Shown here in pieces: positions 1 through 64,000 of a DNA stretch of 64,000 bases. How positions within the stretch are numbered: the stretch's first letter is position 1; each line of letters begins with the position of its first letter. The notes under the pieces were generated by a model. The model was not told where the DNA came from and made no database searches. It saw only the letters and a list, made by a program, of their open reading frames with translations. The translations under genes and the position numbers were made by a program. Location of the stretch: positions 1 to 64,000 of the forward strand of contig JAEOTZ010000023.1 of assembly GCA_016839585.1 (NCBI GenBank), written 5' to 3'. This DNA is from Promethearchaeota archaeon. Lineage in GTDB: Archaea; Asgardarchaeota; Lokiarchaeia; Sigyniarchaeales; SOKP01.

Positions 1-455
1 ATGAAAATCAAAAATAAAGACCAAAAATCCCAGACACCAAAGAAAATAGCAATTAAGACGATCATAACAGAACTAGAAAATGCATACTCAAACCATCGTA
101 CTTTATTAATTCCACGTTTCAAGTTTCGAATATAGCTCTTATTAAGTGGATAAGCGATTAATAAATGGGCTATAGCAGACATTAGTAAAAAGGATCCTAC
201 AAACACACCTAAGATTCTAAATGTAAAGAAAACTTGAGGATTAGGTTCAATAATAAATGGATCCCCTGCAATGAATCTGAGATAAAAAGTGTAGATGGGT
301 CTCGCAAAATCTAAGAAAAATCCAAGGAAAATCATCAGTAATCCTTGTATTAAGTGTAAAATCCCCATGTTACGGTTGAATTTTGTTAAGTATTCAAAGG
401 TGATAGGTGATTCAGGTATTAACCAATCATCACGAGAATTATTATTAAATGTCAT
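1..455 (-). CDS. Heliorhodopsin, 5' part (truncated by window edge; missing from ORF track)
   Basis: Manual translation from ATG at 455: MTFNNNSRDDW...LTKFNRNMGILHLIQG...SAIAHLLIAY...GINKVRWFEYAFSSSVMIVLIAIFFG. Contains the HeR TM1 His (LHLIQG), TM2 His and TM3 RWxEYxxSSS motifs. Confidence 0.88.
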   Translation of the reverse strand, partial: MTFNNNSRDDWLIPESPITFEYLTKFNRNMGILHLIQGLLMIFLGFFLDFARPIYTFYLRFIAGDPFIIEPNPQVFFTFRILGVFVGSFLLMSAIAHLLIAYPLNKSYIRNLKRGINKVRWFEYAFSSSVMIVLIAIFFGVWDFWSLFLIF

Positions 456-610
456 AATAAAAAATAACTTATGTTAGGATTTAAACAAAATCTCTAAAAA
501 TTATAAATCTTGTTTTAGTATTTATTTGAAATGATAACAAATCAACTTATTCTTTTAATAAAATATATAAAGTTGAGCAAGATTATTTAATAAAAAATAA
601 ATTCATCCTA

Positions 611-964
611 ATGATAAAAGAGGAGATTTTGTTGTCATTTGAAGAAAAAGTATTAAATATGTTAGAAAAAATAAATGTGAAGCTAGATAAACTTTTGGGA
701 AACGAAAGTTCTGGTAAAAGTGAAATTAAAACCAATACATCATCGGCAATTGAAACGGTAAAACCATCTGAAGTAGTTGAAAAACAAGAAGCTGAAGAGA
801 AGGCAATGGAAAAACCACCAGTAGAAGGGAGAAGGGTATGTCCTGAATGTGGAAGCACGGAATTTCGTACAGAGGAAGATAAAACTCAAGTTCTCTTCCA
901 GCAAGGCGGAATGAAGATATACGCGAAACGCTATATTTGTAAGAAATGTGGATATGAGCTTTAA
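611..964 (+). CDS. Small protein with C-terminal Zn ribbon (CPECG...CKKCG), same module as the gelsolin C-terminus
   Basis: EGRRVCPECG...EDKTQVL...YAKRYICKKCG aligns with the C-terminus of 4688..5713. Confidence 0.8.
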   Translation: MIKEEILLSFEEKVLNMLEKINVKLDKLLGNESSGKSEIKTNTSSAIETVKPSEVVEKQEAEEKAMEKPPVEGRRVCPECGSTEFRTEEDKTQVLFQQGGMKIYAKRYICKKCGYEL

Positions 965-1121
965 ATTTATTTAAATTTAATATCTTTTTTTATATTTTTC
1001 TTGATTAAAAATAACTTAGCTTAAGATTATTTGCTAAAATATAATATTAAAATTAGCAAATAAAAAAAGATTTTAAAATAGGGAAATTAAGTTCTTACTG
1101 GTGTGCTTATAGATTCCTCGA

Positions 1122-2198
1122 ATGAGAATAAAGAAATGGATTCAATACATTAGAAATTTTCTTTTAAATAATTTTACAAACAAAAAGATTCCTTATTCAG
1201 CACAAATTGAGCTGACTTTAAGATGTAATGCTAAATGTCCTTTTTGTTCAATTCATTCTATCCCAGAATCTTATGTAAACAATGATATGAGTACTAAACA
1301 AGTTAAACATTTGATTGATCAAATTGCAGATTTAGGTGTACCAGCATTATCATTTACGGGTGGTGAACCGACATTGCGAAAAGATTTACCTGAACTCATT
1401 TACCATACGGGAATAGTTAATAACTTCATGAATGGTATCGCTACTAATGGATACTTATTACCAAAATTATTTAAAGAATATGGATTAGAAGGATTGGATT
1501 ATATCCTTCTTTCACTTGATTATCCTAAAGCAGAATTACATGATAATAAGCGAGGAATTAGACTATTTGATAAAGTGATTGAATCTATTGAAATTGCTAA
1601 TAAAAGAGACATAAAAGTTATCATTAGTACAGTAGTTATGAAGGATAACTTACGCTACTTAAGAGATATGTGTGAGTTAACAGAAAAATTAAATTGTTCA
1701 ATTGAATTATATCCATGTGAAGATATTATACGAGATTTTCCAAATAAAAGCTTTCAGATTGACGATATTGATGATCTAATTCCAAATGTATCTGTTTGGG
1801 CAAATTTAATCAGAAATTTAAGAACTAAATTCAAAAATATATTAACTGACCCTGTAAGTGTTGAAATTATTGAAAAAGGAGGATTTGGAGGGTTTCCAAA
1901 CTATTATCAAAAACTTTTACGTTGTCATGTAGCGGAAGCTTATTTATTTGTTAGTCATGATGGATTTATAAATTATCCGTGTAAAATACATCCAATAAGA
2001 AGCTTCAATGCTTTAATTCATCCAATAAAAACAATTTATAATTCAACTGAAGTAAGAGAAATAATGAAAAACCATGATAACTATAATTTTTGCCAAAAAT
2101 GTCGTTTAGGTTGTGCCATTGTATCGAGTTTACCAGTTCGCTGGAAAACAGTGTATGCAAAATACATTAAAGGATTTTTAGATGGAAATTTGAGATAA
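1122..2198 (+). CDS. Radical SAM protein with SPASM/Twitch-like C-terminus
   Basis: CNAKCPFC, FTGGEP, IATNG, C-terminal CQKCRLGC. Confidence 0.9.
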   Translation: MRIKKWIQYIRNFLLNNFTNKKIPYSAQIELTLRCNAKCPFCSIHSIPESYVNNDMSTKQVKHLIDQIADLGVPALSFTGGEPTLRKDLPELIYHTGIVNNFMNGIATNGYLLPKLFKEYGLEGLDYILLSLDYPKAELHDNKRGIRLFDKVIESIEIANKRDIKVIISTVVMKDNLRYLRDMCELTEKLNCSIELYPCEDIIRDFPNKSFQIDDIDDLIPNVSVWANLIRNLRTKFKNILTDPVSVEIIEKGGFGGFPNYYQKLLRCHVAEAYLFVSHDGFINYPCKIHPIRSFNALIHPIKTIYNSTEVREIMKNHDNYNFCQKCRLGCAIVSSLPVRWKTVYAKYIKGFLDGNLR

Positions 2199-2311
2199 TT
2201 GATTTATAGTCACATAAAGAACACTTTCAGTTAAATTTTCTTTAACATAAGAAAATAAATAATCAAAAAATTTAATTGAAATTACATTTTTCTTAATATA
2301 GTGATAAAATT

Positions 2312-2926
2312 ATGTCAAATGCCTTAATAATACTCATTATTTTGTTTATAACCATTGGTATGACAATTTTCAGTATGCTTCTTAATAAGATACTGGGTTT
2401 AAAAAAAGAAGAAATGAAAAATATCAGAGAACAGGCATTAAACCTTCGAGAACGTATGAGAAATGCACAAATTTTGGGAGACCCTCAATTATTGATCCAG
2501 ATACAAAGAGAAACTATGCAGTTAACCAGTCAAATGATGAAAAAACAATTAATACCAATGTGTTTAAGATGTTTTATTTTTATAGGAATTTTTACAACTC
2601 TTAGCTTTATATTCACTGATTATGATAGTGGTTTATTACCATTTCCTCTTTGGATTTTCGGTAGTGGTTGGTTTGCTATATATTTTATTTTTTCTATCAC
2701 TTTTTCATTAATGATTTTTGGAATAAAGAAATTGTACAAAAGATTCGTTCAAAAAGAAACTAAATCAAAAAGCTACTTACGAGAGATTATGGGGATTTTA
2801 TCTCCAACTCAACAAACATCTGGAATCTCATACCAACTTTCAGATCCTACACAATCTCAAACGTCACAGGAGACTTCATCTAAAATAGAAGATTCTTGGA
2901 AAGATCGCATCAAAAATTCAAATTAA
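2312..2926 (+). CDS. EMC3/TMCO1/Get1 (DUF106, Oxa1 superfamily) membrane insertase-like protein
   Basis: TM, coiled coil, MMKKQLIPM, TM, LPFPL..GWFAIYF TM architecture. Confidence 0.75.
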   Translation: MSNALIILIILFITIGMTIFSMLLNKILGLKKEEMKNIREQALNLRERMRNAQILGDPQLLIQIQRETMQLTSQMMKKQLIPMCLRCFIFIGIFTTLSFIFTDYDSGLLPFPLWIFGSGWFAIYFIFSITFSLMIFGIKKLYKRFVQKETKSKSYLREIMGILSPTQQTSGISYQLSDPTQSQTSQETSSKIEDSWKDRIKNSN

Positions 2927-3021
2927 ATAATAAGAATTTGATCTAAGTATTAGATCCTAATGCAAAATTCTGCGCTCAATGTGGAATAAAACTAAAATTT
3001 AGTTAAATAGGATGTAATAAA

Positions 3022-3504
3022 ATGGATGATAATAACAATATTAAAAGGCAAATGCTCCTCTACTTTACGTTTGCACTATTAATGATTATATTAAATTATG
3101 CAATTCAAAAAGGCAATCAATTAGTAATTGAACCATTTATTTGTCAAAATTTTGAAGGTAATGAATTCATTGAGACATTTTATTGTTCAACTAATCCATA
3201 TAATATGCCAGAATTAATTGGAAGCATTGTAGCAGTAGGTATTACCTACATTATAAAGTTTTTTCTGGATAAATTTATAGTTTTTAAAAAAACTAAAAAA
3301 GAATTAAAGGAGACTTCAATAGAATTCCTCAAATATTTTGGATTTGCAATACTTACTACGATTGAAAATATTGGAATTCAGTTTTTATTAACAAATTTTA
3401 TGAATACTCCATTAGAGATAAGTTTTATAATCGCGTTATCTATTGGTTATTTTACAAAATTTTTTTTAGATAGAAAATTTGTCTTTAAAAAAATTCAAGA
3501 ATAA
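3022..3504 (+). CDS. GtrA-family membrane protein
   Basis: Two repeats ending KFFLDKFIVF / KFFLDRKFVF; 4 TM. Confidence 0.8.
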   Translation: MDDNNNIKRQMLLYFTFALLMIILNYAIQKGNQLVIEPFICQNFEGNEFIETFYCSTNPYNMPELIGSIVAVGITYIIKFFLDKFIVFKKTKKELKETSIEFLKYFGFAILTTIENIGIQFLLTNFMNTPLEISFIIALSIGYFTKFFLDRKFVFKKIQE

Positions 3505-3539
3505 AAAAATTTAATAGATCGGAAGGTGATTTTAATCAT

Positions 3540-4610
3540 ATGTCAGATGATCATGAAAATCATGAAGAAGAAGAAGATAAATCCATAGTTGATGCGTTAT
3601 CTACATTAGGCTGGGTGGAAGAAAAAGAAGAAGAGGAGGGATCACCTCTAGGAACAGAAGACAATCTCATGGAACAACTTAATCTCTTCATGAATGAAAA
3701 TAAGAAACTAATTGAAGATTTAAATGAAAAAAATAAAACTATAAAAGAATTAAAGACAAACGTACAAGAACTCACCCAAAATATTGAAGATAATGCAACT
3801 CAAGGTCAAGCCATTCAAAAACTTTATGAAACAATTGAAGATAAAAATGATGAGATTGAACTATTAAATATAATTAAAACTGATCAAATAGAAAAAATTA
3901 AAGATTTAAGTAATCAAATTGAAAATATTAACTCTGAACAAACTCAAAATCAGGATTTATTAGAACAACTACAGGAAAAGGAAAATAAAGTTAAAGAATT
4001 AAAAGAACAACTTCACTATCTTGAATCTGATACCATACAAAAGTCTAAGTTTGAAAAAGCTGAAGTTCTTTTAGAAAAAAAAGATGAAATAATAACAGAA
4101 AAAGAAAAAGCTATCTTTGAAATTGAAAATTCGTTAAAATCTGCTAATCAAAAAATTCATGATCTACAACAACAACTTGAAACTTTTTCTTTATTAAAGA
4201 AAGATTTAGAGAAAAAGGATGAACGAATTAAACACTTAGTAGTAGAAATTGAAGAATTGAAACAAAAAAATATAACTAATTCAGAGCTTATAAGTCGTCT
4301 TGAAGGAAGATTAGAAGAAGCTCAACAAAAATCGGGGCATATAACTGGTAAATTTGAAGTAGAATTAGCTCATATGAGGAATATAATTGATGGAAAAGAC
4401 TCAGAAATTAAAGAATTAAAAGAAAAAGCATTTGGGATGGAAAATAAATTAAATGAAACAGAAAAAATAGAGGAAAAATTATTATCTGACATTCAGGAAA
4501 CAAAAGATGACAAATTAAAATTGGAATCTGAATTAGAAAAGAAAGATCACGAATTAGTAGAATTAAAGAAAAAGATTAAACTAATGCGAAGAGATTTAGC
4601 AAAATCTTAA
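3540..4610 (+). CDS. Long coiled-coil protein with acidic N-terminus
   Basis: E/K/L-rich heptads over about 310 aa; SD-like GGAAGGTGA upstream. Confidence 0.8.
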   Translation: MSDDHENHEEEEDKSIVDALSTLGWVEEKEEEEGSPLGTEDNLMEQLNLFMNENKKLIEDLNEKNKTIKELKTNVQELTQNIEDNATQGQAIQKLYETIEDKNDEIELLNIIKTDQIEKIKDLSNQIENINSEQTQNQDLLEQLQEKENKVKELKEQLHYLESDTIQKSKFEKAEVLLEKKDEIITEKEKAIFEIENSLKSANQKIHDLQQQLETFSLLKKDLEKKDERIKHLVVEIEELKQKNITNSELISRLEGRLEEAQQKSGHITGKFEVELAHMRNIIDGKDSEIKELKEKAFGMENKLNETEKIEEKLLSDIQETKDDKLKLESELEKKDHELVELKKKIKLMRRDLAKS

Positions 4611-4687
4611 TCATTCCTAATTTTATTCATTCTTTTTAAAAAAATAAAAAAGGAAAAAGTAAATAAAACCTAATTAAATATAAATTT

Positions 4688-5713
4688 TTATTTTTCTCTC
4701 CACTCTACTCCACACTCGCCGCAGCGGTATTTTTTACCGTACATCCTCGGGTAATCGAGTATTACATTGCTTTTATCAGTACTTTCATGAATTAGATCCT
4801 TATTTTCATTACCACATTCAGGGCATTTTCGGCGACCTTCTATTTTTTCAACAGTTATAATTGACTCATCAACTTTACCCGGTATTCCAGGCGCAGCACC
4901 AGAAGCACTCGGGGGTCTAGGTTTGGAAGCAGCAGCTATATCTGCTTTCAATTCTTCTGGAGTAACCTCTCTTATTTCTGCTTTACGTTCTGGCTGAATT
5001 TCTGCTACTGCTTTATCTGCTGCAGTCTCAGGCTCTAATACAGATTCAGCACGTAATTGAACTGCATCAGATTCTTTATAATCTACTCCTCTTTCTATAG
5101 CTGCTAAGAATTCGGCATCATCCCCTTCTTCATATATTGTTTCATTTTGCAAACCAGCTCGATCAGCATCGATTTCTCTGGCCCATTGACCTGATTTTAC
5201 ACGCTCCTTCACATTGGAGGTCCCTCCATGCCAAATATATACTTTATTACCTAAATCAGCTACAAAACAATCCTCTGATTCTAAAGAATCTTTAGAAAAT
5301 GGAACTTGTATCATTTTCATGGTATTAATACCTTCAAATTCTTCAGATGAGACTCGATATAAAACATTTTTCCACTCTGAGAAACCGGCCCAATCACCGG
5401 TGCTTACATCTTTTAGTAAGGTTTTTGCTATATTTTTTTCTACAATTTTCATTGCCCCCATAGTATTAACTAATTTTAAAAACTCAGAAGTTTCTTGATT
5501 TTGATCCACTGTAATAATTCTAGCTGCTCCACCTCTTTCTTGATCTAATTTGCGAGCTTGAGCAGCTCCTGCAGTTTTCTCATCTACAGAACATTTGCTC
5601 CCGATCCATACGTAAATAGTATGCTCATCATCTAAAAGGTAGGTATCTCCCGTTGAAAACACTGGTTTTTTTACTTCTTTTAGTTCCCCTTTATCAATCA
5701 AATAAAGTTTTAT
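4688..5713 (-). CDS. Two-domain gelsolin with C-terminal Zn ribbon (probable start ATA 5713 rather than TTG 5701)
   Basis: GDTYLLD..IYVWIGS and EDCFVADLGNKVYIWHG gelsolin repeats, low-complexity linker, CPECG...CGECG. AGGTGA SD at 5726-5721. Confidence 0.9.
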   Translation of the reverse strand: MKLYLIDKGELKEVKKPVFSTGDTYLLDDEHTIYVWIGSKCSVDEKTAGAAQARKLDQERGGAARIITVDQNQETSEFLKLVNTMGAMKIVEKNIAKTLLKDVSTGDWAGFSEWKNVLYRVSSEEFEGINTMKMIQVPFSKDSLESEDCFVADLGNKVYIWHGGTSNVKERVKSGQWAREIDADRAGLQNETIYEEGDDAEFLAAIERGVDYKESDAVQLRAESVLEPETAADKAVAEIQPERKAEIREVTPEELKADIAAASKPRPPSASGAAPGIPGKVDESIITVEKIEGRRKCPECGNENKDLIHESTDKSNVILDYPRMYGKKYRCGECGVEWREK

Positions 5714-5827
5714 AATAAATTCACCTTTTAGTTTTTTTTGAAATTTATATACATTATAAAAGAATCCTTATAAAAAGTTTGATAATATTGCTAAAATTTT
5801 ATATATCATTTTTAAGAAAAAAATAGA

Positions 5828-7207
5828 CTAAAATTCATCTAAAGCTAAATTAATTCTTTCAATTAGTTTGGGGATCTCATTAATATCAACAGAGCAATAA
5901 GCAATTCGAATTCCATTTACATTTTCATCTAATTTTTCTATTGGTATAACTCCTACCTTATATTTTTTTAATAAGTGATCAGCGAATTCACCTGCTTTAA
6001 TCTTATCTGGATCTAAATTTACAAATAGAAAGAAACCTCCTGAATTGGGGTCAATTGAAATTTTTGGATTATTTATTCTCGCTAACTCAGAATTTATTTT
6101 TTTATATCTGTCATGTAAGATATTTATTACTTTCTCTCTTGATTTGATGATTTGATGTATACCTTTCTCGTTAAATAATTTTTGAGTTAAACTTTGATAA
6201 AAATGATTACAATTCGAGATTGTAGCTCGAATAAATCCTTCAAATTTATTATCGATCTCTTTTTTTAGAGTTTCTAAATCTTCATCAGTCTCAAACCAAT
6301 TTTCTTTTAATCCAATGGTAATAAATCCGACTCTACCACCATATATTAAGAGTTCTTTAGTTATTCCATCCAATTTAATTGGAATTACATCTTCCTCTAA
6401 TTCATAGAGATCATAAAAAATAGATCTACTTAAAACATCATCAGTATATACATATGGTTCATACGCATCATCTACGAGTATTATTAGGGGTTTTTTAATA
6501 GATACTTGACTCTCTTTTAATAAATTAACAAGGTTCTTACTCTCCTCTTTTGTAGGAACGTATCCAGTAGGATTATTCGGAAAATTAAGTAGAATCAATA
6601 CCTTTTCTTGAGTAGTTCCTACATCATAAATAGCATCTTTCAATCCATCAAGATTGAGATTTTGTTCTTCAAAAAATTCAAAAGACTTAATTCTTGCTCC
6701 AATAAATTTACAAATTATATTGTCATAATTACCCCATCTCTTATTTGGCAAGATTACTTTTTCGTCAGGATTTAAAAATAAAGTGCAACTCTGAAATATA
6801 CCATTAGTGACGCCCGTTGTAATTATTGGAGTTGTTATATATCTTTTTAAATTTTTAATCTTTTCTTTCTCTTTTTCTTCATTATAAAATGATTTTTTGA
6901 TTATCCATTCCTTCCAAATTTCTCTTGTTTCTAGTAACCCACCAATAGAAGGATATGTAACAATATCTTGTATCATTAAATTCGAATATTCAGATATTTC
7001 TTTAAGATAACATGGCATCCAATCAGAACTGCCTCCGTCAATGAAATCTTTCTCAAATCCATAAGCAGAACCTATTGTGCCAATTAATTCTGCTTCATTT
7101 TTTGCCCTTCTTGCCCAATAAAAAATCCCCTCCGGTAAAAAAATCCTTTTTCCAATATCAGAAAACGTTTTATATAAAGGAGTTTTTTGAATGTATTTAA
7201 AGTTCAT
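5828..7207 (-). CDS. Class I/II PLP-dependent aminotransferase
   Basis: NFPNNPTG, DDAY, DGITKE..YGGRVG. Confidence 0.9.
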   Translation of the reverse strand: MNFKYIQKTPLYKTFSDIGKRIFLPEGIFYWARRAKNEAELIGTIGSAYGFEKDFIDGGSSDWMPCYLKEISEYSNLMIQDIVTYPSIGGLLETREIWKEWIIKKSFYNEEKEKEKIKNLKRYITTPIITTGVTNGIFQSCTLFLNPDEKVILPNKRWGNYDNIICKFIGARIKSFEFFEEQNLNLDGLKDAIYDVGTTQEKVLILLNFPNNPTGYVPTKEESKNLVNLLKESQVSIKKPLIILVDDAYEPYVYTDDVLSRSIFYDLYELEEDVIPIKLDGITKELLIYGGRVGFITIGLKENWFETDEDLETLKKEIDNKFEGFIRATISNCNHFYQSLTQKLFNEKGIHQIIKSREKVINILHDRYKKINSELARINNPKISIDPNSGGFFLFVNLDPDKIKAGEFADHLLKKYKVGVIPIEKLDENVNGIRIAYCSVDINEIPKLIERINLALDEF

Positions 7208-7293
7208 ATTTTTTCAAAAGCTTTATAAATTTTTTACTAAAAATTGTCCATAAAATAAATATTTAAGTATATAGAAACACTATATAAAAAATT

Positions 7294-7767
7294 ATGAGTA
7301 AACAAAATATTTCGGAAGATTCTGAAAAGGAGAAACGTAAAGATAGTGCTATAACAAGAGGATGGAATGACTTTATAAATGGAATTAAGAATAACTTTAA
7401 CGACTTTCAACAATCACTCGAAAGCCAATCACAGAAAAATGAAGAATTTTGGAAAAAAAATAAAGATAAAATTAATACATTTTTCACAAATATGAAGCAA
7501 AAAGGGGATAAAAAAATTCAAAAACTTAATTCTGATATTGAGAAAAGTAAGTTAGAAACTAAAGAACAATTGAACGCTTATAAAGAAAAAGTTAAGCAAG
7601 ATTTCAAAAAATGGGAAGAAAAAACACGTGAAGACTGGCAAGAAGGCATCAAATCATTCAGAAAAGGATTTTTCAAAGCTTATTTTTGGGCTCTACTATT
7701 AATACTCCCTATTCTCATAATAATTATTGTAGTATTAGTTATAGTAAATAGATATTTAGGAGGATAA
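7294..7767 (+). CDS. Amphipathic-helical protein with single C-terminal TM (tail-anchored-like)
   Basis: Charged helical repeats followed by WALLLILPILIIIIVVLVIV near the C-terminus. Confidence 0.7.
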   Translation: MSKQNISEDSEKEKRKDSAITRGWNDFINGIKNNFNDFQQSLESQSQKNEEFWKKNKDKINTFFTNMKQKGDKKIQKLNSDIEKSKLETKEQLNAYKEKVKQDFKKWEEKTREDWQEGIKSFRKGFFKAYFWALLLILPILIIIIVVLVIVNRYLGG

Positions 7768-7834
7768 ATCTATTTATTAATCCAAACACCTGTTAGAATA
7801 GAGATTACATCATTGTATCTTATCTTGAAAAATA

Positions 7835-8494
7835 ATGATTGAAATTCTTACAATATCTTTTATAGTCGCTTTAACAGGGGCCTTATCTCCTGGGCCTGTA
7901 TTAACTTTTACAATTTATAAATCTCTAAATAGTGAAAAGGGTTACTTAGCGGGATTTTTTATAGTTTTAGGTCATGCTTCCTTAGAATTTTCTTTGATCC
8001 TTTTATTATTATTGGGTGCTTCTCTCTTTTTCCAAAATTTAGTATTTCTAATAATATTAGGCATTGTAGGAGGAATTTGTTTAGTACTATTTGGAATTCT
8101 GTCCATACGAGATGTCTATAAAAAGCAATATGAGTTAGATTTTAATATATCCAATGAAAATTTAAAGGATTTTAAAGGAAATAGTTTTATTGGAGGTATA
8201 TTTTATTCAATAACTAATCCTTATTGGGAGTTTTGGTGGGCAGTGGTCGGTTTAACAATAATGATTGATTTAAATGTGTCTTTTAAAAACCCAATGGGGC
8301 TTTTACTATTCTTTATTGGACATGAATTAGGAGATTTTGTATGGTACATCCCAATTTCTATATTCGTATATTTTGGGGGTAAATCTTTAAATCCCAAGGT
8401 TTACAAATATGTTTTGATAGCATGCGGAGTATTCATGATAATTTTTGGAATCTACCTATCTATTAATATTATCATTTTTCCTCCTAAAATATGA
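7835..8494 (+). CDS. LysE-family translocator
   Basis: LTGALSPGP, GHASLE, NPYWEFWW. Confidence 0.9.
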   Translation: MIEILTISFIVALTGALSPGPVLTFTIYKSLNSEKGYLAGFFIVLGHASLEFSLILLLLLGASLFFQNLVFLIILGIVGGICLVLFGILSIRDVYKKQYELDFNISNENLKDFKGNSFIGGIFYSITNPYWEFWWAVVGLTIMIDLNVSFKNPMGLLLFFIGHELGDFVWYIPISIFVYFGGKSLNPKVYKYVLIACGVFMIIFGIYLSINIIIFPPKI

Positions 8495-8498
8495 AATC

Positions 8499-10562
8499 TT
8501 AAAATTCCTCATTCCCATTATCTTCGAAAAGTTCTGAATATGGCTCAAGAAAATGATTCTGACACATTGGACATGAATTATATTTAGATAGCCAAAAAGC
8601 AACACAAAGATAATGATAAGTACTTGCACAAAACGGACAAGTTATAACTTTATCTCTTGCAAAGTTAATAAATTTATGACAAATTGTACATTGAACATCT
8701 GATTGCGCAATTCCCTTTCTAGTTTTAACTCGTGTAGATAAAATTTTCTCCAATTTTGATAATTCTACTTGATAAAGACCTAAAGAATGATTAAGTTGAT
8801 TAATCTTTGAATTTATTTCAACAATTCTTTCTTTTAACTCGTCTTCACTTAATCGTTCTGCTAAAAATGATGATAAAGCAAAATTAAGTGGTAATTCTTC
8901 AAAATTTTCAGTTTGTTCAGTAATTTCCGTAATCGTTGCGAATAAAAGCCCTTCCTTTTCAATCAATTCTTTAAAGCTTCTGAATAATTTATTTAATAAT
9001 AATGATATAAGAAATGCTAACTGTTGCCTTTTCCGATTAAAATTATCTTCCCAAAATTTGATGATTTGATAAAGGTCAACATCATGTGATTTAATAGAAT
9101 CTAACTTTTTATAGACCTCTTCTTTAATTATTTGGATTTTTTTATTAATATCACTTAAAATCTCTCTGATATGTTTTAATTGGGGAAATTCCTCTTTTAT
9201 TATTAACGATGTTTGATCCTCATATGCTCTAATTAAATCATTCACTGCTGAGATTTTCTCAGTAATAAAATCCCTAATATCCACTCTTAATTCTTCATTC
9301 TTAACAGTTTCAATAAAATTTAAATATTCATTTTTTCTACGGAAAATCTCAGATGCAACATTTGAAAGAATTTTTTTTAATGAGTCTGTTATATTCTCAT
9401 ATGGTTTTAAATGATTTTCAAATCTTAATATCCAATCTTCAATATCATCGATTATCGAAGAAAAATTATCAATCTTTCTATAATAGAAATTTGCTATTTC
9501 TTCAAATTCTGTTGATTGATTTACCTCATTAATCTTTTCTTGAAATTTTTTCTCTATACCATTGATAAAAATTTCAACAATTTTAGGAAAAAAAATACCA
9601 ATTTTCTGGTTTAAAATCGATTTTATATTAGTCTTACTATCCTTTTCTGAAAGAAGAAACTCTTCAACTTCATCAAGAACACTTTTCATTTTATCTTTAA
9701 TTACACTAATAGCTAAAGGACGGACAAAATCCTTTAAATGTTGTAAGACTTCTTTCCTTTCAAGAATATTTATAAACTCTTCTCCCTCATATTCTTCAAA
9801 AATATTGTTTTTATAAAGGAGGTAAATTAGATCTGAATAAGGCTTAATGTTTCCTTCATCTTTAGATAAATAATACTGATACAATTCATCAAAATGGAAT
9901 GATAAAATCCCTTCATCTTTATGTTTTTTTCCTTTTTTAGGAAAAACATCATTTAAACTTCTTATGAATACATAAAGATCCTTAATTTCATTCCAGTTTT
10001 CAAGTGTATTTGGCAATTTATTTAATTTAAAGTTTAAATTTTTAATTTTATTTGCCTCAATCCATAAATAAATCTCATTATCGTAGTTTATTTCAATTTT
10101 TATAAGAGAATTTTTAAGAGTAGAATGTATACTACTATACTCATCAATTAGATTTTTCAAGTTTGATAATAAAGCTTCTAAAAATGATTTTTTTTTAAAT
10201 AATCTTTTAATATTCCGATTATTTGAACTTAAATTTTGTAGATTTTTTGAAATAAGGCTTAGTTCTTCAACAATTTTTGATTTTAAATGATAAAAATTAA
10301 GTTTGCCATTTGATATTAACTCCTCAGAATTTAGCATATATAGATCCAAAAAAACTTTCAATTCATTTAAGTAATTTGAATATAAGTCAAGAATTGGAGT
10401 TGAAAGTTGTAATTTTGATTTTACATATTCCTCTATTTCAGATTCTCCAGCATTTTCTGTTTCAAAATTTACTAACTTCTTTTTTATCTCTAATAATTCT
10501 TCTTTAGTAAACCCACTTATTTCCTTAGTACCATCGAATAAATTATTGAAAAGATTCAACAT
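8499..10562 (-). CDS. Helical/coiled-coil protein with C-terminal RING-variant (C4HC3) finger; putative E3 ligase
   Basis: CTIC-x13-CPFC-x4-H-x2-C-VAFW-x6-CPMC. Confidence 0.75.
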   Translation of the reverse strand: MLNLFNNLFDGTKEISGFTKEELLEIKKKLVNFETENAGESEIEEYVKSKLQLSTPILDLYSNYLNELKVFLDLYMLNSEELISNGKLNFYHLKSKIVEELSLISKNLQNLSSNNRNIKRLFKKKSFLEALLSNLKNLIDEYSSIHSTLKNSLIKIEINYDNEIYLWIEANKIKNLNFKLNKLPNTLENWNEIKDLYVFIRSLNDVFPKKGKKHKDEGILSFHFDELYQYYLSKDEGNIKPYSDLIYLLYKNNIFEEYEGEEFINILERKEVLQHLKDFVRPLAISVIKDKMKSVLDEVEEFLLSEKDSKTNIKSILNQKIGIFFPKIVEIFINGIEKKFQEKINEVNQSTEFEEIANFYYRKIDNFSSIIDDIEDWILRFENHLKPYENITDSLKKILSNVASEIFRRKNEYLNFIETVKNEELRVDIRDFITEKISAVNDLIRAYEDQTSLIIKEEFPQLKHIREILSDINKKIQIIKEEVYKKLDSIKSHDVDLYQIIKFWEDNFNRKRQQLAFLISLLLNKLFRSFKELIEKEGLLFATITEITEQTENFEELPLNFALSSFLAERLSEDELKERIVEINSKINQLNHSLGLYQVELSKLEKILSTRVKTRKGIAQSDVQCTICHKFINFARDKVITCPFCASTYHYLCVAFWLSKYNSCPMCQNHFLEPYSELFEDNGNEEF

Positions 10563-10669
10563 AAAAATACTAAGTATTAATAGATTAGCTTATAATAATT
10601 AGAAATATATCATACAATAAATTCTTAATGATTAAAAAGAAATTAATTCTTAAGAAGGAGGGCTCTAAA

Positions 10670-11287
10670 TTATTCTCCTAACCCTTTTATTTCTATAAAT
10701 TTTTCTTCAGCACCGTCTTTAGTTATTATCAGAAGATCAATCCCATTACCACTCATAGCATCTCGTTTAATCGATGTACTAATTGCTTTTTCCACTAATT
10801 GTTCCCCTTCTGTAACTGTCATATCTGGTCTATAGTCTGCTTCTAAAATACCCATTGAAAGAAGCATTCCTGTTCCTGCTGTTCCATAATCTTCAGGCAT
10901 TAATGAACCAAGGGCATCTAAAACATATAATTTAGGGCCATCTTTATCCATTCCAGCTATAATTATATTCGTATACAAGGGCATCATTTTTCTTGAATAC
11001 AAATAATTTGAAACTAGCTTACCTAAACTCTTAGTAGAAATTTTCTCTCCTGCTTCTATAAGATATAAATTTGCCTGAGCTTGTAAAATCTTAACTAAAA
11101 TTTGGAAATCTCCAATTAATCCATATGCTGCTAATCCAATATAATCAGTTATCTTAAAGACTTTCTTTGTGGATTTACTTGTTACTGTATAACCCCATGT
11201 TGCTCGTCTGTCATTTCCAAGCACAACACCATCTTTACATTTTAATGCTACACCACAAGCACCGGGGACACTTATTTGTTGAGCCAT
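10670..11287 (-). CDS. psmB: Proteasome beta subunit
   Basis: DGVVLGNDRRAT, KKVFKI, GLIGD, RDAMSGNG. The expected catalytic Thr1 position reads Ala (PG|ACGV). Confidence 0.92.
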   Translation of the reverse strand: MAQQISVPGACGVALKCKDGVVLGNDRRATWGYTVTSKSTKKVFKITDYIGLAAYGLIGDFQILVKILQAQANLYLIEAGEKISTKSLGKLVSNYLYSRKMMPLYTNIIIAGMDKDGPKLYVLDALGSLMPEDYGTAGTGMLLSMGILEADYRPDMTVTEGEQLVEKAISTSIKRDAMSGNGIDLLIITKDGAEEKFIEIKGLGE

Positions 11288-11506
11288 ATAAATTTGCCTA
11301 TTAGAATTTAATTGTTAAAATATAGAGATCTTTTGATAATATAAAATAATCTGAATTAATTAAAATTTTTCTTTTAAATTATAAAATTTTACTCAATACA
11401 TCAAAAAATAAATTTTATTTATTATAATTCTACATATATTATTTTTCATATTTAATTTAACCATGTGAATTATAGATTGAAGATAATTTTTACTTGTTAA
11501 TTCAAC

Positions 11507-11890
11507 TATGACTAAATGTTTATGATCAGATAATAAATAAAATGATATTAAGTGGGGATTATTTATTTCAATAAAAAATTTTTTAATTCCTAATTGAATT
11601 ATAATAAAACCTATATTATGAATGAATTTTTCAATATTAATATTTGAACAATTGTGATACTAAATAAACTAATTCATATTTTTAGTATGATCATTGAGTT
11701 AGTGATCCTATATAGGATGGTAAAACATTTATTGTGGATTGCTAATTTTCATTAAAATTTTTTTAATTCCCCATTAAACCATAATAAAAACCAATTTAAA
11801 GATCTTTTACTCAATCTTGTTATTTGAATTATTTTGATTCTAACAAAATTAATTCATATTCTTTGTATGATCAACCAACACGTGATCATA
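11507..11890. repeat. Imperfect 180-bp tandem repeat with TATGATCA-N9-TGATCATA dyads
   Basis: 11581 ttttaattcc..ataataaaa vs 11761 same. 11641 tatttgaa..aattcatatt..gtatgatca vs 11821 same. Right half-sites at 11523, 11703, 11883. Confidence 0.85.
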
Positions 11891-12090
11891 GAAAGTTACC
11901 ATTTAATTGAAATATAAATTTTTTGTCGTAATTTTTTTCCCATTTAACTCTTTTTATTCTTCTGATTCGCCATAACATTTAAATAACTCTTCACATATAA
12001 TATTATCTAAGACACTTTAAAAATAAATTAAAAAAAAATTAAAACCTTAAATTTTTAAAATTTCCAATTAAAAAGTGGAGGAAAAAAATT

Positions 12091-12309
12091 ATGGCAAAAA
12101 AGAAACATTCCTTTGCATGGAGCCCAATTCGTCGACTGATGAAACAACAAGGTGCAACAATCGTAGCTCGAAACGCAGTTGATCTATTAATTGATCATTT
12201 AGAAAAAACAGCCTCGAAATTAACTGAACAGGCAAGATCATTCACAACTCATGCAAATCGAAAGAAGATAACAAAGAACGACCTTCTTCTTTCAATAAAA
12301 TATAAATAA
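12091..12309 (+). CDS. Archaeal histone (HMf-like fold)
   Basis: SPIRRLMKQQGA..V, HANRKKITKND; GGAGG SD. Confidence 0.93.
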   Translation: MAKKKHSFAWSPIRRLMKQQGATIVARNAVDLLIDHLEKTASKLTEQARSFTTHANRKKITKNDLLLSIKYK

Positions 12310-12520
12310 ATTAAATTATAATTAGATTGGATTTCAAAAATAACAAATTCCTTTTTTTTCCTTTTTTTTGTCTTACATTCAAATTGAGTTAAAAGTAAAT
12401 TGTAATCTATATTTTTAGATTAATCCTTTAATAGTTGGATTTTAAAATATTTGAATAAAAATAAATAGTAACCAAAATGTATTTTTTAATCCATAAATTA
12501 TTAATCATAGATAATTATAA

Positions 12521-13186
12521 GTGATAAAATGGATGCAAATGGCTGAAAATTCGGAAGAAAATAATCATATGCAAGTAAATGGAAAAGCAAAAGAAATATT
12601 ATTTCAATCTATGGAATTGATAATGAAGAATCTTCAGGAAAATATGGAGCATCTTAATAAACCTAGACATTTTAAACATACCCAAAAATTTATTGAAATG
12701 GTTCATGATGGTTTAGTGAATAAGAGAAGATTTTTCTTATTAGCGTCGGGGAGAAGTGCTTTTATATTACAATGTTTTGCTACGAGATTAGTCCATCTTG
12801 GAGCAGAGATATATGTGGTTACTAATTTAGCAAGTATGCCTGCTCTTACAAGCAATGATATTCTAATTGTTCTTTCGGGATCAGGAACTACGGATATTGT
12901 TGTGTCGCTTCTAAAAAATTTTGTAAATACTGTTAAACCTTTTGGAATAGTCGCAATTACCTCTCATCCCGAAACCATTATCGGGAGGGCAGGAGATGTT
13001 ACAATTAAGCTTAAAGGTAGAACTAAAAAAGATAAAGTGACAGGAGATACTGCTGTTTTAACACCGGAAGGTACCATGTTTGAGGCTGCCGCGTTCAGCT
13101 ATTTGGATGCAATTATAGCTGAATTAGCCATTAAGCTTGGTAAAACTGATGAGGACATGCTCAAGAAGCATTCCCAGACTACATAA
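12521..13186 (+). CDS. SIS-domain sugar-phosphate isomerase (6-phospho-3-hexuloisomerase-like)
   Basis: SGRS, RLVHLG, SGSGTT, PEGTMFE, LKKH. Confidence 0.85.
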   Translation: MIKWMQMAENSEENNHMQVNGKAKEILFQSMELIMKNLQENMEHLNKPRHFKHTQKFIEMVHDGLVNKRRFFLLASGRSAFILQCFATRLVHLGAEIYVVTNLASMPALTSNDILIVLSGSGTTDIVVSLLKNFVNTVKPFGIVAITSHPETIIGRAGDVTIKLKGRTKKDKVTGDTAVLTPEGTMFEAAAFSYLDAIIAELAIKLGKTDEDMLKKHSQTT

Positions 13187-13223
13187 CTTTACTTTTTAAT
13201 GACTAATTTGAATAATTATTATA

Positions 13224-13293
13224 TGCGCCGATTTATAGTGTTTTTATGAGAAATTAGTTTGATGAATAAAAATCTCCAAATCGGCGCACACTT
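13224..13293 (+). ncRNA. Box H/ACA pseudouridylation guide RNA (single hairpin with K-loop); predicted target 23S rRNA helix 69 U1911
   Basis: Stem GCGCCGATTT/AAATCGGCGC, pocket ATAGT/CTCC, upper stem GTTTTTAT/ATAAAAAT, TGA...TGATGA K-loop, ACA at 13288-13290 lying 14 nt from the pocket top. Confidence 0.85.
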
Positions 13294-14162
13294 TACATGA
13301 GTAAGGCGCCAATTGCAGCACAAAATTCTGAATTCTTTAAGAATATTGCTTTTTTTTTGCTTACCTTACAAATTAGTGATAAAATTTTCTTTGCTAGCCT
13401 ATTTTCTTTTAAAAATCCACCACAAAAAACAATACTTAAAATATCATTATTGTCAGCTATTAAGTTTGCAATTGAGCCTATATTTTCCCCAATCATGCAT
13501 ATTATTGAATTAATAAAATCCTCCTTTAACAAATTATTAATGTCAAAATTTAAATCAATCTTTCCTAAGGATGCCGCTGTAAACTCCCTAAATAGTAAAT
13601 CAACTCTGTCATCTTCAGGAGCATAAATATCAGAAACCTTTAAATCAACATTATATCTAGTTCCTTGTTTAGCTAGGTTTAAAGCCTCTTGGAAATCATC
13701 TAAGTTGTACAAAATTTTAATCAATCCCATTAAAAAGCCTCCTCCCAAAGCAGAACCACCTAAGTGCTCAACAGAATCTTTTTTTGAAACCATCGAGGTT
13801 CCTGTTCCAATAGTCACAATTAACGAAGAAGATATCTCTTTCTTTTTTTCTAATAAATGAAGGATTTCAATTCCTTTAACATTAGCTTTAAATTCATTTA
13901 TTAATTTTGTTTCAACTATTTTTGAATAGTATTGATATAAATTGAAGCTTTTTCCACCTGTAAAATTAATTTTTTTAATTTGCTTTATATTCGACTCTAA
14001 AGCTATTTTGAGTGGACTTAAATCAGATTGAGTTAGATAGTAATATAATTGTAATTTATCACCATTTAAATATGCAATCTTTGAAAGAGTTTGTCCCATA
14101 TCGACTCCAATTGTATCTGTTGGTATTTTAACATATAGCTTATCTACATTTATATTGAACAT
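13293..14162 (-). CDS. Type II pantothenate kinase (Fumble/CoaW-like)
   Basis: GVDMGQTLSK, FTGGK, INEF, IGTGTS, GGSALGGG, DLKVSDIY, AASLGK. Confidence 0.88.
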   Translation of the reverse strand: MFNINVDKLYVKIPTDTIGVDMGQTLSKIAYLNGDKLQLYYYLTQSDLSPLKIALESNIKQIKKINFTGGKSFNLYQYYSKIVETKLINEFKANVKGIEILHLLEKKKEISSSLIVTIGTGTSMVSKKDSVEHLGGSALGGGFLMGLIKILYNLDDFQEALNLAKQGTRYNVDLKVSDIYAPEDDRVDLLFREFTAASLGKIDLNFDINNLLKEDFINSIICMIGENIGSIANLIADNNDILSIVFCGGFLKENRLAKKILSLICKVSKKKAIFLKNSEFCAAIGALLM

Positions 14163-14252
14163 CTTTTTTATTCCTTAACTTAAAATTCTATTCTTTCATT
14201 ATTTTATATTAATATTTCAATTTAATAAATCAATTTTGTAAAACATTCTTAC

Positions 14253-15725
14253 ATGATAGAGAAATTAAACTCTGAAAATGCTGAAGTTGCAATAATTAAG
14301 GGAAATACTCCAAAAGAGGGTGTTCTGGAAGGAATTGAGAAACTTGGTGGAATCTCCAAATTTATTAATGAAGGAGATCAAGTTTTTATTAAATTTAATT
14401 TAAATTTACCTCACGGATTTCCAACAAACACCAATTTTAATGTATTAAAGGCATTAATTAAATCGTGTAAGAAGGCAGGGGCTGACAAAATCTACTTGGG
14501 AAGTTTTCCAGTTAAAGGTTTTTCAATTTATGCAATTTCAAATTTATTAGGGCTTCATAACTATTTTAAAACTCTTGGAGCAGAATTAGTATATTTAGAT
14601 AATAGTAACTATTATAACCAGAAAGGAATAAAATCAGATAAATTAAAAGAAATTAAGGAAAAATCATTTTCAAAAGTTGAAGTATATAATAAGGAAGTAA
14701 AATTTCCAAACGTAGTCCTTAATTCAGATAAATTAATATTAGTAAATCAAGTTAATGTAGAGCCTTTATTCAAATGTAATTTATCAATATTAAATTACTA
14801 TTCAATCATTCCAAATGCATATCAGAAAATTGATAAAAATGTACGGGTAGGAAAAGATTATTTATTTCTTGATCAATACAAACAAGATCTAGTTTCAAAA
14901 ATTATTGACATTTCTACAATAAAAAAACCCGATTTAGTAATAAATGATCTATTTTATATAATGGAAGAAGCTGGTCCGTATATTTATAAGGATTCAAAAC
15001 TAAAAACTACAGGCTTAGTTATTGTTGGTAATGATCCTATTGCTGTTGATTTAATTACGTTAAATCTAATGAATATTAATAAGGTTGATAGTAAACTAAT
15101 TTTGGAAGCTCAAAATAAAAGAGTAGGTATTACAGATATTTCAAAAATAAATATCTTGGGAGAAAAAATCGAAGATATTAGTATAAATGTTTCTTTATGT
15201 GCATCGAAGCTTGAAAATATTAAAACACCAAATTTTTCAATTAGATCAGGCAGGTTTTGTTCAGGATGTTCAAAACAGGCTTATCATTTTTTAAATTTTA
15301 TAAAAATGCATATGGAAAAAGATTTAAAATATAATCCAAAAAATTCGTTTTTGATTGGGGAAAATCCCTTAGATCCAGAATATTTTGAACATATTATTCT
15401 ATTTGGAGATTGTTGTATTAATAGCACAAAAAATCGTAGTTTTAGAGAAGATATGAAGAGATCTCATAAAAATGTCGCAAATGAATCAAAACAGAAAAAA
15501 TTTAAAAAAGTAAAATCCACAAAAAAGGGAAAAACTAAGGTAAAATTAAATAAAAAAATATTGGAATTGCCAGGATGCCCACCCGACATATTTAGCTCTC
15601 TAGAACTATTATTAGATTATTATGGAAAAAAAAACTCTCCAAATTTAAAGTTAATTAGTGAAATAATAAAATCATGGAGATCTCAACAAACTAAAGAAAA
15701 ATTGGAGTTATGGGAGGCGCTCTAA
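14253..15725 (+). CDS. DUF362-family Fe-S protein
   Basis: GGISKFI.EGDQVFIK, DPIAVD, CSGC, GDCC, LPGCPP. Confidence 0.8.
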   Translation: MIEKLNSENAEVAIIKGNTPKEGVLEGIEKLGGISKFINEGDQVFIKFNLNLPHGFPTNTNFNVLKALIKSCKKAGADKIYLGSFPVKGFSIYAISNLLGLHNYFKTLGAELVYLDNSNYYNQKGIKSDKLKEIKEKSFSKVEVYNKEVKFPNVVLNSDKLILVNQVNVEPLFKCNLSILNYYSIIPNAYQKIDKNVRVGKDYLFLDQYKQDLVSKIIDISTIKKPDLVINDLFYIMEEAGPYIYKDSKLKTTGLVIVGNDPIAVDLITLNLMNINKVDSKLILEAQNKRVGITDISKINILGEKIEDISINVSLCASKLENIKTPNFSIRSGRFCSGCSKQAYHFLNFIKMHMEKDLKYNPKNSFLIGENPLDPEYFEHIILFGDCCINSTKNRSFREDMKRSHKNVANESKQKKFKKVKSTKKGKTKVKLNKKILELPGCPPDIFSSLELLLDYYGKKNSPNLKLISEIIKSWRSQQTKEKLELWEAL

Positions 15726-15726
15726 A

Positions 15727-17310
15727 ATGATGATCAATGAAAAATTCAAAAATAACTGGAAAAAAATCATTGATTTTAATTCTAAAGTAAATATTGTAGA
15801 AGATATCAAAGGGTTAAAAGAAATTGTTAGAATTCCCTTAACACCTATAAATCTAGAAGCGAATATTTTATATTATTTATTCGAAATTTTTTATCCAAAA
15901 TTTATAACTGATCAACAAAATATACTTGACCTTATTATCTCTGAAGAAGATATTAAGAATAAAACGTTAGGAATATATTTATATCCTACAAAAAAAGCTG
16001 GTATACATGAAAAAATTGAAAAATTTCCTATAGATATCATTAAAATTAAAGAAAAAGATTTTGATGATTTTGATGAATTATTTACAAATCTTCAAAAAAC
16101 TATATTGAAAAAAAAGGCAATAAGGATATCAAGCTTTCGATTATTTAAGAAAACTGCGATAGATTTATTAAATAAATATTGTGACCATATTGAAACTCTT
16201 TCAAATTATGAGTTTATAAAGAGATTTTTAGATTTAATTCAGGATTTAATTGAGAATGATTTATTTTATATATATCCTGAACCCAATATTTATAGATTTT
16301 TAAAAAAAATTATAACACTATTGAATGGAATTAAATTATCTAAAATTTTTGAATTAATTAACGAATTTACCCCTGTTTTTAATCTTTTATTTATTCTTAA
16401 TTCTAAAAATTTAGTATTAACTTCTCAAATCCAAAAAAAGATTTCTAAAACAAAGATATCAGAGATTTTATTAAAAATAGATAAGCTTGATGAATTTAGA
16501 GTTAATGAAAATCCTCCAAATATTCATGATACAATGATACAGAATAAACTAAAATTTAAAGTTGATAATGTAATATACCTAAGCCAAAATGATATTTTGT
16601 CTTTTTTTTCAGAGTTATTCGATTTGGAAATCCCATTGAATAAGGATAGTACAAATCTTATTGCTCAAAAAGTTTTATTTGGATATAGACGTTTTGAAGA
16701 TCGTTGGAATATTGCTCTACGACCGACTATTTATAATAATCTTAGAAGATTCATATTTAGACTTTTTGGCTTTAATTTGAATCTTAAAAAAATCTCACAT
16801 TGGACAATTCCTAAATTGCTCTCTAATTGTATCAATGTCTACTTTGGATTAAATTCTAAGGTTTTAGTTCTTTTAACTAATATTCAAAACTATAAAAACT
16901 TAAATTTAAAAACAATAGATTATCTAAAAGTTGCTTCAGAAAATATTTTCTTATTAGAAATTGAGAATAGTTCCTTGACGAAAGTAATCCCAATTAAAAG
17001 ATCTAATCTTTTTTCTAGTAAAATTGAATCTCTTGAACTAATAAGATCAAAGATTTCTGAAACTTATGGCTTTATATCATCAATATTAATAATCGATAAA
17101 TATCTGATGATGAAATTTTTAGAGCTATTTGTTTTTAAATTAATTAAATTTTCTCCCTTTAAAAAATTAAAGACAATGAAATTATTTAAAGAAAAATCTT
17201 ATTTCAATATGTATCCAGAGCCTCCAATTTATAAATTGTTCCAACAAAAACGAATTATTTCATTTTTAAGATTAATATTGCCCATTTTGATTGATAAACA
17301 TGAATTTTAA
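15727..17310 (+). CDS. Hypothetical protein, directly downstream of the DUF362 gene
   Basis: 527-aa ORF starting 1 nt after the upstream stop; no motif recognised. Confidence 0.7.
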   Translation: MMINEKFKNNWKKIIDFNSKVNIVEDIKGLKEIVRIPLTPINLEANILYYLFEIFYPKFITDQQNILDLIISEEDIKNKTLGIYLYPTKKAGIHEKIEKFPIDIIKIKEKDFDDFDELFTNLQKTILKKKAIRISSFRLFKKTAIDLLNKYCDHIETLSNYEFIKRFLDLIQDLIENDLFYIYPEPNIYRFLKKIITLLNGIKLSKIFELINEFTPVFNLLFILNSKNLVLTSQIQKKISKTKISEILLKIDKLDEFRVNENPPNIHDTMIQNKLKFKVDNVIYLSQNDILSFFSELFDLEIPLNKDSTNLIAQKVLFGYRRFEDRWNIALRPTIYNNLRRFIFRLFGFNLNLKKISHWTIPKLLSNCINVYFGLNSKVLVLLTNIQNYKNLNLKTIDYLKVASENIFLLEIENSSLTKVIPIKRSNLFSSKIESLELIRSKISETYGFISSILIIDKYLMMKFLELFVFKLIKFSPFKKLKTMKLFKEKSYFNMYPEPPIYKLFQQKRIISFLRLILPILIDKHEF

Positions 17311-17359
17311 TGACAATTCATGTTTTTAATTCATTTATCCTAAAAAAAATAATATTAAC

Positions 17360-18463
17360 TTATTTGATAAATCCTTTTGCTACTAGAAGTTCTGCATTTA
17401 ATATAGCACCACCAGCTGCCCCTCGTACAGTATTATGACTTAAAGCTACAAATTTAACATCAAGTACATTATCCTTTCTTAATCTACCAATTGTTACTGC
17501 CATACCTTTGTCATTATCTCTATCTTTTTTGGGTTGCGGCCTATCTATCTCCTCTAAGTAAATTATTGGTTGTTTTGGAGCAAATGGTAAGTTTAATTCT
17601 TGAGGAACTGATTTGAATTCTTTCCAAATTTTTAAAATTTCTTCTATTGTTGGTTTATTATCTTTAAATTTTAAATTTATACAGGCAATATGACCATAAG
17701 TTACGGGAACCCGAGTACATGTTGTACTAATTTGAATCGAATCATTATTAACTATTCCACTATCAGTGACTGTTCCTAATATTTTTAAAGGCTCTTTTTC
17801 AGATTTTTCTTCCTCACCATTAATATAGGGAATAATATTATCAATAATGTCTAGAGATGGCACTCCTGGATGACCTGCTCCAGAAACCGCTTGTAAAGTA
17901 GTTACTATCATTTTTTCTACTTTATAACCTGCTTTTTCTAAAGCATAAATAGGAGTCATAAAACTTTGAATTGAACAATTTGGTTTGACAGAAACAAAGC
18001 CCTTAGAAAAACCTCTCCTTTTCTGCTGAATAGGAATAACATTAATATGATCGTGATTAATTTCACCGATAATCATAGGTACATCAGGAGTCCATCTATG
18101 AGCAGAATTATTAGATATTACGACAATTCCCTTTTCGGCATATTTAAATTCGAGCTCTTTTATTTTCTCTTTAGTGGGCATTGTTATAGCAGAAAACATT
18201 AAGCTAACTCCTGAAGGGATAGATTTGAAATCTTGGACATCTCTTACTATCAAATCCTTAATATTAGATGATATTGATATTGGCATTTGCCACTTGGTCT
18301 TTACAGCTTCTTCATATTTCTTTCCTGCTGATTTTGGAGATGCAGCAACGTCTACTATTTGAAACCAAGGATGATTTTGTAATAACTTTATATAATTCTG
18401 ACCTACTACACCTGTGGCTCCTAAGATCCCTATAGGAATATTTTTTTCTTTCAGTAAGATCAA
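17360..18463 (-). CDS. asd: Aspartate-semialdehyde dehydrogenase (archaeal type)
   Basis: GILGATGVVGQ, KPNCS, QAVSGAG, CTRVP, HNTVRGAAG. Confidence 0.96.
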   Translation of the reverse strand: MILLKEKNIPIGILGATGVVGQNYIKLLQNHPWFQIVDVAASPKSAGKKYEEAVKTKWQMPISISSNIKDLIVRDVQDFKSIPSGVSLMFSAITMPTKEKIKELEFKYAEKGIVVISNNSAHRWTPDVPMIIGEINHDHINVIPIQQKRRGFSKGFVSVKPNCSIQSFMTPIYALEKAGYKVEKMIVTTLQAVSGAGHPGVPSLDIIDNIIPYINGEEEKSEKEPLKILGTVTDSGIVNNDSIQISTTCTRVPVTYGHIACINLKFKDNKPTIEEILKIWKEFKSVPQELNLPFAPKQPIIYLEEIDRPQPKKDRDNDKGMAVTIGRLRKDNVLDVKFVALSHNTVRGAAGGAILNAELLVAKGFIK

Positions 18464-18680
18464 CCTGTTAAATTTTATGTTTTAATTTTTAATGAGTTAA
18501 TATTGAATAACTTTTAGATTTTTACCTAAATATACTTTGAGCTTTTCTTTGAAATTTTAAACCATCATCATTTTATTAAGTTTTTAATTATTAGAAACGT
18601 TATTATGTATCAGACTAGTGAATTTGTTTGATTAAAAAAATAAAATATCATTTATAATAAATATTTAGAAGTGGAATTTT

Positions 18681-19211
18681 GTGCACAGACATCATGATAA
18701 TTTAGAAGAAGAAGCAGAAAAATTAGAAAATCAATCTAAAGAAGAATTCAATAAAAAAAATTATACAATAGCAATTTCTCTCTTAAATGAAGCAAAAGAA
18801 GTTTACAAACAATTGGGATATGGAGGAAAAGTGGGAATCATTCAAAAACAGATTTCTCAAATGAAGAATCTAATGGTATTTGAAAAACAGAATAAATATC
18901 TTAAAACTAAAAACGAAGCACAATTCCAACAACGCGTTGATAAAGTATTAACTGAAAAGAAACGATATGAAAATAAAAAAATAGAGTCTTTAAAAGAAAT
19001 TCCACCCCAAATAAAAGGAAAACTTGAAAAAATAAATTTATTAAAAGAGAAAGTGGAAAAAGAATTAAAATTAGGCAGAATTGAAAGAGTTAAAGGAAGA
19101 TATGAATATATTATAGAGTTATATAAATCTATTCCTAAAAGTATATTAAACTCATCATTTGAGATCTTAGAAATTGAAAGAATACTATCATCTTTAGGAG
19201 ATAAAAAATAA
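18681..19211 (+). CDS. Helical TPR/MIT-like hypothetical protein
   Basis: NYTIAISLLNEAKEVYKQLG TPR-like helix pair. Confidence 0.6.
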   Translation: MHRHHDNLEEEAEKLENQSKEEFNKKNYTIAISLLNEAKEVYKQLGYGGKVGIIQKQISQMKNLMVFEKQNKYLKTKNEAQFQQRVDKVLTEKKRYENKKIESLKEIPPQIKGKLEKINLLKEKVEKELKLGRIERVKGRYEYIIELYKSIPKSILNSSFEILEIERILSSLGDKK

Positions 19212-19259
19212 AATTTCATCATTCATTTTAAATTATAATTAGCTACTTATTGAGATTAT

Positions 19260-20300
19260 ATGAAAAATCCATTTGATCGCTTTTATCACGTGCCAAACTC
19301 ACAGGAATTATTAGATATAGCCTTTAAAAGAGGGATGAAAAGCTCTGCTCAAGTTTCAAAAAATGCTCATATACTAATTAAGGCAAAAAAAAAAGAATCA
19401 AAGCGCATAAAGGTTACAATTGATGATTTAATTAACAGGATTCTTAATATAATAAAAATGGTGCCAATGATAGACGATCTTCCAGATTTTTACAGAGAAT
19501 TAGCTTCACTTTTAGTTAATACAAATAATCTAAAATTAGCTTTAGGTAAATTAAATGGAATTTTACCTGTTCTAAGGCAAATTGAAAGAGAGTATACCAG
19601 TAAATTAAGCAAAATCGAAATACCTAAAGAAGGAGATCAATTGCGAAGAGCTGCTTTTGGAAGAATATCATCAATTATTAATAAACAAAACAAAAATCTT
19701 ATTTATTTGAATAGCATAAGAGGAAACTTAAGAGAAATTCCTTCAATTGATCCTACTTCACCTTGTGTTGTTTTTGCAGGATATCCTAATGTAGGAAAAA
19801 GTAGTCTTGTAAAAAATATTTCTACTAATAAAAAAATTGAAGTTCAAGAATACCCGTTTACTACAAAAAAATTAATATTAGGTCATTTAGAAATTAAAAG
19901 AAAATTTGATAAAATTAAATTGCAATGCTTAGATACTCCAGGAATTTTGGACCGCCCAATGACATTAAGGAATAATATTGAATTACAAGCAATTTTGGCA
20001 TTAAGATTGATCTCTGATTTTATAGTCTTTGTTTTTGATCCTACTCCTGCGTGTGGTTATTCAATTGATTCTCAAATAGAATTGTATTATGAAATTAAAT
20101 TTAATTTCACTAGAGATGGAAAAGTAAATCTTCTAATAGTAATAAATAAAATAGATTTAGCAAGTCCTTCAGAAATAGAACATTTAAAGAAAGAGTTACA
20201 ATTACAGGAAGAGGGCTATTTTTTAACTAATGCTTTAACAGGAGAAAATCTTGATCAACTCATAACTTATTTAAATAATAGATACACTGATACGAATTGA
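19260..20300 (+). CDS. NOG1-family GTPase
   Basis: GYPNVGKSS, YPFTT, DTPG, NKID. Confidence 0.95.
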   Translation: MKNPFDRFYHVPNSQELLDIAFKRGMKSSAQVSKNAHILIKAKKKESKRIKVTIDDLINRILNIIKMVPMIDDLPDFYRELASLLVNTNNLKLALGKLNGILPVLRQIEREYTSKLSKIEIPKEGDQLRRAAFGRISSIINKQNKNLIYLNSIRGNLREIPSIDPTSPCVVFAGYPNVGKSSLVKNISTNKKIEVQEYPFTTKKLILGHLEIKRKFDKIKLQCLDTPGILDRPMTLRNNIELQAILALRLISDFIVFVFDPTPACGYSIDSQIELYYEIKFNFTRDGKVNLLIVINKIDLASPSEIEHLKKELQLQEEGYFLTNALTGENLDQLITYLNNRYTDTN

Positions 20301-20307
20301 TATAATA

Positions 20308-21393
20308 ATGGAAAAATCTGATGTATATGTTTTAGGGCTAGATATTGGAGGGGCTAATACCAAAGCGGCTCTGATTAAGTTTGAAAATTCAAAAGTAGTA
20401 AAATCATTATCCTATATTGAATATTTTCCTTTTTGGGAAAAAACTCTAAAAGAAATTCCTGAGATGTTAAAGAGAATAAATAGTAATATTTTAGAAAAAT
20501 ATAATTTAAAACTAAATAATGTAGATTATATTGCCATTACGATTACAGCAGAGCTTTCAGATGCATTTCAAACTAAACGTGAAGGAATAAATACTATATT
20601 AAATGCACTAGAACAAGTTTTTAATACTAAAAAGCTATTTTTTATTAGCATTACTAACAAATTCATCAACTATGAACAAGCAAGAGAGGAAAATTTATTA
20701 ATTGCTGCAGCAAATTGGGTATCAACTGCATTATTCTTAGGAAAATTTGTACCAAAATGCATTTTAATAGATTCAGGCTCCACTACGATTGATTTTATCC
20801 CTATTTTGAATTCAATACCCTGTACTAAAGGTAAAACTGATGTAGAAAGATTAATGAATCATGAACTAATTTATACAGGAGGATTAAGAGCAACAATTCC
20901 TTCCATTACCCATTTTGTTCCTTATAAAGGTAAAAATGTTAGGATTTCATTTGAAAAATTTGCATTAATTTCTGATATTCATAGAATTCTAAATAATATT
21001 TCTCAAGAAGAATATATTAATGATACTGCTGATGGCCGTTCTAAATCTTTAGAAGATTGTTATGCGCGATTAGCTAGAATTCTTTGTATGGATGTAGAAA
21101 CTATTTCTAAAGAAGATTTAAATATTATTGCTAAATACATTTATGATAAACAATTAGAACTAGTATCAACTGAAATTCAAGAATTTATGAAGGAATTAAT
21201 AGTTAGATTACCCGAATTTAAACAAAATCCTCAATTTGTTATAACAGGGTTTTCAGCTCACTTTTTAATAAGAAGGGCTTTAAAAAAGCTTGGATATAAT
21301 AATATTCTAACCTATGAAAGTATCACAAAAATTCCTGATCATATTAATTCCTCTGCTTTTGCTGTTGCTGGAGCATTTTATTCTCAATTATAA
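20308..21393 (+). CDS. mfnF: MfnF-like hydantoinase-A family enzyme (methanofuran biosynthesis)
   Basis: GLDIGGANTK, TAELSDAF.TKREG, AAANW, DSGSTTID, TADGR, RLAR. Confidence 0.85.
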   Translation: MEKSDVYVLGLDIGGANTKAALIKFENSKVVKSLSYIEYFPFWEKTLKEIPEMLKRINSNILEKYNLKLNNVDYIAITITAELSDAFQTKREGINTILNALEQVFNTKKLFFISITNKFINYEQAREENLLIAAANWVSTALFLGKFVPKCILIDSGSTTIDFIPILNSIPCTKGKTDVERLMNHELIYTGGLRATIPSITHFVPYKGKNVRISFEKFALISDIHRILNNISQEEYINDTADGRSKSLEDCYARLARILCMDVETISKEDLNIIAKYIYDKQLELVSTEIQEFMKELIVRLPEFKQNPQFVITGFSAHFLIRRALKKLGYNNILTYESITKIPDHINSSAFAVAGAFYSQL

Positions 21394-21406
21394 GGTTTAA
21401 GAAAAA

Positions 21407-22132
21407 ATGACAATGAATATAGCTGTTTTTAAAATTGGAGGTAAAATTTTAGATAATAGCAAAAACCTAATTAATACAATTGCTCAATTAACTCAATTAT
21501 TTGAAGACAAGATTGTTAAAAAGCTAATTTTAATCCCTGGTGGAGGATTACTAGCAAATTTCGTAAGAAGCCTGTATAGAGAATTTAAATTTAATGATGA
21601 TCTCGCTCATTGGATAGCTATTTATTCAATGGATTATAATGGAATAGAATTGAAAAGAAAATTTCCTCACTTAAAACTATTTGATAATTACGAAAAATTA
21701 GAACAAGAGAATAGAGGAATGTTTATATTTTTGCCCTACAAGTATCTGAAAAAAAATAATGAATTACCGCATACTTGGGATGTAACCTCGGATTCAATTT
21801 CCCTATACTTCACTAAAAAGCTTAACTCAAAAAATTGTTTTTTAATTAAGGATATAGAAGGAATTTTGGATTCTGACCACAATGTTATAAAAGAAATTTC
21901 ATCTGTAGAGTTTAGACAATTTAAAAAAGAGGGGAAGCTAGAAATTATATCACAAGATTTAGAACTAAAAGACAAAACTAGGCCAATTGATCCCTATCTT
22001 TTAACTCTTATAGAAAAATATAAAATTCCTTGTATTATATTAAATGGTGCAAATCCAGACCCTAGAATTTTTAACTACTTTATATTTCCAAACTTGCAAG
22101 ATAAAATATTTACAAAACTATATTCAATCTAA
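21407..22132 (+). CDS. mfnE: MfnE-like amino-acid-kinase family enzyme (methanofuran biosynthesis)
   Basis: KIGG, PGGG..ANFVR, AHWIA, LPHTWDVTSDSI; adjacent to mfnF. Confidence 0.82.
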   Translation: MTMNIAVFKIGGKILDNSKNLINTIAQLTQLFEDKIVKKLILIPGGGLLANFVRSLYREFKFNDDLAHWIAIYSMDYNGIELKRKFPHLKLFDNYEKLEQENRGMFIFLPYKYLKKNNELPHTWDVTSDSISLYFTKKLNSKNCFLIKDIEGILDSDHNVIKEISSVEFRQFKKEGKLEIISQDLELKDKTRPIDPYLLTLIEKYKIPCIILNGANPDPRIFNYFIFPNLQDKIFTKLYSI

Positions 22133-22201
22133 CTAAAAATTAAAGTTTTAATTAAATTGAACCTAAATTATAATTATAATAACTTTTAAAATCGATTTTT
22201 A

Positions 22202-22726
22202 TTGATTAGTGATATTATAATGAATGAAAAAGAAAATAAAATGAAAAAGAATGCTGAATTTCTTATTAAGACGTTAAAGGACATGGATATTCCTGGTAGT
22301 GCAAGGTTTAAATGTAGATACAGAAAAATGGTTAATTTTGCTAAAATTTATGGTATAACCGATCCAAAATATATTGGGCCAGAAGAAGAAGGGATTATTG
22401 CATGTCATGGATATGCAAATTCATTCGCAGTAAATGCCTTTTATATCCTTGTACCAGGTTTAAAAATTGTACAAAATGGAGAAGAACGCCCCATGGTTTT
22501 AAACCCAAATAAATTACTTCATGCCGGAAATAAATACAATTGGGAAGGTTGCGTTGATATCAAAAATGGAGATGTACTAACATCAACAGGTAAGATATCC
22601 AAGGTGTGGCTAGTTGAACAAAGTATGATTTTGTTTGCTGAATTATTATTGACTGTCAAAAACCAAAATGATGAATTGGTGTGCAAAGTTACATCTAGCG
22701 CAGCAATTAGATCTGGAGGTTATTAA
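22202..22726 (+). CDS. MaoC-like hot-dog fold dehydratase, N-terminal-type subunit
   Basis: FAKIYG..DPKY, LLHAG, KNQNDELV. Confidence 0.8.
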   Translation: MISDIIMNEKENKMKKNAEFLIKTLKDMDIPGSARFKCRYRKMVNFAKIYGITDPKYIGPEEEGIIACHGYANSFAVNAFYILVPGLKIVQNGEERPMVLNPNKLLHAGNKYNWEGCVDIKNGDVLTSTGKISKVWLVEQSMILFAELLLTVKNQNDELVCKVTSSAAIRSGGY

Positions 22727-22729
22727 AAA

Positions 22730-23278
22730 ATGGTAAAAATTTCAGATTTAAATGTTGGTCAAGTTATAAAAAATGAATTTAGTGGCATTTCACGAGATTT
22801 GTTAAAACAATATGCTAAAGCTAGTGGAGATACAAACCCTATTCATACAAATGACGCTATTGCTGAAAGAGCCGGACTAAAAGGAGTAATTGCTCATGGA
22901 TTGTTTTCATTTGGCTTTATTAGCAAACTATTTGAAGATTTTCTAGAACAAGGCAAATATGGGAAGATAAATGAGATAGGAGTTGAGATGCGTGGAATGG
23001 TTAGAGTTGGAGATCTTCTACTTACTGAAGCAGCAATATCAAAGATCGAAGGAAAAAAGGTGTATTTTGATATAAAACAAACAACTATTACGAATGTTGA
23101 TATTAAAGATACAAATGGAAAAATAGTAAAACAATTTGAAGCAGGAGAACGGGGATATATTTCAGAAAAAGATCTTGCTCGAGGGCTTGTTAAAACAAAA
23201 GAAGTTGAAGAAGGAATTCTAACTTATAGAGAAAGAGTAGCAACACCAGGAACATCTGTTATTGAGTTATTTGAATGA
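22730..23278 (+). CDS. MaoC-family (R)-enoyl-CoA hydratase/dehydratase
   Basis: Hydratase-2 motif YAKASGDTNPIH..A..AGL..VIAHG. Confidence 0.92.
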   Translation: MVKISDLNVGQVIKNEFSGISRDLLKQYAKASGDTNPIHTNDAIAERAGLKGVIAHGLFSFGFISKLFEDFLEQGKYGKINEIGVEMRGMVRVGDLLLTEAAISKIEGKKVYFDIKQTTITNVDIKDTNGKIVKQFEAGERGYISEKDLARGLVKTKEVEEGILTYRERVATPGTSVIELFE

Positions 23279-23354
23279 ATTTTCATTTAATATAATAATT
23301 TAAAATTTTTTTTCCATAATTTAATTTTTAGAGCTCATAAAAGAGCACCTTAAA

Positions 23355-26300
23355 ATGGGTAAGCAATCCCTTTTAGAAGTTAATTTTTTTTTTCACATAA
23401 TTATTTTAAAACATATTTATATTAGTTCAACAGAAGAGATCATTGGAGAAAAAATTTTTAAAAAAAGTTCTAAATCTAACACCTTGACAAGCCTAACATT
23501 AGATACAAAAAAAATTGAAAGCCTAATTTTAAAAGGTCTTTATGAAAAAGCAACTGAAGAAATATTTAATTTAATAGATAATTATCAAATTCATCATGAT
23601 AAAGAACTAATATATAAAAGCCTTAGTTTATTAAACCTAATTTGTGATAAATCACCTTCTATTTCTTTAAGAGCCGTTAAAAGTATTGCTATATTTATTA
23701 ATGAAATTGATTCTTGGATTAGATTAGTATCTTTAGAGATATTATATCAAGTTAGCAAGTTTAGACCTAATCTATTAATTGATTTAATTGATAGAATAAG
23801 AGCGCGTTTATATGATCAGGAACCTTCTGTAAGAAGATTAACTGTGAGGATTATTGGAAATTTAATTCTTTCCTTGCATATAGATATCGAGGAATTACAA
23901 GATATAATTGAAGAGTATACTGAAAAATTGATGGATAATGATTGGAAAGTAAAACTAAATGTAATTAAAACCATTCAAAAAATCCTAAATCAAGATTATA
24001 AAAAAATTAAAGATTTAGAACCATTATTATCGATGGTTATAGTAAATCTAAGGGATGAAGATGATGATGTAGCAAGAGCAGCTGCTGAACTGTTAAAGAT
24101 TCATGGGACCTATTTCCTTTCTAAGGAAAAATTATTTTATGTTCTTTTAAATCTACTATATAATGAACAAAGTAGAGTTAAAGAATTAATTATATGGTTA
24201 TTTGGAGAAATTGGAAAAGAAAAATCATCAGAAATTATTTCGATTATTCCCAAATTAATAAATCTATTAAAAGAAGAAGATTACCGTATTGAATTAAAAG
24301 TAATTGAAGCACTAGTCAACATAGCAGAAAATAATTTTGATCAAATCTGGGCAAATTTAATAGATTCATTGCTGGAATCAAGCAATTCTGATTATAGAAA
24401 CTCATTAATAAATGCAATATATAATTTAAGTCAAAATAATATTAATATTATTTTTCCTTATTTATTTGAGGAATTAGAGAATCCATCTGAAAATATAAGA
24501 GAAGGAATTGCTTTAGTGTTTAAACGATTATTTGAAGAGTATCAAATAGAAATAGAAAATGAAATAACGAAAATGCTATATAAACTAGAATCACGATATT
24601 GGAGAGAAAGAGAAAAGACGATACTATTACTTCAGAATATCTGTTTCATTTTAAAAAGTAAAAAAATTGCTGTTTGGGTTACTATTGAATTAGAAAGAGC
24701 TTTAAAATATGAAAAAGATCCTGAGGTAAAAGATGAAATAATTTACGCTTTAGAAAATATCAGGAAAAACTTTAGCGATATTGATACAACTATTCAAAAA
24801 ATCAATCATGAATTAACATTCTTTCATAAAAAAATTAAGAGTTTTCAAAGAATTCCAGCTCAATTTAGAGAAAAATTAAATTCTTATATAAATAATTTCA
24901 AATTCAATGATACTGAAATTCAGCTAAATAAGAAATACAAGAAAATTTTAAAAAAAATTAAGAAATTTCATAAAACAATTAATAAATTTGAATATAAAAG
25001 ATTAGCTTTTGATTTAATTGAAGAATGGGAAGAAACTAAAGTTCAAATTATAGAAGAATTAAGTATAATAAAAAGCTTTATATCTGAAATATGTGAGGAA
25101 AAGAAGTCTGAATTTATTATAGATCTAAAATCTAAAATTAAGTTGCTAGACGACCGTATCGTTGTTTTAAAAACACAATTTGATTATATTAAAAATTATG
25201 AATTTCGCTTAAATTTAGATGCTTCCATATCAAATATTAAACTAAGTAATGAAGAAAATGAAAGATTCACCTATATAACACAAATAAGAAAAAGTTTATT
25301 TAAACTGGACAGTGATATAAGAGAGATTTTAGTGAACAACGTAGAATTCAACGAAATATTTAAAGATTTATTAAGAAAATGGGTTGAAACAAAAATTGAA
25401 ATACAAGAACATTTAAGTGATTTAGATCGGCAAATTAGACTAATGAAAGATAAAATTATAAATTATTTTTTACATATTGAATCAGTTAGTGATATTGCTG
25501 AAGAAGAAAGAATTAATGGAATAAATAGTGAACTTGGGTTTCAGCTTCTTCAAGGACATATACATTCTATTATTTCTCAAGGAATTGAAGGTTTCAAGAA
25601 AATTAATGATAATTTTTCTAAATTGAACTCTAAATTAGAATTTTTAATTAAAAAAAGTGAATTTTCAGATGCTAAGAAGTTAATTGAGATGAATTCTTCT
25701 CAAGTTCAAAATTTCATAGAAGAGAGCGAAAAACAGATCGAAAATATAGTAGATAAGGAAAAAATCTTCGAAGACAATAATGTGTTTAATTTGTACGTTA
25801 GACCTTATATCAACAAATTTAATGCTTCAAAAGAATTACTTATAAACAGGTTAAAAAATTTTATTGAAAGAAGTAACAAAAAGCTCTACCTAAATCAGAT
25901 AAAACACTACTTGAAAATTATAAACCCAATAAAATTAGACTTGCTCTCTTCATATGTAGGATTGGAGATAGAGAAATTAAAAGAATTATTACTAAAATTT
26001 ATTAATAAAAATAAAATTAATGCAAATATTATAAATGATGAGCTTTATTCACAACAAATTGAGGCTGATACCGCTTCCTCGATTGAACTTCTCTTTTTTA
26101 AAAACATAAAAACTATTGGAAATAAAATTTATTTAAATTTTAAGTTATCAAATCCTTCAAATTTCGACTTCCAAGATTTGCAAATCTCGTTGAAGGTTCC
26201 TTCTTATATAGATTTCCAGAAAAAAGAAAGTTTTCCTAAATTTCTCCAACTGAATGAATTAAATTCAGGAAAAGTTTTCAAATTTAATTATGTGTTAAAG

Positions 26301-26435
26301 GTTGATAGACAAAAAGAACAAAAGAAGAACTTATTCGATCCCACTGCTGATGAGATTAAATTGGATTTATACTACAAAGACCAATTTAATATAACACGAA
26401 AAACGACAAAAAATATTGATCTTCTATTACATTAA
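23355..26435 (+). CDS. HEAT-repeat / coiled-coil / PCI-like / Ig-like scaffold protein (true start probably near TTG 23484)
   Basis: HEAT units (LYDQEPSVRR, LMDNDWKVK, LRDEDDDVAR), helical middle, PCI-like segment IKLDLLSSYVGLEIEKLKELLLKFI..KINANI, beta-rich C-terminus. Confidence 0.75.
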   Translation: MGKQSLLEVNFFFHIIILKHIYISSTEEIIGEKIFKKSSKSNTLTSLTLDTKKIESLILKGLYEKATEEIFNLIDNYQIHHDKELIYKSLSLLNLICDKSPSISLRAVKSIAIFINEIDSWIRLVSLEILYQVSKFRPNLLIDLIDRIRARLYDQEPSVRRLTVRIIGNLILSLHIDIEELQDIIEEYTEKLMDNDWKVKLNVIKTIQKILNQDYKKIKDLEPLLSMVIVNLRDEDDDVARAAAELLKIHGTYFLSKEKLFYVLLNLLYNEQSRVKELIIWLFGEIGKEKSSEIISIIPKLINLLKEEDYRIELKVIEALVNIAENNFDQIWANLIDSLLESSNSDYRNSLINAIYNLSQNNINIIFPYLFEELENPSENIREGIALVFKRLFEEYQIEIENEITKMLYKLESRYWREREKTILLLQNICFILKSKKIAVWVTIELERALKYEKDPEVKDEIIYALENIRKNFSDIDTTIQKINHELTFFHKKIKSFQRIPAQFREKLNSYINNFKFNDTEIQLNKKYKKILKKIKKFHKTINKFEYKRLAFDLIEEWEETKVQIIEELSIIKSFISEICEEKKSEFIIDLKSKIKLLDDRIVVLKTQFDYIKNYEFRLNLDASISNIKLSNEENERFTYITQIRKSLFKLDSDIREILVNNVEFNEIFKDLLRKWVETKIEIQEHLSDLDRQIRLMKDKIINYFLHIESVSDIAEEERINGINSELGFQLLQGHIHSIISQGIEGFKKINDNFSKLNSKLEFLIKKSEFSDAKKLIEMNSSQVQNFIEESEKQIENIVDKEKIFEDNNVFNLYVRPYINKFNASKELLINRLKNFIERSNKKLYLNQIKHYLKIINPIKLDLLSSYVGLEIEKLKELLLKFINKNKINANIINDELYSQQIEADTASSIELLFFKNIKTIGNKIYLNFKLSNPSNFDFQDLQISLKVPSYIDFQKKESFPKFLQLNELNSGKVFKFNYVLKVDRQKEQKKNLFDPTADEIKLDLYYKDQFNITRKTTKNIDLLLH

Positions 26436-26594
26436 TAATTTATATCAAATTTATATTAAACTAAAATTATTTTTTACTACTTCTATCGAAGAATTTAATA
26501 ATTTATTACGAAAATATTAATATATCGTTATTTCTATTTTTCACTAACTAGATTATAATTTAATAAATACATAATAACTAGCGTGAGGTGAGTA

Positions 26595-27623
26595 ATGCAA
26601 GAATTAGAGAGTTATCGATTAACTCAACAGGTTAAACTTTTTGGATGAAACTGTAAATTAAACGCAAAGAAACTAGATAAACTTCTTAAAGGAGCTGGTT
26701 TAAAAAGAGAAATAGAAGATTCTGCAATTATACCTGTCCCAAATACTGATTTAGTCATGGTAAAAAATATTGACATTTTCACACCAATACTTGATGAGCC
26801 AGATATAATGGGAGAAATCGCTGCTTGTAACGTCACTAATGATGTATTTGCAATGAATGTTCCTGAAATTTCGGGTATGTTAGTTTTTTTAGGAATAAAC
26901 AAAAAAACTCCCATAGAAATCGCAGAAGGCATATTAAAGGGGATAAAAAGGTTTTTGGTACAAAAGTTAAATTCTAAAGTCCTTGGGGGTCATACTATAT
27001 ATACTCAATGGCCATTAATTGGTGGCGAAGCAAGTGGTTTTGTGAAAAGAGCTTTTATTATTAAGAAAAACTATGTAAAAATTGGAGACAAAATAATACT
27101 TACAAAACCTATAGGAAATCAATCTGTAATGGCTGCTTACAGATTACAAAAAAATAGACCTGATCTCCTAGAACATTATTCTACTAGTGAAGTTGATACC
27201 GCAATCGAATTCGCAGTAGAACTAATGATAGAACCTTTACAAGATGTTGTTAAAACGATACATACTTATTCTAACTTCTCATTTGTTCACTCTATGACTG
27301 ATATAAGCGGATTTGGTTTAGCTGGACACCTAAAAGAGATGCTACAAAACTCTCAATTATCAGCAATAATAAAGAAAATTCCTTACATACGGTTAGCAAA
27401 AGAGTTAGCATATGATTTTGGTTATAAATTCGATGAGTGCTTAATGCCTGAGACTGCTGGAGGAATGCTCCTCTCTGTTGACAACAATTATGCAGAAGAA
27501 TTTTCTAATAGACTTATGAGTAAAGGAGTCCAAAATTGGATTATTGGAGAGATCGATAATATAAAACCAAAACTCGTTAGAGTTTCTAAAAATGTAGAAC
27601 ATATTGAAATAAAAATGATTTAA
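26595..27623 (+). CDS. selD: Selenophosphate synthetase, Sec-containing, copy 1 (TGA 26646-26648 = Sec18)
   Basis: GAGGTGA SD, ATG 26595, MQELESYRLTQQVKLFG-U-NCK in frame with ORF 26757. DIFTPI, NDVFAM, GGHT, LTKPIG, TDISGFGL.GHL, ETAGG. Confidence 0.95.
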
Positions 27624-27695
27624 TGATGTCAATGATATAAGCTGAAACACATTATTGTGATTGTTTATTGAGAATTCCGTTGCGAAACGGCATCG
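27624..27695 (+). promoter_or_regulatory. SECIS element (eukaryote-like, 3' UTR) of selD copy 1
   Basis: GATG/CATC helix I, ATGA...TGAG core, ATAAGC/GTTTAT helix II, AAA bulge, CACA/TGTG ministem, extra CCGTT-GCGA-AACGG hairpin. Confidence 0.9.
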
Positions 27696-27931
27696 ATAAA
27701 AACTGAATGGTTTTAAATTTTTTCTTTTTTTGTTTTAGTTATTTGGAATAAATATAATTATGTTAGATTTCTATAGATTATATTAGTAACATAATTCACT
27801 TATAAGAAAGGATTTAATTTTATTTATCGAAAAAGGCGATATATAAAATCTAAAATCTTAATAAATAATATAAATTCACATTATTATTAATTCTAATAGG
27901 ATTAGAACAATTAGTAGATGTGAGGTGAAAA

Positions 27932-28960
27932 ATGAAAAAAGAGCCAGAATATAGATTGACAAAGGCAGTTAAAATCTTTGGATGATCTTGTAAATTGGGT
28001 TCTAATGATTTAGAGGATCTACTAAAGAAAACGGGTTTAAGTGGAGATATTGAAGATGCTGCGGTAATACCAGTTCCCAATTCTGATATGGCAATGGTCA
28101 AAAATATCGATATTATTACTCCTATTGTTGATGAGCCAGATATTATGGGAGAAATCGCTGCTTGTAACGTCACTAATGATGTATTTGCAATGAATGTTCC
28201 TGAAATTTCGGGTATGTTAGTTTTTTTAGGAATAAACACAAATACACCTATGGAAATTGCTGAGGGAATACTAAAGGGAATAAGTAATTTTATGGAAAAT
28301 AAAATTAATTCCAAAGTTGTTGGAGGTCACACGATTTACAGTGAATGGCCCTTAATAGGAGGTACTGCTACCGGATTTGTTAAAAGAAATTCTATTATTC
28401 GTAAACAGGGAGTAAAAGAAGGAGATAATCTGATATTGACAAAACCAATAGGATTACAACCTGTAATGGCTGCCTATAGGCTTCTAAAAGATATGCCTGA
28501 AATGTTAGAAGGTTATTCTGAGAAACAACTTAGGAAATCAATTAAACTTGCTATTAAGATTATGACAGAATCAAATCAGAATGTTGTAAAAACTATTCAC
28601 TCATTTAAAGATTTTTCATTTATCCATGCGATGACTGATGTGACTGGATTTGGTCTTGCTGGTCATTTATTAGAAATGCTTCAAAATTCTAATTTATCTG
28701 CTGTTATTGAAACAATTCCATCAATAAGACTTTCAGAAAGTTTATCTATTGATTTAGGTTATGCTTTCGATGAATGTACATGCGCCGAGACTGCGGGTGG
28801 TATATTAATGGCTGTTGATCCCCTCAATACAGAAGAATTTTCTAATACTCTTTCTAGCAATGGTATTTCGAATTGGACTGTCGGAAAAATAGATACAATT
28901 ACTCCTGGGCTAGTTAGGATTTCAAAAAATGTTGAAAATATTGAAATTTCAAAATATTAA
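27932..28960 (+). CDS. selD: Selenophosphate synthetase, Sec-containing, copy 2 (TGA 27983-27985 = Sec18)
   Basis: GAGGTGA SD, ATG 27932, MKKEPEYRLTKAVKIFG-U-SCK in frame with ORF 27995; same SelD motifs as copy 1. Confidence 0.95.
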
Positions 28961-29033
28961 TGATGTTGATGAAATAAGCTAAAACACCATTTAGTGGTTG
29001 CTTATTGAGAGTTCCACGCGCGATGTGGCATCA
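28961..29033 (+). promoter_or_regulatory. SECIS element (eukaryote-like, 3' UTR) of selD copy 2
   Basis: TGATG/CATCA, ATGA...TGAG, ATAAGC/GCTTAT, AAAA, ACCA/TGGT, extra CCAC...GCGA...GTGG hairpin. Confidence 0.9.
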
Positions 29034-29045
29034 AATTTAGAATAA

Positions 29046-29864
29046 TTATCTTTCTTTTATTTTTCCTTTAAGTTTTATAACTATTTCTCTTATTTCATTT
29101 AAGACTTTATCAACCAATTCTTCTCCGTTTTTTATATTAAAAGCAGTTATAGAAACCTCAACTTCTACTGATAAACCAATTCTTGGATGTGTTTTAATCC
29201 AAAGTTGAGGAAATTTATCTTCTAATTCACTTGTATAAGCTGCAATATGACTTTCTCCAATTCCAGAAAAACGAAAACCTTTTTCTATAAATTTACCTTT
29301 CTTCTGTTTCAAAATGGGGATTATTACATTCCTAAATATTGCTTTCATTTCCGCAGGTACGCCAGGCAATATAAAAATAGTTGTATTTCCTTCAATAATC
29401 TTAACACCAGGAGCTGTACCTACAGTGTTAGGTAAAGGAGTGGATCCTTGAGGGAGAAAAGCCATTTTTTCCCTCTCTTTCGTCATCCCTTCAAGTTTTA
29501 ACAGTCCTTTTTCATAAGCACGCTCATAAGTTTTCTTGATAGCTTTATATGCATGTTGATTTAACTCTAATTCTCTATTTAAACCTTTTGCGATTCCAGT
29601 TAAAGTCATATCGTCAAAAGTAGGTCCTATACCTCCTGAAGTTATAATTATATCTGGTTTACGTTTTAGAATATCTTGCAATGTACTTGATATTATATCT
29701 ACTTCATCCCCTATTGTTGTTATTCTTTTAATTTTATGACCAAACTTAGTAATTCTTTTCGCCATCCAATTAGAGTTCGTATCTTGAGTTTTTCCAATAA
29801 GGATTTCATTTCCAATCATTAGAAGTTCAATATCCATAAGTTCATCATCACACAAAAATAACAA
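29046..29864 (-). CDS. CinA-like molybdopterin-binding-fold protein (probable start at the MDIELL Met)
   Basis: IGNEILIG..QDTN, SGGIGPTFDDMT, GTAPG, LPGVP.EM. Confidence 0.9.
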   Translation of the reverse strand: MLFLCDDELMDIELLMIGNEILIGKTQDTNSNWMAKRITKFGHKIKRITTIGDEVDIISSTLQDILKRKPDIIITSGGIGPTFDDMTLTGIAKGLNRELELNQHAYKAIKKTYERAYEKGLLKLEGMTKEREKMAFLPQGSTPLPNTVGTAPGVKIIEGNTTIFILPGVPAEMKAIFRNVIIPILKQKKGKFIEKGFRFSGIGESHIAAYTSELEDKFPQLWIKTHPRIGLSVEVEVSITAFNIKNGEELVDKVLNEIREIVIKLKGKIKER

Positions 29865-29979
29865 TCTAAGTTAGTAAAATTAAATACTCAATTTCAAATT
29901 ATCATTCTTCTAAGTTTAATTTAAAAAATTTGATATTCTATAAATCTTTTATACAATTAAATAAAAGATACTGAAAATT

Positions 29980-30516
29980 TTGATAGAAATTGATGACGCA
30001 GGAACGGGGGATCTTGTAGGAGATGCATTTATTGGCCTCCTAAGAAAAGAGACCGGGAAATTAATTTTTAGAACCTTACCGGTTGAGCTATTTAAGGGAG
30101 ATAATTGGAAAAACAAACTACCTTTTAAAATTGTAGTTGACTTAGTTAAAGAGGGGCTGAAAGAATTAAATTTCAATAAAAACAGTGAAATGATAAAAAT
30201 TTGTAGGGGAAATATTTTTAATCAAGTAAGAGCTTATTTTATAGAAGAGGGAATAAATTATGAAAATTCTATAGTAGAAGGAAAATTACAGGATGCTGTA
30301 GAAAACAAATTAATTACTCATCTTAGAGAAGACTTAGGAGTTAGATCTAGAAATCTGACAACTAAAAGTGGAGCAAAAAGATTTTTTATTTTATTTAATT
30401 GGGTTTGTTATGATTTTTTCAATAGAGAAAAATATGTAAAGTCAGGTTTTAAGAAATGGAATACAGTCTGGAGAGATCGAGCTATTGAAAAAAATAAAAA
30501 AATAAAAAATTCATAA
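29980..30516 (+). CDS. RNase H-like fold hypothetical protein
   Basis: IEIDDAGTGDLVG resembles the RNase HII N-terminal acidic motif. Confidence 0.6.
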   Translation: MIEIDDAGTGDLVGDAFIGLLRKETGKLIFRTLPVELFKGDNWKNKLPFKIVVDLVKEGLKELNFNKNSEMIKICRGNIFNQVRAYFIEEGINYENSIVEGKLQDAVENKLITHLREDLGVRSRNLTTKSGAKRFFILFNWVCYDFFNREKYVKSGFKKWNTVWRDRAIEKNKKIKNS

Positions 30517-30699
30517 TATAGTATTAGCTCTAAATCGAAGGATAATTATTGAATTTAAGGACTATCACTTTTTAAGAATCAATAGCTTTTCTATAATAAT
30601 ATTTAAATACTGGGGTTTAATAATTAATAGTGATCAATAATTATCAGTTGATATTAGAAATCATTAAAGAAAAAATAAAGTGGTGAATCTCCAATTAGC

Positions 30700-33027
30700 A
30701 TGCGAAATATTGGGTCTCCTCCTTCTAAAAAAAAATTTATCGGAGCTTTAACATTATTAGCTCTTGGTTTTGCTTTGATACCGACCGGTTTTCTGCTTAA
30801 TGATTTTATTCAAACTGAAATTGATAAAGGTATTGCTGATGAAATTCGAATACCTGAACTGGATGACTCAGGTTATGATGAATGGATATCAAATGATTAT
30901 CCAAGTGCCATTCCTATGTACAGAAAATTTTATATGTGGAATTTAACTAATCCTATTGAGTTTCTTATGGGAAAGAAACCAGAGCTTGAAGAGATTGGTC
31001 CTTATACTTTCCGGGAATATACAACAAAATATAATGTGAGTTTTAGTGCCAATATGGATGAGGTAACCTATAAACAATACCCAACATATATATTTCAGCC
31101 TGATATGTCTGCTCCCTTATGCTCTCTGGATGATAATATTATAAACATAAATCCTGCCTATTTAGGAGTTCTGGAATTAGCAGGAAATGAGGAAAATCTA
31201 ATTAAAGCCATGTTTCCAACTGTTCTTTCAGAAGTGAAAACCCTATTTGGAGAAGAATTAAATGTAACTCTAGGAGAACTTTTGACTAATGAAGGAATTT
31301 ATAACATGCTCGTAGGGGCTTTGTATGACATACTTAGCGATTTATTTTCTGGACTTCTTGGTGATGGGGCGATAAACCTAACTGCTACATGGATAGTTGA
31401 TTTTCTTACTACATACATCGTACCGTTAGAAGATCTGGTGGAATTTATGGATGATGCGATGCCTAGTGCTGAAGCAATTTTCTTTGCGGAATGGGCAATT
31501 GATTATTTTCCTGAAGTTCAAGTGGATTTATCTATTTTATTTGGACATATATTAGAAGTAATAAGCGATCTTGTTGATTTTATTATTGATCTCATTTTCT
31601 TTTGGGATGTTTTACACTTATTTGATGCTATTAAGGATGCTCTACATGAAGAACTTATGAATATGTTTGAAGAGTTGTTTACTGAATCTCCAGTAGCAGA
31701 ATTAATTGGAGGACTCTTTGCGGATTTGATCCGAAGTCTAGGCGCTAAAATGGTTGATGAGGAAGGTAGCGAGACGGGTGAAGGGGTTGATATTGATGGT
31801 CGAGAACCCTATAATTTTCCAGGTCCAAGTTCTGATCTAAATATCATTAATCGTAGTGAAGCCGGTGAATCTGGAATCACTCAGGAGCAATGTCAAGCTC
31901 TTTGGGATCAGAACAACCCAAACTCACTTCTTGGTATGGATGTACAGGTTAATCCGATATGGTTTGAAGCATTAGCAGGAATTGAAGAAAGTAAAATATT
32001 CTTAATGAATGCATTTTATTTAAATGAAACTCAACTAGATTTAATTTTGAATTGGATTGATACTAGTTTAACTGGATGGCAAAAAAATATTTGTGAATAT
32101 TCGATAAAAGATTGGAATAGCGGTTTACTTACTACTCGTACTGTCGAAGAATGGCTCTTCACAGCTGTTGACAATTTAGTAAATGAACAAAACCCTGCAA
32201 AAGCAAAAGTAGGGTTTTTTGACAATTGCTTTTCTGAAACTGAAGCGGAAGCTGAGGATATGAAAAGTTTTACCGTAAATACAGGTAAAAATGATATTAA
32301 TAAAGTCTGTGAGATTGTTAAATATGATGGTAAGGAAAATATTACTGTTTGGGAAGAAGAAGAAATTGTTCAAGGTACAGCGGGTACTCAATTCGCACCG
32401 GGGGTTTCTAAAAATAACCCTCTTTATGTCTTCATAACTGATTTATTAAGAGCAGTAGAGATTATCTATACTGAAACTACTAGTATTTATGATATTGAAT
32501 TATATAGGTTTGAAATATCGGAAGAGACCTTTAAAGTTAACCCAAAATACTACCAATCCATTGAAGGGTTAGCTAATATGACAGTAGATCAAGGAATTCC
32601 TGCTTTCTTAAGTAAACCTCATTTTCTTGATGCAAGTAGCTATCTGAAAGATTCTGTGACTGGTTTAGATCCCAATAAGGCAGAACATGACACTTATCTT
32701 GATATTGAGCCTTTAACGGGCGCTGCAATGAATGCAGCTGAAAGAATACAGATTAATTTTCTGGTTAATCAAACTGATAAATGGTATATAAACTGCTGGG
32801 AAGGCATGATGCCTATTGTTTGGCTTGAATTTGGTGGACAAATAACAGAAAATCTAGCAAATAAATTCAAAAATTTGGTTTATACCGCTCAAAATCTAAG
32901 TGAAAATCTGTTCTATGGATGTATTAGTATTGGGGCTACCCTGATTATTCCTGGTGTGATTTTTACAACAACACAGAATAGAAAGCGATTAAACGTTAAA
33001 AAACAAAAATTATCACAAAGCGTTTAA
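30700..33027 (+). CDS. CD36/LIMP-2 (scavenger receptor class B)-like membrane protein with large helical insert
   Basis: N- and C-terminal TM; FYMWNLTNP, EEIGPYTFRE, GTAGTQFAP, SKPHF, HDTYLDIEPLTG, RIQIN. Confidence 0.88.
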   Translation: MRNIGSPPSKKKFIGALTLLALGFALIPTGFLLNDFIQTEIDKGIADEIRIPELDDSGYDEWISNDYPSAIPMYRKFYMWNLTNPIEFLMGKKPELEEIGPYTFREYTTKYNVSFSANMDEVTYKQYPTYIFQPDMSAPLCSLDDNIININPAYLGVLELAGNEENLIKAMFPTVLSEVKTLFGEELNVTLGELLTNEGIYNMLVGALYDILSDLFSGLLGDGAINLTATWIVDFLTTYIVPLEDLVEFMDDAMPSAEAIFFAEWAIDYFPEVQVDLSILFGHILEVISDLVDFIIDLIFFWDVLHLFDAIKDALHEELMNMFEELFTESPVAELIGGLFADLIRSLGAKMVDEEGSETGEGVDIDGREPYNFPGPSSDLNIINRSEAGESGITQEQCQALWDQNNPNSLLGMDVQVNPIWFEALAGIEESKIFLMNAFYLNETQLDLILNWIDTSLTGWQKNICEYSIKDWNSGLLTTRTVEEWLFTAVDNLVNEQNPAKAKVGFFDNCFSETEAEAEDMKSFTVNTGKNDINKVCEIVKYDGKENITVWEEEEIVQGTAGTQFAPGVSKNNPLYVFITDLLRAVEIIYTETTSIYDIELYRFEISEETFKVNPKYYQSIEGLANMTVDQGIPAFLSKPHFLDASSYLKDSVTGLDPNKAEHDTYLDIEPLTGAAMNAAERIQINFLVNQTDKWYINCWEGMMPIVWLEFGGQITENLANKFKNLVYTAQNLSENLFYGCISIGATLIIPGVIFTTTQNRKRLNVKKQKLSQSV

Positions 33028-33120
33028 TCATATTTATATTCCATCTATCAAAGATTAATATATAAATGTTGCTTTTGAAAGTTAATGAATTATAACTGAA
33101 CAATTCTTAATAGGTGTATA

Positions 33121-33822
33121 ATTCTTACGGTTAATAAAAAAAATACTATTGATCATGAATTTGTAATTTTAGAGAGTATTAGGGATAACCCTGGAGGAGT
33201 TACAGCTTCAGATATAGCTAAAATTACAAAATTCTCAAGAAATACTGTTTCTAAATATGTTCGCAGCCTTGAGGTTACAAATCAAATATTTAGTAAAAAA
33301 GTTGGTGCTTATAAATTATATTTTGCCGTGGAAAAGAGGTATATTCCATTCGAAACTGCTATTTCATACTACAAAGCACTTTTATCAAAAATTAAAAAAC
33401 ACTTCCCAGATACAGAGGAAATAGCAAAAAAAATCGGAAGAGAGGCTGTTAAAGATATAAAATTTACATTTGGACCCAGCATTTATAAACAATTAAAAAG
33501 CATAAAAGATCATCCCATTTCAAGAATACACTTAGAAAGTTTCAAAAGTTATTACTCTGCTTATGATATTTTTCAACCCAATATCGATATTTCCATTTTA
33601 AAAATAGATCCAGAAGGTAAAAAAGCAACTTATAGATTTAAAAATTCTGTCTTTTTAGAAAATTCTGATGAGTTTATATATCATCTTTATATTATGTGTG
33701 GGATTAGTGAAGGAATACTTAATAGAGTATTAAAAACAGAAGTATCATGTGAAATTGAGCAAATTTTTATTTCTGATAATAAAGAGGACTCTTTTTTTGA
33801 TCTAAAAATTAAAATAAAATAA
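33121..33822 (+). CDS. Winged-helix + V4R-like protein (frame open from 33100; probable ATT/ATA start, ORF track starts at 33328)
   Basis: Upstream in-frame GVTASDIAKITKFSRNTVSKYVRSLE...KKVGAYKLY HTH; AGGTG at 33112-33116; V4R-like CGISEG in the C-terminal part. Confidence 0.8.
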   Translation: MLTVNKKNTIDHEFVILESIRDNPGGVTASDIAKITKFSRNTVSKYVRSLEVTNQIFSKKVGAYKLYFAVEKRYIPFETAISYYKALLSKIKKHFPDTEEIAKKIGREAVKDIKFTFGPSIYKQLKSIKDHPISRIHLESFKSYYSAYDIFQPNIDISILKIDPEGKKATYRFKNSVFLENSDEFIYHLYIMCGISEGILNRVLKTEVSCEIEQIFISDNKEDSFFDLKIKIK

Positions 33823-33834
33823 ATTTTCAGCAAG

Positions 33835-33936
33835 ATGAAAATTGTTATATTTGCCCCTCACCCTGATGATGAAATTTATGGTTGTAGTGGGAGTATATTA
33901 AAATGGATGGAAGAGGGTAAATATTATAATATTTAA
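33835..33936 (+). pseudogene. PIG-L family deacetylase N-terminal remnant
   Basis: MKIVIFAPHPDDEIYGCSGSILKWMEEG then stop after 33 aa. Confidence 0.8.
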
Positions 33937-33953
33937 TTAGACGATATTTATTA

Positions 33954-34634
33954 TTACTTTATAGTTGTACCACAATCTGGACAAATTTTTGTTTTAGCAG
34001 GTAATTCAGCACCGCATGCAAAGCAAATTACTTTATTATTATCTTTAGGTTGTTCAAGTTCAATTTTGCCTTGATTTTGAGTTTGGCCATTTTCTCCTTT
34101 TTTTGGTGTAAAAATACTCATATCTATATCCTTTTTTAATACTTTTTTCACATAGTTATTATCATGGGGAGTAATTATTTCAAAATCCTTTTTAGGTTGA
34201 ATTTCCTTAAACCCATCAGGTAAATTCTTGAGTTCAGAATCCTCTACAAATTTCACATCTTTTACTTCAATTACTTTACTTACTTCCTCGCCATCAGTTA
34301 AAAAATCTTCACTATAAGATTCTTCAGAACTTATAGCATCAATTATTTCTTGATCTGGAGTCTCCTCTACTTTAGGTTCAATCTCTTCACCTGATAAATC
34401 CTCTATGATTTTTCCTGATTTTAGATTTTTTATGTGTTGAACTAGTCCTTCAGTTTTCTTGATAAGCATATTTTTAAAAGAAAAATCTAAATTTCGGGAT
34501 TTTGAAAATCGGAGAATCATTTCAGATATCTCTACCCATAATTTTATAGCTGCAGTTATCTCATTACTTTTTTCAAGACTCTTTGCTATTGCTATTTTAG
34601 TGCCGAGCTCTTTATTAAATTTCGCAATATCCAT
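33954..34634 (-). CDS. MIT-like domain + acidic linker + C-terminal Zn ribbon protein
   Basis: Three-helix N-terminus (AKSLEK...AAIKLW...LVQHIKNLK); CFACG...CPDCG. Confidence 0.65.
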   Translation of the reverse strand: MDIAKFNKELGTKIAIAKSLEKSNEITAAIKLWVEISEMILRFSKSRNLDFSFKNMLIKKTEGLVQHIKNLKSGKIIEDLSGEEIEPKVEETPDQEIIDAISSEESYSEDFLTDGEEVSKVIEVKDVKFVEDSELKNLPDGFKEIQPKKDFEIITPHDNNYVKKVLKKDIDMSIFTPKKGENGQTQNQGKIELEQPKDNNKVICFACGAELPAKTKICPDCGTTIK

Positions 34635-34789
34635 TATGGAATCTCTCTTTTATTCTATAAAATGCAAAATTAACAAATAAATTCTTCCTATTAAATTTTT
34701 ATCTGATTATACAAAAATTCAAATTTAAAATCCCTATTAGATTATTAAGAATGCTTTCTATCTATACTAAAATGTCTATATACTATTAA

Positions 34790-36685
34790 TTGATCATGTC
34801 AATAAGTCCATTTTCTTCCAATGAAATACAAAATTTAATGGAATTTATTCAAAAAAATGGATGGAATATAGAAGGAATTATTGAAAACTTCTTCCGATAC
34901 AGTATAAAGAAAAAGAAATTAGTTTTATTTACGATAAAATTTCCAGTCACTTTACCCTTAAGGATTAATGTTCCGTTTGAAATTGTTAGTTTTCGTATTT
35001 CTCTTGCGTTCCAATTATGGCATTTAAACCAACATATCTATAACACAATTCTTTATTTAATGAAAACATTAAGGAATTTAGCGTTATCCTTGACTATGGA
35101 ACATAAATTTCCAATTGAGGGAAAACAACAACAGGTTATAGATTTATTAAATTTAATTTTACCTGAAATAATAAACAATGAAAATGAAAATACATGGTTA
35201 AACCGAATTCGGATCTCATTAATGAATAAAAGAGATCAATTAAAAGATTATATACCTGAGAAACTTAAGAGTTTAGTTGAAGTTTTAAGAAATTCAGGAT
35301 TAGAACCTACTTTCAAGCAGCCCTGGGAATTAAGAAAGGGTGTTCCTAAAATTAGAACCTCTGAGACTTTATTTTTTTCAAATGAAGAAGATTTTAATGA
35401 ATTTTTTATATTGGAAAAGGGATATTATACTTATTTCAAAGATATTGCATATAATAAATTCTATATAAGAAGCGCATTTGATAGTTACACACCTTATATT
35501 TTAAATGATTTATTTAATGATATTCCTGATTTCAAATTAGAATTGTTTATAGAAAATTGGATCAAATTTTCTAGAATAATTCTTAATTCTATATTAGAAA
35601 TTCTTTCACAAGGAAATATAAATCAACATGAATTTATACAATTCAGGCCTGAGAAAGAATTAATTGATAATATTGAAAATTTTATTTCAGAAAAGAACAA
35701 TTTTCCATTTTCTGCGTTACGCTATGAAAGTTTTATAGCAAAAGAGGTATTTCCTATTCATACTGACTTATTAAATAAACCTCCTACTAATTTTGAAGTA
35801 ATAGAAACCATGAATCATTATACAGCAGCTGAGGAATTAATAAAAAACTATCGATTTGAAGAAGCTACTAACATTTTCAATGAATCTCTTAAAGTTTTTA
35901 ATAAAAATCAACAAAAAAAGATTGTTGTTTCAATCTTGTTGAAATTAAGAAATATAGCAATTCTATTAGATCAACGAGATGCAGCTCTCAATTATTTACA
36001 AAATGCTTTTGGAGTTGCTAAATCAGGAGAAGTTCCTATAGAATATATAATTAAAATCCATTATAAATTAGGAAAAACACATTATAGAAGGAAAGATTTT
36101 GAAAAATCTTTAAATCATTTTAAAATTATAACTAATTTCTTGAAAAGCGAAGATGTTACTCTAAATAAAGAAGAATATATAGGTATGGCCTATCTTTATA
36201 TTGGATTAATTAATTCAGAGCAAAATAATATCGTTGAATCCAAAACCAATTTTAAAAAAGTAATAGAATTGAGTAAAAATTCAAATAAAATTAAATTAAA
36301 ATATTACCTCCTTCGTGCAATTCAATTAAAGAACAGAGGAAATTTATCTCAAGCTCAAAAATTATTGAATGTCGCTATTAACGATGTTGGATTTGATTTT
36401 GGCGATGATAGTTATCGGAATATTTTAATGGATCTAATTCTTGAATTAGCTGAATTTTATATTCATTATAGAAAAGATTCAAAAAAAGCATTCTATTTGT
36501 TGAATAAAATGCAGAATCATCTTTCTTTTAAGGAAGTAAACAATATACGTAGATCAGTTCGCTGGAACTTGTTAATGAGCGATTATTATAATATTATTGC
36601 TAGGGACAGTAAAAATTCTCAATTTTATTTAAAACAGAGCCAGAAACTTAAAGCTCAATTAAGAACAATAGGAATAATAGAATAA
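34790..36685 (+). CDS. TPR-repeat protein
   Basis: C-terminal TPR helices (YKLGKTHY..KDFEKSLNHF, AYLYIGLI). Confidence 0.8.
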   Translation: MIMSISPFSSNEIQNLMEFIQKNGWNIEGIIENFFRYSIKKKKLVLFTIKFPVTLPLRINVPFEIVSFRISLAFQLWHLNQHIYNTILYLMKTLRNLALSLTMEHKFPIEGKQQQVIDLLNLILPEIINNENENTWLNRIRISLMNKRDQLKDYIPEKLKSLVEVLRNSGLEPTFKQPWELRKGVPKIRTSETLFFSNEEDFNEFFILEKGYYTYFKDIAYNKFYIRSAFDSYTPYILNDLFNDIPDFKLELFIENWIKFSRIILNSILEILSQGNINQHEFIQFRPEKELIDNIENFISEKNNFPFSALRYESFIAKEVFPIHTDLLNKPPTNFEVIETMNHYTAAEELIKNYRFEEATNIFNESLKVFNKNQQKKIVVSILLKLRNIAILLDQRDAALNYLQNAFGVAKSGEVPIEYIIKIHYKLGKTHYRRKDFEKSLNHFKIITNFLKSEDVTLNKEEYIGMAYLYIGLINSEQNNIVESKTNFKKVIELSKNSNKIKLKYYLLRAIQLKNRGNLSQAQKLLNVAINDVGFDFGDDSYRNILMDLILELAEFYIHYRKDSKKAFYLLNKMQNHLSFKEVNNIRRSVRWNLLMSDYYNIIARDSKNSQFYLKQSQKLKAQLRTIGIIE

Positions 36686-36697
36686 TAAAAAGAGAAA

Positions 36698-36904
36698 TTA
36701 CTTACGCTTGTAGGAGGCACGTTTTGCGCCAAGACTATCTTGTTGACCCCCAAAACGGCCATTTATAAATCTAGCAGCATATAACTCTCTAAATCGCATC
36801 CTTGGAGGTTTCTTCTTTTTTGCATTTACTCCTGATCGCTCAATTTTCGGAGTCTGCATCTTAACTTTTCCCGCTTTTGTTAATGAACCATGAGAACCCG
36901 GCAT
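36698..36904 (-). CDS. rps30e: 30S ribosomal protein S30e
   Basis: SHGSLTKAGKVKMQTPKI. Confidence 0.95.
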   Translation of the reverse strand: MPGSHGSLTKAGKVKMQTPKIERSGVNAKKKKPPRMRFRELYAARFINGRFGGQQDSLGAKRASYKRK

Positions 36905-37092
36905 TATTATTAAACTCCTTATTTTAAGTTTTATATGATTTATACTATAATATTATCAATTAATTAAAACTCTTAAATTTTGTCATTTTTAATAAAAAAT
37001 CTAAAGATCGGACTCCAAATTCTTTATTATTTCATCTAAAATTTAATATTTGTAATAAAATTCTATTTTAAATTAAAAATTGGGAAACGTCT

Positions 37093-37254
37093 ATGTCATA
37101 TAATGAAAAAAAACAAGAAAATAGTACTTCAGAAAATAAAATAGAAAAAATTTTATATGGTGTTAATGATAATGTTTGTTTTGCATGCGGAGAAAAGATT
37201 AAACGTAACACTATGGTATGTCCTTATTGTAAAACTAAAATTAAATTAGGATGA
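37093..37254 (+). CDS. Small Zn-ribbon protein (53 aa; below ORF-track cutoff)
   Basis: MSYNEKKQ...VCFACGEKIKRNTMVCPYCKTKIKLG. Confidence 0.75.
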   Translation: MSYNEKKQENSTSENKIEKILYGVNDNVCFACGEKIKRNTMVCPYCKTKIKLG

Positions 37255-37270
37255 AACTAAATAAAATATT

Positions 37271-37765
37271 ATGACCCATCGAAATATTCGAAGAAAGCAA
37301 CTTATTAGTATATGGGTTTTGGTTATTGTCATATTTACTATTTTATCCGTTGTTTTATCGCTTGTACTTGATTCATATATATGGTGGATCTTAATACCGA
37401 TTGCATTTCTTTTAATTGCTACATTTCAAGCTATGTCTCACTTTTTTTGGATCGCTGAAAAAACTTGCCCTAGATGTAATGTTCCAACAAGTATATATTC
37501 AGAATTCTGCAGAAATTGCGGGTTAAAATTGTTACATAGATGTCCTTCATGTAGGAAATACTTAAGCACTGAAAGGCAATTCTGTGATAGTTGTGGGTAT
37601 GAGTTTAAATATATTGAGGAAGAAAAGGAACCTTTTAAATATGAAGTACTAGAAGAGGGTACTCCTGCTCCACAAAAGCCAAACTTTTGTACTACTTGCG
37701 GTGCTAGAATAAAAAGCGAAGAAGAAATTAAATATTGTGAAATGTGTGGAGCAAAAATCGAATAA
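37271..37765 (+). CDS. Membrane-anchored multi-Zn-ribbon (DZR) protein
   Basis: 2 TM then CPRC/CRNC, CPSC/CDSC, CTTC/CEMC. Confidence 0.85.
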   Translation: MTHRNIRRKQLISIWVLVIVIFTILSVVLSLVLDSYIWWILIPIAFLLIATFQAMSHFFWIAEKTCPRCNVPTSIYSEFCRNCGLKLLHRCPSCRKYLSTERQFCDSCGYEFKYIEEEKEPFKYEVLEEGTPAPQKPNFCTTCGARIKSEEEIKYCEMCGAKIE

Positions 37766-37780
37766 GTATCTATCTTTTAC

Positions 37781-38350
37781 TTAAGTTTTTTTATTCCTAA
37801 ATAAAAATGATAATCCAATCCATAAAAATAGATAAACTAGATAATTTCTTATAAATACTGATAAATCTTCTCCATAATATGCTAATTTTAGGAAATATAC
37901 AGAAAATAACCAAATTGTATTCAAAAGAATAATAAAAGGCGCAAATTTCTGCCTTAATGTTTCTTTCTTTTTCCAAATTAAATAAATACTAAGTAATAAA
38001 GGTATTAGATGTATATAATCATAGAAAAGAAAGATAAAAAAAAATTCATATGATACAATTATTCCTAATGGGGCTAATGAATATACTAAGAAATTATTTA
38101 AATACGGATTGTCATGATAAATCAGCCATGCTATTGAAAGAGAGAAGTACCATTGACTTATTGTAAAAATCACTATATTAACTCCCTCATCTCCATGTTG
38201 CCTAACTCCATGCTGAAATGTGTCTAATGGTTGCCACCAATAAGGTATTAAAAATTGAAATAGTAAAGATATTATGGTGGCAATCGCAACTTGAATTAAT
38301 GTTATAGACTCTAAGCTTAAATTATTGAGCTTAATTGGAAACTTTAGCAT
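37781..38350 (-). CDS. Hypothetical polytopic membrane protein
   Basis: About 6 hydrophobic segments. Confidence 0.7.
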   Translation of the reverse strand: MLKFPIKLNNLSLESITLIQVAIATIISLLFQFLIPYWWQPLDTFQHGVRQHGDEGVNIVIFTISQWYFSLSIAWLIYHDNPYLNNFLVYSLAPLGIIVSYEFFFIFLFYDYIHLIPLLLSIYLIWKKKETLRQKFAPFIILLNTIWLFSVYFLKLAYYGEDLSVFIRNYLVYLFLWIGLSFLFRNKKT

Positions 38351-38487
38351 TTAGTCTTTAAATTTTTGAGTTTATATTACTCTTACTAATTAATAGATAT
38401 ATTTTAAAATCCTTTAGTACCAAATTTTCCCGGTGTAAGGTTATAAGGAGGAGATTCATATCCACAAGCAGAACATAATCGTTTTCT

Positions 38488-38766
38488 TTATTTCTCTTTT
38501 CTTTTTTTTTTTAACTTTTTTTTTGATTCTGAGATTTTAAATCTTAATTTAGCAATTTCTTCATCTTTTGTTTTAATAATTTCTTTTAATTCATTTATTA
38601 TTAATCGCTGCTTGTCCACTTTATCCTGCAAATCTTTTACTAAAGCATTAAGAGGAGATTTAGATTTTAAATCTTCTATTCTAATAACAGATGAAGTTGG
38701 TTTTATATTAGTTAATTTTTCAAAATGTTGTTGAAGCTCTATGTTTTCTTTTCTTAAAAAACTCAT
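38488..38766 (-). CDS. Short coiled-coil protein, possibly truncated
   Basis: Heptad pattern; in-frame RLCSACGYE follows the stop. Confidence 0.5.
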   Translation of the reverse strand: MSFLRKENIELQQHFEKLTNIKPTSSVIRIEDLKSKSPLNALVKDLQDKVDKQRLIINELKEIIKTKDEEIAKLRFKISESKKKLKKKRKEK

Positions 38767-38795
38767 TTAATCTTTCAATATTAGGTCTGATTCTA

Positions 38796-39461
38796 ATGTT
38801 AATTAGTTCAAGCGGAATTTTCATTGTCATGCCCTTAATGGCTTATTTACGTGATTCTATTTTACCAAAAAAATATCCAAATATAACAGATCCTGAAGGG
38901 ATCATAATGCTAAAGGAATTATTAGAAATGAAAGAGGTAAAAGATTATACACGGTATTTACATTATGCAAAGCACAAGAATGTTCTTAAAATCGCCCATA
39001 GAATTGAAAAGAAATTTAATATAAAGCTTCATTATAAATGGGGAAGACTAGCAGGAGAAATAAAAAATGGAATAGATGATAAAATCAGTGAGATACTAGG
39101 GTATAAAAACTATAAAGATTATTGGGAAAATCATGGAATTCTAAAGAGTTTTTGCCCCGTTGAAGTGGAATATGACTTCTCGAAAAACTCCAGCCTCCCC
39201 ATTAAAAAAGTATATCCTTACAGAAAGAAAAGATATAAACCTGAAGCTTTAGAAGATCCTAGATTATTTAAAAAAGAAATGGAGTTAATAAAGATAGATA
39301 AAATTGCATCAAAATATTATAAAAAAGGTAAATATAAAGAAGCTTTAAAATGGTATGAATTAAAACTGAATGTTCTGCTGGAAATTAGAGAACTTGAGCA
39401 TCCTGATGTTCTAAAACTTAAAGAAAAAATTGAAAATCTAAAAATGCATGAGGATCTTTAG
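38796..39461 (+). CDS. Hypothetical protein with C-terminal TPR
   Basis: IASKYYKKGKYKEALKWYE...EHPDV. Confidence 0.7.
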   Translation: MLISSSGIFIVMPLMAYLRDSILPKKYPNITDPEGIIMLKELLEMKEVKDYTRYLHYAKHKNVLKIAHRIEKKFNIKLHYKWGRLAGEIKNGIDDKISEILGYKNYKDYWENHGILKSFCPVEVEYDFSKNSSLPIKKVYPYRKKRYKPEALEDPRLFKKEMELIKIDKIASKYYKKGKYKEALKWYELKLNVLLEIRELEHPDVLKLKEKIENLKMHEDL

Positions 39462-39560
39462 CGTAAAGTATGCAGCATACAATATTCAATGGTTATATTA
39501 TTCAAAATTAGAATAAACATTTTAATCACTCATGAACATATTCTATCTCATTTCTTCTTT

Positions 39561-40538
39561 TTATGAGACATTAATTTGGTTTAAAGCATTTTCGCTTATT
39601 TTCTGGTATATGCTATTCTTTAAGTTAATAGTTCCCTCATATCCCTTATATAAATCAATCTCTTTAATATCCGAATTTTCGATGAATGTATCCTGACAAG
39701 ATCCAAATTTTAAAAACTTCACTGTATTAGATATTATTCTTATATCTGAACAAAATTTTAGATGAAATGATTTTGAAAAAGTACAATCTTCAAGAATCAC
39801 ATGTTTACTGTCAAATAATTTTATTTTTTTCAAAGTTAGGTTTTTAAAAATAACATAATACCTATTATGATACAACGTTAAATCTTTTAATTTTGCTTTT
39901 TTTATATTGGGATTATCAATTACAATAGGATCTTTTTTTGTTCCACTTCCTCTACACTCAATATCCTTTAAAATATTTCCATATAATGAACTAAATGTAG
40001 ATACAGCAAATGAATCTGTTGTTTTCTTTAAAGGTTTTTGAATTTCTAAGATCTCTTCAATCCAAGGGTGATCAATATTCTCAAGATAATTTCCCCTACT
40101 TAAATTATCTGAATCAAAAAATAAATCCCAATAACAGTTTTTAAATTTGTTATTATAGCATTTATATAATTTAAATTCCGTATCGAATCTTGAGTCTTTT
40201 AATAGACAGTTCCGACATTCGATCAGATTAATGAAATTACTTTCACAGTTGTCAATCGTTATATCAGTACAATTATAGAAAAATAAAGATCGGAGGATAC
40301 AGTTTTTCATATAAATATTTTTACAGTACCCTAATACTATAGAATTAAGGTGACAATTTTCAATAATTATAAACCTTTTAGATTCCAATATTTCAAAATC
40401 ATTAGGGATACTCGATGAAGAATCAATTATAAATGGATCTTCTTTAACACCTGTACCTCTGCATTCCACCTCAAATTCTTCAAATCTTAAAGGTTCTCCA
40501 CTCCTTTTATATATGCCTTTCCTTAATTTAATTTTCAT
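39561..40538 (-). CDS. Duplicated right-handed beta-helix/LRR-like protein (paralog of 41223..42260)
   Basis: Two ECRGxGxKxDPxxID caps, each followed by xIxNCx repeats. Confidence 0.75.
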   Translation of the reverse strand: MKIKLRKGIYKRSGEPLRFEEFEVECRGTGVKEDPFIIDSSSSIPNDFEILESKRFIIIENCHLNSIVLGYCKNIYMKNCILRSLFFYNCTDITIDNCESNFINLIECRNCLLKDSRFDTEFKLYKCYNNKFKNCYWDLFFDSDNLSRGNYLENIDHPWIEEILEIQKPLKKTTDSFAVSTFSSLYGNILKDIECRGSGTKKDPIVIDNPNIKKAKLKDLTLYHNRYYVIFKNLTLKKIKLFDSKHVILEDCTFSKSFHLKFCSDIRIISNTVKFLKFGSCQDTFIENSDIKEIDLYKGYEGTINLKNSIYQKISENALNQINVS

Positions 40539-40690
40539 AATGGATTCTATTCTTTACACTTTTAATTTTCTTTTACTATAAGAACTTTTAATTCTTGAAT
40601 TAATTTTATTTTTACTAATTAATCAAAGAAAAGTAGTAAAATTAGAAAAAAATATAAATTTCATACATTCTTTATCAAATTAATCTCTAT

Positions 40691-40856
40691 GGGGACTTGG
40701 TGTAGCCCGGTAGATTGTGAAGCGATTGTGGCTTCAATTCCGAACACAGCAGGCTCCAGATCCTACAAGCAAAAGCTGTTCCGTGGACACCTGTCGGTCG
40801 GGGGTTCAATATGGTGCGCCTGCATCGCGCTCCATGATCACATCCCTCAGTCCCCA
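40691..40856 (+). tRNA. tRNA-Trp(CCA) with three introns (D-arm, anticodon loop, T-loop)
   Basis: Acceptor GGGGACT/AGTCCCC-A; anticodon arm GCAGG-CTCCAG|A-CCTGT; T arm GGGGG-TTCAA|AT-CCCTC. Removing about 40713-40743, 40760-40788 and 40810-40841 gives a 74-nt cloverleaf. Confidence 0.9.
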
Positions 40857-41023
40857 TTCTTTTTCCATTTATAATTTGAGAATTTACCATTGAATTAGAA
40901 TTGATTTATTTTTGGGGATTTTATAGTCCTAATATTCTATAGATAAGCTATAACTACTCAACTGGTATTTTTAACTATCAAATTTAGTTGAGTTTAAAAA
41001 ATTTATAGTAAAACAACAATTAT

Positions 41024-41236
41024 ATGTTTATTATTCAGATTTTTTTCATTTTAACTCTTTTATTAGTTCTTCTTACTGGAATCTTCTTTGTATTCAAGAA
41101 GAAAGAATATAAAGCAAGAAAATTAAAACTTATTATTATTTTTTTAATGTTTATCTCTCTATTAGAGTTTTTTTTGAATTTAGATAAATATATTTCTTCA
41201 GAATTTCTCAGAAAGTATGTATCTAAACAATTTTAA
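41024..41236 (+). CDS. Possible small 2-TM membrane protein
   Basis: Two hydrophobic stretches separated by a basic loop; overlaps the convergent gene by 14 nt. Confidence 0.4.
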   Translation: MFIIQIFFILTLLLVLLTGIFFVFKKKEYKARKLKLIIIFLMFISLLEFFLNLDKYISSEFLRKYVSKQF

Positions 41237-42260
41237 TCGCTGGTATTGATTCCTTTTTTATCTTTTTGTAGGTACAATTTCTTAAAGTGATGGGTTCTCC
41301 GAAACTTTGATACATATCAATTATTTTAATTTTTGAACCTTCCGGTATATATCCTTTATATATTTCAATCTCTTGAATATCTGAATTTGCGATGATGGTG
41401 TCTTGGCATGCACCAAATTTTAACTTCTTAATGAACGCAAAGTTTATTTTTATATCCGCACAGAATTTTAACAAGCACAATTTTGAGATATTACAATTTT
41501 CCAGAGTTATGTGCTTTGTATCGTACAACTTTAAGAATTTCAAATCAAAGTTCTTAAAGATAACATAGTCTCTTTTACAAAATAGTTCTATTTCTCTCAC
41601 ATCCAGATCTTTTAACTTATGATTATCTATTATGTACGGGTTCTCTTTAGTGCCAGATCCAATGCACTCAACTTCTACAATAGATGAGCGTGCATTTATT
41701 GAATAGGAACATTTGCTTTTTAAACCTGGTTTTTTAATTTCCTCAAATGCATCTTTAGTTGGATTAAACAGAGTCCCGCTAAAATCACAATTTTCGAATT
41801 TGTTTTCCCTACAATATTTTTCATGAACAGTAAAAAAATTCCAAAATTCACAATTTATAAATGTATTATGAGAGCACTTGTATAAACGAATTAGTTCCTC
41901 AGTTACGGAATCTTTCACCAAACAATTTTGATTACCAAACCATCTTAGAAAATAAATACGAGAATCCTCAATGGTTAAATAGTTACAATCCACCATCATC
42001 AAAGAGGTAAACCTACAATTTTTCATTACAATATTTTTGGTGTGTCTTAGAGTTAACAACTTTATATCTAGATCTTTTATGACAATATAAAGTTCTGATT
42101 CAACAATATCAATATTTCCTTCCGGAAAAATCGATGAGGAGTCAATGGTAGCGGGATCATCCTTAGTTCCAGAACCTTTGCATTCTATTTCAAATTCTTC
42201 AAATTTTGTCGGTTCACCTGTCCTAAAACTATAACTTCCATTTCTTACTTTAATAATCAT
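41223..42260 (-). CDS. Duplicated right-handed beta-helix/LRR-like protein (paralog of 39561..40538)
   Basis: ECKGSGTKDDPATID / ECIGSGTKENPYIID caps; shared LKFCxDI and LKFGxCQDT. Confidence 0.75.
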   Translation of the reverse strand: MIIKVRNGSYSFRTGEPTKFEEFEIECKGSGTKDDPATIDSSSIFPEGNIDIVESELYIVIKDLDIKLLTLRHTKNIVMKNCRFTSLMMVDCNYLTIEDSRIYFLRWFGNQNCLVKDSVTEELIRLYKCSHNTFINCEFWNFFTVHEKYCRENKFENCDFSGTLFNPTKDAFEEIKKPGLKSKCSYSINARSSIVEVECIGSGTKENPYIIDNHKLKDLDVREIELFCKRDYVIFKNFDLKFLKLYDTKHITLENCNISKLCLLKFCADIKINFAFIKKLKFGACQDTIIANSDIQEIEIYKGYIPEGSKIKIIDMYQSFGEPITLRNCTYKKIKKESIPAIKIV

Positions 42261-42391
42261 TTAAATCACTCCTCAATTGAGATTTTTTAATTATAAAAGA
42301 GCTGTGTTTATTTTTTTATAATCTGTAATTATTGTTATTTCAATAAGTTATTATATGCATAAATTATTGATAAATTTGTATATGTGTATTT

Positions 42392-42814
42392 CTAAACCGT
42401 CTTTTTTTTGTTTTTTCTATCATATAACCATTGTCCAATATGAGCAGTGCTGATTATAGAAACTTGAATTATCAAATATAGTCCGAGATATATCGTTTTA
42501 GGAGAATTTGCGAGAAAAACGATTAAAAATCCAATTATGAGCAAATTTATTATTATCCAAGTAAATCCTGTATTTTCAATAGTAATTTTTCTATAGAGTT
42601 TCTTAAACTGAGTAGTATAATAATATAATAAAATGATTAGTAAACCTAAACCTACAATGAAAAAATAAATTCCAAAAAACAAAACAATGAAAATTTTAGA
42701 TAAAGATACTCCATAGGTAGTTATTGAGGCACTAAAGCAAATTAAACTCAATAGAAAAAAGAAAACCATGAAAAGGTAAAAATTGCGACAAAATTTCCTT
42801 TTAGCAAATAACAT
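42392..42814 (-). CDS. Hypothetical 4-TM membrane protein
   Basis: Hydrophobicity pattern only. Confidence 0.55.
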   Translation of the reverse strand: MLFAKRKFCRNFYLFMVFFFLLSLICFSASITTYGVSLSKIFIVLFFGIYFFIVGLGLLIILLYYYTTQFKKLYRKITIENTGFTWIIINLLIIGFLIVFLANSPKTIYLGLYLIIQVSIISTAHIGQWLYDRKNKKKTV

Positions 42815-42845
42815 TTTCTTTTTTTTTCCCTTTTATCTTCTTCAA

Positions 42846-43376
42846 TCAATCAGTTCTTTTTTTTATTAAGATGTCATATAGATCAGGGATTTTATCACTT
42901 ACTAATCCCCCTAATAAAGCAAAAATACCTGTAAAAAAAAGGAAAATACACGGAATTAACTCCTTGAAAGTAAGCAAATTACTATAAAATAATTCAAAAA
43001 ATAATAAAACTCCATTAAATAAACCATAACTTATTCCTATAATAAGTCCTGTCTCTCGAGGATTAAATTTATTACTGATAGAACTTCTTAATCTTTTTCC
43101 GATATATATTAAATGTAAAGCAAATAATAACCGCCAGCTGAGATATAACATAATAGGTGAGAATGCTAGGGCGTAATATATTCCATTTATAAAAGTAGAA
43201 ATAGCAGATATAAAAAGAAATGCAATACTAACTGAAAAAAAGAATAAAGCGATTTTTGTTCTTTTTTTATTTAATTTACTTTTTGTTCTTTTTTTGTATA
43301 AAGTTTCAGCACGGTACATTTTATCTATTTTGGATTCAATATGTTGATTTAATGCTCTTCTATATGCTGCTTTCAT
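42846..43376 (-). CDS. Hypothetical membrane protein (N-terminal MKAAYRRAL motif)
   Basis: 4 TM; N-terminus shared with the upstream gene. Confidence 0.65.
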   Translation of the reverse strand: MKAAYRRALNQHIESKIDKMYRAETLYKKRTKSKLNKKRTKIALFFFSVSIAFLFISAISTFINGIYYALAFSPIMLYLSWRLLFALHLIYIGKRLRSSISNKFNPRETGLIIGISYGLFNGVLLFFELFYSNLLTFKELIPCIFLFFTGIFALLGGLVSDKIPDLYDILIKKRTD

Positions 43377-43404
43377 ATTAATTTAATTTTTTTCGAATTA
43401 ATTA

Positions 43405-44016
43405 CTAATTATATTTACAATATTTACCCATAAATCTGGCAATATTCCATCCAATCCTTGTACAAGCTTCTCTTTTTCCCCTGTATATCGTAAATTTTTT
43501 AGTTGTATTTAAGACAAAAGATAATTTATAAATAGGATCATCTATGTATCTATGATCTTTTTTGACAATAAGTGATTTTATATCATCAAATTTGAAGGTA
43601 CTTGATTTTTTTTTATGAGTAAAGGATTTATGAAATTTAATTATTTGAGTTAATTTATCAATTGTTAATTCTCGTTTTTGTTTTTTATAATACAAGTAAT
43701 TTCCTATTAAAGGTAAGAAATATAGAAGAAAAGAAAACGAGAAAATTATAAGTAATGATAAGAAACTTATCGAAAAACCTGATATAATTGAAAGTGAAAA
43801 TAATGAAATAGTAAAAATTCCTGTAATAAGAATTACACGATCTCTATAAAGTCGTGAAAGATCAGATAAAACATATAATATCTTTAATTTATCCTTTTGT
43901 TTTAGTATGGAACAATCTTGTATAATCTTCTCATAGCGAAGAGTTTTAGGTATTGAATCCGATTCAATTTGTTGTTTTAATGCCCGCCGATACGAGGCTT
44001 TCATTTTATCGTACAT
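43405..44016 (-). CDS. Hypothetical membrane protein with bacterial-PH-like C-terminus (N-terminal MKASYRRAL motif)
   Basis: 2 TM, then ELTIDK...FKFDDIKSL...YKLSF. Confidence 0.6.
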   Translation of the reverse strand: MYDKMKASYRRALKQQIESDSIPKTLRYEKIIQDCSILKQKDKLKILYVLSDLSRLYRDRVILITGIFTISLFSLSIISGFSISFLSLLIIFSFSFLLYFLPLIGNYLYYKKQKRELTIDKLTQIIKFHKSFTHKKKSSTFKFDDIKSLIVKKDHRYIDDPIYKLSFVLNTTKKFTIYRGKREACTRIGWNIARFMGKYCKYN

Positions 44017-44146
44017 TTATAAAATCTTTATATATTTATATATATTTACATATATTCATATATACTAGATTATTTAAATGTAGTGATAATCAGCTCAAAT
44101 AGAAAGATTTTGTAAGATCTATTATCTTAAATTTCCATTATTAAAC

Positions 44147-44530
44147 TTATTTAATCTTATGGGAGAGTTTGTGGACGATCCACCATTTATTATTGATTTT
44201 CATCAGGTTAAAATAGTCAATATATCCAACTTCCTCGCATTCAATCTTGAGCTTAACGGCAGCATTATTACCTGTAACATCAACGTTGTAAAATTCAGTC
44301 ATCCAGTTTAAGTTTATGTTTGCTTTTTCTGGGTCGTACCATGATAAATATTCTGCTTTATCAACTATTTTCAGTTGATTATTTTGATCAAACAGAAAAA
44401 ATTTCCATTCATCATGCAAAATATTTTTATATAGTTCAGGATCACTTCTAACGTGGCCTTCATGGTAGTAATCCATAATAACTTTTTTTATAGTTTCTAT
44501 TTCAGATTCTTCACTACTTTCATTCGACAT
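44147..44530 (-). CDS. NTF2-like (lumazine-binding/SnoaL) protein
   Basis: VDVTGNNAAVK, YIDYFNLMKINNKWWIVHK. Confidence 0.88.
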   Translation of the reverse strand: MSNESSEESEIETIKKVIMDYYHEGHVRSDPELYKNILHDEWKFFLFDQNNQLKIVDKAEYLSWYDPEKANINLNWMTEFYNVDVTGNNAAVKLKIECEEVGYIDYFNLMKINNKWWIVHKLSHKIK

Positions 44531-44831
44531 TAATTCTTAAAAATTTCTATAATTCTTAACATTTATTAGAACAATTCAAAAAGAAGTTAAAAAAATCTAG
44601 TGAATGAGTAACCTCATTAGAAAAAAAATCAGATTTTGCATTTAATAAAATATGAAAATTAACCTTGTTTTCATATTTTTCATCTCTATCCATTAGATTT
44701 CTTTAATAATCTTGCTCATGTCATCTAAAATTAAAGATCTTAATGAAAACTGATTATATATTGTCGATTTATTTTTTTTTTATTTTTGAAAGAAATTGAA
44801 AGAAAAAAAAGTAAAAAATTAAAAAAAAATT

Positions 44832-45581
44832 TTAGCTAATTTCTGTACCACATAAAGCGCAAAAATTTCCTAACGCAGATAATTTTACTCCACAATTTGG
44901 GCAAAATTTGATTTTTCGTTCAAGGTTGTTTACTGGTTGAGGTTTAGGTAAGGCTGTTTGCAGTTCTGAAGATTCTGGAGCGTCATAAGTCGATAATTTG
45001 TTTAATGTTGCGAGCATAAAATATCCTTTCACTTGATAGATAAAGCCGATGATTGCCGGGACGATTAAAAACCATAATGAGCTTAAGAGCGTACCTGTTT
45101 TTAGTTTATCGCACCCCTTAATTGCCTCTTCAGATATATCAGCTGGAAACATCTTAAAATTATTCTTAAAAAATATTTTCAGATTTTTCCACGCTTTCAT
45201 TTCAGCTGCCACACCTACATATATTAACACTAACCCTGATATCATAAGAATTATAGGTAAATAGAGCGAGATATAGATAGGGAATGAGGTTGAGAAAAAG
45301 AAAAAGAAAAAAATGTTAACAACTCCGGTGATCAAGACGACCATACCACATATTCTTGATATAAATCCTCTGATGTATTTTGAGCGAAACTCATGTAACA
45401 ATGAGTTATTTAAAGTGTAATTTGCCCTTTTAAGGCACCCCATCGCAATGAAAACAAAAATCATTGCTATCAAACCAGCTATTCCTGCGGTGATGCTTAC
45501 AATCGTTAAAATTGCAGCAACTCGAAAATATTTCCCACTTTCATGGAATTCTTTTCTAACACCTATATTTGACATTCTCAT
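44832..45581 (-). CDS. Membrane protein with C-terminal Zn ribbon (DUF973/DUF996-like)
   Basis: Several TM segments; FCPNCG...FCALCG. Confidence 0.75.
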   Translation of the reverse strand: MRMSNIGVRKEFHESGKYFRVAAILTIVSITAGIAGLIAMIFVFIAMGCLKRANYTLNNSLLHEFRSKYIRGFISRICGMVVLITGVVNIFFFFFFSTSFPIYISLYLPIILMISGLVLIYVGVAAEMKAWKNLKIFFKNNFKMFPADISEEAIKGCDKLKTGTLLSSLWFLIVPAIIGFIYQVKGYFMLATLNKLSTYDAPESSELQTALPKPQPVNNLERKIKFCPNCGVKLSALGNFCALCGTEIS

Positions 45582-45805
45582 TTTCGCATTTTAATTTTTA
45601 GGTATTTAATATATTCATCTCAAAGATGATTGATTAATTAACGGGAGTCCATTAATTGCAAATAGAACAGATTGTTGCTTTTTGAAGAAGTAAATCTCAA
45701 CTATGGAATTTTAATCAAATTAGATTTATAGATTATTACAGTAAAGTTATAATATACTTAAAAATCTCTAAAATTAAAAAAAAAATAACAAGAGAATAAG
45801 ATCAC

Positions 45806-46192
45806 ATGATAGTAATTATAGCGGCAATTTTACTGATTATCTTGTTCATTATAATGAGTGTATTTCAATTTTTACTCGTATTGGGTTTACCGTTAGGCCA
45901 TTTAGCTTATGGAGGGAAGTATAAAAAACTCCCTAAAAAGTTAAGAATTATGAGCGTAGTCGCAATTGGGATTTTCATTTTTAGTTCAATAATCGTATTA
46001 GAACGAGTAGAACTAATAAAGATATTTAATAATCCTATGGTTTCTTTAGTTATAGTTTGGATATTAGCTGTTTATTTTACTCTTGGTGTGTTAATGAATA
46101 TGATTTCAAGAAGTAAATGGGAAAAACGAATAATGACCCCTATTGCAATAGTTATTACATTATGTTGTTTTATAGTTGCAATCTTTGCTTAA
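45806..46192 (+). CDS. Hypothetical 4-TM membrane protein
   Basis: LGLPLGHLAYGG..LP, SRSKWEKRIMTP. Confidence 0.75.
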   Translation: MIVIIAAILLIILFIIMSVFQFLLVLGLPLGHLAYGGKYKKLPKKLRIMSVVAIGIFIFSSIIVLERVELIKIFNNPMVSLVIVWILAVYFTLGVLMNMISRSKWEKRIMTPIAIVITLCCFIVAIFA

Positions 46193-46255
46193 AAGATAAA
46201 TTGAAAATCAATTTCAGGGATTAAAGAAAAAGTTTTAGATGACAAAGTTTTCTAT

Positions 46256-46552
46256 TTAAGTATATGAATAGAACTTAAATTGGATATTCTTTTTTTCAAG
46301 CCATTCTCTAAATTCTGTGTCGCTTTTAAAACTTTCTTTTATTAAATGTAATAAAACTTCAGGAATATTCTCTGATTTTACCGTTAACCAATATTCGTGA
46401 TCATAATCTCCAAAAAATTCTTTTACTGATTGCCCAAAATCGTATCCTGAAAGGACTAGATCACCATTATCATTTATTTCAGCAATAAGGCTATGAGTTT
46501 CGTTTTCTTTAGTTTTATAATCGTAAATTATAATTTTTTTCACGTGAATCAC
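46256..46552 (-). CDS. Hypothetical protein
   Basis: 98-aa ORF with globular composition. Confidence 0.65.
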   Translation of the reverse strand: MIHVKKIIIYDYKTKENETHSLIAEINDNGDLVLSGYDFGQSVKEFFGDYDHEYWLTVKSENIPEVLLHLIKESFKSDTEFREWLEKKNIQFKFYSYT

Positions 46553-46686
46553 CCATTATATGGAGAGTTAATTCTTCTTTTTTTAATTATTATAGATATT
46601 TTGCTTTTTTGGATTATTTCTTTTTATATATTTTTTTATACTATTAATTCGAAATATATTTTATCAAATCAATATATTATTATCGA

Positions 46687-47166
46687 TTGAAAATGGAAAA
46701 GAGTATGGGTATTGATCTAGGTAATCTGAAAATAAATCATATATGTTATATTTATAAGGATGTTGAAAAACAAGCAAAAATTATGGAATCTCTTTTTAAC
46801 ATGCCAAAATTCATTTTTTCTGAAGATCTTGACCATCCAGCTAAATATCGGGGCAAGGATACAAAATTTTCTTTAAAATTAGGAATGAGTCGATGCTTCA
46901 ATGTGCAAATCGAACTTTTTCAATGGATTGAAGGTGATTGTGTTTATAAAGAATTCATAGACGCTAAAAGAGAAGGAATTCATCATTTTGGTGTTCTTGT
47001 TGATAAATTACAGGATTATATTACTGAATTTCAAAATCAAGGTATAGAAGCATTACAAACTGGTACATTTCCACCTAGCCTAAAATATGCTTACATGAAT
47101 ACTGAGAAAATTTTTGGAGTAATAATAGAATTTATAGAAATAATTGAAAGGAAAAGAAGAAAATAA
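46687..47166 (+). CDS. VOC/glyoxalase family (methylmalonyl-CoA epimerase-like)
   Basis: NHIC, QIELFQ, EGIHHFG, IIEFIE. Confidence 0.88.
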   Translation: MKMEKSMGIDLGNLKINHICYIYKDVEKQAKIMESLFNMPKFIFSEDLDHPAKYRGKDTKFSLKLGMSRCFNVQIELFQWIEGDCVYKEFIDAKREGIHHFGVLVDKLQDYITEFQNQGIEALQTGTFPPSLKYAYMNTEKIFGVIIEFIEIIERKRRK

Positions 47167-47479
47167 GATTCCTGCTTTCCTTTTTTGGATTTATTTTGAA
47201 GAAATATTTTCGTGAAAGCCCGATTTCACGATCTTTATGATATTACATATTGATAAATTCGTTTTTTAGGAGAAAATTTGTAATTGAAAACAAAATTAGA
47301 TTGAAAAATTGACAATTTATACTTTTCTTAAAATAACCTTCTGGAAGTAAGTGAATTTGTTAAAATTTTTCAATTTCGTAATTAAAAATAAGTATATACT
47401 TATCAAACATAACAATTCATTTAATTAGAGTGAATTTTTATCTCAATATTGAGGTATTTTTAATTGGAGGTGAATATGT

Positions 47480-47671
47480 ATTAATATAGATTGGAAATTA
47501 TTTAAGAGAACATATCCATATATTTGTGATAAATGTGGATATTTTCATTGGGAATACAAGACTGTTTGTGAAGGATGTGGAAGGCAAAATACGATTAGGA
47601 AAATCACTAAAAAAGATTGGAAAAAAGCACATTTATTAGATAAAATGGAGATACAAAGTTCTTCAGTTTGA
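47480..47671 (+). CDS. Small Zn-ribbon protein with apparent ATT start (missing from ORF track)
   Basis: GGAGGTGA at 47466-47473, then (I)NIDWKLFKRTYPYICDKCGYFHWEYKTVCEGCG...; in-frame TGA at 47471 upstream. Confidence 0.7.
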   Translation: MNIDWKLFKRTYPYICDKCGYFHWEYKTVCEGCGRQNTIRKITKKDWKKAHLLDKMEIQSSSV

Positions 47672-47759
47672 AATCCAATCAATAGACATAAAGTAACAAA
47701 AAAAATAAAGCAATTTGTCAAATATTAATATTAATAGAAAAAAATATTTCTTCTAAGAT

Positions 47760-48137
47760 ATGTATAAAATTGAAAAAATAGGGAAAAATCACATTTATAT
47801 AAAGGTACTTGGAACTTTTCCTCCCTCCGTTGCTAAAAATTTTATTAAAGATTTTGAAGAAAGAACAAAAGGATTTACAAATTATTCCGTAATTATAGAT
47901 GGATTAGATTTTATACTACTTAATCTTAAATCTTTTGAGATTATATTAGATTTCCTTAAAAAAAATAATGATAGATTAGTGAGATCAGCCTATGTTGTTG
48001 CAGATAATCCTGTTTTAGATAAAGAAGCTCAAATTTTATTAGAAAGAGCAAAGTCTCCAAAAAGAAAGATTGTTACTAGTCTAGATGAAGCAAAGGAATG
48101 GATTGGAATTGAAGATATAATAGTTAAGAGAGATTAA
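47760..48137 (+). CDS. STAS/SEC14-like (SpoIIAA-like) small protein
   Basis: Alpha/beta pattern ending SLDEAKEWI. Confidence 0.7.
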   Translation: MYKIEKIGKNHIYIKVLGTFPPSVAKNFIKDFEERTKGFTNYSVIIDGLDFILLNLKSFEIILDFLKKNNDRLVRSAYVVADNPVLDKEAQILLERAKSPKRKIVTSLDEAKEWIGIEDIIVKRD

Positions 48138-48154
48138 CTTTTCTCAATCATTCT

Positions 48155-48955
48155 TTAATTAATATTTAATCTTTTCTTACATAATTCAATTGCCTTCGGA
48201 TTTTTATCTACACCTAGCCAATTCCTATTTAGTTTTTTGGCTACTACTAATGTAGTTCCTGAGCCACAAAAAAAATCAGCAACAATATCCTCTTCATTTG
48301 AGGATGCTAAAATAATTCTCTCAAGTAATTTTTCTGGTTTTTGTGTTGGATATCCAAAATACTCTTTTGACCTTGTCCTTGTTTGATAAGAATATATATC
48401 ATTCCAAACATCACCAATCACATTTCCCGGTTTTTCATCTAAATATTGACGTCCTCCACGTCTTTTTCTATATAGGCGACCATCTTCATCCTTATATCTA
48501 AACATTTTTTGAATATAATCTTCTTTATATGGTTTATATAGCTTATTGAACGTGTAATTGTCTGATTTTGTATAAAATAAGATTGTGTCATGTTGTCTTA
48601 CCCATCCTTTTACTTGACTCTTAAAGCCAGATACACTTCCAACATTCCAAACAATTTCTCTACGAAAATGTTTCCTTTTAAAGATGTTATCACACATAGG
48701 TTTTAAGTCAAACACAGCATTGTTATCACAATGCAAATAGAAACTACCTGAATGTTTAAGAACACGATATATTTCCTTAATTCGTGGTTTCATAAAATCT
48801 AAATAATCATCTACCGAAACCCATAAATCAGAGAATTCTTTATAATCCACACCACTATAGAATGGAGGATCAATGTAGATTAAGTCAATTAAATCAGAAT
48901 TCATATTTCTTAAGAAATCCAAATTTTCTGCTAAGTAGACTGTGTTTAACTTCAT
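48155..48955 (-). CDS. Orphan beta-class N4/N6 DNA methyltransferase
   Basis: IYIDPPF (motif IV) before YPTQKP and DFFCGSGTT (motif I). Confidence 0.92.
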   Translation of the reverse strand: MKLNTVYLAENLDFLRNMNSDLIDLIYIDPPFYSGVDYKEFSDLWVSVDDYLDFMKPRIKEIYRVLKHSGSFYLHCDNNAVFDLKPMCDNIFKRKHFRREIVWNVGSVSGFKSQVKGWVRQHDTILFYTKSDNYTFNKLYKPYKEDYIQKMFRYKDEDGRLYRKRRGGRQYLDEKPGNVIGDVWNDIYSYQTRTRSKEYFGYPTQKPEKLLERIILASSNEEDIVADFFCGSGTTLVVAKKLNRNWLGVDKNPKAIELCKKRLNIN

Positions 48956-48993
48956 ATGAGAATTAAATAGAACTGAACATTAATAAGATTATT

Positions 48994-49392
48994 ATGAAGA
49001 AGGAAAGATTAAATAAGAATTTCTTGGCTGATCTTAAAGATTATGATTTTTTAAAAATAAAAGAAAATAAGATATATTTAGTTGGTTCTATTCGTTTTAG
49101 AGAATATTTTATTAAAATTGAGTCTATCCTTCAGATAACCCATAAAAAACTGGTGAATATCTGTTCAGTGGACGGTTTATTGAATAAAGAGAAATTTTCA
49201 AATGAGGAATGGGATAAATTACAAAAAATTGCATTAAGAAAATTACATGATCAAGAAGCAATATTGGTACTTGATATAAATAATTATATTGGAGAACAGT
49301 CGAGGGAAGAAATTGACTATTTTAAGAACAAATTAAAAAAACCTATATATTTTCTTTCAGAATTAAACTTAAAATTATATAAAAATCAATAA
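48994..49392 (+). CDS. Nucleoside-deoxyribosyltransferase-like small protein
   Basis: IYLVGSIRF...AILVLD..YIGEQSREEI. Confidence 0.55.
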   Translation: MKKERLNKNFLADLKDYDFLKIKENKIYLVGSIRFREYFIKIESILQITHKKLVNICSVDGLLNKEKFSNEEWDKLQKIALRKLHDQEAILVLDINNYIGEQSREEIDYFKNKLKKPIYFLSELNLKLYKNQ

Positions 49393-49490
49393 TTTAAGCA
49401 ACTCGATATTTTTTAAAGATTTAACTCAATAATAATTACAATCTAATAAATTGTAAAATTTAAGTAAAATATTAAGGGTTATATACAATA

Positions 49491-50465
49491 ATGGAATTGT
49501 TCCAAATTTTTTGGGACGATCAAAATAAACTTTTTTTAGAATTTAAAAAGAATAAGGAGGAAAAGCAATTATTCCTTCCTGAAAATATAAAACGCTTAAA
49601 TCTACAATTTGAAATTTTAAAACAAGAAATCTTCTATAAAGAACCACCCTATTTAATTTCCATCAAAAAGTTATTTCATTCAAAAGAAGCTTTATCTTTT
49701 GCAATTGATTTAGATTTGATTAGCACTCTTGAGAATCTTCAAATTAAGATATTGCGTTTAGTAATATTTTTATATTCAGGTCAACGTATTGAATATTCTT
49801 TGGAGGAGATGTTTAAAATGTCAGAAATCTCAATTAATGAGGACTGTTATGTAGGATACGAGATTGAAAATTTAGACCCAAATAAAAATCTAAAAGGCAC
49901 TTTTACTCAAGAAAAAATCTATGAAGAAATCAAAACAGAATATACTAAATATGAACAAAAAAGAACTATTGTATATGAAAAGAAAGCTTTTGAATCCATT
50001 CCTAAAAACAATTCACTGATTTCAATGATCAGTGAAAGTAATAAGACATTAAAGAATATTGAAGAGCAATTAAAAAATCTAACAGTAGTCTTAAAAAATG
50101 GGAGTTTTACCAATCAACAGTATCTTCCAGCTCCTCCTGTTATTAAAAGAAGTCAAGAAATAGGTATTGAAAGAATAAAACAACCATATTCAAAAGATGG
50201 CTTAATCCAAAGTGGAGTATCTTCAGCTAAAATATTAGTAATTAAAGAAATGAAATCGGTTTTTAAAGAAAGTATTGAAAAAAATAATGGATTTAGTATA
50301 AAAGATATTTTAAAACCTATGAGTGATGAAGAGCTTAAGAGTTTAATCCTAGATGAAAAACAATTAGAGGAAAAAGAAGAAGAAGCTATTAAGAATCAAA
50401 TAAAACGATTAGAGAAACATAAAAAAAAAGAACTATCCTTAGAAAAATTAAAAAAACCTAAGTGA
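49491..50465 (+). CDS. Hypothetical protein with coiled-coil segments
   Basis: 324-aa ORF; no motif recognised. Confidence 0.7.
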   Translation: MELFQIFWDDQNKLFLEFKKNKEEKQLFLPENIKRLNLQFEILKQEIFYKEPPYLISIKKLFHSKEALSFAIDLDLISTLENLQIKILRLVIFLYSGQRIEYSLEEMFKMSEISINEDCYVGYEIENLDPNKNLKGTFTQEKIYEEIKTEYTKYEQKRTIVYEKKAFESIPKNNSLISMISESNKTLKNIEEQLKNLTVVLKNGSFTNQQYLPAPPVIKRSQEIGIERIKQPYSKDGLIQSGVSSAKILVIKEMKSVFKESIEKNNGFSIKDILKPMSDEELKSLILDEKQLEEKEEEAIKNQIKRLEKHKKKELSLEKLKKPK

Positions 50466-50580
50466 ATTTCGGAATTTTGCTTTAATTTAAAATAAAATCG
50501 AAATTATTTAGATTAAATGTATCATAAATAAATACTTATAAATCTTTTATTGCTTTCCAATATTAAATTATAATTAAAGC

Positions 50581-51384
50581 TTGTTTATTCAATCGAGGTT
50601 AAAAAAAATTTTATTAAATTACTTCATAGGAACAGCGGGAAGTGGAAAGTCTACACTTACCGGTGATTTAAAACACTATATTTCAAATCGAAACCCTGAA
50701 GTTTCAGTTATTACAATTAATTTGGATCCTGGAGTAAGAGTTATTTCTTACGCTCCTGATATAGATATCAGGGATTTCATTGTTCTTGAGGAAGTTATGG
50801 AAAAATATGGATTAGGTCCTAACGGAGCGATGATATTGGCTTCTGATTTAATGGTTAATTATCTAGATGATATTAAGGATGAGATAGACGAGTTTAATCC
50901 AGATTGGATTTTAGCAGATACAGCAGGCCAGTTAGAACTTTTTGCGTTTCGTGAAACAGGCCCATTGATTGCTAGTGCATTAGGATTTGGATCCATTCAA
51001 AGATCTGTAAGCTTTCTTTTTGATTCTAACTTTGTACTCAGACCAAATGGTTTTATTTCAACATTACTTCTAGCTGCTTCTGTACAATTTCGATTTAGAA
51101 GAATCCCTCAAATTAATGTTCTTTCTAAAGCAGACTTATTAGATGAGGATCAGATAGATATGATTGTTAATTGGAGTCAAGATTTTAAAGCATTGGAAGA
51201 ATCTACAAGTGAACGAGAAGGTGGATTAATTAGAGAATTGTCAATGAATTTATCAGAAGTTTTTCTTCAAATGGGATCAACTGCAGAACTAATACCTTGT
51301 AGTACAAAAGAAGAACATGGTCTTGATCTATTATTTGGATATTTACAAAGAGTTTTTGATTCTGATAAATCAAAATATTATTAA
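50581..51384 (+). CDS. GPN-loop GTPase (start probably near ATT 50608)
   Basis: GTAGSGKS, NLDPG, LGPNGA, DTAGQ.E, SKAD. Confidence 0.95.
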   Translation: MFIQSRLKKILLNYFIGTAGSGKSTLTGDLKHYISNRNPEVSVITINLDPGVRVISYAPDIDIRDFIVLEEVMEKYGLGPNGAMILASDLMVNYLDDIKDEIDEFNPDWILADTAGQLELFAFRETGPLIASALGFGSIQRSVSFLFDSNFVLRPNGFISTLLLAASVQFRFRRIPQINVLSKADLLDEDQIDMIVNWSQDFKALEESTSEREGGLIRELSMNLSEVFLQMGSTAELIPCSTKEEHGLDLLFGYLQRVFDSDKSKYY

Positions 51385-51447
51385 TACCTTAAGATATAAG
51401 TAAAGCACAATTATTTTAATTTAGTATAAGATCATTCTCTACGAAAA

Positions 51448-52545
51448 ATGAAAATAATAGGTCCAATAGCCGGCATAGGCTCAAGACTTCGCCCATTTAC
51501 GTTAAGCAAGCCAAAGGCTTTTATAAGAGTAGCTGGTAAAACAGTCCTGGATCACATCTTAGATAAATTCACAAATACATTTGATTCGGAAACTGAATTA
51601 ATCCTAATCGTTGGATACAAGAAAAGACAAATTATTGATTATATTAAAAAAAATTATAGCGATAAATTTAAACTTACTTTTATCGAGCAAGTCCCTCGCG
51701 GCTATAAGGAGGATATTCCATATTATTGGGGCCTTGGAGAAGCTGTATACCTAGCACATAAAAGATTTAAAAAGCAGGAATTCAAATCCAATGAAGATGA
51801 TAAAAGAGCAGGATCTTTGATTTTTCTAAGTGATATGATCCCAATTGTCGAATATTCATACTTAATGTATCGGTATTATGAATCGGACGTAGATGGTATC
51901 ATTACTGTTATAGAAGTTCCTAAAGAAGATGCAATTTCATACGGTGTCGTAACTATTGATGAGAATTCAATTATAAGAAGATTAGTCGAGAAACCAAAAG
52001 AATTTGTATCAAATTTAGCTATTGCTGGCATTTATGCTTTTTCAAATTCTGCTACACATGCGCTTTTTAGAAATATTAAAAAATATCTAAATAATAGAAA
52101 AGAGAATTCAAAAGAAATATATTTAACAGAAAGTCTTCAAGATTTAGTAAATAGTGGATATAAAATTGCTGCTGTTAATCTAAAGCAAGGTATTTTGGAC
52201 TTTGGACGTCCTTCAGAAGTGTTAAATGGAAATAAATATCTTTTAGAACAAAATTCCATTAAAAAAGAGGATTTCCAATCATTAAATATTACTATAGATA
52301 AGTCATTCATAAAGAATCCTATACATCTTGGCAAAAATACAAATATTGTAAATTCAGTTATTGGACCGTATGTATCTATAGGGAAAAATTCATTCATACA
52401 AAATTCAATTTTAAGAAATTGCGTTATTGAAGAGAGTGTAAAGTTGAAAAATATCATTACAGAAAATTCAATCATAGGAAGTAATGTGAAAGTTGAAAAT
52501 ATAAGCCAATCAGGTTTAATTATCGGTGATAAAAGTATCTTTTAG
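51448..52545 (+). CDS. Sugar-phosphate nucleotidyltransferase (glucose-1-P thymidylyltransferase long-form-like)
   Basis: AGIGSRLRP.T..KPK, VEKP, C-terminal hexapeptide beta-helix. Confidence 0.92.
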   Translation: MKIIGPIAGIGSRLRPFTLSKPKAFIRVAGKTVLDHILDKFTNTFDSETELILIVGYKKRQIIDYIKKNYSDKFKLTFIEQVPRGYKEDIPYYWGLGEAVYLAHKRFKKQEFKSNEDDKRAGSLIFLSDMIPIVEYSYLMYRYYESDVDGIITVIEVPKEDAISYGVVTIDENSIIRRLVEKPKEFVSNLAIAGIYAFSNSATHALFRNIKKYLNNRKENSKEIYLTESLQDLVNSGYKIAAVNLKQGILDFGRPSEVLNGNKYLLEQNSIKKEDFQSLNITIDKSFIKNPIHLGKNTNIVNSVIGPYVSIGKNSFIQNSILRNCVIEESVKLKNIITENSIIGSNVKVENISQSGLIIGDKSIF

Positions 52546-52687
52546 ATAATCAATTTAAACAGAAAATTTGAGAATTATTATATTTTATAGTTAAATATTA
52601 AAGATAAAAAGATTAAAATACTAATTAATAGTAATAAGATTTTGAATAAATTAGAAATTTAATTAAATATGGTTTTGATGAGTTAAG

Positions 52688-54094
52688 ATGCCTTTTAATA
52701 TTGCATTTGATATAGCACATAAACCAAGGGGTAGAATCGATGAAAACCTCACTGAACTTCGAGATTATTTAAATACAAATGATTTTGTATGTTATAACTT
52801 TTTAGAAGCACCAATAACAGAAGAATCTTTAATGCCATATGATATCTTAGTATTTGTATGCCCTGATTTTGCAAAGATATCTCCTTTAGAAATTACTGAG
52901 ATTATAAACTGGATTAAAAATGCTGGCGGAGGTTTATTATTATTATCTCATGCTGGTGGTGATAGAGGTCGCAATAGTAATTTATCTGAAATTTCTGAAC
53001 AATTTGGTATTGCTTTTGAAAATGATCAAGTTTTGGATGAAACTATTAATTTAGGCATTGAGAATATACCAAAAATCTCTACCTTCAATATTCCCCATCC
53101 TATAACAACTGAAATCTATTCATTATGCTATCGCTCTGGATGCTCACTTACGATTATCGGTGGTGGTGCTTTTTCAATAGCCGATTCCAATGAAACTTCT
53201 GAACCATTTTCTTGTCCTTTGATTTGTGTTTCTGAATCAGAATATGGTAGAGTTTGTTGTATTGGAAGTTATGAAATTTTTAGAGATAAAGTTGGAGGTG
53301 GCTTTCAATGTGATCAACACCCAGATTTAGCTTTGAATATTTTTAAATGGCTAGTTTCTGATTATCGAATGGACTTAAGATCAAGTGGTCAAATTCCTGT
53401 TCCCTCACCTGATATCCCTAGTGGTTCAACTCAGGTAGCGGAACCATTGGATACAACTGCTAAATCTACCTCAACTACTAAACGAGCTATTGATATTGAT
53501 TTTTCAATGAAAATTTATAAGAAAAGTGAATTAATGGAACTATTAAAAATCTTTCAAAATCAAATAAATACAATAAAAAATACGATTGATAAATTGATAA
53601 AAACAACTGAAGCGTCAGAAAAAGAGATTATTGAACTTACTGAGACTAAGACTTCCAAGATACCTTCACAAACTCAAGAGTTTGTTCCAGATGCTCAAAT
53701 TTCAGAAGAAACTGAAAAGCAAGATTATATCAAACTGGGGGAACAAGGAGAGCCAACTCTAACTGCTTTACCTCCAAAACCGGGGACACTAAAAACAGAC
53801 CAAGATTTTATAGGATTACCTTTAGTTGATGATGAATCTAAGATTTCTTTAAAACCTGCTCCTAAACTTAAAAAGCAATCCAAAGCAAAATCAATTAAAG
53901 AATTAAGAGAAGAAAAGAAAGGATTAGTAACCAAAGTAGATTCTGTTGAAAATTTAATGAAAATTATTGATAATAAACGCGATAGTGGAAAAATAGATGA
54001 TGAATCTTATATTAAGCAATCAAAAAGATTACAAGCAGATTTAAAGAAAGCTAAAAAGAGGATGGCATCAATCGATAAACTTTTGAAAAAATAA
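52688..54094 (+). CDS. GATase-like (DUF4350 / GldG-IFT52 type) domain + Pro-rich linker + coiled coil
   Basis: IAFDIAH, YDILVF..P, GGGLLLL, NLSEISEQFGI.F, HPIT, GRV..IGS. Confidence 0.7.
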   Translation: MPFNIAFDIAHKPRGRIDENLTELRDYLNTNDFVCYNFLEAPITEESLMPYDILVFVCPDFAKISPLEITEIINWIKNAGGGLLLLSHAGGDRGRNSNLSEISEQFGIAFENDQVLDETINLGIENIPKISTFNIPHPITTEIYSLCYRSGCSLTIIGGGAFSIADSNETSEPFSCPLICVSESEYGRVCCIGSYEIFRDKVGGGFQCDQHPDLALNIFKWLVSDYRMDLRSSGQIPVPSPDIPSGSTQVAEPLDTTAKSTSTTKRAIDIDFSMKIYKKSELMELLKIFQNQINTIKNTIDKLIKTTEASEKEIIELTETKTSKIPSQTQEFVPDAQISEETEKQDYIKLGEQGEPTLTALPPKPGTLKTDQDFIGLPLVDDESKISLKPAPKLKKQSKAKSIKELREEKKGLVTKVDSVENLMKIIDNKRDSGKIDDESYIKQSKRLQADLKKAKKRMASIDKLLKK

Positions 54095-54179
54095 TATTTT
54101 AAGGTTTATATTTTTAGATTAAATTTCTTATAGAAGAAAATAGTGAAAAAAAGGGCGATAACACACTCTTTTAATGATA

Positions 54180-54599
54180 CTATTTAATAATATCTGTTAT
54201 AAAACACGTTTCCATAATTTTAACTCCCCCAATTCGGGAGATTTTTTCCTCAATTAATGGATTAAATTGTTCAATTGAAGGGATTTCCACCTTTATAAAT
54301 AATCCACAATCGCCGCTAAGTCTCCAAATATCTGTAATTTCCTCAATTCCTATTAATCCTTTTAAAATATTTTTAATCTCTTTAAAGTTAGGTTCGATTT
54401 TTACAGTAGCTCGGGTTTTAGGTTTTGAATCTATATTATATTCAATTGTAAATTTTTTAATGACTCCTTCTTCTATTAAATTCTTGACTCTTCTTCTTAC
54501 TGTTGCTTCTGTTTTCCCTACATTTTCAGAAATGTCGTTATACGACATTCTCCCGTCATCTTTTAATAATTCTAATATTTTTAAATCTACTATATCCAT
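54180..54599 (-). CDS. Lrp/AsnC family transcriptional regulator
   Basis: MDIVDLKILELLKDDGRMSY...EATVRRRV..L.EEGVIK. Confidence 0.95.
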   Translation of the reverse strand: MDIVDLKILELLKDDGRMSYNDISENVGKTEATVRRRVKNLIEEGVIKKFTIEYNIDSKPKTRATVKIEPNFKEIKNILKGLIGIEEITDIWRLSGDCGLFIKVEIPSIEQFNPLIEEKISRIGGVKIMETCFITDIIK

Positions 54600-54896
54600 T
54601 GTCGGTATATTCTTTTTTGATTATTTGATTATTAAATATGATAAATTATTTATTAAATTTTTTCTTTTTTGTTATCAAATTTTTAATTTCGTTTTTGAGA
54701 AAATTAATTTTGTTAAAAAATATTAATAAGGGTTTAACAAACTATAAAAATAAATTTATCAATCTATAAATAATCCACTAAGATATTTTAATATTCGATA
54801 AAATTATTGTATAATGATTGAAAACTATTGTATAATTAGAAGTTATAAATTAATTGATGATAAATTTCAATAACTTTAAAAATGTATATTTAAATT

Positions 54897-55181
54897 ATGA
54901 GTAATCTTTTTCTAGGTTTAGACTGTTCAACTCAAAGTTTAACTGGATTAATAATAGATTATGATTCTAGTAAGGTTTTATTTCGATATAATATAAATTT
55001 TGAAAAGGATCTCCCTCACTATAATACAAAAAATGGTACTATTATATGTGAAGATAAAAAAGTTGTTCATTTTTATCCGCTGATGTGGGTTGATGCATTA
55101 GAATTGTTATTTTCTAGATATATAAAAAATTTGAAGCGTTTGCTCTTAGGAATCGAAAAAATCCTGAAAATAAACGTATAG
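54897..55181 (+). pseudogene. FGGY-family (xylulokinase-like) N-terminal remnant
   Basis: LFLGLDCSTQSL, DLPHY.T.NG, PLMWVDALE, then stop at 94 aa (family is about 500 aa). Confidence 0.8.
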
Positions 55182-55256
55182 AATTTATAAAAAAGCATTT
55201 TTCATAAGAATATAAATGAAAAAAAAATAAAAAAACAAACTATTGTTAATTCTCGA

Positions 55257-57812
55257 CTATTTTCGTTTAGTTAGTAGTAGCCATATAGTAAAAAGAGCGC
55301 TTATAGCAAGGAGTACACTTCCACTAATAATAAAACTCATAAAATAAATATTACCGATTTCATCGTGATTTAATGGTAATCCTGATTCTTCTTGTAATAA
55401 ACTAAGAGCAAAATTATCACGAATAAAATTTAACCAATCTAAAATTGCATCCATTTGATCATTATTTAAATCAAGGGCATTTTTTAAATAATTATATGTA
55501 CTGGATACTTTCATTGCTTTAAACCATTTTGGAAATCCTAAATGGTTAGTGAGCGCTAAATCATTAAGATCATTAGTGTGAAAAGGAATCCAAATTGTAG
55601 TAGGAGACCAAAGTATTTCTGCTACTTCTTTAGTAATATTTGTAGATGTTGGGATACCCACTTCCCAACCATCAAGCGAATCAACCCCTATTATTAAAGA
55701 TGCACCGGGATCCAGTCCCTCCTTGAATAATGAACCATTTGTCCATTGACGATAAAATTCAAAGACTGTTAAATCTTCCAACGTATAATACTCTGGAAGG
55801 TGTGTAATTGGATGCTCATAAGCTGTAGCAATCTCAACCATGTTTGGGACTACAATATTCTTAAATGTGGTAAATAACCAATTAGTTATCATGTTGAATT
55901 GAGTATTATTAAGTTGAAAAATATTCATTAATTCTGCTTGTACAGTTGGATTTACCTCATATGCTTCAATCCATTTTAAAAGTCCATCTTTATTGATAAA
56001 TGCTGATTTATTATACTCGTCAAAGAGAGCAGTAGCTGTAGATAGTGAAATATTACTTGGAGTTGGAACGCCCACTTCAAATCCTTTAGTTCCACTTCCA
56101 AATGGATCCAGATCTAACCCACTACTATCTACAGTTCCATTAGCCCATTGCATTAAAATTACAACAGGTGCATATTCCAATGGTGTAACATTTTCTCCTT
56201 GGAAATTTAAGTAAGTAAATAAAATTGGTACAATAATTAGTCGAATTGTATTGAATATCCATCTATAAAATTGGCTGTGAGTGGTATTATAAATTAAAAA
56301 TTCATCCATATTAAAAGTTGCATTTAATTCATTTTGCGCTGTTATATCTCCCTTATAAGCATCAAACCATTTTTTAATTCCACTTTCATTCACAATTGAA
56401 TGTGAATTACTTGGATCCCATAAATCTTGAACTGTACTATTTATAATATTAGACGCATCAGGAATACCTAATTCCAGACCTTTTTCTTCGACTGCCGCAA
56501 CTATATCTCTGATTAAATAATCGCTTATATATTCTCCTAATGGTAGAAGTTGATCATTCCACGTAGCATTGTATGTAGTTTCCATCAAAGTTCTGGTTCC
56601 AATATCTATAATAGCTAAATCATAAAGAACCATCCATTTTACTAGACCAAGACCAACTGATAATTGAGTCAACAAACCAGGGGAATCAAGATAACCATCA
56701 AGTAATCGTTCTTGAGCAGTAGAAGTATAATTTAAACTGTACGTAACATTACTCACATGCTCCGATACTCCCTTAAGAGTGGATGAGATATTAGTTTGTA
56801 CTGTATAATTATTGAAAAACCATTCTCTTGCAAGGGTTTCATTATCTTCTGTATATAATTTTATCTCTCTTATTGTTTTAGAGATATAGTAAGCTCCTAC
56901 TATGCTTTTCATCTCAAACTCAAGTTCTTCGAGAATATCTTCTAAATTTAATCCACTTGGGTAATAAGAGCCATTTGTCCATTGACTATAAAATACTGAA
57001 TTCGCATAAGTTTCTATATCTAAAGGTTCATATTCCTTTTTAACAATCTCAGGCCAAAGAAATGTAGTGATATAAGCCGATACGTTTTGGAGTTGTTTAG
57101 AATTCCAAGAACAATTATAAACTAATTCCATTGTACTTCTTGAACCAGGATCAACTTCTGCATCAGCATAAAAATCTAACCATTCTATAAGACCTACACC
57201 AGTCTCAAGATCAGTAAGTATTCCTGGATAGTCAGTATCTCCCAGCGTATACCCATACAATATTTTAGAAGACGTACTAGATGAATAGTTAAGACTTACT
57301 GTCCCACCCATCATACGCTCCGAAATTCCTTCTATTGCAGTAGAAAAATCATCTTGAAAAGTATAATTATTGAAAAATTGGTTTCTGGCGTTATCCCAAG
57401 TACTACTGTTATAGATCGTTAAATTAGCTATTGCGTTATAAATAATATTAGCAGCTCCTGTGCTATTTATTATTAAAGGTAATTTCTTAAGAGTTCTGTT
57501 TTGAAGGATTAATAGAGTATCAGGAATGGCTTCAACTTTAACCACATCATCAGAAATATTTGGTGCTAACATATTTCGGATTCCATCAAGAACTTCAGGA
57601 ATTCCTAAACCAAGAAATTGGGATTCTATTTCAGGAAGAACTTCTTCTTGAATTTGTAAAAGTGTATTCGGAATTTCAGCATAAACTTCGTTTCTAATAT
57701 ATCCATTTATTAATGCCCCAACGGGCATCAATCCTAAACTAAAAGCTATTGCAAGTACCGAAATGTATAGTTTTGCTTTAGATAGCATAATAAATATTTT
57801 GAATTGTTTCAT
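55257..57812 (-). CDS. Two-TM surface glycoprotein built from repeats of the CD36-insert module
   Basis: Terminal TMs; three QW(T/A)NG, three ExGxP and repeated LNxxQ..I..W motifs also seen in the insert of 30700..33027; many NxS/T sequons. Confidence 0.75.
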   Translation of the reverse strand: MKQFKIFIMLSKAKLYISVLAIAFSLGLMPVGALINGYIRNEVYAEIPNTLLQIQEEVLPEIESQFLGLGIPEVLDGIRNMLAPNISDDVVKVEAIPDTLLILQNRTLKKLPLIINSTGAANIIYNAIANLTIYNSSTWDNARNQFFNNYTFQDDFSTAIEGISERMMGGTVSLNYSSSTSSKILYGYTLGDTDYPGILTDLETGVGLIEWLDFYADAEVDPGSRSTMELVYNCSWNSKQLQNVSAYITTFLWPEIVKKEYEPLDIETYANSVFYSQWTNGSYYPSGLNLEDILEELEFEMKSIVGAYYISKTIREIKLYTEDNETLAREWFFNNYTVQTNISSTLKGVSEHVSNVTYSLNYTSTAQERLLDGYLDSPGLLTQLSVGLGLVKWMVLYDLAIIDIGTRTLMETTYNATWNDQLLPLGEYISDYLIRDIVAAVEEKGLELGIPDASNIINSTVQDLWDPSNSHSIVNESGIKKWFDAYKGDITAQNELNATFNMDEFLIYNTTHSQFYRWIFNTIRLIIVPILFTYLNFQGENVTPLEYAPVVILMQWANGTVDSSGLDLDPFGSGTKGFEVGVPTPSNISLSTATALFDEYNKSAFINKDGLLKWIEAYEVNPTVQAELMNIFQLNNTQFNMITNWLFTTFKNIVVPNMVEIATAYEHPITHLPEYYTLEDLTVFEFYRQWTNGSLFKEGLDPGASLIIGVDSLDGWEVGIPTSTNITKEVAEILWSPTTIWIPFHTNDLNDLALTNHLGFPKWFKAMKVSSTYNYLKNALDLNNDQMDAILDWLNFIRDNFALSLLQEESGLPLNHDEIGNIYFMSFIISGSVLLAISALFTIWLLLTKRK

Positions 57813-58078
57813 ATAAATTTTACCACATATATTTCTTCTGTTATTGATTTTTCAAACAGTTTGACCATGGTATGAAAAAGTTAGAAAATTTAATTCAATG
57901 AGAAACCTTATTACTGGTAGATTTTAATAAATGACAATATAAAGCGCATTTTGGAAGATCTATACTTATGATTGACTTTATTTTGAGATATTAAACCTAA
58001 AGATTCAAAAAAATTTAATTGAAAATTTTGATCTATCTATTAAATAAAAAAAAACTTTTTTATTGATTTTTAATTAAA

Positions 58079-58660
58079 ATGATTAATATGAAGGAAATCG
58101 AAAATTTGAGGTTTTATGTCCCATTAGTTTTTGTAGCTAATATTTTTCTAGGACCCATATTTAATTTCTTGATGTTTTTTTACAGAAAAATCCCTAATAG
58201 CTATATGTTTTTTAATATTTCCGATTTTCAGTTTGCAGATATCATGGCGGTAACATTTATCTTGTTTACGTTTATATTTTTAATAACATATAATTTTTCA
58301 GAAAAAATTAATAATGAACTAGCAATTTCTCTCTGTTTAATTATAATTGGTTTTAATTGTATTTATGCTGCTTTCGCTACAACCTGGTTAATTTACTTAA
58401 TAACATTTATCATTATCGGAGCAACTGCAGGATTCATAACACCAAAAATTATTGATCTGATGGGTGATATTGCTAGAAATAAAAAGAAAAAAAGATATCA
58501 TCTCTTTTTTATACCCATATGCATTATAATTTGGATATTTATTTATGGTATCATTTTTGAAGTTATAGGGATGTTATCATGGAGAATTTTATATATTATC
58601 ATCGGTATAACTAACATTTTATCGTCACCATTAATAATTTTCTATAAAGGACTTGAATAG
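58079..58660 (+). CDS. Half-MFS-like 6-TM membrane protein
   Basis: 6 TM, SWRILY. Confidence 0.6.
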   Translation: MINMKEIENLRFYVPLVFVANIFLGPIFNFLMFFYRKIPNSYMFFNISDFQFADIMAVTFILFTFIFLITYNFSEKINNELAISLCLIIIGFNCIYAAFATTWLIYLITFIIIGATAGFITPKIIDLMGDIARNKKKKRYHLFFIPICIIIWIFIYGIIFEVIGMLSWRILYIIIGITNILSSPLIIFYKGLE

Positions 58661-58928
58661 ATAAATAAAACCTTAGAATTTCTAAAAGAATAAAAAAATT
58701 ATTTAATTGCATTTTTTTATTCATTATTAAACTATGTAAAAATTACAATGAAAGTTCTAATTTCCTTCTTTTTGAGAAATTTGCACTTAAAAAAATAATA
58801 TTAATATTATTAATAATATTATATTATTGCATAGAAAATATGCTTAAATACATTCTAAATATTATTTTAATATAATTTATACAGAAAATTTCTTAAACCT
58901 CTTAAAATTATAAAAAAATGGTAAGGTA

Positions 58929-59726
58929 ATGTCAAAAGAAATTCCTGAAAATGTGAAAGAATCCTTAAGATCAATAGGACTTACGGATTATGAGATCTCA
59001 ATATATTTAACTTTAATAAGCAAAGGACCTATGGATGCTCGGGAATTATCAGAAGCGTCAGGTGTGCCCTACTCCCGTATATATAACATCCTCACACAGC
59101 TGGAAAAAGAAAAGTTGTGGATAATTAAAGAGGAAGCAAGCCGTCCATCGCGCTATTTTGCCAAATCGCCTGATGAGGCTCTGATTATTGCAAAGAAACA
59201 ATTTAATGATAATTTTGATGATCACTCAAATAAAATTATCCATTCATTAACTCCAATTTATCAATCTCACGATACTCCTATTAAAATTGCTCTATATGTT
59301 CATAGGGGCAGAGATGTATGTATTAATAGGGCATTAGCATTATTAAATTTAGCAAAAACATCTGTTTATATAGTTACTACTGATCAGGAATTTTTAGATG
59401 TATTTTATGATGATATTAAAAAAGCAAGAGCTCGAGGTGTTACAAATTTAAAGCTTTTAATTGAAGATAAAGCTTTACAAGATGAAAAATTCAGAAAAAC
59501 ATTAGAACAATATAAGGAATTATGTGAAATTCGTTCACGAGACCAAGTTTTTGGAAGTGCTATTGTAATGGATGAAGGAGAAGATGCATTCATTATTCTT
59601 TCTAAGGGTTTCTTTCCAAAAAAAATGTCTTATTTTGGTATAGTGACTGACCATATCGCCTTTGGACCTTCTGCTAACTATTATTTTAGTTATTTATATA
59701 AAACAGCTAAGGAAGTAAATCTGTAG
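58929..59726 (+). CDS. TrmB-family transcriptional regulator
   Basis: GLTDYE..IY.TL, SEASGVPYSRIYNIL, RPSRY. Confidence 0.93.
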   Translation: MSKEIPENVKESLRSIGLTDYEISIYLTLISKGPMDARELSEASGVPYSRIYNILTQLEKEKLWIIKEEASRPSRYFAKSPDEALIIAKKQFNDNFDDHSNKIIHSLTPIYQSHDTPIKIALYVHRGRDVCINRALALLNLAKTSVYIVTTDQEFLDVFYDDIKKARARGVTNLKLLIEDKALQDEKFRKTLEQYKELCEIRSRDQVFGSAIVMDEGEDAFIILSKGFFPKKMSYFGIVTDHIAFGPSANYYFSYLYKTAKEVNL

Positions 59727-59844
59727 TTCATTTTGAAAAAAAATTAAAACTTTTTTTGATTAGATGTCATTTATACTCTGTAAACACTTCCAATAACAAT
59801 GTTAAAATAATAGGATAAAAAATTTAATTTTTTGAAATATAGCA

Positions 59845-60309
59845 TTATTTTAAGAAAGTTCTTTTTCCCAAATAAATAAAAAGCTCAGATAATTCAAAAA
59901 GAGTCATTGGCATTATTACTCGTGCCATACTAGTACGAAGTTCTTCTTTATCTTTACCAGCAAGTATAAGGTTTCTTATATCCTCAACATAATCATCCAT
60001 ATTTAAGAATAATATTTCGATTTTATCAACACCCGTTAATTCCTCTATATCTTTATCCAAATGTTCCTCAACTTGATTAAGCAACCCTAATTTTAATTTT
60101 GGGCTTAGATCATATTTAGTAATAAGACGGTTCATTTCCTCAATTATAATGTTTAAAGATAAATTCCAATCTGCATTTTCTTTATATTTGGGAATTAAAA
60201 CTTCGCTGATAATCACCTCATAAAGAGTAGTTGGCGCTTTCTTGTCAAAATCAATTTCCATGCCATTTCTTAATTGGATCTTTTTAATTTCAGACATCTT
60301 AAACCTCAA
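59845..60309 (-). CDS. Hypothetical helical protein (probable start at the MSEIKK Met)
   Basis: ORF with GAGGT SD before the internal ATG. Confidence 0.7.
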   Translation of the reverse strand: MRFKMSEIKKIQLRNGMEIDFDKKAPTTLYEVIISEVLIPKYKENADWNLSLNIIIEEMNRLITKYDLSPKLKLGLLNQVEEHLDKDIEELTGVDKIEILFLNMDDYVEDIRNLILAGKDKEELRTSMARVIMPMTLFELSELFIYLGKRTFLK

Positions 60310-60558
60310 TTAAAATGGTAAATTATGATAATACTTATTAATTAATGGACTTAGTTCTAATAAATATTTGTGTTAATGAATATTTTTACATTATAAAAAA
60401 TTTGAAATATCTTCTTCTTAGTGCTTAAGAAATAAGCAAAACAGAATTAGTATTAGATATAGAGGTTAAAATCTGTATTAAATAAATTAATTTAGTAGTA
60501 AATATTATTGAATTTCAACATACTAAAATTAATTAAATACCTTAAGATGTCTTGAATT

Positions 60559-61698
60559 ATGAATAAATTTGAAAGAGCCCAAAAAATACTTAAAGAAATT
60601 AATGGAGACGGTTGGCTGATTGTATGTAATGAAGATAGTGATATTAACTCTAAATTCTTATTAGGTGTTGAGTCTCATGCTCTTCACTTTATTTTCGTAT
60701 CTACTGATGGACACCATAAAGTTCTTCCTGTAGAAATGGAAGCGAATATGATTCGAAAATCTCTCGGATCCAAAGGTATAAATGCTGAAGTAATATCCTA
60801 TAACACCTTAAAGGACTTAATTTCAAAATTAAAACCAATAATCAACAGACCGAAAATTGCGCTCAATTTTGGAGAAAATATTCTTGATCCTGATGGAACT
60901 CCTTATGCTGATTATCTTCAAGTTGGAGCCTTTTTTGCTATTAAAAAAATAAACCCTAATACAAAATTTATTTCAGCTGCCCCTATAATTTATGGGCTTA
61001 GAAGTCAAAAATCATCAGAAGAGTTAAAAGATCTACGTAATGTCTGTAAAGCCACAATTGAAATATTAGAAACTATTCCAAATTGGGTCAAAGTTGGAAT
61101 GACAGAAAAAGAAGTTATGGCTAAACTAGAATATGAATATTCAAAATTAGGAAAGCCTTCTTTTCCTGCTATAATAGCTACTGGAATACATTCAGCAGAC
61201 CCACATCATAATACCTCAACTAAAAAAATTGAACCTGGAGTTCTTTTAATTGATACTGGAATGCAGATCGATGAGATGTGTTCTGATATAACCTGGACTT
61301 TTTGGATTGGCAATGAGCCACCAGAGGATTTTATACAAGCATATCAAACATTATATGAAGCTAAGGAAATAGCTAATAAATACTATATAGCGAATACTCC
61401 TAATCATATACCGGCAAAAGAGTGCCGTAAATACTTAAGTGAAAAAGGTTATGATCATGAAAAACTTTTCTTTCATGGCTTAGGACATTCTCTTGGATTT
61501 GAAGCCCATGATATTGGTTCAAGAATAGGCTGGAAAGTATCGGAACACCATATACTTAAGGAAAATATGGTATATACTAATGAACCAGGATTATATTGGC
61601 TTGATAAATGGGGTATTAGATTGGAAGATGATGTAATTATCGGAAAAGATAAATGTGAACAAGTTACTTCCGTTTCTAAAGAACCAATTGTAATTTAA
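60559..61698 (+). CDS. Xaa-Pro aminopeptidase (M24 family)
   Basis: PHH, IDTG..SDIT, HGLGH, NEPG, GIRLED. Confidence 0.93.
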   Translation: MNKFERAQKILKEINGDGWLIVCNEDSDINSKFLLGVESHALHFIFVSTDGHHKVLPVEMEANMIRKSLGSKGINAEVISYNTLKDLISKLKPIINRPKIALNFGENILDPDGTPYADYLQVGAFFAIKKINPNTKFISAAPIIYGLRSQKSSEELKDLRNVCKATIEILETIPNWVKVGMTEKEVMAKLEYEYSKLGKPSFPAIIATGIHSADPHHNTSTKKIEPGVLLIDTGMQIDEMCSDITWTFWIGNEPPEDFIQAYQTLYEAKEIANKYYIANTPNHIPAKECRKYLSEKGYDHEKLFFHGLGHSLGFEAHDIGSRIGWKVSEHHILKENMVYTNEPGLYWLDKWGIRLEDDVIIGKDKCEQVTSVSKEPIVI

Positions 61699-61816
61699 CT
61701 AGTGAACAAAAATAGATTTCAAAAATAATTAATCTATCTTTCTTTAAAATTAAGATTATTTATTAATTTAAGTCAAATCGAATATAAGTCAATCAATTAA
61801 CAGATTTTATTTATAG

Positions 61817-62008
61817 TTATCTTCTTTCAGTTATTACGTCAACTTCAGATATTGGAATATAAACTAGATTATTATACTTATTCTCAAGTACTATAACTTC
61901 ATCATCAATAATAGATTGAATTATCCCCGCAAATTCTCGACTTTGATTTCTTACATAAATGTATACTTCTTTTTGTACTAACTTCTCAATTAAAGACTTT
62001 GGAATCAT
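61817..62008 (-). CDS. Sm/LSm-fold small protein
   Basis: KEVYIYV..REFAGII..DEVIVLE...VYIPISEV. Confidence 0.7.
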   Translation of the reverse strand: MIPKSLIEKLVQKEVYIYVRNQSREFAGIIQSIIDDEVIVLENKYNNLVYIPISEVDVITERR

Positions 62009-62103
62009 AATAAACCATTATTTAATATTTATTTATCACTTAAAATTATTTCTTAATTTTTTTATATTAATTTTTCATTAGAAACAAAGAAGTAGGTAAA
62101 AAC

Positions 62104-62235
62104 CGGAATCCATGATACAGTAAAAATTTTAAAAAGAGGAGACGTATTTATCTAATAACAGGGTTAAGGGTTGAGGTATTTTACCGATTTCTCGGCATTA
62201 GGTATAAGAATATATTTTGCTATCATGGCATTCCG
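62104..62235. other. Long-range inverted repeat / candidate structured RNA upstream of the Sm gene
   Basis: CGGAAT-CCATGATA..GTAAAA pairs with TTTTGC-TATCATGG-C-ATTCCG; internal CCGA-TTTC-TCGG hairpin. Confidence 0.5.
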
Positions 62236-62374
62236 ATCTTTATGTGTTCTTACATATAAAATATGTGCTTATCTAGTATTTAAAAATTTCCTTTTTTTTC
62301 ACTTGAAAAAAATGACAAAAAAAGATATCTAAATTTAAGCTGAAATTTTAAATTTTCAATGAAAGTATAAATAA

Positions 62375-63265
62375 TTATACTCGTTTTAGTTTTTTAACAA
62401 TATAATATTTGTTAAAATCTATTTTTCTTTCTTTTATTAAATCTAATATCGATTGTAAAATAAAGAATTTTCCATATTTCTCATTGAAGCGCTTAATAAC
62501 TATTTTTATTAACTTATTATTATTATATGATTTAAAATTACAATATTGATTTATTGAACAACTTCTCTGCTTCTTAAATAATATTCTACAATTATTACAG
62601 TTTTTTTTCGTCTTTTTTATAACAAAATTAAAAATTGAATTTTTTAAAACACTTTTAATGCTTTTATCATAAAACCTTGCTATCTTGAAACCGTTGTATT
62701 TTACACATAAGAGATTCCAACTTGGAATTAGACAAAAATTTGCATTTCGTATAAAATAGCTATCATATTTTGCGGTAAACATTCTCCGATATTTCTTGTT
62801 TGAGGAATATGAGAAATGTAGAGCAAACGGAGTAGAAATTATTAATTTTTGTCTTGAAGAGTTAAGGTTAACATAATACACTCTCCCACCATATATTTTG
62901 TGTAAAAAATATTCAGCAGTACTAATTCTAATTTTTTTATCATCTTTAGGAACCTTTGGTGAGGCTACACAATTTCCTTCACCATGTAATATCCATAATA
63001 CATAAACCCCCTTTTTATTATAATCTTCAGTTCTTTTAATGATTTCTTTTACCGATATATTAGAATTTTGAACTTCTATTACAATTTCTTGTCCAGAATG
63101 AAGTTTAAAGTAAATATCTGCTCTTCTATTGTTGAAATACTTTTCAAGAGATTTTTCTCTTACATTCTTATCTTCTTCTGAGATAGTTTTATATAATAAA
63201 TATTTAATTGCTTTATGCTGCCAGGACTCGGAACTAGAACTTTCAAATAAAAGAGATTTATTCAA
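62375..63265 (-). CDS. CoiA-like PD-(D/E)xK nuclease
   Basis: ESWQH, RRADI, VIEVQNS, RTEDY..G.YVLW. Confidence 0.85.
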   Translation of the reverse strand: MNKSLLFESSSSESWQHKAIKYLLYKTISEEDKNVREKSLEKYFNNRRADIYFKLHSGQEIVIEVQNSNISVKEIIKRTEDYNKKGVYVLWILHGEGNCVASPKVPKDDKKIRISTAEYFLHKIYGGRVYYVNLNSSRQKLIISTPFALHFSYSSNKKYRRMFTAKYDSYFIRNANFCLIPSWNLLCVKYNGFKIARFYDKSIKSVLKNSIFNFVIKKTKKNCNNCRILFKKQRSCSINQYCNFKSYNNNKLIKIVIKRFNEKYGKFFILQSILDLIKERKIDFNKYYIVKKLKRV

Positions 63266-63465
63266 TTTACCCTTTCATCATATTAGATTTGTATTGTATA
63301 AAAATACCACGGTGTCGTTAATAAAAATAGACAGTAATTTAAATTACTAGATTATGATATCAAATTTTTCTTTAAATATCTTTAAAATATCTATATTAAA
63401 AATATTAAAAATCAACGAACTGTGAGCTATTAAAAATAATTAATGATAAAATAATTGTGAGAATC

Positions 63466-64000
63466 ATGACTAATACGCATAGCCAAAGTTTTTTTGGGCA
63501 GTCTACTGGATTAACAATCCAGAGTTCATCAAAAACAGAGCCTTTTATCTTCTTGAAATGTATTAAGAAAAAAGGGGATGGAACATGGGAAAAACCCTCT
63601 AAAAATGAAGGTAAAACAGTTAAATGTAATCTAGACGAAATTGTAATGATATTGCAGGTTTTAAAACGAAAAACCAAATCTTGGTCTAGTTATCATGATT
63701 TTAATAATGTTAAAACTCAGATATCATTTCAATGGGAGGAAGGAAAAGAAGAAAAAATATGGATAAATATTGGAAATTATTCCAAGATGATGAATTTTGC
63801 ACAAGTTGAGATATTTAGATTGCTGTTAGAACATATTTTAAAAGAGAAAATTAAATATGCCACTTCCTCTAGAATTTCTGTTGTAAAGGACAAATCAAAA
63901 AAGATTGAAATAAATAATGCTACTGATATCGAAGTGAATCCTGATATTTCAAACAAGAAAAATTCAAAAATTATTGAAACTAGTCAAATAGAAGGTAATA
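63466..64000 (+). CDS. Hypothetical protein, runs off window (missing from ORF track)
   Basis: MTNTHSQSFFGQSTGL...GTWEKPSKNEGKTVKCNLDEIVMIL...WSSYHDF; no stop seen before the window end. Confidence 0.75.
   Translation, partial: MTNTHSQSFFGQSTGLTIQSSSKTEPFIFLKCIKKKGDGTWEKPSKNEGKTVKCNLDEIVMILQVLKRKTKSWSSYHDFNNVKTQISFQWEEGKEEKIWINIGNYSKMMNFAQVEIFRLLLEHILKEKIKYATSSRISVVKDKSKKIEINNATDIEVNPDISNKKNSKIIETSQIEGN

Follow-up and report, generated by a model that had tools for sequence, protein, structure and literature searches.

An intergenic gap of 106 nt in a Promethearchaeota archaeon (assembly GCA_016839585.1, contig JAEOTZ010000023.1) houses a hairpin between an isomerase-like and a kinase-like gene, and this raises the question of whether the hairpin is an RNA in its own right and, if so, on what target it acts. 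An initial annotation of the 64,000-nt stretch of DNA analysed here (hereafter the window) had read it as a box H/ACA guide RNA for helix 69 of the 23S rRNA. Based on the hairpin, its homologues and their candidate targets, we conclude that it is almost certainly an H/ACA-type RNA and that it is highly likely to guide Cbf5 to U1911 of helix 69 for conversion to pseudouridine.

The hairpin covers 66 bases (window 13225-13290, + strand), and every part that the annotation had named was found in place on that strand. A lower stem of 10 bp, including 6 G-C pairs, is formed by 13225-13234 and 13278-13287, and the ACA box (13288-13290) lies exactly 14 nt past the pocket-closing pair, both as claimed. 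Above the lower stem, the 5' strand AUAGU (13235-13239) and the 3' strand CUCC (13274-13277) make up the putative guide pocket, which is topped by an 8-bp upper stem (13240-13247 with 13266-13273) whose pocket-closing pair is a conserved G·U. This stem is capped by a K-loop (13248-13265), the predicted L7Ae site, with GA at 13248-13249, a 14-nt variable loop and AUGA at 13262-13265. The first GA stands opposite the GA at 13264-13265 as a tandem G·A, bringing the GA stem to 10 bp (8 bp plus two G·A). The K-loop had been described as UGA/UGAUGA; the loop itself is present, but its 5' GA pairs with the second UGA, and the first is not conserved. Likewise, the description of a GC-rich hairpin fits the basal stem, whereas the hairpin as a whole has only about 35% G+C compared to 29% for the genome. 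The neighbouring genes, given as context only, encode a 6-phospho-3-hexuloisomerase-like protein upstream (12521-13186, +), flipped or absent in some relatives, and a type II pantothenate kinase-like protein (panK) downstream (13293-14162, -), with its stop codon 2 nt past the ACA. Further upstream of the isomerase gene, an archaeal histone-like gene is located at 12091-12309 (+).

The predicted folding energy is -21.4 kcal/mol (z-score -4.3), and none of 200 shuffled sequences was equally stable. When the whole 3.45-Mb genome was searched with an H/ACA structural descriptor, 4 matches were obtained, versus 1-2 in locally shuffled genomes, and among the 4 only the hairpin of the window combines 8/8 upper pairs with a 10-bp lower stem. 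The three weaker matches, at about the chance rate, are located in the same genome at G000 C15:493-569 (-), C25:2151-2220 (+) and C33:17375-17454 (-). The hairpin itself is present in one copy, which rules out a repeat or mobile element, and it matches no curated Rfam family at gathering score.

Conservation in relatives had been set beforehand as a test of the annotation. In all 30 same-genus loci fetched via the kinase gene, the hairpin lies beside that gene, and a covariance model (R1) matches in 114 of 135 family genomes (35 of the 36 high-quality ones), nearly always once per genome. The hairpin also persists beside unrelated genes and in genera that yielded no panK match. An alignment of 38 sequences shows complete (100%) pairing of the lower stem, with 3 compensatory pairs; the pocket strands, the closing G·U, the 3' AUGA and the ACA are invariant or nearly so, CUCC and the A of the 5' GA are invariant, and variation is unrestricted in the apical loop and flanks. 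The closing G·U, found in 38/38 of these sequences, is retained in 75/84 of a wider set of homologues. Thus the pocket and the 3' half of the K-loop are kept, and the ACA is mostly kept. Compensatory changes affect 6/18 pairs in the unfitted 38-sequence alignment and 15/18 in the wider one (8/10 in the lower stem, 7/8 in the upper stem), the latter alignment being fitted to the model and its related sequences not independent; 0/500 shuffles reach that value and slid controls collapse. In divergent members, the entire lower stem has been replaced with pairing preserved. The search for covariation among Asgard genomes, which the annotation had proposed as a check, returned both covariance model matches and compensatory pair changes.

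The homologues also indicate how the RNA is encoded. G·U pairs outnumber A·C pairs by 99 to 10 in the upper stem, which fixes + as the strand from which the RNA would be read. TATA-like motifs upstream of 61 homologues peak between -29 and -26, with 34 in these four positions versus 0-4 per position from -59 to -30, which suggests that the guide RNA probably has its own promoter. In the window, the corresponding box (13193-13200, +) is weak, consisting of a T-run plus AAT about 30 nt upstream of the hairpin. These observations bear on a simpler reading, in which the hairpin is a terminator or an mRNA 3'-end structure common to both convergent genes, as its position between two stop codons and the short U run on its 3' side would allow. 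Among 63 loci, however, the flanking genes converge at 46 and run in the same direction at 16, which weakens the terminator reading and also makes the convergent arrangement, correctly noted for the window, incidental. Together with the persistence of the hairpin where panK was not found or where unrelated genes adjoin, the upstream TATA peak, and the finding that conservation is highest in the unpaired pocket bases, this leaves termination as the main role very improbable, although the hairpin may have a side role in ending the mRNAs of its neighbours.

Two other RNA structures carry AUGA/GA kink motifs, namely the SECIS element of the type known from Lokiarchaeia, with an eukaryote-like AUGA-GA core (PMC4989117), and the box C/D RNA, whose box C resembles UGAUGA. 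In lokiSECIS, however, the AUGA precedes a stem with an A-rich loop, whereas in the present hairpin the stem ends in the G·A pairs, with a loop of unconstrained length beyond them; moreover, no in-frame UGA occurs in the upstream gene, whose orientation is often reversed. For a box C/D RNA, a downstream CUGA box D is missing, and the unconserved first UGA also speaks against it. Neither the features of lokiarchaeal SECIS elements nor the terminal boxes and 10-12 nt guides of box C/D sRNAs were found, and an origin in either class is barely credible. What was found is the set of features of an archaeal box H/ACA RNA: a covarying stem-internal loop-stem, the ACA spacing, the K-loop, bipartite pairing and the protein genes. 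In all likelihood, the hairpin is a genuine guide RNA that has escaped cataloguing and is retained in several Asgard groups.

For the target, we relied on the 23S genes of relatives, because in the host assembly the 23S gene covers only the 5' 1,320 model positions and ends short of helix 69 (16S is likewise absent). The annotation had predicted a eukaryote-like GGAG stem, and this is present in 23S genes of the same genus, which read GGAG-U-A-ACUAUAA, and of the same family, where helix 69 reads GGGAG-U-A-ACUAUAAC in 27/28 matches. Comparison with E. coli rrlH confirmed that the target U corresponds to E. coli U1911. The 23S fragment of the host shares 90.7% identity with that of a genus mate carrying the predicted helix 69 sequence. 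The exception among the family matches, a 23S gene with a different loop (G028:C18, L016), was considered as a counter-example and rejected as a bin contaminant, being only 68% identical to its genus mate. In five family genomes (G061:C87:37483, G062:C20:17532, G086:C1:205325, G093:C48:91265 and G146:C218:1433), the 23S match ends at the same point just past helix 69, and this shared break point may be an rRNA intron insertion site.

Against the 23S of genus mates, CUCC pairs with 1907-1910 (GGAG) and AUAGU with 1913-1917, the latter reaching 7 bp on opening of two basal U-A pairs, so that the site is bound by 4+5 to 4+7 bp, all Watson-Crick. The duplex energies, given for each side of the pocket as stacking sums rather than RNAsnoop values, are -7.8 kcal/mol for the 4 bp and up to -7.9 kcal/mol for the 5-7 bp. 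A scan of every U in genus-mate 16S and 23S (about 310 per 16S and 660-770 per 23S) found the target U to be the only one with at least 3 bp on each side and 8 in total. When guides from three other genomes were paired with their own rRNA, the U1911 site again ranked first. In Baldrarchaeum, the guide CAUAGU faces the target ACUAUG, a G at 1918 being matched by a guide C, and in relatives of Harpocratesius and Promethearchaeum the 3' guide is down to 3 bp while the 5' guide reaches at least 8 pairs. As far as can be read from these sequences, the guide pockets change in step with the target across divergent lineages. A main target elsewhere, such as 1915/1917, a tRNA or several sites, has precedents in Sulfolobus sR435, which guides 8 sites despite imperfect pairing, and in Haloferax sR-h45, where one pocket modifies two adjacent helix-69 uridines. 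No other 16S or 23S site comes close, however, and in several lineages the pocket has changed in register with 1911, so we regard this option as distinctly improbable.

According to published rules (PMC4652768), the GA stem of a productive guide spans 10 bp and the ANA box follows at a distance of 14-15 nt; the 5' duplex should be more stable than -6 kcal/mol, the spacer should measure 2 nt, and no wobble pair should adjoin the target. The RNA of the window has the 10-bp GA stem, 14 nt to the ANA, the 2-nt spacer and no adjacent wobble, and the stacking sum of its 5' duplex (up to -7.9 kcal/mol) also lies below -6 kcal/mol. The host genome encodes Cbf5 and Nop10 above cut-off, L7Ae with 131 bits (cut-off 134.6) and a weak, partial Gar1 with 26.8 (cut-off 29.3); the RluD family (Pfam) was not found in five Asgard genomes. 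We propose that a + strand transcript of about 66-70 nt, probably made from its own promoter, acts as a single-hairpin archaeal box H/ACA guide RNA. L7Ae would bind the K-loop and Cbf5 the lower stem and ACA, with Nop10 and Gar1 completing the particle. During large-subunit assembly, the pocket would bind helix 69 at its open 5' arm and loop, with CUCC pairing with G1907-G1910 and (UU)AUAGU with A1913-A1919. This would leave U1911 and A1912 unpaired beneath the upper stem, where Cbf5 could turn U1911 into pseudouridine. As background to such predictions, a large share of the predicted P. abyssi targets was unconfirmed on testing (PMC11077068, PMC2377435).

Pairing with helix 69 could also serve a different end, the hairpin being a real H/ACA-type RNA that acts mainly as a folding chaperone or spacer for helix 69 in 50S assembly and directs pseudouridylation hardly or not at all, at least where the boxes are degenerate. 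Such a role would suit the Promethearchaeum/Harpocratesius family, in which the 3' guide is reduced to 3 bp, the 5' guide extends over 8-13 nt and the ACA has moved or disappeared, as well as one clade that is 1-2 nt short of the usual spacing. We nevertheless consider it improbable, as the copy of the window and most homologues retain the exact catalytic geometry. In 84 unique homologues, an ANA is found exactly 14 nt from the pocket top in 65, and the 5' dinucleotide of the K-loop is GA in 59, AA in 13 and UA in 12; 13 lack an ANA at 13-16 nt, and 25 have A or U replacing the 5' G of the tandem G·A. Even these variants may still work, because typical single-hairpin guides in Haloferax can do without the ACA (PMC7075261) and ACA-less guides are functional in Sulfolobus (PMC11077068).

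The pocket and K-loop layout recurs outside the family of the window's genome, also in other orders of Lokiarchaeia: copies occur in a second family of the order (Zod_Metabat.1055 plus two further genomes), in a Helarchaeota bin and in Baldrarchaeum yapensis, with another copy in Harpocratesius repetitus and a degenerate but syntenic one in the cultured Promethearchaeum syntrophicum (G050:C1:3781511-3781596, -). A clean 10/5/9 version with a terminal ACA is present in five genomes of one family, to which a 4.9-Mb Heimdallarchaeota bin belongs; this family is probably part of Hodarchaeales. R1 missed every copy outside the family of the window's genome and R2 missed those of Heimdallarchaeota, so that absences are to be read as "not found" only, and the common descent of the Heimdallarchaeota copies, which R2 does not score, rests on the shared motif layout and target. 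A loose pattern run over 400 genomes gave mostly noise, yet yielded the Baldrarchaeum copy. No convincing copy was seen in the other Asgard families searched, and a candidate without K-turn in G205 was discarded, being inside a protein gene and not conserved. In the genomes G161, G182, G219, G227 and G259 (family f10), the helix 69 stem is rearranged with a C before the target U, and no guide of the helix-69 hairpin family was found in them. The hairpins of the Harpocratesius/Promethearchaeum family (L206, L207, L208, L210 and L223), whose 3' guide has 3 bp and whose 5' guide can match as many as 13 nt of helix 69, lack the ACA or carry it out of place, and are flanked by a nuclease-like gene and a Rab-family GTPase gene.

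The closest class for comparison is that of the single-motif H/ACA sRNAs of Thermococcales, Pab91, Pab160/Pf9, Pab21 and Pab19 (PMC2377435, PMC4652768), which likewise have one hairpin, a K-loop, a 10-bp GA stem, 14 nt to the ACA, a bipartite pocket and one rRNA target. The fold in the window is 10/4/10, or 10/5/9 with the last basal pair open, and that of relatives with CUCCC is 10/5/9. The Asgard hairpin differs in its lack of an Rfam match, its target, its AU-rich upper stem and the variable 5' G of the tandem G·A. Archaeal guides for helix 69 are Haloferax sR-h45 (1915, 1917), Sulfolobus islandicus sR148 (1917, 1923) and the guide for Psi2016 of P. abyssi, a loop site conserved in yeast. 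With these, the Asgard hairpin would share Cbf5-dependent pseudouridylation of helix 69, but they act on other uridines; furthermore, sR-h45 has two hairpins, and sR148 is without lower stem and ACA. The known archaeal helix-69 marks are 1915, 1917 and 1923, and 1911 is absent from the sites listed for Pyrococcus abyssi, Haloarcula/Haloferax and Sulfolobus islandicus. In our literature search, the coverage of which was incomplete, no paper was found on Asgard H/ACA RNAs or Asgard rRNA pseudouridine maps.

Outside archaea, modification of the same position is known from bacteria and humans. In E. coli, bacterial RluD makes pseudouridine 1911 together with 1915 and 1917 (PMC2794176), the site being that predicted for the Asgard guide but the enzyme a stand-alone protein. 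Human helix 69 is pseudouridylated at the 1911 equivalent (PMC2875026), whereas budding yeast has no mark there (PMC2794176). Human SNORA23 (ACA23) is the listed guide for 28S U3737 (PMC3511933), which equals E. coli 1911 where 3741 equals 1915 (PMC2794176). SNORA23 and the Asgard hairpin thus have the same predicted site and mechanism, but the former has two hairpins and no K-turn, as is general for eukaryotic H/ACA RNAs (PMC7991803). As a guide target, 1911 is apparently new for archaea, judging from the species compared, and shared with humans; the guide mechanism itself is textbook. A conserved Asgard guide would imply that RNA-guided marking of this subunit-bridge position is older than eukaryotes. 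More tentatively, one old Asgard family, reaching Heimdallarchaeia near eukaryotes, could make pseudouridine 1911 and be the ancestor of SNORA23, a proposal with a modest chance of being right; if true, a single snoRNA lineage would be traceable through eukaryogenesis.

The natural variants of the guide family, with shifted pairing, lost ACA or altered K-loop, can further be used to probe the rules of guide design. The 3' guide is lengthened to CUCCC in 11/84 homologues, reaching G1906, and the apical loop varies from 9 to 25 nt among the 84. In one clade (L121, L123-L125, L130, L134, L142, L143 and L147), the lower stem has lost 1-2 nt, which places the ACA only 11-12 nt below the pocket top and provides a natural test of the ACA spacing rule. 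In genus g21 (L129, L135-L139), AAA frequently replaces the box or the box is missing, and another hairpin, small, conserved and GC-rich, follows directly. At L150 (G026:C152:8-80, -), about 1 kb from the main copy, lies another, diverged one whose 5' guide is altered; it is a paralogue or a decaying duplicate. Finally, L039 and L043 carry, between the intact guide and the panK stop, a remnant similar to the 3' terminus of the other guide variant, which may point to duplication and replacement at this locus.

Follow-up and report, generated by a model that had tools for sequence, protein, structure and literature searches.

The window, i.e. the whole 64,000-nt stretch of DNA that was analysed, carries two adjacent genes, selD-A and selD-B, which very probably encode two functional SPS2-type selenide, water dikinases (SelD). 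As judged from sequence, codon UGA-18 of each gene is read as selenocysteine (Sec) by means of a SECIS element in the 3' UTR, and one tandem duplication gave rise to the pair, with A being the derived copy. A Sec-containing SelD ties selenium activation to its own synthesis; moreover, the eukaryotic SPS2 gene and its type II SECIS element are considered to derive from Asgard selD. The features of the locus are:

26509 to 26525, + strand: BRE/TATA-like element of selD-A, CGAAAATATTAATATAT, ~70 nt 5' of the ATG
26585 to 26591, + strand: Shine-Dalgarno sequence GAGGTGA of selD-A; the same heptamer precedes the A genes of relatives
26595 to 27623, + strand: selD-A, predicted Sec-containing selenide, water dikinase with the loop FG-U-NCK, derived paralog; ATG at 26595, TAA at 27623
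26646 to 26648, + strand: UGA codon 18 of selD-A, predicted to be read as Sec, aligned with E. coli Cys17
26791 to 26901, + strand: B-to-A gene-conversion tract, 111 nt, one mismatch to 28128-28238
27624 to 27695, + strand: predicted SECIS element of selD-A (alignment of 91 3' UTRs, pair counts, RNAalifold)
27711 to 27737, + strand: T-rich stretch 3' of SECIS-A, read from the sequence, putative archaeal terminator
27824 to 27866, + strand: promoter-like BRE/TATA region of selD-B, aligning with the selD-A element
27922 to 27928, + strand: Shine-Dalgarno sequence GAGGTGA of selD-B, read from the sequence
27932 to 28960, + strand: selD-B, predicted Sec-containing selenide, water dikinase with the loop FG-U-SCK, ancestral-type paralog; ATG at 27932, TAA at 28960
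27983 to 27985, + strand: UGA codon 18 of selD-B, predicted to be read as Sec, aligned with E. coli Cys17
28961 to 29033, + strand: predicted SECIS element of selD-B, with the same four-helix layout (alignment, pair counts, RNAalifold)

Both genes code for 342 aa and contain one in-frame TGA apiece, at codon 18; with this TGA read as U, the two proteins align without gaps and are 65% identical. The genes are 308 nt apart on a single contig, and the spacing between GAGGTGA and ATG is 3 nt in both cases. These 342-codon frames confirm the original prediction of two full-length Sec-type paralogs, each preceded by a Shine-Dalgarno sequence, as well as its remark on wrong starts in the mechanical ORF list, where both genes begin downstream of their true ATG, at 26757 (selD-A) and 27995 (selD-B). 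A BRE/TATA-like element is common to the upstream regions of the two genes and is conserved in relatives; we infer that these elements are the promoters. The T-rich stretch is likely an archaeal terminator. With this layout, selD-A and selD-B would constitute separate expression units, each consisting of a BRE/TATA-like element, a GAGGTGA Shine-Dalgarno sequence and the coding sequence, with the T-rich tail behind A.

Membership in the SelD family was assessed by means of profile models. The scores of A and B for TIGR00476, the NCBIfam equivalog of SelD, were 177.9 and 205.4 bits and above the cut-off of 125, whereas those for the archaeal-type model NF010705 (269.5 and 286.9 bits) were slightly below the cut-off of 291. 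In both proteins, the PurM-like domains AIRS (PF00586) and AIRS_C (PF02769) also exceeded their cut-offs. When aligned with SelD of E. coli (3u0o), residues U18, C20 and K21 correspond to Cys17, Cys19 and Lys20; this loop is kept in both copies, and the TGA coincides with the catalytic Cys/Sec position, which had been named as decisive for the prediction. The ATP- and metal-binding residues D42, D60, N79, D83 and D236 are likewise aligned and present in SelD-A and SelD-B; we take their E. coli counterparts to be D51, D68, N87, D91 and D227, respectively. The loops FG-U-NCK and FG-U-SCK, which had been singled out as unusual, do exist, but they depart from U-G-C-K by one residue only (G replaced by N or S), and in all related single-copy selD genes of Lokiarchaeia the loop is normally U-S-C-K. 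Among solved structures, the best match is human SEPHS1 (SPS1) with E-values of 2e-34 (A) and 2e-37 (B) and 268-282 aligned residues, followed by the SPS of Leishmania and then by bacterial SelD (E ~1e-24; 3e-24 for E. coli). At the level of solved structures, the proposed closeness to eukaryotic SPS holds. Taken by their sequences, SelD-A and SelD-B look like active enzymes under selective maintenance.

In a tree of 115 sequences, all upstream (A) copies form one clade with an SH-aLRT value of 100 and a stem of 0.42. This clade is nested in a grade of downstream and single copies, with which selD-B groups. The single-copy lineages L075, L072 and L076 branch before the A clade in this tree, which was computed with a quick method and in which several nodes, including those that order single-copy lineages and the duplication, are poorly resolved. 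A and B differ by fixed residues in 19 columns of the alignment, six of which are located within three residues of a catalytic residue. Where the outgroup agrees with one of the copies, it has the residue of B in six cases (S19, C78, N215, A233, T238 and a hydrophobic L/I at 175) and that of A in one (F275). At the exchanges S19N, C78A, N215L, A233S and T238S, the outgroup and the basal single copies have the same residue as the B copies; therefore, A is the derived copy. Pairwise dN/dS values are ~0.084 for A and ~0.103 for B, and by this measure both copies are under purifying selection. B would have kept the ancestral sequence with its U-S-C-K loop; A would have passed through a burst of substitutions, fixed beside Sec18, Asp42, Asn79 and Asp236, and then have come under purifying selection. 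The phylogeny and the retained TGA codons bear out the proposal of an independent archaeal duplication with Sec kept in both copies and, on the phylogenetic evidence, the pair stems from one tandem duplication within a single genus-level lineage.

The distribution of the pair was determined for metagenome-assembled genomes (MAGs) of Promethearchaeota (Loki), comprising 36 genomes of the same genus and 24 sampled in other families within the order or class. Two selD matches were found in 28 of the 36 same-genus genomes, A followed by B on one strand and usually at a distance of 210-500 nt; in one of these 28 (G008) the copies are on separate contigs, and in another one (G033) A is represented by a degraded C-terminal piece only. 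The remaining same-genus genomes have one match (6/36) or none (2/36), and the single-copy genomes of the genus contain the B type. In the other families, 20 of the 24 genomes have a single Sec-type selD, four have no match, and none has the pair. The tandem pair is also present in two single-contig genomes, G006 and G022. The suggested search across genomes located both genes next to each other on one contig in about 28-30 independent MAGs. Among the 36 same-genus genomes, no A without B was found; B without A does occur. In the close relative L049, a HEAT-repeat gene is directly followed by B, which corresponds to a clean loss of A.

One peculiarity of this genome is a tract of 111 nt in which selD-A resembles selD-B; its exact part comprises 94 nt (26808-26901), and outside of it selD-A and selD-B have a nucleotide identity of 66%. 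Compared with the nearest relative L048, the tract of A shows 100% identity to the B gene and only 76% to the A gene, and the nearest relatives do not possess the tract; therefore, the transfer was recent and directed from B to A. As a consequence, residues Ala78 and Leu87 of A have reverted to the B-type Cys and Met. A general gene conversion between A and B was considered and rejected: the mean A/B identity within genomes equals the one between genomes, and the tract occurs in this genome only.

What do the two copies do? Both would synthesise selenophosphate for SepSecS; B would be the indispensable housekeeping enzyme and A an accessory, specialised isoform, which might differ in the handling of the selenium donor or substrate, or in regulation. 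More tentatively, and with a rather modest chance of being correct, A could be a dedicated heterodimer partner tuning B, or could supply activated selenium (or sulfur) to a pathway that has not yet been described. If so, the fixed changes of A beside Sec18, Asp42, Asn79 and Asp236 would mark a new specificity. A/B heterodimers might form, because SelD is a dimer; enzymes of the SelD/PurM type dimerise via their N-terminal domains. A stricter version, in which A and B mainly form an obligate heterodimer, with A serving as a partner subunit and not as an enzyme in its own right, is somewhat less probable still. It agrees with the adjacency and co-retention of the genes in about 28 genomes, with the observation that A was not found without B, and with the fact that the B-to-A tract spans a part of the N-domain (residues ~66-102) and left the gene unharmed. 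However, A has every catalytic residue and a Sec codon of its own, B exists without A in at least five lineages, and the tract is peculiar to this genome and does not reflect a general homogenisation of the interface.

The genome (3.45 Mb, 99.2% complete) was searched for a Sec machinery as proposed in the original prediction, and such a machinery is present. SepSecS (489 bits) and EFSec (244 bits) were found above their cut-offs; a PSTK-like kinase (145.6 bits, E 2e-42) and a tRNA-Sec candidate scored below the curated cut-offs. The latter adjoins SepSecS; its anticodon is UCA, and its T arm contains an insert of 31 nt. It reached 34.6 bits compared to the Rfam cut-off of 47, a score that would be lowered because of the inserts in the tRNA. 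With ARAGORN, no tRNA was predicted in the window, and the tRNA-Sec candidate with its intron went undetected. For Lokiarchaeal tRNA-Sec, an intron in the T arm has already been published (PMC5330540).

The same genome speaks against a division of labour, which had been suggested and according to which one copy serves Sec synthesis and the other one the supply of selenouridine or of a Se-molybdenum cofactor. It is true that SelD feeds all three pathways in other prokaryotes (for the marker genes see PMC4989117). Yet selU (TIGR03167), yqeB (TIGR03309) and yqeC (TIGR03172) had no match in the 99.2% complete genome, in which the controls were matched, and Mariotti 2016 (PMC4989117) found neither trait in Lokiarchaeota. 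Because selU, yqeB and yqeC are unmatched, the suggestion is unsupported, and we consider it highly improbable.

Slightly less probable again is the idea that one copy is decaying, or that the TGA codons are true stops followed by downstream starts. The starts given in the ORF list (26757 and 27995) would fit true stops, and A is in fact lost or degraded in some relatives (L049, L043). On the other side, the 17 codons 5' of the TGA, the Shine-Dalgarno sequence and the U-x-C-K loop are conserved across more than 100 homologs, and the shortened products would be devoid of the loop with the essential Lys21. Codon TGA-18 is retained in all complete B copies and single-copy homologs examined and in 37 of the 39 complete A copies; A is consequently not of the SPS1 type, in which Sec/Cys is replaced in the derived copy. 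The other two complete A copies have an insert of 31 nt rather than a substitution. Decay is also at odds with the dN/dS values of ~0.08-0.10 for both copies, and both variants of the idea are at odds with the compensatory changes that maintain both SECIS elements (see below).

The two copies with an insert deserve a separate description. They belong to G020 (= L062) and G071 (= L060), which are not sisters, and each insert is located directly 3' of the Sec codon of selD-A. Length and position of the inserts are identical and their sequences are different. A genus-wide pattern scan for further inserts gave six matches in five genomes, two of them being those within selD-A of G020 and G071. Both fit the bulge-helix-bulge motif as defined in PMC5829648: a helix of 4 bp, G(U/C)UG with CA(A/G)(C/U), which contains one compensatory change between G020 and G071, has 3-nt bulges on both sides and is followed by another helix within the intron. 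Cutting after the second base of each bulge would restore GGN UGA AAC UGU AAR exactly. The 325 codons 3' of the insert are intact, with dN/dS values of 0.06-0.10, the same as for controls. By these features, the insert looks like an intron in mRNA that is removed by the splicing endonuclease; alternatively, it may represent a recent inactivation of selD-A in these two genomes.

Returning to the genes of the window, UGA-18 would be decoded as catalytic Sec via a 3'-UTR SECIS element that begins at the stop codon and has a kink-turn-type AUGA/GA core. When folded individually, neither 3' UTR was better than shuffled sequences (z-values -0.94 and -1.06), so that the support for the SECIS elements is of a comparative kind only. 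For this reason, 91 distinct homologous 3' UTRs were aligned and the structure was derived from the alignment. In SECIS-A, helix I is formed by GAUG (27625-27628) and CAUC (27691-27694), and the core by AUGA (27632-27635) and GA (27670-27671). The upper part consists of helix II with 6-7 bp, an AAA bulge and an apical ministem; a 3' side hairpin follows at 27677-27690. In SECIS-B, AUGA (28969-28972) and GA (29007-29008) form the core, and positions 29014-29028 the side hairpin. Both elements begin at the stop codon, from which on the 3' UTRs of selD-A and selD-B are 79% identical across ~75 nt.

For the four-helix model, 91.7% of the cells in the alignment of 91 3' UTRs are paired, and 15 of the 21 pairs are altered on both sides. 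The observed values were matched by none of 500 shuffles for four of five measures and by one of 500 for the fifth; slid controls gave 29-51% pairing. RNAalifold independently arrived at the same helices. None of the 91 sequences deviates from the core G-A and the 3' G-A, and the AAA bulge is nearly invariant. The ministem is 99.3% paired, with two of its three pairs covarying, and all six pairs of the side hairpin, which separates the core's 3' GA from the 3' strand of helix I, have compensatory changes. The covariation substantiates the prediction that each gene has its own eukaryote-like (type II) SECIS starting at the stop codon. Rfam yielded no family at gathering score in the 64-kb window, and its SECIS families had no match in 27560-29100 even at E up to 10. 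The selD elements are eukaryote-like in layout and are not members of the Rfam SECIS families.

According to Huang 2024 (PMC11227280), selD in Asgard carries type II eSECIS-like elements; the helix II of 6-7 bp is at the low end of the 6-14/7-15 bp model given there. The SPS-type lokiSECIS (PMC4989117) resembles the elements of this locus in its 3'-UTR site and AUGA/GA core, in a main stem shorter than that of other Loki SECIS elements, and in an extra apical stem similar to the eukaryotic type II. In the aligned sequences, core, short stem and ministem match this published SPS-type lokiSECIS or type II eSECIS-like element. The difference is the additional side hairpin, which is absent from the published SECIS models consulted (PMC11227280 and PMC4989117).

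That the pair is an assembly artefact of a mixed-strain MAG has next to no probability: Mariotti 2016 (PMC4989117) warns of apparent paralogues in metagenomes, but the identity of these copies is 65%, a single contig contains both at a distance of 308 nt, and about 28 independent assemblies, among them the single-contig genomes G006 and G022, show the same gene order.

The novelty of the pair had been overstated. Mariotti 2016 (PMC4989117) described a Sec-type SPS with a distinct SECIS in Lokiarchaeota, where SPS was single-copy. Huang, Xiao and Zhang 2024 (PMC11227280) report two or more selD genes for 51 Loki/Thor organisms. Both proteins, correctly started and with Sec, are part of their SelD supplement: Lokiarchaeia_GCA_016839585_U and _U_2 agree with SelD-A and SelD-B in every letter, Sec being written as X, and the supplement comprises 54 A-type and 88 B-type loops. 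Since both proteins and the existence of multiple selD genes were published there, the finding as such is already known. The word "tandem" does not occur in the main text of PMC11227280, the consulted passages of which report no A/B clade split, no date of the duplication, no gene conversion and no 3' side hairpin. What is known is refined by the arrangement of the genes in tandem, their single origin and asymmetric divergence, the B-to-A tract and the side hairpin. As the genes had been catalogued and multiple copies published, the added value is limited to four points: the pair has one tandem origin, its copies diverged asymmetrically, A is dispensable, and the SECIS model is refined by a third hairpin.

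In comparison with solved SelD structures (E. coli, 3u0o; A. aeolicus, 2yye; human SEPHS1, 3fd5), both proteins belong to the same two-domain AIRS fold family and, by alignment, have the same catalytic loop and acidic residues. In contrast to bacterial SelD, whose SECIS is in-frame, Sec insertion would here be directed by a SECIS element in the 3' UTR. A parallel is the metazoan pair SPS1/SPS2 (Mariotti et al. 2015, PMC4561486), which likewise resulted from an independent SPS duplication that led to a conservative and a derived copy. In SPS1 copies, Sec is replaced and selenophosphate synthesis is thought to be lost (PMC4561486), whereas in the archaeal pair both copies keep Sec, the lysine and the metal- and ATP-binding residues; moreover, the archaeal genes are arranged in tandem, with a SECIS element for each. 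Such a Sec/Sec pair offers a natural experiment on how a selenoenzyme is duplicated and diverges before Sec is lost in one copy, as happened repeatedly in animals.

The two selD genes, the upstream copy selD-A and the downstream copy selD-B, are flanked and preceded by the following features:

window 23355-26435, + strand: gene for a HEAT-repeat protein of 1026 aa with weak condensin Cnd1 matches, upstream of the selD pair
window 26509-26525 and 27850-27866: element CGAAAA/CTAAAA-nn-TTAATAnAT, about 70 nt 5' of each selD ATG
window 29046-29864, - strand (opposite to selD): gene encoding a protein with a MoCF_biosynth (CinA-like) domain, downstream of the pair

The stop of the last gene adjoins SECIS-B, the 3'-UTR element of selD-B. 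The short element is common to both upstream regions and is kept in relatives; it looks like an archaeal BRE/TATA duplicated together with the selD gene.

The arrangement of the pair varies among relatives, as is seen at two loci:

L049:2858-3001: site of selD-A loss, the HEAT-repeat gene being followed directly by selD-B
L110:1577-2866: gene for a 2-hydroxyglutaryl-CoA dehydratase D-component (429 aa; PF06050, 383 bits)

L049 belongs to the close relative DZ1M.223, whose selD-B is 90% identical to that of the window; this genome has cleanly lost selD-A, and it is the one relative checked for the HEAT-repeat gene, which also lies 5' of its selD locus. In L110, and also in L065, L068, L081, L109, and L080, the dehydratase gene separates selD-A from selD-B, which is why the gap is about 1.7 kb in these relatives.

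SECIS of divergent sequence were found in the 3' UTRs of four B or single-copy genes (B copies in L024 and L081; L073; L076). Their layout is apparently that of the usual selD SECIS, with a longer helix I, AUGA opposite UGA, a helix II of 8 bp, and a GCAA-type loop on the side hairpin, the extra hairpin preceding the 3' strand of helix I. A few B copies (L029, L038, L067, L069) carry the A-type side hairpin, which suggests that the 3' UTRs of selD-A and selD-B underwent exchange.

In two relatives, selD-A is interrupted by a 31-nt insert directly 3' of the Sec codon:

L060:1481-1511 (G071:C16, within 19000-19048): 31-nt insert
L062:1768-1798 (G020:C136, within 4271-4319): 31-nt insert

The insert, present in only 2 of the 54 genomes of the genus, fits a bulge-helix-bulge intron with a 4-bp helix, in which one compensatory change is present, and two 3-nt bulges. 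Symmetric cuts would exactly restore the reading frame, and the remainder of the gene is intact (dN/dS 0.06-0.10). An Asgard selenoprotein gene would here carry a candidate archaeal mRNA intron.

The window's own genome contains a tRNA-Sec candidate, which ARAGORN missed:

G000:C86:59756-59872 (L008:1501-1617), - strand: tRNA-Sec candidate, UCA anticodon

SepSecS lies directly downstream, and EFSec is about 3 kb away. The 9-bp acceptor pairing of GGCCCCUAG with CUGGGGGCC requires the removal of an insert of about 29 nt located 3' of the 5' acceptor strand. This is the second insert of the candidate; the other, of 31 nt, is held by the T arm, and a T-arm insert in tRNA-Sec is already known for Lokiarchaeota (PMC5330540).

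Follow-up and report, generated by a model that had tools for sequence, protein, structure and literature searches.

Proteins of the CD36 family act in lipid uptake, in phagocytosis and in the lysosome. All members described in the literature that we searched are eukaryotic, and queries that paired the names CD36, LIMP-2 or SCARB with those of Asgard groups (Loki, Heimdall, Promethearchaeota) returned no paper on Asgard CD36 homologues. A gene in the 64,000-nucleotide stretch of Promethearchaeota DNA analysed here (the window) raises the question of whether the family also exists in archaea, what such a protein might do there and in which direction it was inherited. The features on which our answer rests are listed in Table 1.

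Table 1 Features of the receptor locus and of a related gene in the same window (residue numbers refer to the encoded protein).
Feature	Position in window	Strand	Evidence
Gene for 775-aa CD36/SR-B family protein (P0001)	30700..33027	+	PF01130; LIMP-2/CD36 sequence and fold
N-terminal membrane helix, ~residues 13-33	30736..30798	+	Hydropathy 12-37; model helix 10-49
N-terminal CD36 core, residues 36-152, strands, GPY.FRE-type motif	30805..31155	+	LIMP-2 chain 8-114; profile 3-172
Apex insert, residues 153-448, acidic, hydrophobic, all-helical	31156..32043	+	Lies between two aligned core pieces
Apex module, residues 385-458	31852..32073	+	Module HMM; hhalign
C-terminal CD36 core, residues 449-734, KPHFL and D.EP.TG motifs	32044..32901	+	LIMP-2 chain 116-408
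C-terminal membrane helix, ~residues 737-757	32908..32970	+	Hydropathy 736-758; model helix 717-774
Winged-helix regulator with V4R-like C-terminal domain	33103..33822	+	HTH_24; orthologue-conserved in-frame wHTH
Paralogous 851-aa two-pass membrane protein, three tandem apex modules, no CD36 core	55257..57812	-	Module HMM

A class-B scavenger receptor in an Asgard archaeon

The encoded protein, P0001, matched the Pfam CD36 family PF01130 at E = 1.8e-98 (330.5 bits; cut-off 26.5) in two pieces that together cover profile positions 3-462, with positions 3-172 at about residues 23-196 and positions 123-462 at residues 431-755. In phmmer searches of the PDB it matched LIMP-2 (4q4b, E = 5.5e-43) and CD36 (5lgd, E = 1e-39), residues 40-152 aligning with positions 8-114 of the LIMP-2 chain and residues 449-730 with positions 116-408; this family signal is far above chance. 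The core motifs (GPY.YRE type, PHF and D.EP.TG..M.A..R.Q.N), which lie on the long barrel strands of the family, match LIMP-2 residue by residue, and G100, P101, P640, E670, P671, G674, Q684 and N686 hardly vary in a set of 128 sequences from Asgard archaea and eukaryotes. The six ectodomain cysteines occupy positions that differ from the metazoan disulfide pattern, which is absent from P0001 and its Asgard homologues (17 compared, among which C510 is the only invariant cysteine). Since that pattern is a feature of the animal subfamily, its absence excludes the metazoan subgroup and not the CD36 family. P0001 is a true member of the class-B scavenger-receptor (CD36/LIMP-2/SR-B) family from an Asgard archaeon.

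Hydropathy analysis revealed only three hydrophobic stretches, residues 12-37, 277-305 and 736-758, the second of which lies within the apex insert and contains four acidic residues. The two-pass hairpin topology of the CD36 family is thus met by hydropathy and by the structure model alike. Both tails are basic, with a charge of +4 over residues 1-12 and +6 over the 18 C-terminal residues; such short basic tails point to the cytoplasm, and the large domain is therefore inferred to face outside, an orientation that rests on sequence in the absence of localisation data. Ten N-glycosylation sequons suggest that the outer domain is probably N-glycosylated.

An initial structure model built from 17 close homologues (pLDDT 60) was superseded by one built from the 128-sequence alignment (pLDDT 93.2, pTM 0.84), with which Foldseek returned E = 2.5e-26 and a TM score of 0.85. 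VIA-align superposed this model on LIMP-2 (4f7b; Z 41.5, rmsd 2.1 Å, 368/389 residues) and on CD36 (5lgd; Z 40.1, rmsd 2.3 Å, 376/400 residues), the ectodomains being 28-30% identical over these 368-376 residues. The model meets the asymmetric beta-barrel ectodomain of the family and predicts that P0001 keeps the entire CD36 barrel together with the canonical apex helices. We caution that a continuous hydrophobic tunnel, such as the lipid tunnel of the eukaryotic relatives (PMC6684646, PMC5712522, PMC5052687, PMC10715195), is assumed solely from the near-complete superposition of the fold; the cavity itself was not seen. P0001 shares its two-pass hairpin and core motifs with the vertebrate receptors LIMP-2/SCARB2, CD36 and SR-BI (PDB 4F7B, 4Q4B, 5LGD), but it differs from them in an apex enlarged by about 290 helical residues, in not keeping the metazoan disulfide pattern, in its archaeal host and in its linkage to a winged-helix regulator. 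The initial annotation had claimed a CD36/LIMP-2 homolog, a hairpin with two terminal transmembrane helices and an acidic, hydrophobic helical insert of about 300 aa, and all three claims held, the first by Pfam match and fold, the second by hydropathy and model, and the third by the gap in the PDB alignment and by composition.

The apex insert and its module

The insert is about 290-295 aa long and sits at the membrane-distal tip. Residues 153-384 contain 45 acidic (D+E) and 6 basic (K+R) residues at a GRAVY of +0.45, and in the model the insert forms about ten helices (residues 152-356 and 395-458), mostly at pLDDT 89-98, with dips to 59-85 around residues 281-340 and to 77 in the 381-390 loop. 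It is conserved among Asgard homologues; searched alone, it matched no Pfam family and had no convincing look-alike in the Atlas (0.77).

Part of the insert does have relatives elsewhere. A module with the motif SGIT..LWD..NPNSL..W..A..G...FL...F.L...QL..IL.WI was captured in an HMM that also matches the apex of protist long-form SR-Bs (E down to 2e-14), and hhalign comparison of the Asgard and protist inserts gave a probability of 99.1 (E = 6e-19). About 70 aa of the insert are thus homologous to the apex of long-apex protist SR-Bs, which is a new finding. These protist proteins, of the Dictyostelium LmpA/B/C type and from Luapelamoeba, Endostelium, Dracoamoeba, Cavostelium, Balamuthia, Rigifila (CRuMs) and Pygsuia (Breviatea), carry an expansion at the same apex position as P0001 (about 300 aa long in Amoebozoa and Rigifila, 275 aa in Pygsuia) and are its nearest eukaryotes on the core tree. 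In Amoebozoa and Rigifila both the first apex helix and the module of about 70 aa are homologous to the Asgard ones, whereas Pygsuia gave no module HMM match at E ≤ 0.01. The arrangement also differs: in the protist proteins the module begins about 90 aa past the N-terminal core and is followed by about 140 more residues, whereas in P0001 some 190 hydrophobic and acidic residues specific to Asgard (~190-375) come before it, and the core follows directly.

Across the family no other part varies as much as the tip, with Asgard inserts of about 175 to 1200 aa and protist SR-B ectodomains of 413-2294 aa. No Pfam domain was found at E ≤ 0.001 in the 470-1200-aa inserts of six Heimdall-type homologues, of P0063 and of the Loki-type P0036, and none of these members showed an inserted propeller. 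One candidate for a compact archaeal form, P0084 (517 aa, an NCBI 'CD36 family protein'), was rejected; it is probably truncated, because its gene begins at base 21 of its contig and its N-terminal core is missing.

The apex module is also repeated in a family of Asgard two-pass proteins that lack CD36 altogether, likewise a new finding. The 851-aa protein encoded in the window is one of these: hmmsearch with the module HMM detected three copies (E = 2.1e-17), hydrophobic helices lie at both termini, and its named relatives are Asgard without exception. The module-repeat proteins, this one included, match no Pfam family. They resemble P0001 (compared for the 851-aa protein, L047 8817-11465, L045 and L046) in the N-terminal membrane helix and juxtamembrane pattern, in the apex module, in hairpin anchoring and in having the same winged-helix regulator as neighbour in three genomes; unlike P0001 they are without the CD36 barrel and carry the module in 3-4 copies. 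The receptor locus is a variable slot, and in sister genomes a module-repeat gene can take the receptor's place there. The family is present in 91/400 Asgard genomes, most of which belong to a single Loki-type GTDB family or its order, and therefore does not settle the direction of transfer.

Distribution, locus and neighbouring regulator

All homologues of P0001 at 35-92% identity occur in Asgard MAGs, and the synteny of the locus is kept in more than 15 independently assembled ones. The conserved block reads selD-cinA-u178-CD36-regulator-Zn ribbon-TPR in many Asgard MAGs; the 178-aa gene upstream of the receptor (29980-30516) had no family match. The source genome (G000) is 99% complete with 2.2% contamination. 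Since the gene lies on an archaeal contig and its synteny recurs, we regard it as no contaminant, and it is likely that the CD36 receptor family also belongs to archaeal relatives of eukaryotes. PF01130 was found in 28/400 Asgard genomes from six GTDB families, with a split match every time, and its carriers include both Loki-type and Heimdall/Kariarchaeaceae-type lineages. Within the genus, seven of 53 species carry it and one more has only a fragment at a contig edge. This patchy distribution makes CD36 an accessory gene and is compatible with transfer. The GC content of the receptor gene is 34%, compared with 27.5% for the window, and its GC3 is 23%.

The neighbouring gene had been described in the initial annotation as a winged-helix protein with a V4R domain, and only the first half of that claim was confirmed. 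No ATG, GTG or TTG start precedes the winged helix in this reading frame, which is why the list of open reading frames cut it off; the start is probably ATT (33103 or 33148) or ATA at 33118, and the in-frame winged helix is conserved in all orthologues. Pfam HTH_24 matched the regulator at 25.1 bits (cut-off 21.9) and 12/12 of its orthologues at E ≤ 1 (best 1.7e-7), and the best PDB match is an IclR regulator (6.8e-6). V4R was supported solely by a language-model look-alike (score 0.93, 181/256 features in common), for which 18/30 matches fell in clusters carrying V4R on a minority (18-33%) of members; Pfam V4R (PF02830) matched none of the 12 orthologues at E ≤ 1, and a PDB profile search did not confirm it. 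We therefore call the regulator V4R-like, not V4R.

The linkage of the two genes is conserved. The regulator adjoins the receptor gene in at least 20 loci and is paired head-to-head with a module-repeat gene in three genomes that lack CD36; it has stayed linked to module-bearing genes through several rearrangements. The missing start codon and this lasting linkage are further new findings. That it sets receptor expression is inferred, with no regulation data at hand; the occurrence of its orthologue in genomes where CD36 was not found and the absence of a Pfam V4R match count against this reading. A promoter and terminator scan was uninformative, with fewer matches than in shuffled sequences.

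Ancestry, putative function and competing explanations

A FastTree overview was followed by IQ-TREE runs of 66 and 74 rows; the careful run was made on the CD36 core only (LG+C20), and its bootstrap had not fully settled (correlation 0.961). In this unrooted tree, the Asgard sequences form one clan (UFBoot 98, SH-aLRT 93), in which the Loki-type clade receives 100/100 and the Heimdall-type rows are basal. The clan adjoins the long-apex eukaryotes (Amoebozoa, CRuMs and Breviatea), and the quick tree agrees. Amoebozoa and CRuMs group without Asgard at 93/88, the branch between Asgard and eukaryotes is short (0.14) and the midpoint root falls within eukaryotes. Asgard sequences were not inside any sampled eukaryotic clade, a nesting that the initial annotation had named as grounds for its own refutation. 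We infer that the CD36 family was already present in the Asgard archaea related to the eukaryotic ancestor, although the tree is unrooted; the further claim of a eukaryotic signature protein depends on the root and is unresolved.

Our main reading is that P0001 is a regulated surface receptor or conduit for lipids belonging to a family that is old in Asgard archaea. We assign this reading a probability of about 0.6, its functional part being inferred by analogy without expression, localisation or ligand data. Lipid or hydrophobic-ligand binding or transfer is known for LIMP-2, SR-BI and CD36 (PMC6684646, PMC5712522, PMC5052687). The tip is the ligand-contact site in the eukaryotic relatives. 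By analogy with these three receptors, the enlarged tip would capture a hydrophobic ligand or make contact with something that supplies lipid (for example a partner cell, a vesicle or detritus), the barrel would then serve as the passage for lipid between tip and cell membrane, and the V4R-like small-molecule domain of the regulator would set receptor expression. Archaeal membranes consist of isoprenoid ether lipids, and the ligand may therefore differ from the eukaryotic ones. The roles first proposed, namely scavenging of lipids, recognition of partners and control by the neighbouring gene, remain inferences without experimental support.

An alternative interpretation is that the gene reflects eukaryotic contamination or a binning error, as might be supposed for a family described only from eukaryotes in the literature searched, but this is all but excluded because it is one intron-free open reading frame within a contig of at least 64 kb, its own genome shows little contamination (see above) and its archaeal neighbours recur in more than 15 independently assembled MAGs; this synteny refutes contamination, and the archaeal origin originally claimed held. 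It remains possible that the protein is mainly an adhesin or recognition molecule that uses its tip to bind partner cells, surfaces or viruses, with the barrel only a scaffold and no lipid moved. The size range of Asgard inserts and protist ectodomains, the repetition of the module in CD36-less surface proteins able to replace the receptor at its locus, the ten sequons and the double role of eukaryotic CD36 proteins as recognition receptors (PMC10715195) all favour this view. However, Asgard and eukaryotic proteins strongly conserve both the barrel and the core motifs, which fits selection beyond that on a scaffold, and the neighbouring regulator has a small-molecule-type domain, albeit one recognized as a language-model look-alike.

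With regard to ancestry, an ancient protist with a long-apex SR-B of the LmpA/B/C type might have donated the gene, which then spread among Asgard archaea, in which case it would say nothing about the archaeal ancestor of eukaryotes. The patchy distribution among genomes and within the genus, the location in a variable slot occupied by different cargo in sister genomes, the position of amoebozoan, CRuMs and breviate long-apex forms sharing the apex module as nearest eukaryotes, the midpoint root inside eukaryotes and the raised GC content of the gene speak for such a donor. Nevertheless, we lean modestly against it because the Asgard sequences form their own clan outside Amoebozoa plus CRuMs, their divergence is as deep as that among the protist long forms, carriers occur among Loki-type as well as Heimdall-type lineages, the module is also the building block of a family, present in 91/400 genomes, whose named members are all Asgard, and the GC3 resembles that of a native gene.

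Lipid uptake, phagocytosis and lysosome function are central to feeding and membrane handling of the first eukaryotic cell. Within the preferred reading of a lipid receptor old in Asgard archaea, the eukaryote-type proteins of these archaea would, given a conserved clade, come to include a receptor that handles membranes and lipids. The receptor, together with a candidate regulator and a related surface-protein family, is a candidate for lipid exchange or scavenging by syntrophic, protrusion-bearing archaea. A bolder reading, which we offer tentatively and would not yet favour, holds that the long apex is ancestral to the whole CD36 family: a regulated, hairpin-anchored lipid receptor bearing the helical apex module would already have existed in Asgard archaea related to the eukaryotic ancestor, the first eukaryotes would have inherited a form of the LmpA/B/C type, the compact three-helix-bundle apex of animal CD36 would be a later reduction, and in Loki-type archaea the module would have spread into exchangeable surface proteins under the same regulator. 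Apex expansions are regarded as independent and lineage-specific (PMC10715195), and the bolder reading, if true, would reverse the published proposal of a compact apex in LECA with independent expansions; the amoeba-like apex homology makes an ancestral large apex a testable question.

Outside the family, the barrel of Mycobacterium smegmatis LmcA (PDB 7N3V, 7SHW) gives only a weak superposition with the CD36 core (Z 11.2 over 232 residues). Its comparison with P0001 gave a Foldseek E of 4e-4 at an rmsd of 5.6 Å and 12% identity, with a different topology and no detected sequence relation; we consider LmcA a structural analogue or very remote relative rather than a CD36 family member.

A CD36-family receptor in Asgard archaea

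The ORF at 30700-33027 (+ strand, 775 aa; protein P0001) encodes a member of the CD36 scavenger-receptor family, matching the Pfam CD36 profile (PF01130) at E = 1.8e-98 (330.5 bits; cut-off 26.5) in two parts, profile positions 3-172 and 123-462. Against solved structures, phmmer retrieved LIMP-2 (4q4b, E = 5.5e-43) and CD36 (5lgd, 1e-39), pairing residues 40-152 of P0001 with LIMP-2 chain positions 8-114 and residues 449-730 with 116-408; because the core aligns in two separated pieces, the ~295 residues between them (153-448, the apex insert) have no animal counterpart. Hydropathy places a hydrophobic helix near each terminus (12-37 and 736-758), the tails are basic (+4 and +6), the middle of the insert carries 45 acidic versus 6 basic residues with positive GRAVY, and the protein contains ten N-x-S/T sequons. 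The initial annotation, which had placed a CD36/LIMP-2 homologue with two terminal transmembrane helices and an acidic, hydrophobic insert at exactly this position, is thus confirmed throughout, including by the CD36 Pfam HMM.

Its expectation of a CD36 fold also held for the predicted structure. A first model, built on 17 close homologues, was of low quality (pLDDT 60); a second, using an alignment of 128 Asgard and eukaryotic relatives (A2), reached pLDDT 93.2 and pTM 0.84. Foldseek ranked LIMP-2 and CD36 top (E 2.5e-26, TM 0.82-0.85 on target), and VIA-align superposed the model on LIMP-2 (Z 41.5, rmsd 2.1 Å, 368/389 residues) and CD36 (Z 40.1, rmsd 2.3 Å, 376/400 residues) with 28-30% identity over superposed residues. 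This near-complete superposition indicates that the barrel and canonical apex helices are all present. In the model the insert adds about ten helices (152-356), then a loop of 38 residues and then helices 395-458, which continue into the conserved apex helix. By comparison, Mycobacterium smegmatis LmcA (PDB 7n3v/7shw) superposes only weakly on the CD36 barrel (Z 11.2, rmsd 5.6 Å, 232 residues) and might represent either a structural analogue from bacteria or a distant outgroup.

Of 400 Asgard genomes, 28 from six GTDB families have a PF01130 match above the cut-off, and the insert is universal among them, since the match is split in every one. Named members include Heimdallarchaeota and Kariarchaeaceae, inserts range from 175 to about 1200 aa, and no Pfam domains were found in the inserts of eight longer-insert members (six Heimdall-type). 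Four Heimdall/Kari-type proteins (P0045, P0047, P0049 and P0051) have apex inserts of 900-1200 aa in which a single module is recognisable and Pfam domains are absent. In the window's own genus the family was matched in only 7 of 53 species, with one further CD36 gene interrupted by a contig end (G217). One Heimdall protein already bears the NCBI label 'CD36 family protein'.

Relation to eukaryotic SR-Bs

Exhaustive searching of 1.84 billion cluster representatives returned 3607 relatives, the best after the Asgard group being eukaryotic proteins of 740-820 aa with a ~300-aa apex gap at the same position. Named examples of these long-apex forms come from Amoebozoa (Luapelamoeba, Endostelium, Dracoamoeba, Cavostelium and Balamuthia) and, outside them, from Rigifila (CRuMs); in Pygsuia (Breviatea) the gap is 275 aa. 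The apex insert shares partial homology with this protist apex: profiles of the Asgard and long-apex eukaryotic inserts aligned with a probability of 99.1% (E 6e-19, 160 columns). The alignment takes in the first helix of the apex, a stretch of the 'PSAE..F..WANDYF' type and a module of ~70 aa (residues 385-458). An HMM of the Loki-type module alone matched the eukaryotic long-form apex at E values down to 2e-14 (Cavostelium 1.5e-9, Luapelamoeba 1e-9, Rigifila 1e-3), with no match in Pygsuia. Single-sequence searches with the insert did not convincingly reach eukaryotes, and an Atlas search with it found no other look-alike. In protist long-apex SR-Bs the module lies ~90 aa past the N-core and is followed by ~140 more residues, whereas in P0001 it is preceded by ~190 Asgard-specific hydrophobic and acidic residues.

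A core-only tree excluding the insert (74 rows, 391 columns, LG+C20 PMSF, careful search) separated the 24 Asgard rows from the rest by a single branch (UFBoot 98, SH-aLRT 93, 98% of bootstrap trees), with a Loki-type clade at 100/100 and Heimdall-type rows basal. Long-apex eukaryotes adjoin the Asgard rows and compact forms fall on the far side (83/88), including a 14-row compact clade (100/98) that contains all eight named animal sequences; quick and FastTree trees agree. A survey of 165 eukaryotes assigned an SR-B to LECA, for which it proposed a compact, three-helix apex, considered the apex expansions it reported between helices α4 and α5 independent and lineage-specific, and did not mention archaea or other prokaryotes (PMC10715195). 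In the literature searched, no paper linked CD36, LIMP-2 or SCARB with Asgard lineages. New here are the statistical demonstration of protist apex homology, the core-only tree, a corrected regulator gene model, a module-repeat family and the variable slot.

The winged-helix neighbour and the inferred function of the receptor

Downstream of the receptor lies a gene whose product, in a mechanical ORF list, is 164 aa long and has no Pfam family. The reading frame stays open for 76 codons further upstream, and these specify a winged helix (…ILESIRDNPGGVT.SDIA..T.FSRNTVSKYV…) that is conserved in every orthologue; HTH_24 exceeds its cut-off in the window's protein, and 12/12 orthologues match at E<=1. 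Because the extension in this genome lacks ATG, GTG and TTG and offers only ATT and ATA as start codons, the start is probably ATT (33103 or 33148) or ATA (33118); in orthologues the start codon is GTG or TTG. With standard ORF calling the protein is cut short and its DNA-binding domain lost. At 20 or more loci the neighbour adjoins the CD36 gene, among them three divergent ones (L026, L027 and L033) at which it remains beside CD36 with altered position and strand. It also lies head-to-head with a module-repeat gene in three genomes without a CD36 match (G185, G206 and G216), which argues for linkage to module-bearing surface proteins in general. The initial annotation had called this gene wHTH-V4R and a possible regulator of the receptor: the winged helix and the conserved linkage held, the C-terminal half resembles V4R through language-model features only (0.93) and was not confirmed by Pfam V4R or PDB profiles, and regulation is a possibility that we infer and have not shown.

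We favour, at a probability of about 0.6, the inference that P0001 is a surface lipid receptor or conduit whose expression is controlled by the neighbour. The receptor would lie on the outside of the cell and, with its enlarged tip, capture a hydrophobic ligand or touch a lipid source, and the barrel may move lipid to or from the membrane, by analogy with LIMP-2, SR-BI and CD36, for which lipid passage through the barrel has been proposed (PMC6684646, PMC5712522, PMC5052687, PMC10715195); the neighbour would adjust expression according to a small-molecule signal.

The main functional rival to this reading is a purely adhesive role, and the main evolutionary rival is an old gene transfer from a eukaryote to Asgard archaea. 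Nesting inside a eukaryotic clade had been named as grounds for rejecting the archaeal receptor; Amoebozoa and CRuMs group at 93/88 without Asgard, so the Asgard rows are not nested there. Because the tree lacks a root, has only a short separating branch (0.14) and rests on a bootstrap that had not fully settled, it leaves the direction of descent open. Eukaryotic contamination, likewise named, is excluded: close homologues (35-92% identity) all come from Asgard MAGs, where they are annotated as hypothetical proteins; the source genome, whose contig 5 begins with the window, is an Asgard MAG with 99% completeness and 2.2% contamination; and many MAGs assembled independently share the archaeal gene order selD-selD-cinA-u178-CD36-regulator-Zn ribbon-TPR.

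Module-repeat proteins and a variable slot

The ~70-aa helical module that forms part of the receptor's apex recurs in two further proteins of the source genome, one of them encoded within the window and without a Pfam family. The latter has many N-glycosylation sequons. Its relatives, where named, all come from Asgard MAGs; the family is present in 91 of 400 Asgard genomes, mostly of the window's Loki-type GTDB family and order, frequently with several matching stretches per genome; matches outside the window's order are located in CD36-positive genomes and likely represent the CD36 apex itself.

Coordinates of the receptor gene, its neighbours and compared loci (window positions unless a locus is named)
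Feature	Position	Strand	Remarks
u178, 178 aa	29980-30516	+	
CD36 homologue	30700-33027	+	
Winged-helix regulator, corrected model	33103-33822	+	open frame, conserved wHTH
Module-repeat protein, 851 aa	55257-57812	-	three tandem modules, terminal membrane helices (hairpin anchoring)
Variable slot	L047 8817-11465; L048 5699-7944; compare window 30517-33102		cross-genome comparison
Head-to-head regulator and module-repeat gene	L045 8001-11469; L046 8001-10995		spacing about 50-120 bp
Two-module protein, 570 aa	L020 4215-5927; L022 2081-3790	-	directly 5' of CD36 gene

The conserved gene u178, which has no family match, keeps its synteny in all close relatives, even those without the CD36 gene. 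Within the genus, the content of the slot that separates u178 from the regulator varies; at least nine genomes have a CD36 homologue there. In the sister genome G185 the slot holds instead, on the opposite strand, an 882-aa protein that resembles the receptor in its N-terminal membrane helix and carries four modules in tandem but lacks both a CD36 core and any Pfam family, and in G226 a sulfotransferase and an unknown ORF. The head-to-head pairs at L045 and L046 sit in otherwise unrelated neighbourhoods, as if mobile as a two-gene unit. Two MAGs carry an extra two-module protein immediately upstream of the CD36 gene.
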